Shown: piece by piece, positions 1-64,000 of the stretch
How positions within the stretch are numbered: the first letter of the stretch is position 1
Layout: every line of letters starts with the position of its first letter
NCBI RefSeq assembly: GCF_032444005.1
Contig: NC_091283.1
Location: forward strand, 329,592,001-329,656,000
DNA from: Ranitomeya imitator
Taxonomy: Eukaryota
Reading direction: 5' to 3'
DNA: 64,000 nt
Program-made: the position numbers and the translations under genes
The notes under the pieces: model-generated
What the model was told of the DNA's origin: nothing
The model's database searches: none
Seen by the model: the letters and a program-made list of their open reading frames with translations, nothing else

Positions 1-489
1 ACTGAGAAGTGCCCCTTTATGGAGGTGACAGAAAGTTTGTTTAGTCACTTTAGCTTCATAGTATCAGCTCTAATCCAATGGGGAGAGAGCGATTTACCCT
101 GAAGAGTCACAGATTGTGGGGTTGTTATAAAATGTTATATTTAGGGGGGTTTGTGTTGTCTCCCTATATGAATCACAATGGTTTTGTTCCTTTTCCGCTG
201 ATAGATACAAATGACCCAACTATGAAAGACGGGAACCAATGAAACATGTATTAATCTTATAGTACGTGGCCCCTTTATTGGCCTCCACACTGTATAATGT
301 TCCCACAGTATCGATATCCTCCGCTCAATATGATAGTACAAGAAGCCCCACACAATCTGCTACCACCCAAACCACTAGGTAATAAATCCTCTCTTATCCC
401 CATTCTTGATGCCTTACAGTGCCACCTTCTTGGTTCCCCAGTACATCCATACTCAATTTTATTTTATCTCTTGTTTCTTTCATGTAATA

Positions 490-1134
490 CCTTATGTACT
501 CGTGTATAAGCCGAGTTTTTCAGCACATTTTTTTTTGTGCTGAAAACGTCCCCTCAGCTTATACAAGAATCATGGTCCCAGAAAGCCGGAGGGGGAGTGG
601 CGGTCATCGGGTCACAGAGGCAGGAGCCGGTGGCTGTGGCTAAAGCCTGTGCCGCTGCTGTAATAGCTCACAGTGCCAGCCGCAGCCGCCGGCTTCCAGC
701 CATACATCGTACTCTCCTACCGGCATGCCCTTGGTGCTGGCACTTCATCTCGTTCTGGCCGCCTACACCTGGAGCTCTTTCTGCAAGTGATCATGTGGGA
801 CAGCTCATTAAGGTCATGAATATGCACGCCTTTCCACTCCCATAGGTGTAGGCGCATATTCATTACCAAATGAGCAGGGCCACGTGATCGCTCAGTACTG
901 GAAGTGCTCCGGTGGCCAGAACGATGCAGTGTGCGCAGGTAGGTGAGAGGGATGTGTTTGCTCTTTTTTTTTTTTTTTCTTTTTATTAAAAAGTCATGCA
1001 TAGGGATAAGGAGCCATGCATACCAGGATCGGGATGAGGGGACAATGTATACCTGGCTTATACTCGAGTCAATAAACTTACCCAGTTTTTTGTGTCAAAA
1101 GTAGGTGCCTCAGCTTATACTCAAGTATATATGT
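490..1134. mobile_element. Non-autonomous Tc2/pogo-like (Tc1/mariner superfamily) MITE
   Basis: Imperfect ~26-bp TIRs (ccttatgtactcgtgtataagccgag at 490; ctcagcttatactcaagtatatatgt ending 1134) flanked by TA on both sides; no transposase ORF. Confidence 0.7.
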
Positions 1135-2081
1135 TATATGGAATCCAAAGCAAAAATGCTAAAAAATAACCTATCCAGAAAAAAAAACCTGTACATGGAG
1201 ACATTAGCATTAGATAACTCCTGTCTTGTTCTTACAAACCATCTATATATATAACTAGATGGGGCGTGGCCTGGACCAGGAGCCGGGCAGACGTGCCTGG
1301 GACGAGCTCCTCGGTCCCTCACAGAATAAAGGGTGGAAATCTGCCTTTTCACCCCGCGGACCCCGGACTAAGAGGCCCACAGTATCCCACACACATCCAG
1401 GACATACCTGCCGGTGCCCGATACCGACGGGAGCCGGAACGCTCCCACTGCGAGCCGCCATCACCGCTTGTCGGCTCGAGACCGGAGGTGGAGGTGCGCT
1501 GTTCCGGTGGCAGAGGAGCTGCCATGAGAGTGCCAGCGCGAAGGAGCACGCCCGGGATCGCGGCGCAGTTCCGAAAAGACCCGGTGAGTGAGGGAGCTGG
1601 TGGCGCGGGAGGAAAGTAGCCCTCAGAAGACGCGGCGGCCATTTTAACTCTGGAGCACTGCACTGCAGGGCAGGCGGCCCGCGGCTCCGTTCACCTGCGG
1701 TGGGGCCCCGCATCATTCCCTCAGTGGCCACTCACCTGTTAGTCCACTACTCGAGGTGGGGCGACCAGTTACGGCACCAGCACGTCTTTGGAGTCGCCAT
1801 ACACGTTCTCCCTCTCCCTGGTCCCTCCTTTGGTGCCAAAAGCCGCCATCTTGCTGGGAGGCAAAGGCAAAGCCTGAGGCCCAGCGCACCCCTTGGTACA
1901 ACGCTGCAGCACGAGATTTGCTGGGCAATTGAAGATCCCTAGGCCATCTCTTCATATAAGGTGGAGGTCATACTGGAGGAGGGGAGTATGCTGATGGGGG
2001 TTCAGGCTGCATGATGTAGCTGCCCTGGCTCCGTGTGCCCCCCCGTGGCCAGATGTGACCAGCCATAACCTGCTGATATCT

Positions 2082-3565
2082 ATGGGCAGAACCAAAAAAC
2101 GTGTTGGACAACCTCTAGATCCTTTAGCTCACTCAGAAGACATGGATCGCTTCATAACCACAAAAAATCAGCAGAGGAATACCAGATCCCAGTCCTCTTC
2201 CAATATCCCTGGGGATTGTTCCTCTTCACAGGACTCCCTAGCCTCTCACAGCTCCCCTGATAGAGCTACATATGAGGGGGACGATAACTCTGAATTCCCA
2301 GATGATCTGACAATCCAGGACCTCAGTAAATTTATCAGAACTCTTCCCACCAAAAATGACTTGGAGACATTTGCCTGTAGAATTGAAAACTCTTATAAGA
2401 AGGAACTGTAGGTCTTAAAATCAGAATTTACATCTAGAGTGGAAGATGCTGAGAAATCTCAGGAAATTATCTTACAAGAACTTCAAACCCACAGAGAGGT
2501 TCTAGTAAATTATACTATGAGATTGGAGGACATGGCTACAGGGTTAGAGGACTTAGAGAACCGCAGCAGACGCAATAACATTAGAATACTTGTCCTCCCT
2601 GAGTCTATCAGCCCAACTGAGCTGGACAGTACAGTTCAAAAATTGTTCCTTGAGATCTTAAACGACAAAGGTGCAAGTTCCATAGAATTTGACCGGATCC
2701 ATAGGTCCCTTGGACCCAAACCGCAATCAGACTCAAGACCCAGAGACGTCATATGCAAAATACACTATTACAAAGTCAAAGAAACCATCATGTTAGCTGC
2801 TAGACAGAAAGGCTCCATTACCTTTTGTGGAGCACAGATCTTAATATTATCAGATTTGTCTAGGCGGACTCTACAACTAAGGGTACCGTCACACAATGGC
2901 ATTTTGATCGCTACGACGGCACGATTCGTGACGTTCCAGCGATATACTTACGATCTCGCTGTGTCTGACACGCTCCTGCGATCAGGGACCCCGCTGAGAA
3001 TCGTACGTCGTAGCAGATCGTTTGAAACTTTCTGTCGTCGTCTAGTGTCCCGCTGTGGCGGCATGATCACATGGTGTAACAAAGGTGTGCACGATATTGT
3101 ATACGATGTGCGCATAGTAACCAACAGCTTCTACATCGCAAATACGTCGTGAAGTTATCGCTCCATCGTCGTGCATTGCGAAGTGTGACCGCAGTCTACG
3201 ACGCTGGAGCGATATTGGAGCGATGCTGGAGCGTCACGGATCGTGCTGTCGTAGCGACCAAAGTGCCACTGTGAGACGGTACCTTAAGAAGAGCTCTGCG
3301 TCCACTTTTATCTCTCCTTAAAGAAAAAGACATTCTTTACAAATGGGGATTTCCGTTTCAACTGATAGCTTTTAAAGGCGGGAAATCAGCAATTTTTCGC
3401 AATTTGGGAGACCTGGCCATCATCCTGGTAACTTTTGAACTACCGCTGACTGAGCTTCCTGACTGGCCAAGGCCCCTCCAGCTTCCAGATATCCCACCCA
3501 GATGGCTGAAATCTCCTCACTCCAAGCAACCTAAAAAGAATGGTTCAGCTCCCTATCAAACCTGA
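2082..3565 (+). pseudogene. L1 ORF1p (coiled coil/RRM/CTD), with an in-frame stop at 2409-2411 and a MITE insertion
   Basis: MGRTKKR start; LEDLENRSRRNNIRI and PRDVICKIHYY motifs. Removing 2881-3287 rejoins LQL-RRALRPLLSLLKEKDILYKWGFPF, ending at TGA 3563-3565. Confidence 0.85.
2881..3284. mobile_element. PIF/Harbinger-like MITE in L1 ORF1
   Basis: TIRs gggtaccgtcaca / tgagacggtacct; 3-bp TAA duplication (2878-2880, 3285-3287); internally palindromic. Confidence 0.85.
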
Positions 3566-4174
3566 GGGGACACCCATGTTCCTCATCTTATTCGAAGTTT
3601 TTTGTCCGACATATTTGTGTTCCAACAGGACATCCGGACTTTTGGTCCGATGTGTACTTGGTTTGCCCGTGCTTAATTGTACCATTGGTTGTCATCTATG
3701 TAGACACTCCGGTTTCTTACATGTGAGGCTATAAATGTCTAACTTTCCTCCAAACGGTTAACATTAAGTAGTTAGAGCTTAAAACTTGGATTAAGAGGAA
3801 CTAGATGTTGGGCGTTATGCCTTTTTTCCTTTTTGTTGACCTAAAACTGTTTATTACCTGTTTTTGGGGTGTCAGGGCCGTGGGGGTGGCGGGTGGAGAA
3901 CGGTTCTGACCATCGGCTTTTCCTCGCTCAAATAGACGTGCTTGGTGGACATGGGACACACCACCACGTCACGACTTCTTCCTGTAGGTGTGCATACACC
4001 TCACATTGAACTCTTCTTTCTTTCTCTCTATCTGTTTGTCTATTCCTTCTTCCTCCTCTCTGTTGCTCAACTCTCAACCCCCCAGCCTATTCCCAACTCT
4101 GGATTCACTTATGAGTGCCCAGGGGACCCGGTTTCCGCGCCCATATTACCAATTCCTTAAAAAATACCTTAACT

Positions 4175-7100
4175 ATGGCTGAGATCAAATTTTGTTCATA
4201 TAATGTTAAGGGGCTCAACGTTCCAGAAAAAAGAAAACAGATTCTACACTCCAGCCATAAGCAACGTGTCTCAATTTTATTACTTCAGGAGACTGACTTT
4301 AAGACTGGGGTGACTCCTGACTCTACATCCCTTTACTTTCCGAAATGGTTTCATAGTACGAACCCCCATGCTAAGTCCAAGGGAGTATCTATAGGCTTTC
4401 ACAAGTCCTTCCTCCCGGAAGTCCTTGACTCGATGATTGGTCCAGAGGGGAGATTTATTTTCTTAAAACTGATTTGGGGATCTCGTGAGCTCACTTTGGC
4501 AAATGTCTATTTTCCTAACCAGGACCAGCAGAAATTCAGCTACTCGTGCAAAAAGCTCCTGGAGAATTTTGCAGGCGACTCGCCGATTGTCTTGGGAGGT
4601 GACCTCAATCTTCCAATGAACCCCTCAATTGACGTGTTATCGGGTAAGTCCTCTTATCCTCTGTCTACTATCAAAAAGATAAGAAAGCAGGTGAGTGATC
4701 TACGTCTGGTTGATGTGTGGAGGGCTCTCCATCCAGATACAAGAGACTATAGCTTCTATTCACAGGCACATTCCATCTACAGCAGAATCGATTTATTTTT
4801 TTGTATCCCACTCCCTGCTGGATTCGGGGGTGGGGGCGGAGGTGGGGGTCGATGTTGAGGTCCGACCACGCACCTATTTATTTTTCAATAAAATTGGACA
4901 CCTCAGTGAGGCCTGGATTCTCTTGGCGCCTAAATGAGAACTTATTGCGAGATCCGTTATGTGCCTCAGAGGTGAAACGATCTATAGAAGGTTTTGTGGC
5001 GGATCATGCATTGGACTCCACGTCTCCTGCGATAAAATGGGAGGCTCTGAAGAGTGTTTTGAGGGGTGTCCTTATATCACACGGTGCCCGCCTCAAGAGG
5101 ATCCGCATAGCAGAAATAGCTGATCTCTCTTCTAAAATCTCTAAACTTGAGTCACAACATAAACAAGACCTTTCCCCAGTTACCCTGTCAGATTTATCCA
5201 CGGCCAGACAAAAATTACTCACAATCCTGGACCAGAAGTCCCGGTGTCTTAGAGAGAAAATTAGGAGCTGTTTCTATCACTTAGGAAACAAGAGCAGCAA
5301 GTTCTTAGCAAGGGCCCTACGCCCAAGAGGTCCGCAGACTTTCATCCCATTCATAAAAACCGCTAAGGGTAAGGTAGCACATAGTACACGGGATATATTA
5401 TCCAGCTTTCATGACTACAATAACTCCCTATATAATATAAAAGGTCACTTTAGGGATATCCCGACTCACTTGCTCCATGATAAAATCAAATCTTACATTC
5501 AATCAAATAGGTTGCCCGCGGTCTCGGAGGAGTGCCTGGTGGGTCTGGAGGAAGACTTCTCATTAGAGGAGGTCACCTCAGTAATTGGAGACCTGAAGTC
5601 AGGTAAAAGTCTGGCCCTGACGGTTATTCAGCGGGGTTTTATAAGCAATTTTCGGACCTTTTGGGCCCTCCATTTCTGGCCGCATGTAATTTTGTCGCCT
5701 CGGTGGGGTCGTTTCCCCCACAGGCTTTAGCCGCCCATATAACAATTATTCCAAAATCAGATAAGGATCCCACCCTGTGTAACAGTTATCGTCCCATTTC
5801 ACTCATTAATATAGATGTCAAAATCTATGCAAAAATGATCGCTAAAAGATTAAGTGGTCTTTTGCCTCATTTGATTAATCAAGATCAGGTAGGATTCGTC
5901 CCGGGAAGAGAGGCTAGGGACAACACTATTAGATTCATTTAGTTGATAGACAGAGCAAACAGGACAGGGGACCCTATGTGTTTACTATCAATTGATGCCG
6001 AAAAGGCTTTCGATAGGGTGGGCTGGGATTTTATGTATCAAACACTAGAGGGTATTGGATTAAAGCGGAAAATGCTGAGAAGCATTATGGCTCTCTACGA
6101 GTCCCCATCTGCACAAATCAAAGTTAATGGCTCCCTATCGGACCCTCTCCACATTCGAAACGGTACAAGACAGGGGTGCCCTCTATCACCCCTGTTGTAT
6201 ATACTAACCATGGAACACTTGGCCAATGCAATTCGCAATAATATATCAATTAAAGGGGTGCAGATCTCTTCAGAAGAACACAAGTTGGCTCTATTTGCTG
6301 ATGATGTACTCATGTATATCACCTCGCCTTTAATCACTATACCCAATGTTTTATTGGAGCTGCATCGCTTTGGCCAATTGAGCAATTTTAAAATTAACTC
6401 CCACAAATCGGAAATGCTAAATATCTCTTTATCCCCTGCATTAGTCTCTCAATTATGATCCTTCCCTTTTAAATGGCGCCCTAATTCCCTCAGATACTTG
6501 GGTATAGCTCTGACTGCCAAGACGTCACAGCTGTACGAAACTAACCATAAAATGGCCCTCTGTAAAGCTGAGCTTGATCTGGAGAGATGGAATAAATTGC
6601 ACTTGTCCTGGCTTGGTAGGATCAATACAATAAAAATGGATCTATTGCCACATCTTCTCTATTTCTTTCAGACCATCCCTATTGTTCTGCCTGCTTCCTT
6701 CTTCTCCAGACTCAAATCAGCAATTACAAGATATTTGGTCGGGCAAGCGCCCTCGCCTATCATACCAACTATTAAGCACACCTAAACAAGAGGGAGGCCT
6801 GAGTCTGCCTGACTTCTTGCTCTATAACCATGCCTCCATCGGAACCTGCTTACTAGATTTATTATCATACTAAACTTAAAAAAAAACCATGTGGGTGGAC
6901 TTAGAGACAACTATATCAGTGGTCAATCCCAGAGTTAACATCTGGCATGGGGGGGGGGGTGCAGGGGTTCACTGGGGGGAGCCTTCCCTTTCTTACTAGA
7001 AACCTGATCCTTTTTGTCAAACGCAATAATCTAAAGCTTAATATGTCATCTATACCAGATCCCTTGACCCCGATCTCTGACAATCCGGATTTCCCTGCGG

Positions 7101-8325
7101 GCCTGGATAAACCCCTTCATCGGTAAAACCTTTGCACTCCCTCTTCGAGGGATCAGAAATCCCACCTGGGGTATGGCTACTTTATGAACAAATCAAAAGC
7201 TATGTTCTCAGGGTATCCAAACAGGTCGACCTATTCCGACCGCTTACTTCTTTCGAGTCAGCGTGTCTGGGTGGGGACCCTCCATCGCACACAGTATCAC
7301 TCTTGTATAAAATGTTCCAGGGACCCCAGATATCTACTTTAGATCCTCCTGCTTTCTTTCAGAAATGGGAAATCGACTTGAATAAATCGTTAATACCAGA
7401 TGACAGGAATAAGAGTCTTCTCTATACACTTAGATCCTCACTATGTGCGGACTATCAAGAGAGAGGTTATAGACTTTTGGCTCGGTGGTATAGATGCCCA
7501 GACAACATCCATTCTATGTTTCCAAATACCCCAGACACGTGCTGGAGATGTTGGAAGGAGAAGGGATCGTACACACACATCTGGTGGTCTTGCCCATCCA
7601 TTAAGGCTATATTCACACTTTGCGGATTTTGCTGCGGATCCGCAGCGGATTTGACCGCTGCAGATCTGCAGCAGTTTCCCATGAGTTTACAGTACAATAT
7701 AAACCTATGGGAAACAAAAAACGCAGTGCACATGCTGCGGAAAAAAACCGCGTGGAAACGCTGCGGTTTACATTCCGCAGCATGTCACTTCTTTTCTGCA
7801 GATTTTCACCTGCTCCAATAGGAAACTGCAGATGAAAATCTGCAGAAGAAACCGCAGTAAAAACCGCGATAAATCCGCATTAAAAACCGCAACGGGTTTT
7901 CACTGCGGATTTTGGAATTCCACTGCGGAAAAATCCGCAGTGGAATCTGCAAAGTGTGCACATAGCCTAAAGATTTCTGGGAGGATGTTTTTGACCTTCA
8001 CAATAAGCTATCTATGCACAAAGCCCGACCCACAATAGAGGTGGCCCTGCTATCTATTTGTGAGCTTTCCATAGCTAAATTTAAGAAAGGCCTCCTTAGA
8101 CATTTCTTGACAGCTGCACGTAATTTAATACCTCGCTACTGGAAGCAGACGAATACCCCCTCAAGATCCGAGCTTGTGGCAGAACTGAACCACCTCTTTA
8201 GAATGGTTGGTCAGGACACCGGGACTTTGGACAAGGTCCTAAACATATGGGCCCCTTGGATAATGTTTAGGGAGACCGCAGGTCTGACCGTATGGCTCAG
8301 TGGAGTCTCTGACTCAAATCATTAA
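4175..8325 (+). pseudogene. L1 ORF2p (AP endonuclease, RT, C-terminal Cys-rich region), with several frameshifts and stops
   Basis: SYNVKGLN, LLLQET, GGDLN, SRIDLF and SDHAP (APE); YRPISL, IDAEKAFD, GTRQGCPLSP and LFADD (RT); CWRC..HIWWSCP (C-terminal). Confidence 0.92.
7605..7967. mobile_element. PIF/Harbinger-like MITE in L1 ORF2
   Basis: TIRs ggctatattcacactttgc / gcaaagtgtgcacatagcc; TAA TSD at 7602-7604 and 7968-7970. Removal restores WSCPSIKDFWEDV. Confidence 0.88.
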
Positions 8326-8959
8326 TTTTTTCGGACATGACCCCTTGGGTTGTGAATTAATATTGACTCCAGGTTGAGTTGGATGGGACAGCGGAGACCG
8401 GACCCCCTCTTGTCTCTTCTTTTCTCTCTGTCTCTCCCCCTTTCTTCTCTTTGTCTGTTAATTGTTGTATTGGTTATAAAGGTGTTATGGCTATGATTAG
8501 GAATTAATTTGGATAACCTACTCCGTCAATATATCTGAGCCTGGCTGTTAATCTGGGTTCCGGAGATATAGATCCACACTATGACTATGACTATAAACAT
8601 ATTTCATCGCCATTGGTAACAACCTAATACATGGTTGAGGGGTGGGTGTCCTTGGGTACCCACTCTAGAATTAACACACTGATTTATGGTTCTCTTTAAA
8701 GTGCTACTAGAATAACCCTTTTTCCATAAGAAGACAACGGAGTCATAGTATGGGATTATAGGGTAATGTTTATTGCATTTTCTTTTGGTTACAGTGTTAA
8801 TAATCCAAATGTCATTTCAAGTTGTATCAATTTGCTATTATCTTACTCCAATGGTTTTTGTAAAAGTGACTTCATTTAATAAACTTGATTTACACATATA
8901 TATAACTAGATGGTAGCCCAATTCTAACGCATCGGGTATTCTAGAATATGCATGTCCAC

Positions 8960-9262
8960 GTAGTATATTTCCCAGCCACGCAGTATATTGCCCAGCCACG
9001 TAGTATATTGCCCAGCCACGCAGTATATTGCCCAGCCCACGCAGTGTATTGCCCAGCCCACGCAGTGTATTGCCCAGCCCACGTAGTGTATTGCCCAGCC
9101 CACGTAGTGTATTGCCCAGCCCACGTAGTGTATTGCCCAGCCCACGTAGTGTATTGCCCAGTGATGTAGTATACAGCACAGAGCCACGTAGTGTATTGCC
9201 CAGTGATGTAGTATACAGCACAGAGCCACGTAGTATATTGCCCAGCTACGTAGTATATTGCC
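8960..9262. repeat. ~21-bp minisatellite (gtagtgtattgcccagcccac)n
   Basis: More than 10 direct copies are visible; a related inverted array lies at about 10325-10395. Confidence 0.9.
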
Positions 9263-9360
9263 CAGCCAGGTTTGTCACAGTTTAAAAAATAAACATATAC
9301 TCACCTTTCCAAGGGCCCCTTGTAGTCCATGGCAGCTTCCAGTCCCAGGGTTGGTAAGAG

Positions 9361-9565
9361 CGCAGGACCTGTGATGACGTCGCAGTCACATGACCGTGAC
9401 TTCATGGCAGGTCTTTCTAGCGCAGGCGCGCAGGGCCTGTGGTACTTCTCGCGCAGGGCCTGTGATGACGTTGCGGTCACATGACCGTGACGTCATGGCA
9501 GGTGCTTCTCGCGCAGGGCCTGTGATGACATCGCGGTCACATGACCGTGACGTCATGGCAGGTCC
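9361..9565. repeat. ~50-60-bp GC-rich tandem repeat containing TGACGTCA motifs
   Basis: gcgcagggcctgtgatgac..gcggtcacatgaccgtgacgtcatggcaggt repeated 3-4 times. Confidence 0.75.
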
Positions 9566-11029
9566 TTCTCCCATACCATCTTTGCCACCGGAACCTGCAA
9601 CGGAAGATGGCGCGTGGCGCGAGCGACTACGGAGGGTGAGTATAGCAGGTTTTTTTATTTTTAACATTACATTTTTTACTATTGATGCCGCATAGGCAGC
9701 GTCAATAGTAAAAAGTTGGGGACACACAGGGTTAATAGCGGCGGTAACGGAGTGCGTTACCCGCGGCATAACGCAGTCCGTTACCGCCGGCATTAACCCT
9801 GTGTTAGAGGTAACCGGAGGGGAGTATGCGGGCGACAGGCACTGACTGCGGGGAGTAAGGAGCAGCCATTTTCTTCCGGACTGTGCCCGTCACTCATTGG
9901 TCGCGGCAGCCATGACAGGCCGCTGGCGAGACCAATCAGCGAATGAATATCCGTGACAGAAGGACAGACGGAAGTGACCCTTAGACAATTATATAGTAGA
10001 TTGTCTAAGGGGTACTTCCGTCTGTCTGTCTGTAAGGGAAATCCCACGTCGCTGATTGGTCGCAGCCGCCAGGCACAGTCCGGCCAGTCAGTGCCCGGCG
10101 CCCGCTCCATACTCCCCTCCATTCAGCGCTCACACAGGGTTAATGGCAGCGTTAATGGACCGCGTTATGCCGCGGGTAACGCCCTCCGTTAACGCTGCTA
10201 TTAACCCTGTGTGTCCAACTTTTTACTATGGATGCTGCCTATGCATCGCTTCACTGGACGCCGGAGGGTGAGTATATAACTATTTTTTTATTTTAATTAT
10301 TTTTTTTAACATGGATATGGTGCGCACACTGCTATATACTGCGTGGGCTGTGTTATATACTGCGTGGGCTGTGTTATATACTGCGTGGCTGCTATATGTA
10401 CGTACGTACGTACGTATTCTAGAATACCCGATGCATTAGAATCAGGCCACCATCTAGTCTTTTATAAAAGCCTCAAACTTCTGTGTGTGAATATGACCTG
10501 AGATCAAACATGGTAGAAGATTACAGAGCGGGGAAGACGGGAAACATTCATATAGACGGCCGGTGGTGATGGGGTCAGTGACGGACTCTGGCCAAATGTT
10601 TTTAGAGCCATAGTAGAAGATGAAGATGTCGTCCTCATCATGAAGTAGTTATTTCTCCTGTAACTTGTAATGAATATCTCCTGCAGTATTGCTAATGGCC
10701 GATTCCAATGTCGGTAAATGAGACGAGAATTAGCATTCTGGAAGATGAGTCTATGAGAAACTTATTCAGCTGCCGACTCCGAGGAAGAAACTGCCTGTTG
10801 TCTGTGGCCTAAAATATTTTATTTAGTTTTATTAGTAGATGTAAAGAAGAAAACTAAATACTGTAAAATAATTTCTTCTTATGTTTCCCTTATTATCTCT
10901 AGTAATTGTATTACACAGGATTTTTATGATGTTACATCGGCTCATCTTCTCATTCAGGTCTCTACAATATCGGATCCTCTGTGATGATCTTGTGTATATA
11001 AGATAATTTTTCTGAATTGCACATCAAAG

Positions 11030-11107
11030 ATGAATATGGACAGAGACAAAATGGCTGAGAGGATATTACACCTCACCCTAGAGATCCTCTACCGGCTTAC
11101 TGGAGAG
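11030..11107 (+). CDS. FAX/KRAB-like C2H2 zinc-finger gene, coding exon 1 (exon starts at 10958)
   Basis: Acceptor ctcattcag|10958; MNMDRDKMAERILHLTLEILYRLTGE; donor GAG|gtgag at 11108. Typical N-terminus of anuran XlCOF/XlCGF-type ZNFs. Confidence 0.85.
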
Positions 11108-11236
11108 GTGAGAGATTCCAATGATGTCACATTACATCATTCTTATCTATGGGAATAACAGATGGACAGAACTGGAGGGGTGAGGACTCTGGAAATGTCT
11201 GTAGTGAGATTTATTAATGTGTCTCTCCATTACCAG

Positions 11237-11416
11237 GATTACACAGTAGTGAAGAAGACCTCTATTGAGTGCTGTCAGGACCCTGTGTCTGAGGAATGGG
11301 TAAGAACCCTGAGCCCAATCACAGGGCCTCCATCTCACCCCCTGATACATGAGAACATCAATGACCAGAAGATCCTAGAACTCGCCTACAAGATGATTGA
11401 GCTGCTGACTGGAGAG
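11237..11416 (+). CDS. ZNF gene coding exon 2
   Basis: taccag|GAT...GAG|gtgaca; 180 nt, phase 0/0; DYTVVKKTS...QKILELAYKMIELLTGE. Confidence 0.88.
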
Positions 11417-11489
11417 GTGACACTGCTGGAACATTATACAGTAACAATATGAAGGCTTCGGGGCATGACTGTATCATTGTATGTGTCAG

Positions 11490-11613
11490 GTTCCTATAAG
11501 GTGTCAGGATGTCTCCATCTATTTCTCCATGGAGGAGTGGGAGTATTTAGAAGGACAAAAAGGTCAGTACAAGGACATCATGACCGAGGTTCCCCAGCCC
11601 GTCACATCACCAG
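11490..11613 (+). CDS. ZNF gene coding exon 3 (KRAB-A-like box)
   Basis: gtgtcag|GTT...CCAG|gtaata; VPIRCQDVSIYFSMEEWEYLEGQKGQYKDIM resembles the KRAB-A consensus (DVAVYFSxEEW). Confidence 0.88.
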
Positions 11614-11692
11614 GTAATAGGACTAAATACACACGACCTATAATTATCTGTATGTAAAGAATGAATTTAGTCCCTGTATGTGTTTCCTTCAG

Positions 11693-11790
11693 ATCTATCC
11701 GGTAAGAGGACAACACCAGAGAGATGTCCCCGTCCTCTTCTTCCACAGGACTGTAAACAAGAAGATCCCAATGTTGCTCAGGATCATCAG
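11693..11790 (+). CDS. ZNF gene coding exon 4
   Basis: tttccttcag|AT...CAG|gtagat; (D)LSGKRTTPERCPRPLLPQDCKQEDPNVAQDHQ; splice phases fit exons 3 and 5. Confidence 0.85.
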
Positions 11791-11990
11791 GTAGATGGAG
11801 AGAAGGTGTTATGAGTGACATCTCCCCTATGATGTGTACATGGCTGTGAAGGTCTTGTGCTCTGTCTTGTTTTATCCACCAGTATTATGTTTTATATTTG
11901 TGTAATGAGAACGGTGGAGATGGTAGGATTAGAGCTGATCATAGATGTGACTTCTCCATCTGTCTGTGACTTTTACAATATTTGTTTCAG

Positions 11991-12081
11991 GGTGAAGATC
12001 TGACCCATATTAATACTACAGAGACATATGTGAGGGGTGATGAGCGTTGTAAAGAGGAGACTCCTACATATGACTACCCAG
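11991..12081 (+). CDS. ZNF gene coding exon 5
   Basis: tttgtttcag|GGT...CCAG|gtgagt; GEDLTHINTTETYVRGDERCKEETPTYDYP; phase-1 donor matches the phase of the finger exon. Confidence 0.85.
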
Positions 12082-12189
12082 GTGAGTAGTAACCACTAAA
12101 TGCAGAGAAGTCACGATTCTTCTCAGTCACCAGCTATGGCTGCTTTATCGGTGGTGTAGTCTGGCCATATCACAATCATGTGATCACCA

Positions 12190-15100
12190 TTTATTCAGTC
12201 GCCATGACAGCACCACGAGAGAGAGGGGATCCGTCCTTCAGGGACAGGAAACCTACTAACATAAAAGGGCAGCACCTCTCTCCCACATCAGTTGGTTACC
12301 TGTCCCTGACAGGGGAACCTCTTCAGACATGCCTTATGAGGAAGGTCGACGAAACGAAGATAACCCAGTCCTGGCGGGCCGATTCAGGTAGCGGGGGTCC
12401 CTTACCTCGGTCTGTCCAGGACGCCGGAAGCACCACACGGCAGGGGAACTGCTGGTGTCGGTATCAGCAGAGAGGGGCAGCTTTTATCTAAATGCTTGCC
12501 TCTTAAGTGATCCGTCGCCGTCAGGTACCAGGTGAGTATATGGTGTCTTCTGCCGTGGCCGTGCCCGGGGGTCCTCCCGGGGTCTGTCCGCGGCCTGGTG
12601 GTGATGTGTGAGTCGGCCGGGCGGCGCTGGCTTCCTCGACCGCGCGTCGGCACGCTCACTGCTGTCGCGACCGGAAGGGGCGTGTCCGGCTGGTGGCACG
12701 GCCTGATGACGCAGCGGGGCATGCGCAGTGGGACCACACCAACCGATGACGTCCCTATCTCATCCTCGCCGGATCCTGGTACCCGGCGATTATGCGGTGG
12801 GGGGTAAGTTTGCGGATGGGCCTTCGGGGGGGCGGAGGTCTGTTTACGGTCGGTCCGGGGCGCGGCCCTGGGAGAGGCACTCCAACATTTAATTATGGTA
12901 CCGAGCAGATCACCTGGAGCCTGCTGACCCCCATCAGGGTTCGGTACCTTGGAGGTATTTAATAAGGAGTCTGACGACTGCTGAGTGCTTCTGATTCATT
13001 GTAATGATGGAGTCGCTGGAGCAGGGAGCACCACTGCCTGACAAGCAGCAGCAGCAGATTCAGCCCAGTGAGGAGCCTCGAATTATATCCCAGCGGCGAT
13101 CTAGTGGCAGTAGTCTCGCTGGTGGAGGCAAGGATATCCAAAAATCAAGGCAGAGCAAGTCCTCAAGCCGTAAAACATCGCCAGCTAGGACGGACCCCCC
13201 CACACTGATTACGGTACCAATCACTGCACGTTTGGGTAAATGATCTGTGTGAAAGTTCACTTAGTGATTTCCTGTTACTCCTTATATTCCCTCTCTCCTT
13301 GTTAGGCTTTGGCGGAACATTTTTTCCCCTAACATAGGGAGTGCGCCGAATGTGGGGAACCACTCCCAGAAGGCCATGACAGAAAGCTATGTAAACCCTG
13401 CATGCAACGCTTAATTGAGGAAGAAGCCCCTGACCTTACTTCCACTCTAAGGGATATGGTTAGACAGGAAGTTAAAGGTTCTATTAAATCCATGTCCAAG
13501 AAAACGGATGTCAGGAGAAGCAAACATATTAGGTCCCCAATTTCGGATTTGGGGTCGGACTCGGGTGACCTGAGCTCTGATTCCTTTCAGTCATCCTCTT
13601 CATCTATAGAGACCGAGTCCGGTCACTCCTGCTTGCCGCTAGACAGAGTAAACCATCTTGTTAAAGCAGTAAACACAATGGGGATTGAGGAGACCCAGAC
13701 AGAATGCTCCATGCAGGACATTATGTTTAAAGGCCTAGATCGAAAATCCCGAAGGTCTTTTCCGGTGGTGGATAAGATAAATACATTGATTACAAAGGAG
13801 TGGGAAAAACCCGAAAGGAAAGGTTCACTTCCACTGGCATTTAAGAGGAGATATCCATTCGAGGAAGAAGCTTCATCCTCATGGGACAAGGCTCCAAAAC
13901 TAGACGCAGCAGTGGCCAAGGCGTGTAAAAGGACCTCTCTTCCATTTGAAGATCTAGGAAATCTAAAAGATCCACTAGATAGGAAAGCTGACGTTTTCCT
14001 GAAAGGGCCTTGGGAAACATCAGCAGGATCCCTAAGACCAGCAATTGCAGCCACTTGCAAGGCACGGTCATTGATGGTGTGGCTTGACCGCTTAGAGGAT
14101 CAACTCAAGAATAAGGCTCCCAGGAATGAGATCCTATCCTCCCTACCTATAATTCAGGAGGCAGCAGCTTTTCTGTCAGATGCGTCAGCAGATTCTGTTA
14201 AATTAGCTGCCAGATCTTCATCCCTTTGTAACTCAGCCCGTAGAGCTCTATGGATTAAATGTTGGCCAGGAGATTTGCAAGCCAGATCAAAACTGTGTAG
14301 CATTCCATGTGAAGGGGCACATTTATTTGGACCAGTTCTTGATGAACTATTAGAAAAGGCGGGCGATAATAAGAAACGGTTCCCTTACCTCGGAAGACCC
14401 TCTTATTGACGGGATTAAAATAAAGGATGGTTTAGCCGCAGAAGGTCGAATAGAGAAAGAGACCCAGATATGATAATAATAGAAGGAAAGGTAGAGGATA
14501 TATGTTTAATACCTCTCGGGATTATAAAAAACCTCAATGACTGCCGGACCAGGTAGGGGGTAGGCTTTCAGCCTTCTATCCTGCCTGGTTACAAACTTCC
14601 AACAGTCCATGGATTCTCAGTGTTATTGAAACTGGCCTAAAGTTTGAGTTCCAAAGGATTCCTCATGATACATTTACTTTAACACCCATCCGTTCTTCTG
14701 CAGAACAAATGGCACTAGAGTCGGAAGTTCAGGAACTTCACAAAAAAGGGGTTCTGATCAAAGTGCCCGCGGTAGAAAGAGGTAAAGGGTTCTACTCCCC
14801 TCTCTTTCTTGTCAAAAAACCTGACGGATCTTTTCGTACCATCATTAATTTGAAAGGCCTGAATAAATTTTTGCTGGTCCCATCTTTTAAAATGGAATCT
14901 GTAAAGACTGCAATAAAACTTCTCTTTAACAATTGCTTTATGGTTGTCCTAGATCTATTATCACGTCCCGATACACGTAGATCACCAACAGTTTCTTAGG
15001 GTGGCAGTTTCACTAAACTGCTCAGGACAGCACTTACAATATCGTGCACTACCCTTCAGAGTCACGGTTGCACCCCGGGTTTTTACTAAAGTCATGGTAG

Positions 15101-17428
15101 AAGTTATGGCACACCTTCAAGAACAGGACATATTAATAGTTCCCTACCTAGATGACTTATTGATTGTGGGACATTCAGAGTCACATTGCAAAAACCAATT
15201 GGAGAATCTGTGTTACACAAATTGGGATGGATTGTTAATTTCAAAAAATCTCGTCTATAACCTTTAAAAGTTCAGGAGTTTCTGGGTCTTACCATAGACT
15301 CCAGTCGGCAGGAGTGTCGTCTGCCGGATTCAAAAGTGGATGGTATCCAGCGACTAGCGACCAGAATGATTAATAATCCATCAGTCTCTGTAAGAGGGGT
15401 GATGTCACTATTGGGTTCACTCACATCATGTATTCCGGCGGTTCTCTGGGCTCAATATCATACCAGAACACTACAGTGGGAACTTTTACAAAATTCCCTT
15501 CGCCTGAAAGCTCATCTTATCAGTAAATTTTCATTGTCCGTTGAATCTATTCAAATACTACATTGGTGGACACACGTACCAAATTTACGTAGGGGGGTTC
15601 CCTGGACAAATCATATAACTCGGATAATAACTACAGATGCTAGCCCCAGGGGATGGGGGGAGGCACATATGGAAAGTAGTTGGGTATCTAAGCCACAACC
15701 AAGTCAGACAGGGAGATTGGACACTAGACTCATCCATCTTCAATCAGATCATATAATTGTGGGGTTGTCCAGACATAGATCTCTTTTCCAACCGAGGAAA
15801 CAGAAAGCTACATTGATTCTGCTCCTTAAACCCCAGAGACAATCCGTATGCAGTAGATGCTCTTCTAATCCCATGGCACTTCAATCTCGCCTCTGCGTTT
15901 CCCCCTCTGAACTTAATCCCAATAGTTGTGAGGAAAATATGGGAAGACGGAGTCCGAATAATCCTGATAGCCCCGTTCTGGCCCAGAAGGTCCATTTCTC
16001 AGCCATGGATTCTTCCAGAAATATCAAATCTCTCCCAGGGCCCAATCCTCCATCCACGAGTGGCCAATTTACATCTAGCGGCGTGGAATTTGAAAGGTCG
16101 TTACTAAGGGGGAGGGGTTTTTTGCGGGACCTGGTAAATACATTAGTCAAAAGTAGGAAAATCTCTACAACAAACATTTACCTGAGGATTTAGAGAAAAT
16201 TCTTATCAGTTTCAGAAACGCGGATTGATCAGGAACCCTGTATTAACCAAATTTTAGAATTCCTGCAAAATGGATTAGATATGGGCCTAGCCACAAGTAC
16301 GCTTAAGGCCCCTTCACATTTAGCGACGCTGCAGCGATACCGACAACGATCCGAATCGCTGCAGCGTCGCTGTTTGGTCGCTGGAGAGCTGTCACACAGA
16401 CCGCTCTCCAGCGACCAACGATGCCGGTAACCAGGGTAAACATCGGGTAACTAAGCGCAGGGCCGCGCTTAGTAACCCGATGTTTACCCTGGTTACCATG
16501 CTAAAAGTAAAAAAAACCAAACAGTACATACTTACCTACAGCCGTCTGTCCTCCAGCGCTGCGCTCTGCTTCTCTGCTCTCCTCCTGTACTGTCTGGGAG
16601 CCGGAAAGCAGAGCGGTGACGTCACCGCTATGCTTTCCGGCTCACAGCCAGTACAGGAGGAGTGCAGAGCGCAGCGCTGGAGGACAGACAGCTGTAGGTA
16701 AGTATCTAGTGTTTGGTTTTTTTTACTTTTAGCATGGTAACCAGGGTAAACATCGGGTTACTAAGCGCGGCCCCGCGCTTAGTTACCCGATGTTTACCCT
16801 GGTTACCAGTGAAGACATCGCTGGATCGGTGTCACACACGCCGATCCAGCGATGTCAGCAGGGAGTCCAGCGACGAAATAAAGTTCTGGACTTTATTCAG
16901 CGACCAACGATCTCCCAGCAGGGGCCTGATCGTTGGTCGCTGTCACACATAACGATTTCATTAACGATATCGTTGCTACGTCACAAATAGCAACGATATC
17001 GTTAACAATATCGTTATGTGTGAAGGTACCTTTAGGGTTCAAGTATCGGCTCTAGGTGCACTATACAATAGATATTTGGCCAGCAATCATTGGATAGTCA
17101 GATTCTTCAAGGCAGTTACGAGATCTAGACCTATCATTAAACAAAAAGTAGTTCCATGGGACCTAAATCTTGTTCTCTCAGCTTTAACGCAAGCTCTATT
17201 TGAGCCTATTGATGATGCCCCGATTAAAATTCTATCCCTGAAAACAGCTCTCTTAGTTGCGCTTACCTCCGCAAGAAGGATTAGTGATATACAAGCTTTG
17301 TCCAGACAGCCTCCGTACATGCAGTTTAGGGAAGATAGTTATTGTGAGACCTGATCCTCTTTATCTTCCAAAGATAGCCTCAAAATTTCATAGGTTACAA
17401 GAGGTTGTCCTTCCCTCATTTTGTACCT
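12190..17428 (+). mobile_element. DIRS1-type tyrosine-recombinase retrotransposon (DIRS-A), 3'-truncated, in ZNF intron 5
   Basis: Left ITR ttattcagtcgccatgacagcaccacgagagagaggggatcc; ORF1 13004-14409; RT (GFYSPLFLV, YLDDLL); RNase H (ITTDAS); YR (WDLNLVL, KTALLVALTSARRISDIQAL). No ICR or right ITR found after ~17430. Confidence 0.88.
16306..17031. mobile_element. PIF/Harbinger-like MITE inside the DIRS-A YR ORF
   Basis: TIRs aggccccttcaca / tgtgaaggtacct with TTA TSD (16303-16305, 17032-17034). Removal restores STLRVQVSAL. Confidence 0.85.
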
Positions 17429-18501
17429 ACCAACTAATCCCACATAATTATGTGAGAGAAGAAGAGATCCCAAATCATTATTAAAACCAATGTTTATTAA
17501 TAAATATTAAAAATAACATGATGAAAAAGCAAACAATACCGTAGGGGACACCACCATACACAGATATCTATACCTATACATACAATGTGATATATAGTAA
17601 ATATTAGCAAATAACTCCACTGAGAAACAAATCAATCTGGACACAATTCCAAACGGTAATGTCCTCAAAAAGGCAGTTATTCATCACGTAGTCATACTGT
17701 ATAATGTAGTCAGCATATGCAGCCCAAACAATACATTACTAACCTATAAAAAGGTAATCCTAATCGGCACAATGGCCTCTGTTTACATAGGCAAAAAATG
17801 CTGATGAAGGTATGCAACTCGAAACAACCCGCTAGAGTAGACCAGTGTGGAAGCCAAATATCATACAATGTAGTGAAAGGGTATGTTACCTTGTGCTTAT
17901 GGTGTCTCCTCACCCCGACGTACGTTTCGCCTCCTGCTTCTTTCTGCTTTTTTTGCGCCGAAATGTTGATGATTTAAACACATCTGTATTCATATGGGTC
18001 TATTATCCAAAATTGTGGATTTTCTTGTTTCAGCACAACAAAACGTTAGATAAATTTCTACCATTTTGATCTATTGACTTTTTACTCCAGAGCACCCATT
18101 CAACAGTGAGCACCCCGTTTCTTGACTGTAAATGCCAAATACATTGATTCTAAATGTGGTTTGAGCACACTGTAAGACTCAGAAGCGAGGGGGAAATTTG
18201 ACTTTGGGAGAGCGTATTTTGCTGGATTGGTTTATGGAAGCCATGTTGTTTTCAAGAGCCTTTGAGCCACTAACAATGTAGAAACCTCTGTTTTTCCTTT
18301 GACAGATGATGGACCTGAGTGGGGACTTGTTTTTGTAAGATGAGTAGAACTTTTTATTGGTGGTATTTATTTATTTATTTTTTATTCCATATTTGGGAGG
18401 CAGAATGAATGAATAAACAGTTGAACACCACGCTCTACTGGTTCATCCTATGAGGTTTTCTATTAGACTGAGAACTGTCATTTTCTTGGTGAATAATTCA
18501 A

Positions 18502-21500
18502 ATTTCTCTTTCCCCCATGATGGCACCATGAAGAGAGAGGGATCCGCCCTCAGGGACAGGAAACCTACAGGTGGAAAAGACGGTACCTCTCTCCCACATC
18601 AGTTCAGTTTCCTGTCCCTGATGGGGAACGTACAGCATACCTTATTGACTAGTTGTCGTGGGATGCCGGGGGCTCCATCTGACCGATCTAGGCAGCGGGG
18701 AGCCCTGCCTCAGGCATGATGGTCTTCTTCTCTCCCCGAAGTGCCACGGTTCCAGGGTCGGAGGGCCGTGTGCGAGGGGGAGAGGCAGTGAAGCAGGATC
18801 CCGTCTGCCTCTCCCTGTGGATTCCTACAGCCGTTAGTAGGTGGCGGCGGTCACCTGGTGTTACATCGCTGGTCCACCTGTGGCCCAGGAGAGGAGGATG
18901 GAGGTGGCGGCTGCCTGCAGGGAAGCGCCGCTACTAGTTGGGGCATCGGCGGCTGCTTCTGACGCTCCCTCCTGGAGGCCACACGCTGCAGAAGTGAGGC
19001 GCATGCGTTGGCCGCAGGGCATCTCTGGGAAATCCAGAGTGCGCATCCGGTGCTTGGTTTCACTATGAGTGACCAGGAGCAACCGGTAGAGCAAACCCTG
19101 CAGTCCCTCCAAATAAGCACCGGCAGCAACAGCGCCACCACCTGCAGCGGTGACAGAAACAAGGAGATGTCTCTTCTCAGCGTCGCAGTTCGGGATCCCA
19201 GCGCAGCAGAGGCCTCGGTGGATCCGAAAGGCCATCAGCGGTTCGAGTTGTGTCGTCACCTTCATGAAAGTTCATCTTCTAAATAGGGTTTGTTGTGTCT
19301 TCTTAGGGAAAGAAATGTGCAGCAAAATCCAAGCACGGAGTATGCGCAATCTGCTCTATAGAGCTGCCCACTACGTGGGTGAAAATGCTCTGTACTACAT
19401 GTATAGAACATACCATATGTGAAGAGTCCCCGACATTCGCATCTGACTTAAAAGAACTGATCAAAAACCAGGTGGAAGATGCGATTAAAGGTATTAAAAG
19501 TTCAAAAAGAAGCGCAAATCCAGACATAGATCCCCGGAATCGACTACCAGTGAGGAAGATAGCGACTGTTGCAGTAGCTCACTCTCTTCACCCTCATCTT
19601 CTTCGTCCTCGGTGGGGGGGTTGCAATTACTTCCCTATTGAAGAAACTGATGCCTTAGTAAAAGCTGTTAGAACAACAATGGGGCTGGTAGAGTCCCGGC
19701 CCAAAAGAACGGCGCAGGACTTTATGTTTAGCGGACTAGAGCAGAGGAAATGAAGAGCGTTCTTATTAAATGAGAAAATACAATCCCTAATAAAAAAGGA
19801 ATGGAAAAGATCAGACAAAGTCCTCCTGACCCCAAAGAGAAAATACCCCTTTGACGACCCAGTTTGTTCTTTCTGGGGATAAGGCTCCAAAAAATTTGCC
19901 TTGCCTTTTGAGGACATGGGGACCCTGAAAGACCCCCTGGACAAAAAGGCTGAAATATTCTTGAAAGGCGCTTGGGAGACTGCTGGGGAGGGGATTAAAA
20001 CCAATCATAGCTGCCACATGCACCGCCAGAACCCTAATGGTGTGGTTAGACCACTTTGTCACAACTAAAAGATAAATCCCAGAGAGAATCAGTTTTGGAC
20101 TCGGTCTCAATAATGAAAGGAGCAGCTGGGTTCCTATCAGACGCCTCTATAGACTCAGTTAGGTTAGCGGCAAGGGTCGCTTCCATTTCAAACACGGCGA
20201 GAAGGGCTTTATGGCTCAAATGCTGGCCTGACCTACAAACAAAAACCAAACTATGCTCCATTCCCTGCGAAGGAGAACTCTTATTTGGGCCAACCCTAGA
20301 CGACATTCTTGATAAAGCAGGGGATAAGAAAAAAGCTTTCCTGGGGTTTCCCAACCAGTTCTATAGACGGCCCTTTCGGAGTAGGAGATTCATACGTAGA
20401 AAGCCCCCTAATGGTCAAAAGGAGGGATGGGAGGATAAAAGATTTTGAGGGAAAGGGTTCATGTTCAACAAACCCGAAAACAAAAAACCACCCCAATGAA
20501 GGTGGGCCCCAGGTGGGAGGGAGATTGGCCTACTTTGTTCCAGCCTGGGAAAAAATATCAGGGATCTTAAATATAATAAGAACAGGTCTAAAGCTGAAGT
20601 TCCATACTATCGCATCCCGTCACTTTGTCATAACCCCTCAAAGGAAGGTAGAAGCCGAGCAACTATGACTCCAAAAAGAAATGCAGTATCTATTAGCAAA
20701 AAAAGTCCTGCAAGAATTCCCAGACTGGGAGAAAGGCATGGGATTTTACTCCCCTCTATTTTTTCAGATAAAACTGGATGGAACTTACAGGACAATAATA
20801 AATTTGAAAAAACTAAACAAATATCTAGTGACTGAACAATTCAAAACAGAGACAATAAAGACATGCAGATTTTTTTAAGTCGAACACAGCTGCGGCAGGG
20901 GGAGTGGGAACTAAACCAGGATGTATTCAACTACATAGTAGAGCTTTGGGGTTTCACACACATTAGTTGTTAAGAAGTGCCTGATCCATTATCTGTCAGC
21001 CAGGAGGGACTGTAGGGGGGGATAGGTCTCTTTTTGTTTGCTTTTAGGGTCCAAATAAAGGACATAAAGCATCAAAGGCCACACTGGCGAGATGGATATG
21101 AGACACTATCATCCTTTTGTATTCCTTGTGTAATGAAGCCATTCCAGAGGGGGTTAGAGCTTATTCGACCAGATCGGTGGCGACCTCATGGGCAGAGAGA
21201 GCCGGAGCCTCAATTGAGCAGATATGTAGAGCAGCTACTTGGTCTTCTCCCTCTACTCTCTTTAATCATTACCGACTAGATCTGACCTCTTCTTCAGACC
21301 TCACCTTTTGCACAAGGGTTCTGGAGGCCGTGGTTCCCCCCCCACACCCCCCCCAATGTACATTCTATGAAATTCTCTCCGTGGTACCGTCATTGGGGGA
21401 AAGAGAAAATCTTAGTTACTTACCGATAACGGTATTTCTCTGATCCTATGATGGCACCCGTACATTCCCTCCCTTCACGTGTGGGTGCGCACACTAGGAT

Positions 21501-21734
21501 TATTTATTAATGTTTAGTCACGCGGTGCCTCTAAGTCTGAATTAAAATATTTGTTTGGCTTAACCATTTAAGTTCAGCTGAAGTTCTGTTTAATGCTTTG
21601 TAAACCAAATGATGTGAGAGAAAGGTACCGCCTTTTTTACCTGTAGGCTTCCTGTCACTGAGGGCGGATCCCTCTCTCTCCGTGGTGTAGTCATGGGATC
21701 AGAGAAATACAGTTATCGGTATGTAACTACGATT
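18502..21734 (+). mobile_element. DIRS-type element (DIRS-B), internally deleted, with both ITRs and ICR retained
   Basis: Left ITR tttctctttcccccatgatggcacc; ORF1 remnants 19065-20448; RT start (GFYSPLF); YR end (HSTRSVATSW-like); ICR ~21375-21458 complementary to both termini; right ITR ~21635-21734. Confidence 0.9.
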
Positions 21735-21840
21735 GTTTTTACATAACTTGCCATTTTTATTGACAGTTTAAATACAAATATTCAAAAATATTAAGTTTGA
21801 GGATATTTAACTGAAAAATAATTGGTTTTATTTTTTGCAG

Positions 21841-23285
21841 ATGACTGTACCAAGAGATCAGAGGGACAGCTGACATCTTCTTCAATTTTTAAATCAGATA
21901 ATCTTGAGATCCCACACGATGCAATTGAAGTGAATGCAATTACTCCAGATATACCATCATCCCTTCACAGCATCTGTCTGTCATCTGATCCTTTGAAACA
22001 GGTCCTGTCTTCTGATTCATTACCGACTACTAAGGAAAATCAAATTACTAAAATAAGCATTAAAGAAGGAACTGCTCCTAAATCAAAGAAGCCATTTTCA
22101 CCTTCAGAATATGGAAATGGCTTTCCCCTTGAAAAGACTTTTCTTAAACATCAAACAATTCACACAGCTGAGAACAGATTTACTTGTTCCAAGTGTGGGA
22201 AATGTTTTAACCAGAAATCAGATTTTGTTATACACCACAGAACTCACACAGGGGAGAAGCCTTTTTCCTGTTCAGAATGTGGTAAATGTTATAGCCATAA
22301 ATCAGATTTGCGTAAGCACCAGAGAACCCACACAGGGCAGAAGCCTTTTTCCTGTTCCGAATGTGGGAAATGTTTTAACCAGAAATCAGATTTGCGTAAG
22401 CACCAGAGAATTCACACAGGGGAGATGCCTTTTTCCTGTTCCGAATGTGGGAAATGTTTTAACCAGAAATCAGGTTTTGTTATACACCACAGGACTCACA
22501 CAGGGGAGAAGCCTTTTTCCTGTTTAGAATGTGGGAAATGTTTTAACCAGAAATCAGATTTGCATAAGCACCAGAGAATTCACACAGGGGAGATGCCTTT
22601 TTCCTGTTCCGAATGTGGGAAATGTTTTAACCAGAAATCAGGTTTTATTATACACCACAGAACTCACACAGGGGAGAAGCCTTTTTCCTGTTCCGAATGT
22701 GGGAAATGTTTTAACCAGAAATCAGATTTGCGTAAGCACCAGAGAATTCACACAGGGGAGAAGCCTTTTTCCTGTTCCGAATGTGGGAAATGTTTTAACC
22801 AGAAATCAGATTTGCGTAAGCATCAGAGAATTCACACAGGGGAGATGCCTTTTTCCTGTTCCGAATGTGGGAAATGTTTTAACCTGAAAGGTCATCTTGA
22901 TTACCACCAGAGAACCCACACAGGGGAGAAGCCTTTTTCCTGTTCAGATTGTGGGAAATGTTTTAACCTGAAAGGTCATCTTGATTGCCACCAGAGAATT
23001 CACACAGGGGAGAAGCCTTTTTCCTGTTCCGAATGTGGGAAATGTTTTAACCAGAAATCAGATTTGCGTAAGCACCAGAGAACTCACACAGGGGAGAAGC
23101 CTTTTTCCTGTTCAGAATGTGGGAAATGTTTTAACCAGAAAGCTCATCTTGATTACCACCAGAGAACCCACACAGGGGAGAAGCCTTTTTCCTGTTCCGA
23201 ATGTGGGAAATGTTTTAACCAGAAATCAGATTTGCTTAAATGCCAGAGAATTCACTCTGGGGAGAAGCTTTCTTCATGTTCTTAA
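21841..23285 (+). CDS. ZNF gene terminal exon: spacer plus tandem C2H2 array (12 canonical fingers, one His-to-Cys finger, one degenerate N-terminal finger)
   Basis: ttttttgcag|ATGACTGT acceptor; open frame to TAA at 23283-23285; repeated CSECGKCF..H...HTGEKP. The six spliced exons total 2016 nt (671 aa plus stop). Confidence 0.95.
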
Positions 23286-23399
23286 TGTGGGAAATATTTT
23301 AAACTGAAAAGGTATTTTCTTAAATGGGTTGTTATCATGTTTGGCCTTGCTAAAATATCAAAAAAATCATATTCACCTTCCATGTTAGTGCTGTTCCAG

Positions 23400-23690
23400 C
23401 GGTATCAGCAATCATGTTCCTGGGGCTCTATTAGGTTGCTACATAGCACGAGCCCTGTGCCCAATCAGCCCGAGCTTCACTGTCCCTGCCCTGAGACGTA
23501 TTGAACATCAATTGGAAGCCAGGGCTGCGACTTCTCTTTGACTTCCTCTTATTGTTCGATTTTTGTCTGAAGGTGAGAACAGTGAAACCAGCGCCAATTG
23601 GACACAGGGCTCGTTTGACATAATAACCTGAGCCCCCAAAATGCAAGTGCTGACACTGCTGGATCCGTGCCAGCATGGGAGGTTTATACA
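23400..23690. repeat. Degenerate MITE-like inverted-repeat element
   Basis: acgagccctgtgcccaat (~23446) is inverted relative to attggacacagggctcgt (~23597); termini and TSD unresolved. Confidence 0.4.
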
Positions 23691-23771
23691 AGGTTTTTTT
23701 TATTTTAACAGGACTAAAGATGAGGAATTAGAAGTCAAAATCACACACAGAGGAGTAAACATTATCATAAA

Positions 23772-24565
23772 TGATAAATGTAAGGTTATACACATGGGAA
23801 GAAGGAATCAATATCACCATTACACACTGAATGGGAAACCACTGGGTAAATCTGACAGGGAGAAGGACTTGGGGATCCTAGTTAATGATAAACTTACCTG
23901 GAGCAGCCAGTGCCAGGCAGCAGCTGCCAAGGCAAACAGGATCATGGGGTGCATTAAAAGAGGTCTGGATACACATGATGAGAGCATTATACTGCCTCTG
24001 TACAAATCCCTAGTTAGACCGCACATGGAGTACTGTGTCCAGTTTTGGGCACCGGTGCTCAGGAAGGATATAATGGAACTAGAGAGAGTACAAAGGAGGG
24101 CAACAAAATTAATAAAGGGGATGGGAGAACTACAATACCCAGATAGATTAGCGAAATTAGGATTATTTAGTCTAGAAAAAAGACGACTGAGGGGCGATCT
24201 AATAACCATGTATAAGTATATAAGGGGACAATACAAATATCTCACTGAGGATCTGTTTATACCAAGGAAGGTGACGGGCACAAGGGGGCATTCTTTGCGT
24301 CTGGAGGAGAGAAGGTTTTTCCACCAACATAGAAGAGGATTCTTTACTGTTAGGGCAGTGAGAATCTGGAATTGCTTGCCTGAGGAGGTGGTGATGGCGA
24401 ACTCAGTCGAGGGGTTCAATATTGTATCATACAATTAGGTTCTGTAGAAGGACGTAGATCTGGGGATTTATTATGATGGAATATAGGCTGAACTGGATGG
24501 ACAAATGTCTTTTTTCGGCCTTACTAACTATGTTACTATGTATGTTACTATGTATATGTTACTAT
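23772..24565 (+). mobile_element. CR1 LINE 3' fragment
   Basis: DKCKVIHMG, LYKSLVRPHMEYCVQFW, LERVQRRATK and RRLRGDLI motifs; ends in (ctatgtta)n tail. Confidence 0.93.
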
Positions 24566-24747
24566 ACCTAGAGTGTGAAATAGGAATTACTGGAAAATCG
24601 TATTTTGTTGACCATCAGAAATAACTCTGAGAAACAATATACGTTATTGAAAAATTGTACAAAAACTTAGAACAGCCAGACGTATTATTGATTGAGAACG
24701 GGAAATTACTTTAGAACTTGTCATATTACTTGGACTATAAGACACAC

Positions 24748-24900
24748 TTTTCCATTACGTCCCTCCAGACAGCACCACAGATGTAGTCCTTCCTTGACCT
24801 GTAGCGGGACAGGATTGCAGAGAGGTTAAAAGGCCCCTCCCTTCTCCACCCGCCAGTGTTTTTTCCTGTCCCTACAGGGGATGTTTTTATGAGAGGTTGC
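24748..24900 (+). mobile_element. Left ITR of a DIRS-type element (DIRS-D)
   Basis: tttccattacgtccctccagacagcacc...; its first bases are complementary to the ICR at 41169-41184, and the body is an inverted match to 41570-41690. Confidence 0.7.
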
Positions 24901-26342
24901 TCCTACAGTGAAGATAGTCCGTACAATGTCCACAGGCTAAAGGGGATCTCGGCCTTCCTTTCCTCAAGCAGTGGCTGACACCTCTCTGTATATGAGGTCC
25001 CTCAGCCATCAGTCAAGCGGTCCGTGGTTGACACATCTCTGAGAGAAGTCCAACAGACAGCCTGTGCATCATTGGCAGTAATGCAGCATTCCTGATGTGA
25101 CACAGCTTCCCTCCATGGTGGGCTCTCAGCATTACCTGCTTCCCCTGTTTTTCTAGCGGTTGTGGAGCCAGCACAGGTAAGTGCACTGTGGAATGTTGTG
25201 TTGACAGCATTAGCCCAGAGGCTTAGGCCATCAACACAACATTCCACAGTGCACTTACCTGTGCTGGCTCCACGGCACTGTGGAATGTTGTGTTGACGGC
25301 CTAAGCCTCTGGGCTAATGCTGGTCTCATGCCTTTGTGCCAAAGCTGGGCCTTGAGCCTCATGTGCTGAGGTTTGATTTCACATATATGCAGCTAAACCT
25401 TGGACCTCTAGGCTATCATAAGACCATATGTCCGGGCTACATCTCATGATTTGACTTCAGTTAGTTGCATGTTATATCTGCACAGGGCCTTATGATGGGG
25501 CTTTAGAGTGACTTTTGTAAAGCATGTTTCCCATTTTTGGCTTAATAAACAAATGCTTCACTGTTCTTTGAAACACAACTACTCCAGCCATAGCAGAACA
25601 CATGGTGTTAATGCAGCACATTGTCTCCATGATGACTGCCCTTTAGCTGCAGCTCATTATTGGAGGATTATCCTGAGTTCTGATAGATTGCTCTCTAGAA
25701 TGTAACTGAGAACTTTTTGCCTCTGGCTTAGACCTTCTGCCTTGTGTCTCGTTACTTTGGCAGCGTGGCCACACCTTATATTGTTGGCCTCCCACTTCAC
25801 ATTTTGTCTCTGGCCTCAACTCTGGTTATAGAGTCCCCGTGTTTCTGGACCCAGATCCAGCTTCGGTTGCTTCATGTTTTGCAACTGGGTTTGGACGAGG
25901 GAACAGCTATGCTCGGATTGGCCTAGTAATTTAGTATTTCTTCTGTTTTTAACAGAAATCTCAATTGAGCCACTGCCCTTGAGTGCTAAGGGCAAGTCTC
26001 TCTCATAGTTAGCTTTGAAGGTAGACATGTCTTTTGGGTTCATCCTATAAAAGGACATACTACTGTTCTGGGAGCAGGAAATCCCACGAAGTAGAAAGAA
26101 AGAAAGAATGCTTCCCGACTCCACATACAGCAATCTGACTAGTTTCCTTGAGCAGCATCCGGTTGACAAATTCTTTTCCCATAAGTCTTTTGTATTATGT
26201 TGACCATGGATGGCATCATGGCCTTCTTTTGTACCTTGTCGCGATTCAGCAGCACTGCGTCATGTGGCAGAGGATCCCATACTCGCTGCTCTTAACAGCA
26301 GTCAGGGCTCCTAAGATAAAGAATCTGTATCCAGGACTCTTA

Positions 26343-26590
26343 GGCCGGCGTCACACTCGGCGTAAGACAATACGGTCCGTATTTTACGGCCGTAATACGC
26401 AGAAATGTTCCCAAAATAGTGATCCGTATCTCCTCCGTAGGCAGGGTGTGGCAGCGTATTTTGCGCATGGCATCCTCCGTATTTAATCCGTATGGCATCC
26501 GTACTGCGACATTTTCTCGCAGGCTTGCAAAACCGACATCTAATGGATTTATGGGCTCAAATGTTCGTTAAAACATATATACAGTGTGTA

Positions 26591-26642
<52 letters not shown>

Positions 26643-27715
26643 ATTGAGACACACATATATATACTGTATTTATATTTCATTCAGCGCGAGATATGTGAAA
26701 AGCCGGTAATTCAATTGCCGGCTTTTTCTTTCTCCTTCACAAACCCGACATGATGTGAGACATGGTTTACATACAGTAAACCATCTCATATCCCCATTTT
26801 TTTGCATATTCCACACTACTAATGTTAGTAGTGTGTATGTGCGAAGTTTGTGCGCTCTAGCTATTAAATTTAAGGGTTAAATGGCGGAAAAAATTGGCGT
26901 GGGCTGCCGCGCAATTTTCTCCGCCAGAGTAGTAAAGCCAGTGACTGAGGGCAGATATTAATAGCCTGGAGAGGGTCCATGGTTATTGGCCCCCCCTGGC
27001 TAAAAACACCTGCCCCCAGCCACCCCAGAAAAGGCACATCTGGAAGATGCGCCTATTCTGGCACTTGGCCACTCTCTTCCCATTCCTGTGTAGCGGTGGT
27101 ATATGGGGTAATGAAGGGTTAATGTCACCTTGCTATTGTAAGGTGACATTAAGCCAGATTAATAATGGAGAGGCGTCAATTATGACACCTATCCATTATT
27201 AATCCAATAGTAGTAAAGGGTTAAAAAAAACACACATTATTAAAAAGTATTTTAAGGAAATAAACACAAAGGTTGTTGTAATATTTTATTGTACTCTAAA
27301 TCCACCTGAAGACCCTCGCTCTGTAACAAAGAAAAAATAATAAACCAACAATATACATACCTTCCGAAGATCTGTAACGTCCCACGATGTAAATCCATCT
27401 GAAGGGGTTAAAATATTTTACAGCCAGGAGCTCTGATAATGCAGCTGTGCTCGTGGCTGTGAAACTCCGGGGAATGAAGGTAAAGTAGGTCAATGACCTG
27501 TAGTTACCTTCATTCGCGGTGATGCCCCCTCTGCTGGATGTCCTCATATGAACTGGAGCCTGGGAACTTTTCTGATTTTTTTCCCACGCTCGAAGAACAT
27601 CCAGCAGAGGGCGCCTCACCGCGAATGAAGGTAAATATAGGTCGTTGACCTACTTTACCTTCATTCCCCGGGGTTTTACAGCCACGAGCACAGCTGCATT
27701 AGCAGAGCTCCTGGC
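26343..27715. mobile_element. Truncated Harbinger-like non-autonomous element with (TA)n and a central hairpin
   Basis: Starts tt|aggccggcgtcacac; (TA)n at about 26575-26665; long inverted repeat 27423-27715; right terminus missing. Confidence 0.55.
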
Positions 27716-28381
27716 AGCCATTCCATTAATCGGGAGCGGCGGCATTCCTGGCGGATGTATCGGCGGATTTGTTAAGATTAGCAGCTAGATCAGCTGGTCT
27801 AGTTAATGCCACTCCACGCGCTCTGTGGCTTAAGAGTTGGAAGGGAGATACGCAGTCAATAACAAAACTCTGCGTCATCTGTTATGGTCTGGTGATTAAG
27901 GAGCGACATGCGTCTAGCTCTGAGCAGGTGGCAACTATACTGACCGCAGTCCCTAAGCTCAACACAACACTAGAAGCAGCCGTGGAATGCTCCTAACACT
28001 GCCTATGCATCTCGTCACAGCCGGAGAACTAACTAACCCTAAAGATAGAAGCAGGAAAACTATCTTGCCTCAGAGAAAATTCCCAAAGGATAGATAAGCC
28101 CCCCACAAATAATGACTGTGAGAGGAGAAGGAAATGACATACGTAGTATGAAACAAGATTAAGCACAGGAGGCCACTTCTAGCTAGATAGAAAAAAGTAC
28201 AGGACAGAGCGCTGTGCGGTCAGTAATAAAAACTAGAAAAAGTCCACCGCAGAGAAATGCAAAAATCTCCACACCTGACTAAAGGTGTGGAGGGCAAACT
28301 CTGCAGCCCAGAGCTTCCAGCCTAGCTGAATAGATCCATACTGATAAGCTGGACAAATGAACAAAACATAGAAAGTGGAGA

Positions 28382-29536
28382 GCAAATAGATTAATGGCTG
28401 CACTCAAAATTAATCTGTGCTAGAGCAAGGAAATGTGTGATACATGAAATGGGAATAGCATAATGGCTTGTGAAATATATGAAAAAACGCATGAGATTCT
28501 TAGCACAAGATTTGGCCAAAATTTGTGAGCCCATCCACCAATCGTCAAGGTAATCTCAGAACGGATGGGTAACTGAGCTGACTGCCTAGTGTGAACACTT
28601 ACCTATGGCTAATAACGTGGTAAAGCCTGCTTATATAGGAAGCTCAGAACCAACTGTGTTAGGATGTAATTAAAATCACAGCATGGTGAAGGGCGGAGCG
28701 TTCAAGTCAGAAAAAATGTACATAGTAGATATAGAAAAACTGACTGAACAGCAATCTAATCTGAACTGGTGCATAACCAAAAAAGTCATATAGCAAATAG
28801 ATTAATGGCTGCACTCAAAATTAATCTGTGCTAGAGCAAGGAAATGTGTGATACATGAAATGGGAATAGCATAATGGCTTGTGAAATATATGAAAAAACA
28901 CATGAGATTCTTAGCACAAGATTTGGCCAAAAATTGTGAGCCCATCCACCAATCGTCAAGGTAATCTCAGAACGGATGGGTAACTGAGCTGACTGCCTAG
29001 TGTGAACACTTACCTATGGCTAATAACGTGGTAAAGCCTGCTTATATAGGAAGCTCAGAACCAACTGTGTTAGGATGTAATTAAAATCACAGCAGATTAG
29101 ATTGCTGTTCAGTCAGTTTTTCTATATCTACTATGTACATTTTTTCTGACTTGAACGCTCCGCCCTTCACCATGCTGTGATTTTAATTACATCCTAACAC
29201 AGTTGGTTCTGAGCTTCCTATATAAGCAGGCTTTACCACGTTATTAGCCATAGGTAAGTGTTCACACTAGGCAGTCAGCTCAGTTACCCATCCGTTCTGA
29301 GATTACCTTGACGATTGGTGGATGGGCTCACAATTTTTGGCCAAATCTTGTGCTAAGAATCTCATGTGTTTTTTCATATATTTCACAAGCCATTATGCTA
29401 TTCCCATTTCATGTATCACACATTTCCTTGCTCTAGCACAGATTAATTTTGAGTGCAACCATTAATCTATTTGCTATATGACTTTTTTGGCTATGCACCA
29501 GTTCAGATTAGATTGCTGTTCAGTCAGTTTTTCTAT
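28382..29536. repeat. Fold-back concatemer of a 411-bp unit inserted in the Gypsy-1 3' LTR
   Basis: Unit restarts at 28382 and 28793; inverted copy restarts at 29095 and 29506; atagaaagtggaga duplicated at 28368-28381 and 29537-29550. Confidence 0.88.
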
Positions 29537-29809
29537 ATAGAAAGTGGAGAACCACAAGACAACAAGAGAACTGCAAAAGAACAAGCAAGGACTTAGCTTT
29601 TGCTGAATTGGTCAGAGTGTCAGGAAAATCCTAAGAGCAAAGACTCCAGGCAGGAACAATGACAACTGGCATTGAATGAGGGAAAAGGCCAGACTAATAT
29701 AGCCGAGCCAGAAAGACGATCAGTGAAAACAGCTGCTGAAGCTAAATCCAAGAAGCAGCCATACCACTCAAAACCACAGGAGGGAGCCCAAGAACGGAAT
29801 TCACAACAG

Positions 29810-32800
29810 TACCCCCCCTTGAGGAGGGTTCACCGAACCCTCACCAGAGCCCCCAGGCCGATCAGGACGAGCCAAATGAAAAGCACGAATCAAATCGGCG
29901 ACATGAACATCGGAGGCAACAACCCAAGAATTATCTTCCTGGCCATAACCCTTCCACTTGACAAGATACTGAAGCTTCTGCCTCGAAAAACGAGAATCCA
30001 AAATTTTCTCAACCACATATTCCAACTCCCCCTCAACCAACACCGGAGCAGGAGGATCAACAGATGGAACAACGGGCACCACATATCTCCGCAACAAAGA
30101 TCTATGGAAAACATTGTGGATGGCAAAAGAGGCTGGAAGGGCCAAACGAAAAGACACAGGATTGATAATCTCAGAAATCTTATAAGGACCAATAAACCAA
30201 GGCTTGAACTTAGGGGAAGAAACCTTCATAGAAACATGACGAGAGGACAACCAGACCAAATCCCCCACCCGAAGCCGAGGACCAACACACCCACGGTGGT
30301 TAGCAAAACGCTGAGCCTTTTCCTGGGACAACGTCAAATTGTCCACCACATGAGTCCAAATCTGCTGTAACCTGTCCATCACAGAATCTACACCAGGACA
30401 ATCAGAAGGCTCAACCTGCCCTGAAGAAAAACGAGGATGGAAACCAAAATTACAAAAGAAAGGTGAAACCAAAGTAGCCGAACTGGCCCGATTATTAAGG
30501 GCAAACTCGGCCAACGGCAAGAAGGTCACCCAATCATCCTGATCAGCAGACACAAAGCATCTCAAATAGGTCTCCAAGGTTTGATTAGTTCGCTCAGTTT
30601 GACCATTTGTCTGAGGATGGAACGCCGAAGAAAAAGACAAATCAATACCCATCCTAGCACAAAAGGCCCGCCAAAACCTGGAAACAAACTGGGAACCTCT
30701 GTCAGACACAATATTCTCTGGAATGCCATGCAAATGAACCACATGTTGAAAAAACAATGGAACCAAATCAGAGGAGGAAGGCAATTTAGGCAAAGGTACC
30801 AAATGGACCATTTTAGAGAACCGGTCACAAACCACCCAAATAACAGACATCCTCTGGGACACAGGAAGCTCCGAAATAAAATCAATGGAAATATGCGTCC
30901 AAGGCCTCTCCGGGACGGGCAAAGGCAAAAGCAACCCACTAGCGCGGGAACAGCAAGGCTTAGCCCGGGCACAAGTCCCACAGGACTGCACAAAAGAACG
31001 TACATCCCGCGACAAGGAAGGCCACCAAAAGGACCTAGCAACCAAATCTCTGGTACCAAAAATCCCAGGATGACCGGCCAACACAGAACAATGGACCTCA
31101 GAAATTACCTCACTTGTCCATCTATCAGGAACAAACAACTTCCCCACAGGACAGCGCTCAGGTTTATCAGCCTGAAACTCCCGAAGCGCCCGCCGCAAAT
31201 CAGGGGAGATGGCAGACAGAATCACCCCTTCCCTAAGAATGCCAACCGGCTAAAGGACTCCAGGAGAATCCGGCAAAAAACTCCTAGAGAGGGCATCCGC
31301 TTTAACATTCTTAGATCCTGGAAGATATGAGACCACAAAATCAAAACGGGAGAAAAACAGGGACCACCGAGCCTGTCTAGGGTTCAGCCGCTTGGCCGAC
31401 TCAAGGTAAATCAGATTCTTATGATCGGTCAAGACCACAATGCGGTGCTTGGCTCCCTCAAGCCAATGTCGCCACTCCTCAAATGCCCACTTCATAGCCA
31501 ACAACTCCCGATTGCCAACATCATAATTGCGTTCCGCAGGCGAAAACTTTCGGGAAAAGAAGGCACATAGCTTCATCAAGGAACCATCAGAATTCCTCTG
31601 CGACAAAACGGCCCCTGCCCCAATCTCAGAAGCGTCAACCTCAACCTGAAAGGGAAGAGAAACATCCAGCTGACGCAAGACAGGGGCAGAAGTAAATCGG
31701 CGTTTAAGCTCCTGAAAGGCCTCAACAGCCTCCGAGGACCAATTAGTGACATCAGCGCCTTTCTTCGTCAAATCGGTCAGGGGTTTAACCACACTAGAGA
31801 AGTTGCAAATGAAATGGCGATAAAAATTAGCAAAGCCCAAAAACTTCTGTAGGCACTTCACAGATGTGGGTTGAATCCAGTCATGAATGGCTTGGACCTT
31901 AACAGGATCCATTTCTATAGACGAGGGGGAAAAAATAAACCCCAAAAAAGAGACCTTCTGAACTCCAAATAGGCACTTAGACCCCTTCACAAATAGAGCA
32001 TTATCACGAAGGATCTGGAATACCATCCTGACCTGCTTCACATGAGTCTCCCAATCATTGGAAAAATCAAAATATCATCCAAATACACAATCAAGAATTT
32101 GTCAAGATAATTGCGGAAAATATCATGCATAAAGGACTGAAATACAGAAGGAGCATTAGAAAGCCCGAAAGGCATCACCAGGTATTCAAAATGGCCTTCG
32201 GGCGTATTAAATGCAGTTTTCCATTCGTCACCCTGCTTGATACGAATAAGATTATATGCCCCTCGAAGGTCAATCTTGGTAAACCAACAAGCCCCCTTAA
32301 TCCTAGCAAACAAATCAGAGAGCAGAGGTAAAGGGTATTGGAACTTGACCGTGATCTTATTAAGAAGGCGATAATCAATACAGGGTCTTAAGGAGCCATC
32401 CTGCTTGGCAACAAAAAAGAATCCCGCTCCCAATGGTGACGAAGACGGCCGAATATGCCCCTTCTCCAAAGACTCCTTAACATAGCTCCGCGTAGCGGCA
32501 TGCTCTGGCACAGACAGATTGAAAAGTCGGCCCTTAGGGAACTTACAGCCAGGAATCAAGTCAATAGCGCAATCACAGTCCCTATGTGGAGGAAGGGAAC
32601 TGGACTTGGGCTCATCGAATACATCCTGGAAATCTGACAAAAATTCAGGAAAATCAGAAGAGGGGGAAGAGGAAATTGACATTAAAGGAACGTCACTATG
32701 TACCCCTTGACAACCCCAACTAGTCACAGACATCGATTTCCAATCCAGCACTGGATTGTGCACTTGTAACCATGGGAAACCTAGCACAACAACATCATGT

Positions 32801-33869
32801 AAATTATGCAACACCAGAAAACGGCAATCTTCCTGATGTGCAGGAGTCATGCACATAGTCAGCTGAGTCCAATACTGAGGTTTATTCTTGGCCAATGGTG
32901 TAGCATCAATACCCCTCAAGGGTATGGGACTCTGCAAAGGCTGCAAAGAAAAACCACAGCGCCTAGCGAACTCCAAGTCCATTAAGTTCAGAGCAGCGCC
33001 CGAATCCACAAATGCCATGACGGAAAAAGATGACAATGAGCAAATCAGGGTCACAGACAGGAGAAACTTAGGCTGCACAGTACTAATGGTAACAGATCTA
33101 GCGACCCTCTTAATACACTTAGGGCAATCAGAAATAGCATGAGTAGAATCACCACAGTAAAAACACAGACCATTCTGACGTCTGAATCCCCTCTGTTCCG
33201 CTCTAGTCAAAATCCTATCACATTGCATGGCCTCAGGACTCTGCTCAGAGGATACTGCCATATGGTGCACCACTTTGCGTTCGCGCAGGCGCCGATCAAT
33301 CTGAATGGCCAGAGACATAGATTCGCTCAAACCAACAGGCGTGGGAAACCCCACCATAACATCTTTAAGGGCTTCAGAAAGACCCTTTCTGAAAATTGCT
33401 GCCAGAGCGTCCTCATTCCATTTAATGAGCACAGACCATTTTCTAAATTTCTGGCAGTATAATTCTGCCGCTTCCTGACCCTGACACAAGGCCAACAGTG
33501 TTTTCTCAGCATGCTCTACAGAGTTAGGTTCGTCATACAATAATCCAAGCGATTGAAAAAATGCATCTACATTAAGCAATGCCGGATTCCCTGACTCAAG
33601 TGAGAATGCCCAGTCTTGAGGGTCGCCACGCAGTAGAGAAATAACTATCTTTACTTGCTGAATGGGGTCACCAGAGGAACGGGGTTTAAGAGCAAAAACA
33701 ATTTGCAGTTATTTTTAAAGTTCAAAAACTTAGATCTATCCCCGTAAAACAAATCCGGAGTAGGAATTCTAGGCTCTAAGGCCGGAGTCTGAACCACATA
33801 ATCTTGAATACTCTGTACTCGTGCAGCAAGGTGCTCCACACGAGAACATAAACTCTGAACATCCATGCC
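29810..33869 (-). pseudogene. Gypsy-1 gag-pol (two frameshifts and one in-frame TAG at 31250-31252)
   Basis: MDVQSL start; CFYCGDSTHAISDC knuckle; FVDSGA protease; YLDDIL RT; VDASEIG RNase H; HPQTNGQTER integrase; YLVKWKGY chromodomain. Confidence 0.92.
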
Positions 33870-36800
33870 TGCATCCAAATCCCGAATCACCCAGAGATCA
33901 AGAGGAAGAAAAATGACCAAACAAACTAAAGAGAAAAAAAAAATGGCTCAGAACTTTTTCTCTTCCTTCTTTTGAGAGGCAATCAGCTCATTTTTGGCCA
34001 GTTGTACTGTTATGGTCTGGTGATTAAGGAGCGACATGCGTCTAGCTCTGATCAGGTGGCAACTATACTGACTGCAGTCCCTAAGCTCAACACAACACTA
34101 GAAGCAGCCGTGGAATGCTCCTAACACTGCCTATGCATCTCGTCACAGCCGGAGAACTAACTAACCCTAAAGATAGAAGCAGGAAAACTATCTTGCCTCA
34201 GAGAAAATTCCCAAAGGATAGATAAGCCCCCCACAAATAATGACTGTGAGAGGAGAAGGAAATGACATACGTAGTATGAAACAAGATCAAGCACAGGAGG
34301 CCACTTCTAGCTAGATAGAAAAAAGTACAGGACAGAGCGCTGTGCGGTCAGTAATAAAAACTAGAAAAAGTCCACCGCAGAGAAATGCAAAAATCTCCAC
34401 ACCTGACTAAAGGTGTGGAGGGCAAACTCTGCAGCCCAGAGCTTCCAGCCTAGCTGAATAGATCCATACTGATAAGCTGGACAAATGAACAAAACATAGA
34501 AAGTGGAGAACCACAAGACAACAACAAGAGAACTGCAAAAGAACAAGCAAGGACTTACCTTTTGCTGAATTGGTCAGAGTGTCAGGAAAATCCTAAGAGC
34601 AAAGACTCCAGGCAGGAACAATGACAACTGGCATTGAATGAGGGCAAAGGCCAGACTAATATAGCCGAGCCAGAAAGACGATCAGTGAAAACAGCTGCTG
34701 AAGCTAAATCCAAGAAGCAGCCATACCACTCAAAACCACAGGAGGGAGCCCAAGAACGGAATTCACAACAGCCATCCCCTGCCAGGGTGAGTTTTTCTTC
34801 GGAAGTCTACTGGATGAGATACCAAAGCGGGAGAAAGGAAAAAGGGTTTCCCTAATCAAGCTCTTTCATTATATAGGAGAGCATTTAAAAGACGTCCATT
34901 CAACAAAAGGAAGATGTCGGAAGGCTGAGACTGTTGGGCTACGAAGAACGTCAAACAAAGGGGCTAAGTTTAAAGGGCCTTCTTCCCAGAAAGGTAGTAG
35001 GTTCCAATAGCCCAGATCCTCCAGTAGGAGGCAGACTAAAATGTTTCCACCAAAGATGGAAGGAGATAACAGCAAGTACCTGGTTCCTGAACCTAGTGAA
35101 GTTTCATGATTCGTTTATTTTGACATCACTTAAGTCACCAGGACCACAAATAGCTCTTGAATCAGAAATTCTGAATTTAGTGTCCTAAAAAGTCCTAGTA
35201 GAAGTTCCGGTGGGTCAGGAAGGAAGGGGATTTTATTCCCTTTTTTTTCCTGGTCTCTAAACCGGACGGGTCATTTAGGACCATTATAAATTTAAAGAAG
35301 TTAAATACCTTTCTTTACCATCTTAAATTCAAGATGGGGTTAATTAGATCCACTATCAAACTTTTATTTCCTAGATGTATGATGGCCGGATTGGATCTAA
35401 AAGATGCATATTATCATCTTCCTATACATGTCAAATACCAGCGGGATCTCGGAGTGGCAGTGATCTTGGCAGGGAGAGTCTGCCATTTCCAGTTCGCAGC
35501 GATGCCCTTCAGTCTCTCTATGGCACCTTGAGTATTCACGAAACTAATGTTGGAGGTGATGTCCTTTTTACGTCAGCAAAATATGTTGATTATACCCTAT
35601 TTAGATGATTTTCTGGTAGTAGGAAACTCGACCTTCCACTGTAGTAACCGCCTTGCTGACACAATTTTGTCTCTTCAGGCGTTGGCATGGATTATCAATT
35701 TCGAGAAGTCCAGCCTGGCACCACAGACCCTTCAGACTTTCCTGGGTCTTCATCTGGATTCCACAAGTCAAAAATATCTGCTTCCAGAGGTAAAGAAGTC
35801 AGTCATAAAGGCGACAGTTAGGACAGCAATGGACAAACCTCAGATATTCTTAAGAGAGGCTATGTCCCTTCTAGGATCCCTTACCTCCTGCATTCCGGCG
35901 GTCCTCCACAAGGAAGAAAGTTTGCGGAGTCATCTGGGGGGAGCAATAACCTTGTCTACATAAGTAATAACCTCACTGGCATGGAGGTTGGATGATACCC
36001 ATCTTTCTAGAGATGTCCTATGGGTAATAAAACCATCCATTATAATCACCAATGATGCTAGTCCTGAAGGATTGGGCGCCCATACAGGGAACAGCCTAGC
36101 CTAGGGACTGTGGAACACAGAGGAGATGCAGGACACATCAAACTTGAAAGAGCTGAACGCGATCAGTCATGTATTGCACATTTTCTTCCACAGCTTCAAG
36201 GTTCGCATGTAAGAGTCCTTTCAGACAACACCACGGCGGTTGCATATGTGAACCGACAAGGCAGAACACGATCAAAGAAGCTGATGTCTTCCGCTGTAAA
36301 AATTTTCATTTTAGCCAAGACCCATCTACTTTCTCTCTCAGCTATCCATATCAAGGGGAAGGACAACTCAAAAGCAGACTTCCTGAGCTATCATGTGCTA
36401 CGTCAAGGAGAATGGTGTCTCAACCGCCAGATATTCAGAAAGATCATAGAATTATGGGGTATTCCTCACATAAACCTTTTTGCCACTGAGGAGAACAAGT
36501 AGGTGCAGAGATTCACCTCCCTGAATACAGCAGATCATCCGGAGAAAATGGATGCCCTTCAAGCTCCTTGGCAGTTCAAACTAGCATATGCCTTTCCGCC
36601 AATAATGCTGCTACCTCTTGTCATCAGAAAGATCAGGGAACAGAAAGCAAGGATAATCCTCATCGCACCGTTCTGGCCCAAGAGTCCTTGATTCTCCTAG
36701 CTGCGGGCCATGTCCATGACCGACCCATGGGTCCTCCCATCAATCCCGGATCCACTCTCTCAGGGTCCATGCCTTCATCCTCAAGTGGAGGGTCTCCACC

Positions 36801-38214
36801 TGACGACATGGAAGGTGAGGCAGTTCTTAAAATTAAGGGGATTTTTGGAGGGCTTAATTAACACACTCCTGCAGAGTAGGAAATAATCTACAACAATAAT
36901 TTATAGTAAAGTATGGAGGAAATTCCTAGAATTCCATAGAGGTACAGTACCCTCTCTAGGGAGGTTCCAGTCACACCTATTTTAGAATTCCTGCAGCGAG
37001 GTAGAGAACTGGGACTGTCCATTAGTACTCTAAAGGTCCAGGTATCTGCCTTAGGAGCCCTTTACGGTTATAATGTGGCAGGAGATAGGTGGGTCTCTCG
37101 ATTCATCGGAGCTTGTGAACGAAGTGACCCGGTTCACATTTCTAGAGTTCCTCCCTGGAATCTAAATTTAGTTCTGGAGACCCTGACAGGTTCCCCATTT
37201 GTGTCATTAGAGTCCGTTCCCCTGAAATACATATCATTAAAAACAGCCCTTTTGGTAGCATTGACTTCAGCCAGAAGTGTTAGCGATATACAGGCTCTTT
37301 CCATAGATCCTCTCTTCCTGTTAATATCTCAAGACCAAGATTATACTGAAACCAGATCTATTATACCTAACTAAGGTGGCAGCAGTTTCACAGGTCACAG
37401 GACATCATTCTTCCCTCCTTCTTTAGTAATCCTTCCACTCCAGAGGCAGCGAAGTTTCACAGCCTAGATGTGAGGAGGGCTGTCCTGAAATATATAGATA
37501 GATCTAGGGCCTGGAGAGAGAGTATGGCTCTGTTTGTATCCTTCCAGGACCACAGAAAGGGGTACGGGGTCACGAAGGACACCTTATCTCGTTAGATCAG
37601 GGATGCAATCTACCCGGCAAACTCCGAAAGGGGAACATTCTCCAGAGAGTATAAAGGCGGCATCAGCATGAGTGGTGGCATCCTCTTGGGCTGAGAGGGC
37701 GGACATCGCAATTGAGCTTATATGTAAGGCCGCAACGTGGTCATCTCAATCTACCTTTTTATAACCGCTACAGACTGGATCTTTCATCTTCAGAGCTAGC
37801 CTTTGGGAGAGCTGTCCCCAGCATGGTGGTCCCTCCCAGGTGATGGGTCTCTGATAATCTCTCATGTGGGTGCTGTCGTGGCGAAGAGTAAAAAGTTGGA
37901 TTACTTACCGGTAATGCTCTTTTATTGATTCCATGACAGCACCCACTCACTACCCTCCCTAAGTTAGATATAAGTAGAGCACTTAATGGTGGTTGTATAT
38001 AGGTATTTATAGTAGGGTATTTAAAAAAACAACTTGTATTTTGTCCTAATACTTGGGCGGTTGGTCTGGTACTCTGAAATCCAACTGAGGAGAGGCAGAC
38101 CGCCCCCTTTTATTTCTGTAAGTTTCTTGTTCCTATGGGCGGATCCCTCTTATCTGGTGCTGTCGTGGACTCAATAAAAGGGAATTACCAGTAAGTAATC
38201 GGCTTTTTTTTTAT

Positions 38215-41012
38215 AGTAAAATGTATATTGTTGTTTTATTCTATAAACTACTGACATGTTTCTGAACTTTAAAGCTAAAAATGTTGTATTTGCAGCAAAT
38301 GAGAAATCGACAAAATAATAAAGAAACCGTGCTTTCCGACCTCAAATATTGCAAAGAAAACAAGTTCTTATTCATGTAGAAACAATACTAATGTTTTAAC
38401 TCGGGAAGAGTTCAGAAATCAATATTTGGTTGAATAGCCATGATTTTAACCCCTTCATGACCAGGGGATTTTTCGTTTTTCCGTGTTCGTTTTTCGCTCC
38501 CCTCCTTCCCAGAGCCATAACTTTTTTATTTTTCCGTCAATTTGGCCATGTGAGGGCTTATTTTTTGCGGGACGAGTTGTACTTTTGAACGACATCATTG
38601 GTTTTAACATGTCGTGTACTAGAAAACGGGAAAAAAATTCCAAGTGCGGTGAAATTGCAAAAAAAGTGCAATCCCACATTGGTTTTTTGTTTGGCTTTTT
38701 TGCTAGGTTCACTAAATGCTAAAAATGACCTGCCATTATGATTCTCCAGGTCATTACGAGTTCATAGACACCAAACATGACTAGGTTATTTTTTATCTAA
38801 GTGGTGAAAAAAAATTCCAAACTTTGCTAAAAAAAAAAAAATTGCGCCATTTTCCGATACTCGTAGCGTCTCCATTTTTCGTGATCTGGGGTCGGTTGAG
38901 GGCTTATTTTTTGCGTGCCGAGATGACGTTTTTAATGATAGCATTTCGGTGCAGATACGTTCTTTTGATCGCCCGTTATTGCATTTTAATGCAATGTCGC
39001 GGCGACCAAAAAAACGTAATTCTGGCGTTTCGAGTTTTTTTCCCGCTACGCTGTTTAGCGATCAGGTTAATACTTTTTTTTATTTGATAGATCGGGCAAT
39101 TCTGAGCGCGGCGATACCAAATATGCGTAGATTTGATATTTTTTTATTGATTTATTTTGATTGGGGCGAAAGGGGGGTGATTTAAACTTTTATGTTTTTT
39201 TTATTTTTTTCACATTTTTTTAAACTTTTTTTTTTAACTTTTGCCATGCTTCAATAGCCTCCATGAGAGGCTAGAAGCAGGCACAAGCCGATCGGCTCTG
39301 CTACATAGCAGCGATCTGCTGATCGCTGCTATGTAGCAGAATTGCACGTGTGCTGTGAGCGCCGACCACAGGGTGGCGCTCACAGCGACGGGCAATCAGT
39401 AACCATAGAGGTCTCAAGGACCTCTATGGCTACAATGGAGACGCATCGCCGACCCCCGGACATGTGACGGGGGTCGGCGATGACGTCATTTCCGGCCGCC
39501 CGGCCGGAAGCGGTAGTTAAATGCCGCTGTCTGCGTTTGACAGCGGCATTTAACTAGTTAATAGGTGTGGGCAGATCGCGATTCTGCCCGCGCCTATTAC
39601 GGGCACATGTCAGCTGTTCAAAACAGCTGACATGTCCCGGCTTTGGTGCGGGCTCACCGCGGAGCCCTGCATCAAAGCAGGGGAGCCGGCATCGGACGGT
39701 ATAGTACGTCCGATGCCGGTAAGGGGTTAATCACAGCTTTCATGCATCTTGGTATTCTTTCCACCATTCTTTCACACTGCTTTTGGGTGACCTTATGCCA
39801 CTCCTGGTACAAAAATGTAAGCAGTTCTTCTTTGTATGATAGCTTGTGACTATCCATCTTCCTCTTGATTTACATTCCAGAGGTTTTCAATGGGGTTCAG
39901 GGTTGGAGATTGGGCTGGCCATGACAGGGTCTTGATGTGGTGCTCCTTCATCCACACATTGACTGACCTAGCTGTGTGGCATGGTGCATTATCCTGCTGG
40001 AAAAAAACAGTCCTCAGAGATGGGGAACATTGCCTGAGCAGAAGGAAGCAAGTGTTTTTCAACAATAACCTTGTATGCGGCTTGATTCATACATCCTTTG
40101 CAAAGATTAGCCTGCCCAATTCCAGCCTTGCTGAAGCATCCCCAGAACATCACTGATCCACCACCAAATTTCACAGTGGGTGCAAGACACCGTGGCTTGT
40201 ACCCCTCTCCAGGTCTCCGTCTAACCACTTGATGACTAGGTGTTGGGCAAAGCTGAAAATTAGACTCATCAGAGAAGATTACCTTCCTCCAGTCCTCTAT
40301 GGTCCAATCCTTATGGTCTTTCGCAAACTTCAGCCTGGCTCTCCTTTTGCTTCTCATTGATGAAAGGCTATTTTTCTAGATGTACATGACTTGAGGCCTG
40401 CCTCTAGGAGCCTGTTATGAACTGTTCTTGCCGTGCACTTCACCCCAGCTGCCATTTGCCATTCCTTTTGTAGGTCACTTGATGTCATTCTGCGGTTGCT
40501 GAGTGACCTTCAAATAAGATAAGTCAGCCCAGTCACTGGAGAGTCGCTTTCGCCCTCTGCCGGTCTGTAGCTTTGTTGTCCCCAATGTCTGCTGCTTGAC
40601 CTTATTGTAATCGACTGCCATTTTAGAAATGTTAAGGATGAAGGCAACATGAGGCTCACAGTATCCCTCTGCTAGTAAAGCCAGAATTGAGCCCTTCTTT
40701 TCCTCACTCAAGGCTTTTCTTTTCAACTCCTATGAAATGGTTAAAAGTTATTTTTCATTCAAATAATTTTGGGCTATACCTAGCACTTGTTTGGCCATCC
40801 AGCTTGTTCTATTGCAAGAGGATTGTGAAGACCACAGCAGTGTTTTTTTCTTTTCATTAAATAATATTTGGTTCAGGTGATCACCTAAAGTTGAATGAGG
40901 TGTACTCTGGTTGGAATTCAACTGACGCTGGGAATGGAATGGCTGTCAGACATGTAGAGATGGTGATTTTTTAGAAAACTGTGCAGTGGTTTCTTAATTT
41001 TTGCCAGAGCTG
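38215..41012 (-). mobile_element. Decayed Tc1-like DNA transposon, interrupted by a piggyBac-like element
   Basis: Transposase fragments [35 protein letters not shown] and [15 protein letters not shown]; TIR cagctctggcaaaaattaag (minus strand) plus TA at 41013. A matching copy at 63371 shows the uninterrupted ttttaa|tcacagc junction. Confidence 0.88.
38450..39726. mobile_element. piggyBac-like non-autonomous element
   Basis: TTAA duplication (38446-38449, 39727-39730) with CCCCTT / AAGGGG termini; no ORF. Confidence 0.85.
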
Positions 41013-41014
41013 TA

Positions 41015-41709
41015 TATGACACTCACTACGGTGATTTATCTTTTTGAATTTCTTTAGATACCTGTATTTCTTTTGATCTTTCAGATCATTTCTATATCTA
41101 GCCTGGTTCTTGCCTTGGACTTTGGTCCTGGGAACTTTTCTTTGGTATTCTCCATGGTGCTGTTAGTAGGGACGTAATGGAAAAAAGGCATTAGACCTAC
41201 CGGTAATCCTGTTTCCAGAAGTCTCTTAGGACAGCACCAATATTTCCCTCCTTTATGTTTGTCTTTAGACTTAAACAAGATCAATCTTCCGGTAGATTGT
41301 TCATCCATCAAGTCGCCTTGGCTCAAGATTGAGATGGAGCCGTTAAAGGGTTTCTTACATATGCATTTGTAAGGGCATATTATTTATTTATATAGCACCA
41401 TTAGTTCCATGGTGCTGTACATGAGAAGGGGTTACGTACAAAGTTATATATATCATTTACAGTAAACAAATTTATGATGACAGACTAGTACAGAGGGGAG
41501 AGGACCCTGTCCTTGTAGACTTATATTCTACGTTTAGACTTTTTCCATCCTTCCTTCTATTCTACTTTGAAAAAACACTGGAGGATGGAGAAGGGAGGGT
41601 CCTTTCAACCTCTCTGTGATCCTGTCCCGCTATAGGTCAAGGAAGGACTACCTCCATGGTGCTGTCCTGAGGGACTTCTGGAAACCGAATTACCAGTTGG
41701 TCGAATTCC
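41015..41709 (+). mobile_element. 3' part of DIRS-D (ICR ~41148-41240, right ITR ~41570-41709), with a short L2 tail inserted
   Basis: ICR gggacgtaatggaaaa|ggcattagacctaccggtaat is complementary to 24748 and to the right terminus. Confidence 0.75.
41388..41530 (-). mobile_element. L2 LINE 3' tail fragment
   Basis: ttatttatttatatagcaccattagttccatggtgctgtac and gaggaccctg resemble the L2 tails at 49694 and 53007. Confidence 0.65.
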
Positions 41710-42269
41710 CTTTTTTTTTAATTAGATAATTTTTATTAAAATTGCACAAAGTTTTTACAAAGAGACATCAGTAGAACAAAGATCTTTTCAATGTTACATG
41801 GCATCATTATTGTATTTTATGTATAACAATAATGTATAAAGTTGTCACCTTCTTCCAAGGATTCAAATTTTTTATTTATTTATTTATTTATTTTTTTTTC
41901 ATTTAATCTAATATAACCCCCCTTCCCCGATAACACTCCAAAGAAATCTGTATTCATATTATTATTTTTTATGATGTGTATACTTTACAATATCTGCCAT
42001 TCAGTTAGAATAATTAGTTTACATGTGTACTGGCCCTGCTTATATCATTTAACCTGGATTTATCATACCATAAGTGTTCCTGAAGCCAGAAATTGCATTA
42101 TGTTATTTCCCTGGAGTACTCCAGATGGTAGGCCAGGAACATTCAACCAGGATCCCCTGATGTTGTCAAATTTCCAACCAAATAATATTGTTTAGCTTAC
42201 TTATTAACTCATTAACTGGGGGCGGGGCATCGGGGGACGCGGCGGAAGCCGGAGTGTGGGTGTGTGGTG

Positions 42270-42494
42270 TTTGGTTTTTTTTACATTTACACTGGTAACC
42301 AGGGTAGGCGTCGGGTTGCTAAGCGTGGCCCTGCGCTTGGTGGCCCGATGTTTACTCTGGTTGCCCGGGGACTTCGGCATCGTTGGTTGCTGGAGAGCTG
42401 TCTGTGTGACAGCTCTCTAGCGACCACACAGCGACGCTGCAGCGATCGGCATCGTTGTCTACATCGCTGCAGCGTCGCTAAATGTGACGGTACC
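42270..42494. mobile_element. Right half of a Harbinger-like MITE (family of 16306-17031)
   Basis: Shares ggtaaccagggta..cgggtt..ctaagcg and gcgacgctgcagcgat; ends gtgacggtacct|taa. Confidence 0.7.
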
Positions 42495-42867
42495 TTAAGA
42501 CAAACGTCCCATCTTTGTTCAATATAAAGAGCATTCTTGGTACACCCAGAAGTGCAGTTTATTAGTCGCCATGACATGCAAATGGCGTGTTACAGATGTT
42601 ACATCCAATAAGATGCACTGTACCTTTATAAGAGGGTACCTGGTAAGAATGGCACTATCCACTGCTGGATCCAGACACTCTATCTGTAAGATAGGGTCAT
42701 TAACAGCAGATTGGTGGATGTCCAAAACCGGCGTCCTTACCGACCAGCTGTTTTCATTCTGCTGGCAGCTGGATGTAAGCAGTGAACAGAGGCGGTATAA
42801 CCCTGCTCCCATCACTGTGTAGTGGCTGTTGCTGAGAACTATGGCTCAGCTCAGTGGGGGTGTCTAG

Positions 42868-43133
42868 TAGTGATGAGCGGGCGTGGTCTGATGGGGTGTT
42901 GTCTGGGCGTGCTCGTGCGCTGGCCCAGTGTCTTCGTCGTGCTCGAAAAGTATGTTTGAGTCCCCGCGGCTGCATGTCTCGCGGCTGTTCGACAGCCACA
43001 ACACATGCAGGGATTGCTTGTTTGTTAGGCAATCCCTGCTCTCGAACATATTTTTTGAGCACGTTGAGGGCGCTCTGTTGGCGCGGGAGCGTGCTCGGAT
43101 GGCACCTTGTCCGAGCACATTCGCTCATCGCTA
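42868..43133. mobile_element. hAT-like MITE
   Basis: TIRs tagtgatgagcg / cgctcatcgcta; 8-bp flanks gtgtctag / gtgcctaa (6 of 8 match). Confidence 0.65.
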
Positions 43134-43701
43134 GTGCCTAACAGTCGAAAATATAAGAGATCAGCAAAAAGTGCTGCCGCTGATCTGATCAAAGTTTACA
43201 TTTTTATCAGTACTTTTCTTATTCCTAGACTCTGGTGCTGCTCTTCTCCAGCCACACCAGTCCACCCCTCCCTGCGGCTCCCGGATTTGTTATAAAATAC
43301 TTACAAAATGCCATCATGTGCTGTCATCGAAATTGTGTTTGTTCATTGAAAATAGTTTTTGGCCTCAGCGCAATGATGTCAGGAACTCCCAGAAATCCAA
43401 GCCAACTAAATATCATTGTCTCCAGCCCTGCATGACGTCCTAAATCTTTGGAATATTTTGTAATTATCTAGGCATACTTACGTGCAGATGGAAAGTGACT
43501 CATCCTGACCTTTCGATGCCTTATTATTCCATTCCATCATGCAGCGGTGTGGCCCGCTCTGCGCTTCTGATGTAGACGAGACAATGGAAGTGCTATTTAA
43601 GAGGTCCATGTATTCATGCCGCCTTGTCAAACACCTGCTCTCATTTGCTGACTACATATCAGTACATTATAGAGGAAAGATACAAGACCATTAACCCTTA
43701 A

Positions 43702-44343
43702 AGGGGATCTGTCACCAGCTTTTCATTACTTTGTCTGAGTACAGGATGATTGCAGTGATGTGTCACTTTCTGGGCTGATTGCTGCGGATGTAATAAAATG
43801 ACTTTTTCCATCTGATGCAGATCTGTCTGTGCTCTGAATGCTGAGCTCTGTGTGACCCTGCCCACACTGCTGATTGGCAGCTTTCTGTGTACACTGTATA
43901 TTAACAGAGAGTTGCCAATTAGTGGTTGACAAAGGATTACACAGAGCAGTTGACTAGCAGGCACGAGACACCTAGTTCTGCAGTGATAATCTCCTGCTGA
44001 GAAAACACTTATTTAATTGAAACAGCAGCACACATAACAATACGTGTCATGCCATTGGAATCAATACTATTTCTACTATCTGGGATATATGAATAACTCT
44101 CCTGCGCTGCTGTGCATAGGCATCAGTGGTGGGAGTGGGGTGTAGCAGAGCACATGACTATGGAGGACTACATAGTAGCAGGTTTACTAGTTCTCTAGTG
44201 ATAATCTCCTGCTGACAGAGCAGTGATTTTGTAAAAACTGCATCAAGCAGCCCAGTAGGTGACACATCACTGCAATAAGGATATCTGCCTCTTCATTATG
44301 CTTCTCTCCGATGAGGTGGTGGAAATGTGGTGACAGATTCCCT
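43702..44343. mobile_element. Kolobok/T2-like MITE
   Basis: TIRs aggggatctgtcacca / tggtgacagattccct; TTAA TSD on both sides; AGG termini. Confidence 0.85.
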
Positions 44344-44347
44344 TTAA

Positions 44348-46210
44348 CCCCTTCACCTCAAGCCTATTTTCACCTTCCTGACCAGGCCAAATGTTTCAAT
44401 TCTGACACTTTATTAGGTTATAACTCTAGAAAGCTCAGCATATCCCAGTGATTCTGAGTTTGTTTTTTCTAGACATGTTGCACTTCATGTTATTGGTAAA
44501 TTATGGTCGATATGATTTACAGTTACTTATGAAAATATTGAATATTTGACAAAAAATTTGAAAATGTTGAAATTTTTACATCTTTAAACCAGATAGTAAT
44601 ATTTCCAAAACCAATATTTTTAGGGACATCACATTTGAAGTGACTTTAAAGGGTCTCTGTGACAGAAAATACCAAAAAGTGATAACATTTTAAACAGTAC
44701 ACATTACAAAGTGCTCAAAAACATTTTCAAGAAGTTTATTATCCCTTTTATGGGGTTCACCAGAATTAAAGCAATATGGAAGGAAAAAATTAAAATTTTA
44801 CTTTTCCCCACAAAAATATTGCTTTTGCCCCACATTTTGCATTTTCAAAATGGTTACAGGAGAAAATGGACCATACAAATTGCTGTACAATTTCTCCTAA
44901 GTACACCAATACCCCACATGTGGTACAAAATTACTGTTTGAGCGCATAGCAAGGCTCGAAAGGGAAGGAGCGCTATTTGACTTTTGGCGCGCAAAATTGT
45001 CTGGCATAGATAGCAGACACCATTTCGCTTTTGCAGAGCCCCTAATGTGCCTAAACAGTGGAAACTCTGCACAAGTGACCGCATTTTGGAAACTACACAC
45101 CTCAAGGCACTTATCTAGATGTCTGGTGAGCACCTTGAACCCACAGGTGCTTCACAGAATTTTATAACGTTGAGCTGTGAAAATGAAAAAATAAAATTTT
45201 CATAGAAAAATGTTGCTTCAGCCCCAAATATTTCATTTCCACAAGGGTAGCAGGATAAAATGGACAGTACCATTTGTTGTGCACTTTCTACTGAGTACAC
45301 TGATACTGATTGGGTGCACCACTGTGCTTGAAAGGGAAGGAGCGCCATTTGACTTTTGGAGCGCAAAATTGGCTGGAATAGATAGCCGACTCCATGTCAC
45401 GTTTGCAGAGCCTTAATGTGCCCAAATAGTAGAAACATTCCCACAAATGACCCCATTTTGGAAACTTCACTCCTCAAAGCTCTTAGCTAGAGGTGTGGTG
45501 AGCACCTTGAACAAACGGGTGCTTCAAAGAATTTTATATCACTTAGCTGTGAAAATTAAAAACTAAATTTTTCCTGAAAAAATGTTGTTTCAGCCCCAAA
45601 TATTTAATTTCCACATGGGTAACAGGAGAAAATGACCATACAATTTGTTGTGCGATATCTCCTGAATACACCGATACCCCATATGTGGTGGACAGCTACT
45701 GTTTGGGTGCATGGCAAGGCTGGGAAGGGAATGAACACCAATTGACTTTTAAAGTGCAAAATTGGCTAAAATAGATAGCGGACGTCATGTTGCACTTGCA
45801 GAGCCTCTGGTGTGCCTAAAGAGTGGAAATCCCTCACAAGTGACCCCATTTTGGAAAAGGAATTTATCTAGATGTGTGGTGAGCACCTTGAACCGTCAGG
45901 TGTTTCACAGAACTTTGTAACGCTGAGTCATGAAAATGAAAAAAATCATTTTTTTCCTACAAAAATGTTGCTTTAGCCCCACATTTTTCTTTTTGACTAG
46001 GGTGACCGGAGAAAATGGACCCCAAAATCTGTGCTATTTCTGATGAGTACGCTGATATCACATATGTGGTGGAAAACTACTGGTTGGGCCCACAACAGGG
46101 CTCGGAAGGAAAGGAGTGCCAATTGAAATCTAGCGCACAATTTTGGCTGGAATAAATTGCGTATGCCATGTCACATTTGAAGAGCCCCTGACATGCCAAA
46201 ACAGCAAAAA
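44348..46210. mobile_element. Truncated piggyBac-like non-autonomous element with ~380-bp internal tandem repeats
   Basis: Begins ttaa|ccccttc; anchor cacaa(g/a)tgacc.cattttggaaa recurs at about 45070, 45442 and 45835; no right terminus before the CR1. Confidence 0.6.
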
Positions 46211-46214
46211 AATA

Positions 46215-48152
46215 AAACACAACTACATAAATAGTAAGAAACTAAAAAATGATAGTGTTGGCCCCCTTAAAAATAGTCTGGGTGAAATGGTGGATGAGGA
46301 TCAGGATGAGAAAAGAGCCAATATGCTAAATGACTTTTTTTCATCAGTATTTACACAAGAAAATCCCATGGCAGACAAAATGACTAGTGATAAAAATTCC
46401 CCATTAAATGTCACCTGCTTAACCCAGCAGGAAGTGCGGCGGCATCTAAAAATCACTAAAATTGACAAATCTCCGGGCCCGGATGGGATACACCCTCGAG
46501 TACTGCAGGAATTAAGTACAGTCATTGATGGACCATTATTTTTAATCTTTAAAGACTCCATAATAACAGGGTCTGTACCACAGGACTGGCGTATAGCAAA
46601 TGTGGTGCCAATATTCAAAAGGGGGACAAAAACTGAACTCGGAAATTATAGGCCAGTAAGCTTAACCTCTACTGTGGGTAAAATCCTGGAGGGCATTCTA
46701 AGGGATGCTATACTGGAGTATCTGAAGAAGAATAACCTCATGACCCAGTATCAGCACGGGTTTAGTAGGGACCGTTCATGTCAGACTAATTTGATCAGTT
46801 TCTATGAAGAGGTAAGTTCCGGACTGGACCAAAGGAACCCAGTAGATGTAGTGTATATGGACTTTTCAAAAGCTTTTGATATGGTGCCACACAAAAGGTT
46901 GATACATAAAATGAGAATAATGGGGATAGGGGAAAATATGTGTAAGTGGGTTGAGAGCTGGCTCAGGGATAGGAAACAAAGGGTGGTTATTAATGGAACA
47001 CACTCGGACTGGGTAGCGGTTAGCAGTGGGGTACCACAGGGGTCAGTATTGGGCCCTCTTCTTTTTAACATATTTATTAATGACCTTGTAGGGGGCATTC
47101 AGAGTAGAATTTCAATATTTGCAGATGACACTAAACTCTGCAGGGTAATCAATACAGAGGAGGACAATTTTATATTACAGGATGATTTATGTAAACTAGA
47201 AGCTTGGGCTGATAAATGGCAAATGAGCTTTAATGGGGATAAATGTAAGGTCATGCACTTGGGTAGAAGTAATAAGATGTATAATTATGTGCTTAATTCT
47301 AAAACTCTGGGCAAAACCGTCAATGAAAAAGACCTGGGTGGATGACAAACTCATATTCAGTGGCCAGTGTCAGGCAGCTGCTACAAAGGCAAATAAAATA
47401 ATGGGATGCATTAAAAGAGGCATAGATGCTCATGAGGAGAACATAATTTTACCTCTATACAAGTCACTTGTTCGACCACACTTAGAATACTGTGCACAGT
47501 TCTGGTCTCCGGTGTATAAGAAAGACATAGCTGAACTGGAGCGGGTGCAGAGAAGAGCGACCAAGGTTATTAGAGGACTGGCGGGTCTGCAATACCAAGA
47601 TAGGTTATTACACTTGGGGCTATTTAGTTTGGAAAAAAAGAAGACTAAGGGGTGATCTTATGTTAATGTATAAATATATGAGGGGACAGTACAAAGACCT
47701 TTCTGATGATCTTTTTAATCATAGACCTGAAACAGGGACAAGGGGGCATCCTCTACGTTTGGAGGAAAAAAGGTTTAAGCACAATAACAGATGCAGATTC
47801 TTTACTGTAAGAGCAGTGAGACTATGGAACTCTCTGCCGTATGATGTTGTAATGAGTGATTCATTACTTAAATTTAAGAGGGGACTGGATACATTTCTGG
47901 AAAAGTATAATGTTACAGGGTATATACACTAGATTCCTTGATAGGGCGTTGATCCAGGGAACTAGTCTGATTGTCGTATGTGGAGTCGGGAAGGAATTTT
48001 TTCCCGCAATGTGGAGCTTACTCTTTGCCACATGGGTTTTTTTTGCCTTCCTCTGGATCAACATGTTAGGGCATGTTAGGTTAGGCTATGGGTTGAACGA
48101 GATGGACTTAAAGTCTTCTTTCAACCTTAATAACTATGTAACTATGTAACTG
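46215..48152 (+). mobile_element. CR1 LINE, 5'-truncated (RT region plus 3'UTR)
   Basis: [39 protein letters not shown] and IFADDTKL motifs; frameshift near 47340; (taactatg)n tail. Confidence 0.95.
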
Positions 48153-48154
48153 TT

Positions 48155-49340
48155 GGTGGTTGAGCATCTAGCCAATCTTGTGCAATAAGTTTGCGAGCTT
48201 GATACAATGTTCGTGAAAGAGATATAGCCATCAGGGATTCAAAGCTTCCATAATAAGCCTCACATCTGCTTCCTATTTTAATATAGCTGTCAGGGGATGG
48301 TTTCCCATGCGAGACTATGAGAGTTAAACCAGTCATGTATTTTGCTGCCGTAACTGAGTCTAGTAAATATTTTTTTTTGTAAATCCGGGCCGCAGCGCTA
48401 AGTTGAGTCAGATATACATGCCTAAGTTGTAGGTATCGAAAGAAGAGGCCGTGAGGCAATCCAAACTCTTGTTATAGTTTGTTAAAGCTTTTAAATTTTC
48501 TGTTAACTGATCTAAAGTCTGAATTCTCCTTTATTCCCAACTTCTGAAACCAGTAAATTTATCAAACTCCACCAGTCGCTGATTTTGCAATAATGGGGTA
48601 ACATTAAAGTATTCCCTAATCCCGAACAGTCTCTTTCTCTGTCCCACACCTTGTACATCATTGCTAAGGTCGGTCTCTCCATCTGTACTTAGTGCCCACC
48701 TCCTGCAAGTATATGGGTGACGCACACATTTTTTGTCTTGAAGGACATGACAACCATTCTTGCGTAGACTCTTTTTCCCACCCATGAAAATGTTGTATCT
48801 GCAAAGCCATGAAATAGATCCATGGATCTGGATTCTTCAAACCTCCCTCAGTTTTGTCCCTTTGAAGTGACACCAGTTTTATCCTTGCATTTCGCTTGCA
48901 CCATATCAGTTCTTTGAGCAATGACTGCACCTTTTGGAATACGGGAATAGGGATCCACCATAGGGAATTGTGAAGAAAATTCATCAATTGTGACATCAAA
49001 ATCAGTTTAATGAGATTCCCCCAACCTATTACAGACAGAGAAAATTTGCACCACACATTTATTTTAGATCCAAATCTCTCTAGTAAGGGGTTAATGTTTA
49101 ACACTAAATAGTCTTTCATATTAGACCTGACTACCACACCGATATATTTAATCTGTTCCACCACTTGTGTCCGAGCTGGTGCAATTGTTTCCATATGTGG
49201 GAGCGGGTCAGTGGTTATATAGATGACTTATCCCAATGGATGTTTAGTCCTGATCTCGTAAACTCCTTTTATATCTGTCATTATTGGCCCACAGATGACT
49301 CTATATCGCCCACATATAGTAGCGTCATCAGCACACTCAC
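48155..49340 (-). mobile_element. Old, fragmented L1 ORF2 3' half
   Basis: ADD RT motif at about 49330; IKYIGV, LSVIGWGNLIK, EGGLKNPD, FFRYLQLRH and ARKLIAQDW fragments. Confidence 0.75.
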
Positions 49341-49693
49341 CTTCTCTATGATGTTACTACACGTAAAACCAATGAAGTCCTTGGAATCTCTCATTTTACC
49401 TGCCTGCGGCTTGTTGCTAATGCAAATAGGAGAGGTGAGAGCAGGCGCCCCTGTTGTTCATCTCTTGCTTCCCTACCTCTTTACACCCGCTGAGGAATAA
49501 TGATGAGGACAGAACAACCACTAATAGATCAATCTGTCCCCATACAGTATCATGCTATCAGTAGCATATCTGCAGTTTACACCGGCGATGTGCTGCTGAG
49601 AACAAGGTTCCTGTTCCGGCATAAACAATCTAATCACTCAATGAATAGCCAGTATTTTGCTTGTTTAGTATAATACACAACATAGCCCTCCAT

Positions 49694-50470
49694 ATAATAA
49701 TAATAATCTTTATTTATATAGCGCCAACATATTCCGCAGCGCTTTACAGTTTAACAGTTTCAAACACAAGTCATCGGTAACAACGTTAACAATACAATAA
49801 TTAAAGTGAAATAAGACGACCCTGCTCGTGAGAGCTTACAATCTACAATGAGGTGGGGAAATACAAAATACAGATGTGTATTTACAATGATGGTCCAGCC
49901 ACCTTCAGGGAGTGGAGGATAAATGGAAGTAGTGAATGGGCTACACACAAACAAAATAACTGATTAGGGAACATGATAGGCCGCTCTGAACAAATGTGTT
50001 TTGAGGGAGCGCCTAAAACTATGCAAATTGTGGATGATCCTAATTTCTTGGGGTAGAGCATTCCAGAGGATTGGCGCAGCACGGGATAAGTCTTGTAGTC
50101 GGGAGTGGGAGGTACGGATTAGTGCAGAGGTTAGTCGAAAGTCCTTTGCAGAGCACAGAGGTCGGTTAGGCCGATAGACAGAAATGAGGGAGGAGATGTA
50201 AGGGGGTGCTGAACAGTGGAGAGCTTTGTGGGTGAGAAAAAGTACTTTGAATTGTATCCTGTAATGAATGGGCCGCCAGTGTAATGACTGGCGAAGAGCA
50301 GACGTGTTTGAGTAACGATTAGCTAGATAGACGACCCTGGCTGCTGCATTAAGGATAGACTGGAGGGGGGAAAGTCGAGTGAGGGGGAGGCCAATTAATA
50401 GAGCGTTGCAGTAGACCAGGTGGGAGTGGATCAGGGTGACAGTGAGGGTTTTTGTTGTTTCTATGGTGAG
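49694..50470 (-). mobile_element. L2 LINE 3' fragment
   Basis: LQSILNAAARVV, LHWRPIHYRIQFK and FRRSLKTHLF motifs; stem-loop tail plus (TAA)n. Confidence 0.92.
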
Positions 50471-50494
50471 AAAAGGGCAGATTCTAGAGATATA

Positions 50495-50665
50495 TAGTAT
50501 AATGCACCCCGTAGTTCTTGATATAGTACAATGCATCCCTCATAGGAGTATAATGCAGCCCCCCCAGAGGAATATGATGCATCCCCCCATAGGAGTAGTG
50601 GAGGAGTACTCCATGGGAGTATAATGCATCCCCCCATGGGAGTATAATGCAGCCCCTATAGTCCT
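50495..50665. repeat. Degenerate minisatellite (ggagtataatgca[t/g]ccccc)n
   Basis: About six imperfect 22-26-bp copies. Confidence 0.65.
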
Positions 50666-50879
50666 CCAGTATTATGGCTACCACGTATTCACTGATTTGA
50701 AAAATAAATAACTGCAATTCTCTCCTCATTCCCCGCTGCAGTGTGGCTCCTCACCTTAGCAGCTCCATGGCTGCATCAGATGCAGAGGAGATGATGGGAG
50801 AGGGGGTGTCATGTGACGCATTCTACTTCATTATTGCCTTCAACAGTATTGGCATTGTAGATCCGTCCTCTGTGTAAAC

Positions 50880-51140
50880 CCTGCAGTACGATGCATTCAG
50901 CCTGAGGATCCAGTAAGCTTCACAGTTCATCCAGAAGGGGAGATCGCAGACCGGCATTACTGAACAATTTACCCTTTCAATGCCACAAAACTGAAAGTCC
51001 TTTAAGTCACCATTGTGTTCTCTTAGGAAATGTTTAGACACATTGAAGGGGTTAATGGCCTCGGGATTAGTGGGGTCTCCTATGTGCTCATCAATTCTCT
51101 GCTGTAATTTACCGGGGGTGCAGCCAACAGATCTGACATT
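50880..51140 (-). mobile_element. Penelope-like element, GIY-YIG endonuclease fragment
   Basis: VGCT..KLQQRIDEH...SKHFLREH...FQFCGIERV...EAYWILRL matches the C-terminal half of a PLE GIY-YIG domain. Confidence 0.7.
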
Positions 51141-51390
51141 ATCTCTGTGTAGTAAGTTATTTTTAAATGGTTTAAACACTCCAATTAATTAATACTAGCT
51201 ACTGATATAATGATATGGTTTCAATCAGTTATAATATATATATTATACTTTCAGAGAGGTTAGCAAAAGGTCATTGAAGGTTAAATGTTCAACCAGATGG
51301 TCAACTGAACAAGGAATGCAAATAACCGGTCATTTAGTCATTAGTAAATTTTGTATTTGTTGGCAGTAACTGACCTGTATTTGTTCTTTA

Positions 51391-51770
51391 GGATATGTGC
51401 ACACGTTGCGGATTTGGCTGCGGATCCGCAGTGGATTTGACCCTGTGGATCCGTAGCAGTTTTCCATTCGGTGTATAGTACCATGTAAATCTATAGAAAA
51501 CAAACCACTGTGTACATGCTACGGAAAATTCCGTGCAGAAACGCAGCGGTTTATTTTTCACAGCATATCAATTCTTTGAGCGGAAAAGCAGCGTTTCTGA
51601 ACCCATTGACTATACAATGAGTAAGGCAAATCCGCACATCAAAAAATGCAAGACAATCCGCAACAAATCCGCATTAAATCCGCAACCATTTTGGCCTGTG
51701 TTTTCTGCCAAGAGATGCGGATTCTGTGTGGAAAAATCCACAGCCAAATCTGCAACATGTGTACATACCC
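51391..51770. mobile_element. Harbinger-like MITE (family of 7605-7967)
   Basis: TIRs ggatatgtgcacacgttgc / gcaacatgtgtacataccc; TTA TSD. Confidence 0.82.
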
Positions 51771-54107
51771 TTAAGGAGGTTTCTCCCTGGCACTCCAATG
51801 AAGATCAACCCTTGTAACTGAAATACATTGGATGCATTAGGATATAAAAGAGAACTGAACTTTTTAGAGGGGACACACTGATACAGCGGAGATATGTGAC
51901 ATCTAGAGACAGAGAGAGAGCCTGATGACTTCTACCATAATAATGTAATGTATGAATAATGTACTTTATTGTTTAATCCTATTATTAAGTAAATTAAAAT
52001 TTTGTTTACTCAATTCTCGTGTGAACATTTATTTATTCATCACAATCTGTGAATCCATTACAAAACAATCTCCCACACACTGAATACAATATACTACAAA
52101 TTTACTACAGGTGATAAATTGTGTAATGAAATGTTTTTATTAATGTGATTAAATATTTTTTTTTGTTTCTCATATTTCCAAGGTGAACATTTATCACTGC
52201 CGCATTTGTGAGAACCCATAGGGGTGAGCCGGTTTCTTTTATGTGTTTCTCTTACTAGTAAACTAGGAGATATAAAACCTACAAGAAACAAAATGAGCAA
52301 AAACCCTGCTGTAACTAAATAAGTAAAAAGCAAGTGTGCATTTAAATAACACAGAGTTCCTAGTAATACTGTTTTCGATCAAAAATAGCATAAAAGCCAT
52401 CCCAACGTCAACAAGGTGACCCTGATCGGGACGGTCCTGCGCTGTCTAATATTAAAAACCTTACCATGTGTCAAAGTGGACTTCAGTGCGTGAATAAGAG
52501 CAGACAAAAGGACTGGTTCCCGACCTTTGGACACCAGTCTGGGGAAGTCTTTATATGTAATTTTCAAGGAGAGTGAAGCCACACCCCGGCTTGCACAGAA
52601 TGCAAAAAATACAAAGAAGAAATACAAAAATTGAACTTGGTATGCATGCAGCACATAAACGCATGTTCACATTGGCCATAAAGCATACCAAAACTAAACT
52701 AGGAGACAGGAGTTGTGGAAAGGTCGGGGGTTTGTGGCCAAGAACAAACAACTATCTCGTAATATCCGATGTCGGCTATCACTGTACCACACGGGAAGGG
52801 ATTTGTTAATAATTTCTAATTTAGATGACCGTATAATAAAAACACAGACAAATTAAAAAGAATCAAGTACAGGAAAAGATCGGCGGGTATGGCGTCAAAA
52901 TGGCATTATTTATATCAAATACATAATGGGACTTGATAATTGTCTCTTCACACAGTGAAGAAAGAAAGAAAGTGCCAGAGCACAACTGCCTGCAGTGTTA
53001 AGCATGTATTATTATTATTATTATTTATTGTTATAGCGCCATTTATTCCATGGCGCTTTACATGTAAGGAGGGGTATACATAATAAAAGCAAGTACAATA
53101 ATCTTAAACAATACAAGTCATAACTGGTACAGGAGGAGTGAGGACCCTGCCCGCGAAGGCTCACAATCTACAAGGGATGGGTGAGAATACAGTAGGTGAG
53201 GATAGAGCTGTGTTGTGAATTCTGTGGCTGAATTCACTCCTGTGGTCACAAGTGGTACTGCAGCTTCTGAGCTTCCTCCCTCAGGTGTTCTGGTGAGCTC
53301 GTTGGCTGCTTTGTTATTTAACTCCGCCTGATTCTGTCTTCCTGGCTCCTTGTCATTGTTCCGGTGTTGGATCTGAGCTTCTGGATCTTTCCTGTGGCCT
53401 GCTGCTCTGCTTAGATAAGTGCTTCTTTGCTTTTGTTGCTACTTTTTCTGTCCAGCTTGTCAATTCGTTTTGCTGGAAGCTCTGAGACGCAAAGGGTGTA
53501 CCGCCGTGCCGTTAGTTCGGCACGGTGGGTCTTTTTGCCCCCTTTGCGTGGTTTTTTGCTTTAGGGTTTTTTGTAGACTGCAAAGTTCTCTTTGCTGTCC
53601 TCGCTCTGTCTAGAATGTCGGGCCTCACTTTGCTGGGTCTATTTCATCCCTACGTTTGTCTTTTCATCTTGCTAGCAGTCATTGTATGTGGGGGGCTGCC
53701 TTTTCCTTTGGGGTATTTCTCTGAGGCAAGTCAGGCTTGTTTTTCTATCTTCAGGCTAGTCAGCTCCTCAGGCTGTGCCGAGTTGCATAGGTAGTGACAG
53801 GCGCAATCCACAGCTGCCTTTAGTTGTGTTTAGGATAGGTTCAGGTATTGCGGTCTACAGAGATTCCACGTCTCAGAGCTCGTTCTATTGTTTTTGGGTT
53901 ATTGTCAGATCACTGTGTGTGCTCTGATTGCTGGCACACTGTGTCACTGGATTGCCTACATAACTGTACAAACAGTACAAGGAGCCAACCTAATGATTCT
54001 CAATAGAGGGAAAAAAGAAGTTCTGACATCATTTTTTTTTTCTCAGCTCTGTGTTCAGTCTTTTTTTTCCCCTAGACATTTGGGTGTTTCAGGACACAGG
54101 TGTGGAC

Positions 54108-57100
54108 ATGGATATTCAGGGTCTGTGCTCTTCAATGGATAATCTCGTTACAAATGTACAAAGGATTCAAGATACTATTGATCAGAAATCTATGTTAGAA
54201 CCAAGAATTCCTATTCCTGATTTGTTTTTTGGTGATAGAACTAAGTTTCTTAATTTCAAAAATAATTGTAAGCTATTTCTGGCCTTGAAACCTCATTCTT
54301 CTGGTAATCCTATTCAACAGGTTTTGATTATTATTTCTTTTTTGCGCGGCGACCCTCAGGACTGGGCATTTTCTCTTGCGCCAGGAGACCCTGCATTGAG
54401 TAATGTAAATGCGTTTTTCCTGGCGCTCGGATTGCTTTACGATGAGCCTAATTCAGTGGATCAGGCTGAGAAAAATTTGCTGGCTTTGTGCCAGGGTCAG
54501 GATGATATAGAAGTATATTGTCAGAAATTTAGGAAGTGGTCAGTACTCACTCTGTGGAATGAATATGCGCTGGCAGCTTTGTTCAGAAAGGGTCTCTCTG
54601 AGGCTCTTAAGGATGTCATGGTGGGTTTTCCTATGCCTGCTGGTTTGAATGAGTCTGTCTTTGGCTATTCAGATCGGTCGACGCTTGCGCGAGCGTAAAT
54701 CTGTGCACCATTTGGCGGTATTGTCTAAGATTAAACCTGAGCCTATGCAGTGCGATAGGACTATGACCAGAGTTGAACGGCAAGAACACAGACGTCTGAA
54801 TGGTCTGTGTTTCTACTGTGGTGATTCCACTCATGCTGTTTCTGATTGTCCTAAGCGCACTAAGCGGTTCGCTAGGTCTGCCGTCATTGGTACTGTACAA
54901 TCCAAATTCCTTCTGTCCATTACCTTGATATGCTCTTTGTCATCGTATTCTGTCATGGCGTTTGTGGATTCAGGCGCTGCCCTGAATCTGATGGATTTGG
55001 ATTATGCTAAACGTTGTGGGTTTTTCTTGGAGCCTTTGCGGTGTCCTATTCCGTTGAGAGGAATTGATGCTACACCTTTGGCCAAGAATAAACCTCAGTA
55101 CTGGACCCAGCTGACCATGTGCATGGCTCCTGCACATCAGGAAGTTATTTGCTTTCTGGTGCTACATAATCTGCATGATGTGGTCGTGTTGGGGTTGCCA
55201 TGGCTGCAAACCCATAATCCAGTATTGGATTGGAACTCTATGTCGGTATCCAGCTGGGGTTGTCAGAGGGTACATGGTGATGTTCCATTTTTGTCTATTT
55301 CGTCATCCACTCCTTCTGAGGTCCCAGAGTTCTTGTCTGATTATCAGGATGTATTTGGGGAGCCCAAGTCCGATGCCCTACCTCCGCATAGGGATTGTGA
55401 TTGTGCTATCAATTTGATTCCTGGTAGTAAATTCCCTAAAGGTCGATTATTTAATTTATCCGTGCCTGAACCCGCCGCTATGCGCAGTTATGTGAAGGAA
55501 TCCCTGGAGAAGGGACATATTCGCCCATCGTCATCACCACTGGGAGCAGGGTTCTTTTTTGTAGCCAAGAAGGATGGTTCGCTGAGACCGTGTATTGATT
55601 ACCGCCTTCTAAATAAGATCACTGTGAAATTTCAGTATCCCTTGCCATTGTTATCTGACTTGTTTGCTCGGATTAAGGGGGCTAGTTGGTTCACTAAGAT
55701 AGATCTTCGTGGTGCGTATAATCTGGTGAGAATCAGGCAAGGAGATGAATGGAAAACTGCATTTAATACGCCCGAGGGTCATTTAGAGTATCTAGTAATG
55801 CCGTTCGGACTTGCCAATGCTCCATCTGTGTTTCAGTCTTTTATGCATGACATCTTCCGTGAGTATCTGGATAAATTCCTGATTGTTTACTTGGATGACA
55901 TTTTGATCTTCTCTAATGATTGGGACTCTCATGTGAAGCAGGTCAGAATGGTTTTCCAGGTCCTGCGTGCTAATTCTTTGTTTGTGAAGGGATCAAAGTG
56001 TCTCTTCGGTGTGCAGAAAGTTTCATTTTTGGGGTTCATCTTTTCCCCTTCTACTATCGAGATGGATCCGGTTAAGGTCCAAGCCATCCAGGATTGGACT
56101 CAGCCGACATCTCTGAAAAGTCTGCAAAAATTCCTGGGCTTTGCTAATTTTTATCGTCGCTTCATCTGTAATTTTTCTAGCATTGCCAAACCATTGACCG
56201 ATTTGACCAAGAAGGGTGCTGATTTGGTTAATTGGTCTTCTGCTGCTGTGGAAGCTTTTCAGGAGTTGAAGCATCGTTTTTGTTCTGCCCCTGTGTTGTG
56301 TCAACCAGATGTTTCTCTTCCGTTCCAGGTCGAGGTTGATGCTTCTGAGATTGGAGCAGGGGCGGTTTTGTCACAGAGAGGTTCTGGTTGCTCAGTGTTG
56401 AAACCATGTGCTTTCTTTTCCAGGAAGTTTTCGGCTGCTGAGCGTAATTATGATGTGGGCAACCGAGAGTTGCTGGCCATGAAGTGGGCATTCGAGGAAT
56501 GGCGTCATTGGCTTGAAGGAGCTAAGCATCGCGTGGTGGTATTGACTGATCATAAGAACCTTACTTATCTCGAGTCTGCCAAGCGCTTGAATCCTAGACA
56601 GGCCCGTTGGTCGTTATTTTTTGCCCGCTTCGATTTTGTGATTTCGTACCTTCCGGGCTCTAAAAATGTGAAGGCGGATGCTCTGTCTAGGAGTTTTGTG
56701 GCCGACTCTCCGGGTTCATCTGAGCCGGCGAGTATCCTCAAGGAAGGAGTCATTGTGTCTGCCATCTCCCCTGATTTGCGGTGAGTGTTGCAAAAATTTC
56801 AGGCAAATAAACCTGATCGTTGTCCGGCGGAGAAACTGTTCGTCCCTGATAGGTGGACTAGTAAAGTTATCTCTGAACTTCATTGTTCGGTGTTGGCTGG
56901 TCATCCTGGAATCTTTGGTACCAGAGAGTTAGTGGCTAGATCCTTCTGGTGGCCATCTCTGTCACGGGATGTACGTGCTTTTGTGCAGTCCTGTGGGATT
57001 TGTGCTAGGGCTAAGCCCTGCTGTTCACGTGCCAGTGGGTTGCTTTTGCCCTTGCCGGTCCCAAAGAGGCCTTGGACACATATTTCGATGGATTTCATTT

Positions 57101-58469
57101 CTGACCTTCCCGTTTCTCAAAAGATGTCAGTCATTTGGGTGGTCTGTGATCGCTTTTCTAAAATGGTCCATCTGGTGCCCTTGGTTAAATTGCCTTCCTC
57201 CTCTGATTTGGTGCCTTTGTTCTTCCAGCATGTGGTTCGTTTGCATGGCATTCCTGAGAATATTGTTTCTGACAGAGGTTCCCAGTTTGTTTCAAGATTT
57301 TGGCGAGCCTTTTGTGGTAGGATGGGCATTGACCATTGACCATTGACGGGCAGCACGGTGGCGCAGTGGTTAGCACTCTAGCCTTGCAGCGCTGGAGTCC
57401 TGGGTTCTAATCCCACTCAGGACAACATCTGCAAAGAGTGTTCTCTCCGTGTTTGCGTGGGTTTCCTCCGGGTACTCCGGTTTCCTCCCACATTCCAAAG
57501 ACATACTGATAGGGAATTTAGATTGTGAGCCCCATCGGGGACAGTAATGATAATGTGTGCAAAAAAACTGTAAAGCGCTGCGGAATATGTTAGCGCTATA
57601 TAAAAATAAAGATTATTTATTTTATTTATTTATTGACCTATCTTTTTCCTCGGCTTTCCATCCTCAGACTAATGGCCAGACCGAACGAACCAATCAGACC
57701 TTGGAAACATCTGAGATGTTTTGTTTCTGCAGACCAGGATGATTGGGTGTCCTTTTTGCCGTTGGCTGAGTTCGCCCTTAATAATCGGGCCAGCTCGGCT
57801 ACCTTGGTCTCTCCATTTTTCTGCAATTCTGGGTTCCATCCTCGTTTCTCTTCAGGACAGGTTGAGTCTTCGGACTGTCCTGGTGTGGATTCTGTGGTGG
57901 ACAGGTTGCAGCAGATCTGGACTCAGGTAGTGGACAATTTGACCTTGTGCCAGGAGAAGGCTCAACTTTTCGCTAATCGCAGACGCCGTGTGGGTCCCCG
58001 ACTTCGTGTTGGGGATCTGGTTTGGTTATCTTCTCGTCATATTCCTATGAAGGTTTCCTCTCCTAAATTTAAACCTCGTTTTATTGGTCCGTATAGGATT
58101 TCTGAGATTCTCAATCCTGTGTCTTTTCGTCTGACCCTCCCAGACTCCTTTTCCATACATAATGTATTCCATAGGTCGTTGTTGCGGAGATACGTGGCAC
58201 CTATGGTTCCATCTGTTGAGCCTCCTGCCCCGGTTTTGGTGGAGGGGGAATTGGAGTATATTGTAGAGAAAATTTTGGATTCTCGTGTTTCTAGACGGAA
58301 ACTCCAGTATCTGGTTAAATGGAAGGGTTATGCTCAGGAAGATAATTCCTGGGTTTTTGCCTCTGATGTCCATGCTCCAGATCTTGTTCGTGCCTTTCAT
58401 GTGGCTCATCCTGGTCGGCCTGGGGGCTCTGGTGAGGGTTCGGTGACCCCTCCTCAAGGGGGGGGGTAC
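54108..58469 (+). pseudogene. Gypsy-2 gag-pol (frameshift ~54655, TGA at 56782-56784, SINE insertion in integrase)
   Basis: Same domain series as Gypsy-1: CCHC knuckle, DSGA, YLDD, DAS, DDE integrase, chromodomain. Confidence 0.93.
57348..57631 (+). mobile_element. tRNA-derived V-SINE-like element with an L2-type tail
   Basis: A box tggcgcagtgg, B box ggttctaatcc, central gtgggtttcctccgggtactccggtttcctcccaca domain; attgac duplicated at both ends. Confidence 0.9.
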
Positions 58470-61400
58470 TGTTGTGAATTCTGTGGCTGAATTCACTCCT
58501 GTGGTCACAAGTGGTACTGCAGCTTCTGAGCTTCCTCCCTCAGGTGTTCTGGTGAGCTCGTTGGCTGCTTTGTTATTTAACTCCGCCTGATTCTGTCTTC
58601 CTGGCTCCTTGTCATTGTTCCAGTGTTGGATCTGAGCTTCTGGATCTTTCCTGTGGCCTGCTGCTCTGCTTAGATAAGTGCTTCTTTGCTTTTGTTGCTA
58701 CTTTTTCTGTCCAGCTTGTCAATTCGTTTTGCTGGAAGCTCTGAGACGCAAAGGGTGTACCGCCGTGCCGTTAGTTCGGCACGGTGGGTCTTTTTGCCCC
58801 CTTTGCGTGGTTTTTTGCTTTAGGGTTTTTTGTAGACTGCAAAGTTCTCTTTGCTGTCCTCGCTCTGTCTAGAATGTCGGGCCTCACTTTGCTGGGTCTA
58901 TTTCATCCCTACGTTTGTCTTTTCATCTTGCTAGCAGTCATTGTATGTGGGGGGCTGCCTTTTCCTTTGGGGTATTTCTCTGAGGCAAGTCAGGCTTGTT
59001 TTTCTATCTTCAGGCTAGTCAGCTCCTCAGGCTGTGCCGAGTTGCATAGGTAGTGACAGGCGCAATCCACAGCTGCCTTTAGTTGTGTTTAGGATAGGTT
59101 CAGGTATTGCGGTCTACAGAGATTCCACGTCTCAGAGCTCGTTCTATTGTTTTTGGGTTATTGTCAGATCACTGTGTGTGCTCTGATTGCTGGCACACTG
59201 TGTCACTGGATTGCCTACATAACAGAGCTGGTCATGCAGCGGTTTGGTCGATCGGTGGTTACTGCAGGTTGTAGGCTTGTCGGAAGAGGTGGGTCTTCAG
59301 GTTCTTTTTGAAGGTTTCGATGGTAGGCGAGAGTCTGATGTGTTGTGGTACAGGGTTCCAGAGTAAGGGTGATACGCGAGAGAAATCTTGTATACGATTG
59401 TGGGAAGAGGAGATAAGAGGGGAGTAGAGTAGGAGATCTTGTGAGGATCGGAGGTTGCGTGTAGGTAAGTACCGGGAGACGAGGTCACAGATGTATGGAG
59501 GAGACAGGTTGTGGATGGCTTTGTACGTCATGGTTAGGCTTTTGTAGTGGAGTCTCTGGGCAATGGGGAGCCAGTGAAGGGATTGACAGAGGGGAGAGGC
59601 CGGGGAATAGCGAGGGGACAGGTGGATTAGTCGGGCAGCAGAGTTTAGTTTAGAATAGATTGGAGGGGTGCGAGAGTGTTAGAGGGGAGGCCACAGAGCA
59701 GGAGGTTGCAGTAGTCAAGGCGAGAGATGATGAGGGCATGGACTAGGGTTTTTGCAGATTCATGGTTGAGGAATGAACGGATTTGTGAAATATTTTTGAG
59801 TTGAAGTCGGCAGGAAGTGGAAAGGGCTTGGATATGTGGTTTGAAGGAGAGATCAGCGTCAAAGATTACCCCGAGGCAGCGAGCTTGTGGGACTGGGGAG
59901 AGTGGGCAGCCATTTACTGTAATGGATAGGTTCGTTGGGGGGGTCGCGTGAGATGGGGGAAAGATGATGAATTCTGTTTTGTCCATGTTAAGTTTCAGAA
60001 ATCTAGCGGAGAAGAAGGATGAAATAGTGGACAGACATTGAGGGATTCTGGTTAGAAGGGAGGTGATATCTGGTCCAGAGATGTAGATCTGTGTGTCGTC
60101 AGCATAGAGGTGATACTGAAAGCCATGAGATTGTATGAGCTGTCCCAGGCCAAAGGTTTAAATGGAGAAGAGCAGGGGCCCGAGGACTGAACCTTGTGGG
60201 ACTCCGACGGATAGAGGGCGAGGTGAGGAGGTGGTGTGTGAGTGGGAGACGCTGAATGTCCGGTCTGTTAGGTATGATGAGATCCAGGATAGGGCCAAGT
60301 CTGCGATGCCAAGGGATGAGAGGGTCTGTAATAATAGGGAATGGTCCACTGTGTCAAAGGCAGCCGACAGGTCTAGGAGGAGGAGGACAGAGTAGTGTCA
60401 CTTGCTCTTGGCGGTTAAGAGGTCATTGGTGACTTTAGTTAGGGCAGTTTCAGTGGAATGGTGTGACCGGAAGCCAGATTGTAGGCGGTCAAAGAGGGAG
60501 CAAGAAGAGAGATGGGAGGACAGTTCAAGGTAAACGTGTTGTTCCAGTAGTTTGGAGGCATAGGGGAGAAGTGATATAGGGCGATAGCTAGATACAGAGG
60601 ATGGGTCAAGAGAAGGCTTTTTGAGGATAGGTGTGATGGAGGCATGTTTAAAGCTTGAGGGGAAAACACCAGTTGTTAGTGATAGGTTGAAGAGATGGGT
60701 TAGGGTTGGGATGAAGACTGTGGTGAGGTTTGGGATGAGGTGGGATGGGAGCGGGTCAAGTGCACAGGTGGTGAGATGCGATCTTGAGAGTAGAGTGGAG
60801 AGTTGATGTTCTGTAATGGTGGAGAAGTTGGTTTTGGAGGTGGAGGGCTGGGAAATCGGGAGGAAGGGCTCAGGGGGTTGTTGACCAAAACTGTCTCTGA
60901 TGCTATCAATCTTCTGCTTGAAAAATGAGGCAAAGTCTTCAGCGGAGATAAGTGGGGAGGGAGGAGGTGCTGGGAGACGGAGGAGAGAGTTGAAGGTGTT
61001 GAATAACTGTTTAGGGTTGTGAGACAGAGAGGATATGAGAGATGAGAAGTAGGTTTGTTTTGCTGTGGCGATTGTGGTATTGAAAGTAGTGAGGGACTGT
61101 TTGAATGCGATGAAGTGCTCGTTAGAGTGGGATCTTTTCCATCTGCGCTCAGCAGCCCTGGAAGCTCGCCTCAGTTCTTTGGTCAGGCTGGTGTGCCAGG
61201 GCTGTCTGTTGATTTTGCGAGCTTTGGTATGTGTAAGTGGGGCAGCAGATTCCAAAACTACAGCTATTGTGGTGTTATATAGAGCGGCAGCGTCATCCGC
61301 ATTGTGTATGGAACTTATGTCTGTGAGAGGGAGGAGGGATTCAGAGAATGAATGTAGGTCAAGATGTTTAAGATTTCTGCGAGGGTGTGAAAGTTTGTGG

Positions 61401-61789
61401 GGTGGGGATTGTAGACAAGGAGTGGAGAGGGAAGAGAATGTGAGAAGGTTGTGGTCAGAGAGTGGAAGAGGTGAGTTAGAGAGGTTAGATAGAGAGCAGA
61501 GGCGGGTGAAGATGAGGTCCAGTGTGTGACCGTCTTTGTGAGTGGCTGCAGAAGACCATTGAGTGAGGCCGAAGGAGGAAGTGAGAGTTAGAAGTTTAGT
61601 GGCAGCTGAGAGGGAAGTGTCAATGGGTATGTTGAAGTCGCCCATGATGATAGTGGGGATGTCCGCAGAAAGGAAATGAAGTAGCCAGGTGGTGAAGTGG
61701 TCAAAGAAGGTGGTGGCTGGCCCTGGCCATGTATCCCAAATAACGTCAGTATGTAAAATATAAAAGGTGCTTAGCTTTTTTTTACGTTT

Positions 61790-62510
61790 ATGCTGGTAAC
61801 CAGGGTAAACATCGGGTTACTAAGGGCGGCCCTGCGCATTAACCCTGTGTGAGCGGTGACTGCAGGGAGTATGGAGCGGGCACTGACTGCAGGGGAGCAG
61901 GCGCGAAGAAGCTGCGGTACCATGGGACAGGCAGGGACCGCATCAGGAGCAGGTATTTCATATTCACCTGTCCGCGTTCCATCCGCCGGGCGCTACTCTG
62001 TCTTCCCATCCTCTTGCAGTGACTGTGCAGGTCAGAGGGCGCGATGATGTATTAGTGTGCGCGTCGCCCTCTGCCTGAACAGTCAGTGCAGAGAGATGGG
62101 ACGCTGAGGAGCAGCGACGAGAGGTGAGTATGTGATTATTTATTTTTTATTGCAGCAGCAGCATTACATGTGGCACAATGCTGTATGTAGCGTCTATGGG
62201 ACCATAAAGAACTGCATGGAGCATTAAATGGGGCATCTATGGGGCCATAACTGCATGGATCATTAAATGGGACATCGATGGTGCCATAACTGCATGGAGC
62301 ATTATATGGGGCATCTATGGGGCCATAACTGCATGGGGCATCTATGGGGCCATAACTGCATGGAGCATTATATGGAGCTTCTATGGGGCCATAACTGCAT
62401 GGAGCATTTTGCTACGTGACTGGGAAAAATACTACGTGTCTGTTCAATATACTACGTGGACATGCATATTCTAGAATACCCGATGCGTTAGAATCCGGCC
62501 ACCATCTAGT
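61790..62510. mobile_element. Right part of another copy of the ACTAGATGG-TIR composite element, with ~35-bp tandem repeats
   Basis: Ends tattctagaatacccgatgcgttagaatccggccaccatctagt; ggggcatctatggggccataactgcatggagcatta repeated about five times (62195-62405). Confidence 0.65.
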
Positions 62511-62536
62511 ATGATATAACAGCCACTTAGTATATT

Positions 62537-62799
62537 GGCAGCATGGTGGCGCAGTGGTTAGCACAGCAGCCTTGCAGCGCTGGAGTCCTGGGTTCAAACC
62601 CCACCAAGGACAGCATCTGCAAAGAGTTTGTATGTTGTTTGTGTGGGTTTCCTCCGGGTACTCCTCCCACATTTCAAAGACATACTGATAGGGAATTTAG
62701 ATTGTTAGCCCCAACGGCGACAGCAATGATAATGTTTGCAAAACTGTAAAGCGCTGCGTAATATGTTAGCGCTATATAAAAATAAAGATTATTATTATT
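62537..62799 (+). mobile_element. Second V-SINE-like copy
   Basis: Same A/B boxes, central domain and ctgtaaagcgctgcg...gcgctatataaaaataaag tail as 57348-57631. Confidence 0.9.
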
Positions 62800-63233
62800 G
62801 CACAGCCCATAAAGCAAATAACACAGCCCACATAGTATATAGCACAGCTACATAGTATATAACAGCCCATATAGTATATAGCACAGCCCAGGTAGTATAT
62901 AGCTGTGTGGGCACCATATCCCTTTAAAAAAAAGAATTAAAATAAAAAATAGTTATATACTCACCTTTTGGCGGCCCCCGGATCCAGCCCAGGCCTTTAG
63001 CGATGCTCCCACCAAGTCCGTTCCCAGTGATGCTTTGCGGCAATAACCCGTGATGATGTAGCGGTCTTGCGAGACCGCAAAGTCATCTGGGGTCATTACC
63101 GCAAAGCATTACTGGGACCGGAGCATCACGAGGAGCGGGAAAAGCTGCCGTAGATGCCGGGAGGTGAGAATATCACGGGTGTTTAAATCCCGCCCCAATC
63201 AATCAGCGACGTGGGATTTCCATTACAGACAAA

Positions 63234-63370
63234 NNNNNNNNNNNNNNNNNNNNNNNNNNNNNNNNNNNNNNNNNNNNNNNNNNNNNNNNNNNNNNNNNNN
63301 NNNNNNNNNNNNNNNNNNNNNNNNNNNNNNNNNNNNNNNNNNNNNNNNNNNNNNNNNNNNNNNNNNNNNN
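63234..63370. other. Assembly gap (run of N)
   Basis: Directly visible. Confidence 1.
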
Positions 63371-63970
63371 ATATCTCTGAAGTTCCAAGCAATACATTTT
63401 GTATTTATTTTCTGAATATGAGAAATGGTCAAAATAACAAAAAAAAGCATTGCTTGCAGACCTCAAATAATGTAAAAAAAAACAAGTTGATAATCATTTA
63501 CAAACAACAATACTAATGTTTTAACTCGGGAAGAGCTCAGAAATCAATATTTTGTGGAATAACTATGATTTTTAATCACAGCTTTCATGCTTTCCACCAG
63601 TCTTTCACACTGCTTTGGGTGACCTTATGCCACTCCTGGTACAAAAATATAAGCAGTTCTTTGTATGATAGCTTGTGACTATCCATCTTCCTCTTGATTA
63701 CATTCCAGAGGTTTTCAATGGGGTTCAGATGTGGAGATTGGGCTGGCCATGACAGGTATTTGATGTGGTGGTCCTACATCCACACCTTGATTGACCTAGC
63801 TGTGTGGCATGGCGCATTGTCCTGCTGGAAAAAAAAACAGTCCTCAGAGTTGGGGAACATTGCCTGAGCAGGAAAAATCAATTGTTTTTTTTAGGACAAC
63901 CTTGTATGCGGCTTGATTCATACATCCTTCGCAAAGATTAACCTGCCCAATTCCAGCCTTACTGAAGCAT
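63371..63970 (-). mobile_element. Second Tc1-like copy (fragment)
   Basis: Co-linear with 38290-38449 plus 39731-40130 and lacks the piggyBac-like insertion. Confidence 0.88.
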
Positions 63971-64000
63971 AAAAATTATATATGACATTAAAATCTAATA

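Follow-up and report, generated by a model that had tools for sequence, protein, structure and literature searches.

Background

The retrozymes described so far form circles and use a hammerhead of type I (PMC7229834; bioRxiv 10.64898/2026.07.22.740005). Since surveys for retrozymes take the hammerhead as their starting point, they miss hammerhead-less families by design. Insertions of Penelope-like elements (PLEs) are described as partially tandem, with one arm inverted and a tail on one side only (PMC8557442, PMC3846280). A purified PLE protein nicked and extended both strands in vitro, and started reverse transcription at two internal sites which delimit the tail (PMC11167929).

The insert studied here has the same partial tandem and inverted arm, and it is a copy of a dispersed ORF-less family of about 411 bp, quite probably mobilised in trans by a PLE RT/GIY-YIG protein and likely copied from a circular monomer RNA.

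Structure of the insert and its host element

The insert was found at 28368-29550 of the window (the whole 64-kb stretch of DNA that was analysed), and its features are collected in Table 1. The left (forward) arm is 713 bp long and keeps a period of 411 bp with 2 mismatches, while the right (reverse) arm is 442 bp long and begins at unit phase about 380-382. About 1.7 forward and about 1.07 inverted copies with different phases had been described in the sequence-only reading, which agrees with the 1.73 and 1.08 units measured here, and its 411-bp period held as well. The 14-bp TSD ATAGAAAGTGGAGA was present on both sides and once, free of any insert, in the other LTR, as had been claimed. The 411-bp unit has a GC content of 38.7%, and six-frame translation of the circular unit gave no ORF longer than about 55 codons, so the earlier description as ORF-less stands. 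That the insert is an assembly artefact, a doubt raised by the same reading, is very unlikely because of the TSD, the empty twin site, the slight divergence between the copies inside the insert (0.7%) and the matching structure of dozens of other loci.

Table 1. Positions of the features of the insert and of its host element in the window
Feature	Position	Strand	Remark
Interrupted LTR of host element	27880..29808	-	called 3' LTR by inference from the adjoining polypurine tract
Left TSD, 14 bp	28368..28381	.	empty counterpart, single, at 34496
Left arm, 1.73 units	28382..29094	-	RNA-sense is minus; outer end is priming site B, unit phase 411/1
Inner arm junction, 2-nt microhomology/overlap	29093..29094	.	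most family fold-backs overlap by 0-5 nt
Right arm, 1.08 units	29095..29536	+	RNA-sense; stops at outer end, priming site A, phase 348-350
GC box	29158..29165	+	27/31 monomers of the 411-bp class; as CCGCCC in 0/48 of the 440-bp class
TATA-like box TATATAAG	29219..29226	+	26/31 monomers of the 411-bp class, 0/48 of the 440-bp class
5' splice-donor block GTAAGTGTTCACA	29254..29266	+	GT at 29254; common to all subfamilies; also anchor for collecting them
Candidate four-helix double pseudoknot, drawn by eye	29279..29440	+	two family-level compensatory pairs
PLE-type tail between sites B and A, one insertion end only	29475..29536	+	62 nt; family median 67 nt
Right TSD, 14 bp	29537..29550	.	same 14-mer as left TSD
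Gag-pol frames of host LTR retrotransposon, three pieces	29810..33708	-	context
Uninterrupted host LTR	34008..34770	-	holds the empty target site at 34496

The minus-strand host element, an LTR retrotransposon of the Gypsy type, has gag, protease, RT, RNase H, integrase and chromodomain frames. With the insert excluded, its two LTRs are separated by 5 substitutions and a single 3-nt indel, which suggests that the insert is young and would have arrived after the host element had integrated. Two further unit insertions (L019, L082) have surroundings that by eye resemble the LTR of the window, which probably reflects the abundance of that LTR family.

Several other features were seen in the window. 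Another LTR retrotransposon (53211-59223), which is oriented oppositely, has LTRs with 99.9% identity, and its body is 79-83% like the host element. An array of an 84-bp repeat with 13.4 copies (22087-23326) looks like a C2H2 zinc-finger exon, and a diverged tandem of about 372-393-bp units (44780-46204), about 73% alike, is unrelated to the 411-bp family. A stretch inside the LTR (27990-28010) is similar to the 5' portion of twister ribozymes, for which Rfam gave no match at E 10.

A dispersed family of tandem units

In the assembly of 5.96 Gb, 1,606 candidates were obtained with the 411-bp unit, 40 of which were scored. A 24-mer of the unit had 520 exact matches genome-wide and a motif common to all subfamilies had 3,135, with none for the reversed control of either. 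Unit lengths across the family range from 403 to 446 bp, and identity goes down to about 73%. A sister subfamily of 403-410 bp is 82-86% identical to the 411-bp unit (141 exact motif matches), and subfamilies of 439-446 bp are about 73% identical to it (539 matches). The sister subfamilies were reached via loose ends of public contigs, and pieces of the unit also occur in public contigs labelled organisms A, B and D.

The 411-bp unit is one member of a mobile family without ORFs that is scattered over the genome in thousands of copies, and permuted insertions with TSDs could be found at other loci. An undescribed small mobile unit had been suggested from the sequence, and the family fits this suggestion, since it is apparently undescribed.

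Some loci hold longer arrays. One of about 18 units (L352, G000:C1:795411000-795420900) and one of about 7 units (L068/L130) are broken by repeated inserts, and local duplication after insertion is the apparent source of their expansion. In addition, one insertion together with its flanks was present three times at a spacing of about 31 kb on G000:C892 (L013-L015) and once at C2:299.65 Mb (L018), which is either a tandem segmental repeat or assembly redundancy.

Anatomy of the insertions

From 135 loci, 33 overlaps or segmental duplicates were removed, and the 102 insertions left were analysed; as the loci were the top-scoring matches and the first exact-motif matches, mostly on contig C1, the set is biased to longer and younger copies. 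Fold-backs made up 56 of the 102, all of them in the order '+ then -' with both RNA 3' ends outward. A TSD was present in 50 insertions, with a mode of 14-15 bp (33 of the 50), and in 39 of the 56 fold-backs.

The outer ends of the arms correspond to the 3' end of the minus strand, and 79 of 89 primed outer ends fell within site A (phase 330-357) or site B (phase 400-6), two windows which cover 46 of the 411 positions; 9 of 11 unprimed ends fell outside them. Where both ends of a fold-back were at these sites (36 cases), 34 were A+B, none was A+A and two were B+B (p 1e-8), and the remaining 20 fold-backs had at least one end away from both sites. The A-B offset, which gives the length of the tail, had a median of 67 nt (n=30). 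At the target edges (n=82) T was found 45, G 46, R 61 and C 39 times, alike on both sides, which is a symmetric TG(R)C preference. The sister subfamilies showed the same pattern with an A-B offset near 74 nt and a TSD of 14-17 bp in 11 of 20 loci.

Machinery of mobilisation

The family is almost certainly RNA-based and target-primed. A retrocopy of a multimeric or circular RNA was one of the origins proposed from the sequence alone, and the fixed ends, TSDs and fold-backs support it in the form of a target-primed copy. The capture of a satellite or of an extrachromosomal circular DNA during break repair, proposed there as well, would explain why the unit is tandem and permuted, and a few loci (L068, L352, L402) do contain 5-20 units. 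It is however extremely improbable, in view of the strand-specific fixed ends, the tight TSD length and the symmetric target preference, and the order '- then +' occurred in none of the 56 fold-backs.

L1 insertions typically have TSDs of 14-15 bp and inversions, and to this extent twin priming by LINE-1/Tx1 on a multimeric RNA, the mechanism first put forward, fits the insertions. This mechanism would also be expected to leave an A-tail, to use a TT/AAAA target and to give arms that abut. An A-tail was found at none of 100 edges and TT/AAAA at one of 100, the arms abutted within 30 nt in 17 of the 56 fold-backs, which is the chance level (15.4 expected, p 0.36), and they began at fixed internal sites in A+B pairs. 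Twin priming by L1 is thus largely refuted and is held to be highly improbable. A head derived from tRNA, 5S or 7SL gave no Rfam match in the window and four loci.

PLE machinery very probably mobilises the family. The two-site ends with a one-sided tail point to it, and so do the autonomous PLEs of the same genome, whose insertions agree in TSD, fold-back and tail. Young PLEs of the GIY-YIG type are numerous there, with intact ORFs of 800-930 aa. One autonomous PLE family had TSD-bounded fold-backs at 10 of 30 loci, with ends 58-77 nt apart (one of the TSDs is doubtful). Among 20 further autonomous PLE loci, 11 had a TSD, called at 12-18 bp and mostly 14-15 bp, and 9 of these 11 carried a tail of 53-107 nt at one end. 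The tail of the unit (67 nt) is longer than the published 30-40 nt and within the range of the PLEs of this genome. The match of PLE targets to the target of the unit was 2.0 of 4, against 1.2 for the background and 2.45 for the unit itself, a weak agreement from 12 edges. For the autonomous partner, a profile of all subfamilies was compared with 130 PLE loci (650 kb) and matched nothing except one copy of the unit itself; these loci, which queries with GIY-YIG and with two PLE proteins had yielded, represent a small fraction of the 64,805-71,711 candidates. Alignments of the tail to three PLE families were no better than shuffles.

With PLE machinery, the minus strand of the unit would be transcribed through tandem copies, and a PLE protein, probably as a dimer, would nick both target strands 14-15 bp apart and prime two cDNAs, one from each of the sites A and B. 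These cDNAs would each extend from a fraction of a turn to several turns, and the two would then be joined by microhomology into a fold-back; as an alternative outcome, a single arm would survive as a 5'-truncated array.

The unit might instead be the detached pseudo-LTR (pLTR) of an unsampled autonomous PLE family in which the hammerhead was lost or had never been present, which would make the unit an ordinary solo-pLTR family. Promoter motifs and a splice donor are known in the pLTRs of PLEs (PMC8557442, PMC3846280), in Xenopus, a match between retrozymes and pLTRs is on record for 24 of 57 families (bioRxiv 10.64898/2026.07.22.740005), and the PLE sample comprised only 130 loci. This origin is nevertheless unlikely. 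Among about 420 loci no unit copy went on into a common body or ORF. The one exception is a duplicated locus at which a copy lies directly beside a 5'-truncated PLE, and the 3' end of this PLE does not resemble the unit. A hammerhead-like motif was present in 11 of 11 TSD-bounded autonomous PLEs.

At the duplicated locus (L219 and L231, G000:C4 near 128.81 and 131.54 Mb), a copy of the sister subfamily adjoins a 5'-truncated PLE ORF in a duplicated, rearranged region; the contact was probably made by a later PLE insertion, with a chimeric insertion as the alternative. Far-apart motif pairs were also considered as pLTR-ORF-pLTR structures, and the inspected cases turned out to be later insertions of LTR elements or other sequences.

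Template of reverse transcription

On balance, a circular monomer RNA seems to have been the template in most events. The copies of one insertion are mostly uniform: of 1104 cases, 59 showed diagnostic sites mixed inside an insertion, where independent copies would give about 296. In the 439-446-bp subfamilies, one TSD-bounded fold-back (L402) has arms of 4.65 and 7.32 units (about 12 in all), and its full copies, 9 in number, all share one base which is absent in the 5 other young loci compared. These about 12 near-identical units with a locus-specific variant favour rolling-circle copying of a monomer circle. In addition, L404 has 4 identical copies, whose two distinguishing bases recur in L406, and the 4 copies of L403 are 1-4 differences apart from each other and at least 13 from other loci. 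The stops of the cDNA did not pile up at a putative start site (4 of 113, with 5.8 expected).

A possible though more doubtful alternative keeps the same PLE machinery and takes a linear read-through multimer as the template, with homology-driven template switching regenerating the tandems, so that a circle is unneeded. A multi-copy mRNA template has been proposed for the PLE protein, with hammerhead cleavage dispensable in vitro (PMC11167929). Mosaic insertions also fit it: 7 of 78 had at least 3 mixed diagnostic sites, 3 of them with 5-8 (about 0.1 expected at 5), which counts against a pure monomer circle, and in L074 some sites alternate between copies. It likewise agrees with the short arms of the 411-bp family, most of which are below two units (only 4 of 113 are longer), and with the failure to find a ribozyme of a known class. 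The uniform 12 units of L402, in both arms, would on the other hand need a long uniform donor or about ten seamless jumps, and the stops of the cDNA do not cluster at any fixed 5' end.

The short arms count against a pure monomer circle too, and so do the private variants and the divergence of the copies. Private variants were found in all copies of an insertion in 10 cases and in some copies only in 219, as mutation after insertion would give. The median divergence was 1.5% within an insertion, above the 0.9% to the nearest other locus. Uniformity may also have come down from donor arrays that were themselves uniform, and the monomer step would then only lie one generation further back.

Promoter-like motifs, splice donor and RNA fold

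A GC box, TATATAAG and AG|GTAAGT had been read in that order on one strand, and all three were found so in the insert. Across the family this set held only in part: the donor block is present in all subfamilies, with the caveat that it served as the anchor for collecting them, but neither the TATA-like box nor the AG in front of the donor is conserved in the 439-446-bp subfamilies, and the TATA-like and GC boxes are confined to the 411-bp class. The bases before GTAAGT are CATAG, CAGAG and CTTCG in three groups. A role of AG|GTAAGT as combined acceptor and donor for back-splicing was discarded, as the AG is not conserved and no YAG is present in all subfamilies. A likeness to an Sm site or a spliced leader, judged by the usual consensus, is not conserved in the 440-bp class.

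Genomic copies spliced at the donor were not found (0 junction matches, with 1 chance match outside the family), and the length of the donor junction was altered in 2 of 279 contexts. Stable lariats and intron circles made by the spliceosome exist (PMC6112733, PMC11146597). For this family nothing beyond the donor points to such a route, and it was set aside with no spliced partner product, no junction scars and, by inspection, a poor branch site. In one PLE family (L169, L170, L172, L173, L181) an intron of about 300 nt was observed in the pLTR, 3' of the ORF, which is kept in 3 of 5 copies and precisely missing in 2.

No CTGANGA hammerhead core had been seen in the unit, and descriptors, motif search and Rfam likewise gave no hammerhead. 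A type I hammerhead was present in 0 of 79 monomers on either strand, with a pattern that detected 16 of 20 PLE control loci (an earlier, stricter descriptor detected only 1 of 4 controls), and GAAA was found on the sense strand of only 4 of 79 monomers. The ribozyme covariance search proposed earlier was run with Rfam on the window and four loci; it returned no ribozyme, only matches to miRNA hairpins and chance matches below the threshold. Many young autonomous PLE families of the genome (L139-L164, L175, L304-L321) carry, in their 3' regions, hammerhead-like motifs with altered cores, CUGUGGA, CUGAGGA, CUGAAGA and UUGAAAA, replacing CUGAUGA, followed by a normal GAAAC and a palindromic stem. 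Such motifs would mostly be missed by hammerhead surveys.

The candidate double pseudoknot is a lead for a motif that may bind the RT or cleave itself. Its four helices are 92% paired over 34 sequences, two compensatory pairs in them separate the 411-bp from the 440-bp class, and the G-U changes favour the minus strand; this support is post hoc and comes from about three lineages. With a wider alignment, RNAalifold recovered one of the four helices and proposed others. The folding energy of the minus strand was not below that of shuffles (z -1.2 to 0.2), and energy and alignment folds gave no signal on either strand in the 411/407-bp classes. A vertebrate circular-RNA retroelement free of a hammerhead, in which the pseudoknot would cleave itself (or, less likely, the donor would let the spliceosome close the circle) and PLE would carry out rolling-circle reverse transcription from two sites, is offered as a speculative and rather improbable model. 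Should the conserved fold prove to cleave, a vertebrate genome would contain a new class of ribozyme.

Comparison with known systems

Hammerhead-poor, head-to-tail non-autonomous PLEs are already known from Chlamydomonas (PMC8557442), and the vertebrate case is apparently undescribed. In the literature searched, no hammerhead-less tandem PLE passenger was found in vertebrates; Repbase, Dfam and the amphibian consensus lists (bioRxiv supplements), which lay outside the search, may hold relatives. For the insertion reaction of PLEs, which is poorly understood, the family supplies counts on the scale of a genome, with one arm per start site and a symmetric target, and it gives evidence that one monomer can be copied up to seven times per arm. 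The origin of PLE tandems and retrozyme arrays, by a circle or by template jumps, could be tested with a 411-nt RNA.

HDV-like ribozymes have two crossing helices of 6-7 bp with an insert of about 14 nt between them, and the fold of the unit resembles them in topology only. In contrast to them, it has no cytosine in the strand of the catalytic C, the first pair of its 5' helix is not conserved, and it has no Rfam match.

Metazoan non-LTR retrozymes are, like the unit, ORF-less tandems of a few hundred bp with low GC, dispersed as monomers to multimers (PMC7229834; bioRxiv 10.64898/2026.07.22.740005), with TSDs above 4 bp, a likely dependence on PLEs and a likely circular RNA intermediate. The tandem structure, a GC content below 50%, the lack of an ORF and the TSD length are seen in the family (tandems of 403-446 bp, 38.7% GC, no ORF, TSD mode 14-15 bp). 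The unit differs in having no type I hammerhead (0/79 monomers) and no match to the sampled pLTRs, and it has instead a conserved splice donor and the candidate pseudoknot. As the hammerhead test fails, the unit is not a retrozyme by definition.

The endonuclease-positive PLEs (Penelope/Poseidon, Neptune, Naiad, Chlamys) share with the unit the partial tandems, the inverted 5'-truncated arm, the TSD, the tail at one end from two internal starts of reverse transcription and the retention of an unspliced donor. Unlike them, the unit has no RT/GIY-YIG ORF, and its tail is about 67-75 nt against their 30-40 nt. It is also hammerhead-less, as are Naiad and most Chlamys.

Non-autonomous Chlamys elements, of which MRC1 of Chlamydomonas is an example, are likewise PLE passengers with head-to-tail multicopy insertions, in a clade which is mostly hammerhead-less (PMC8557442). 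They generally resemble their autonomous partner at the 3' end, whereas no such similarity was found for the unit among 130 PLE loci, and the host of the unit is an animal with hammerhead-bearing PLEs. In its behaviour, the element resembles a non-LTR retrozyme or a non-autonomous PLE.
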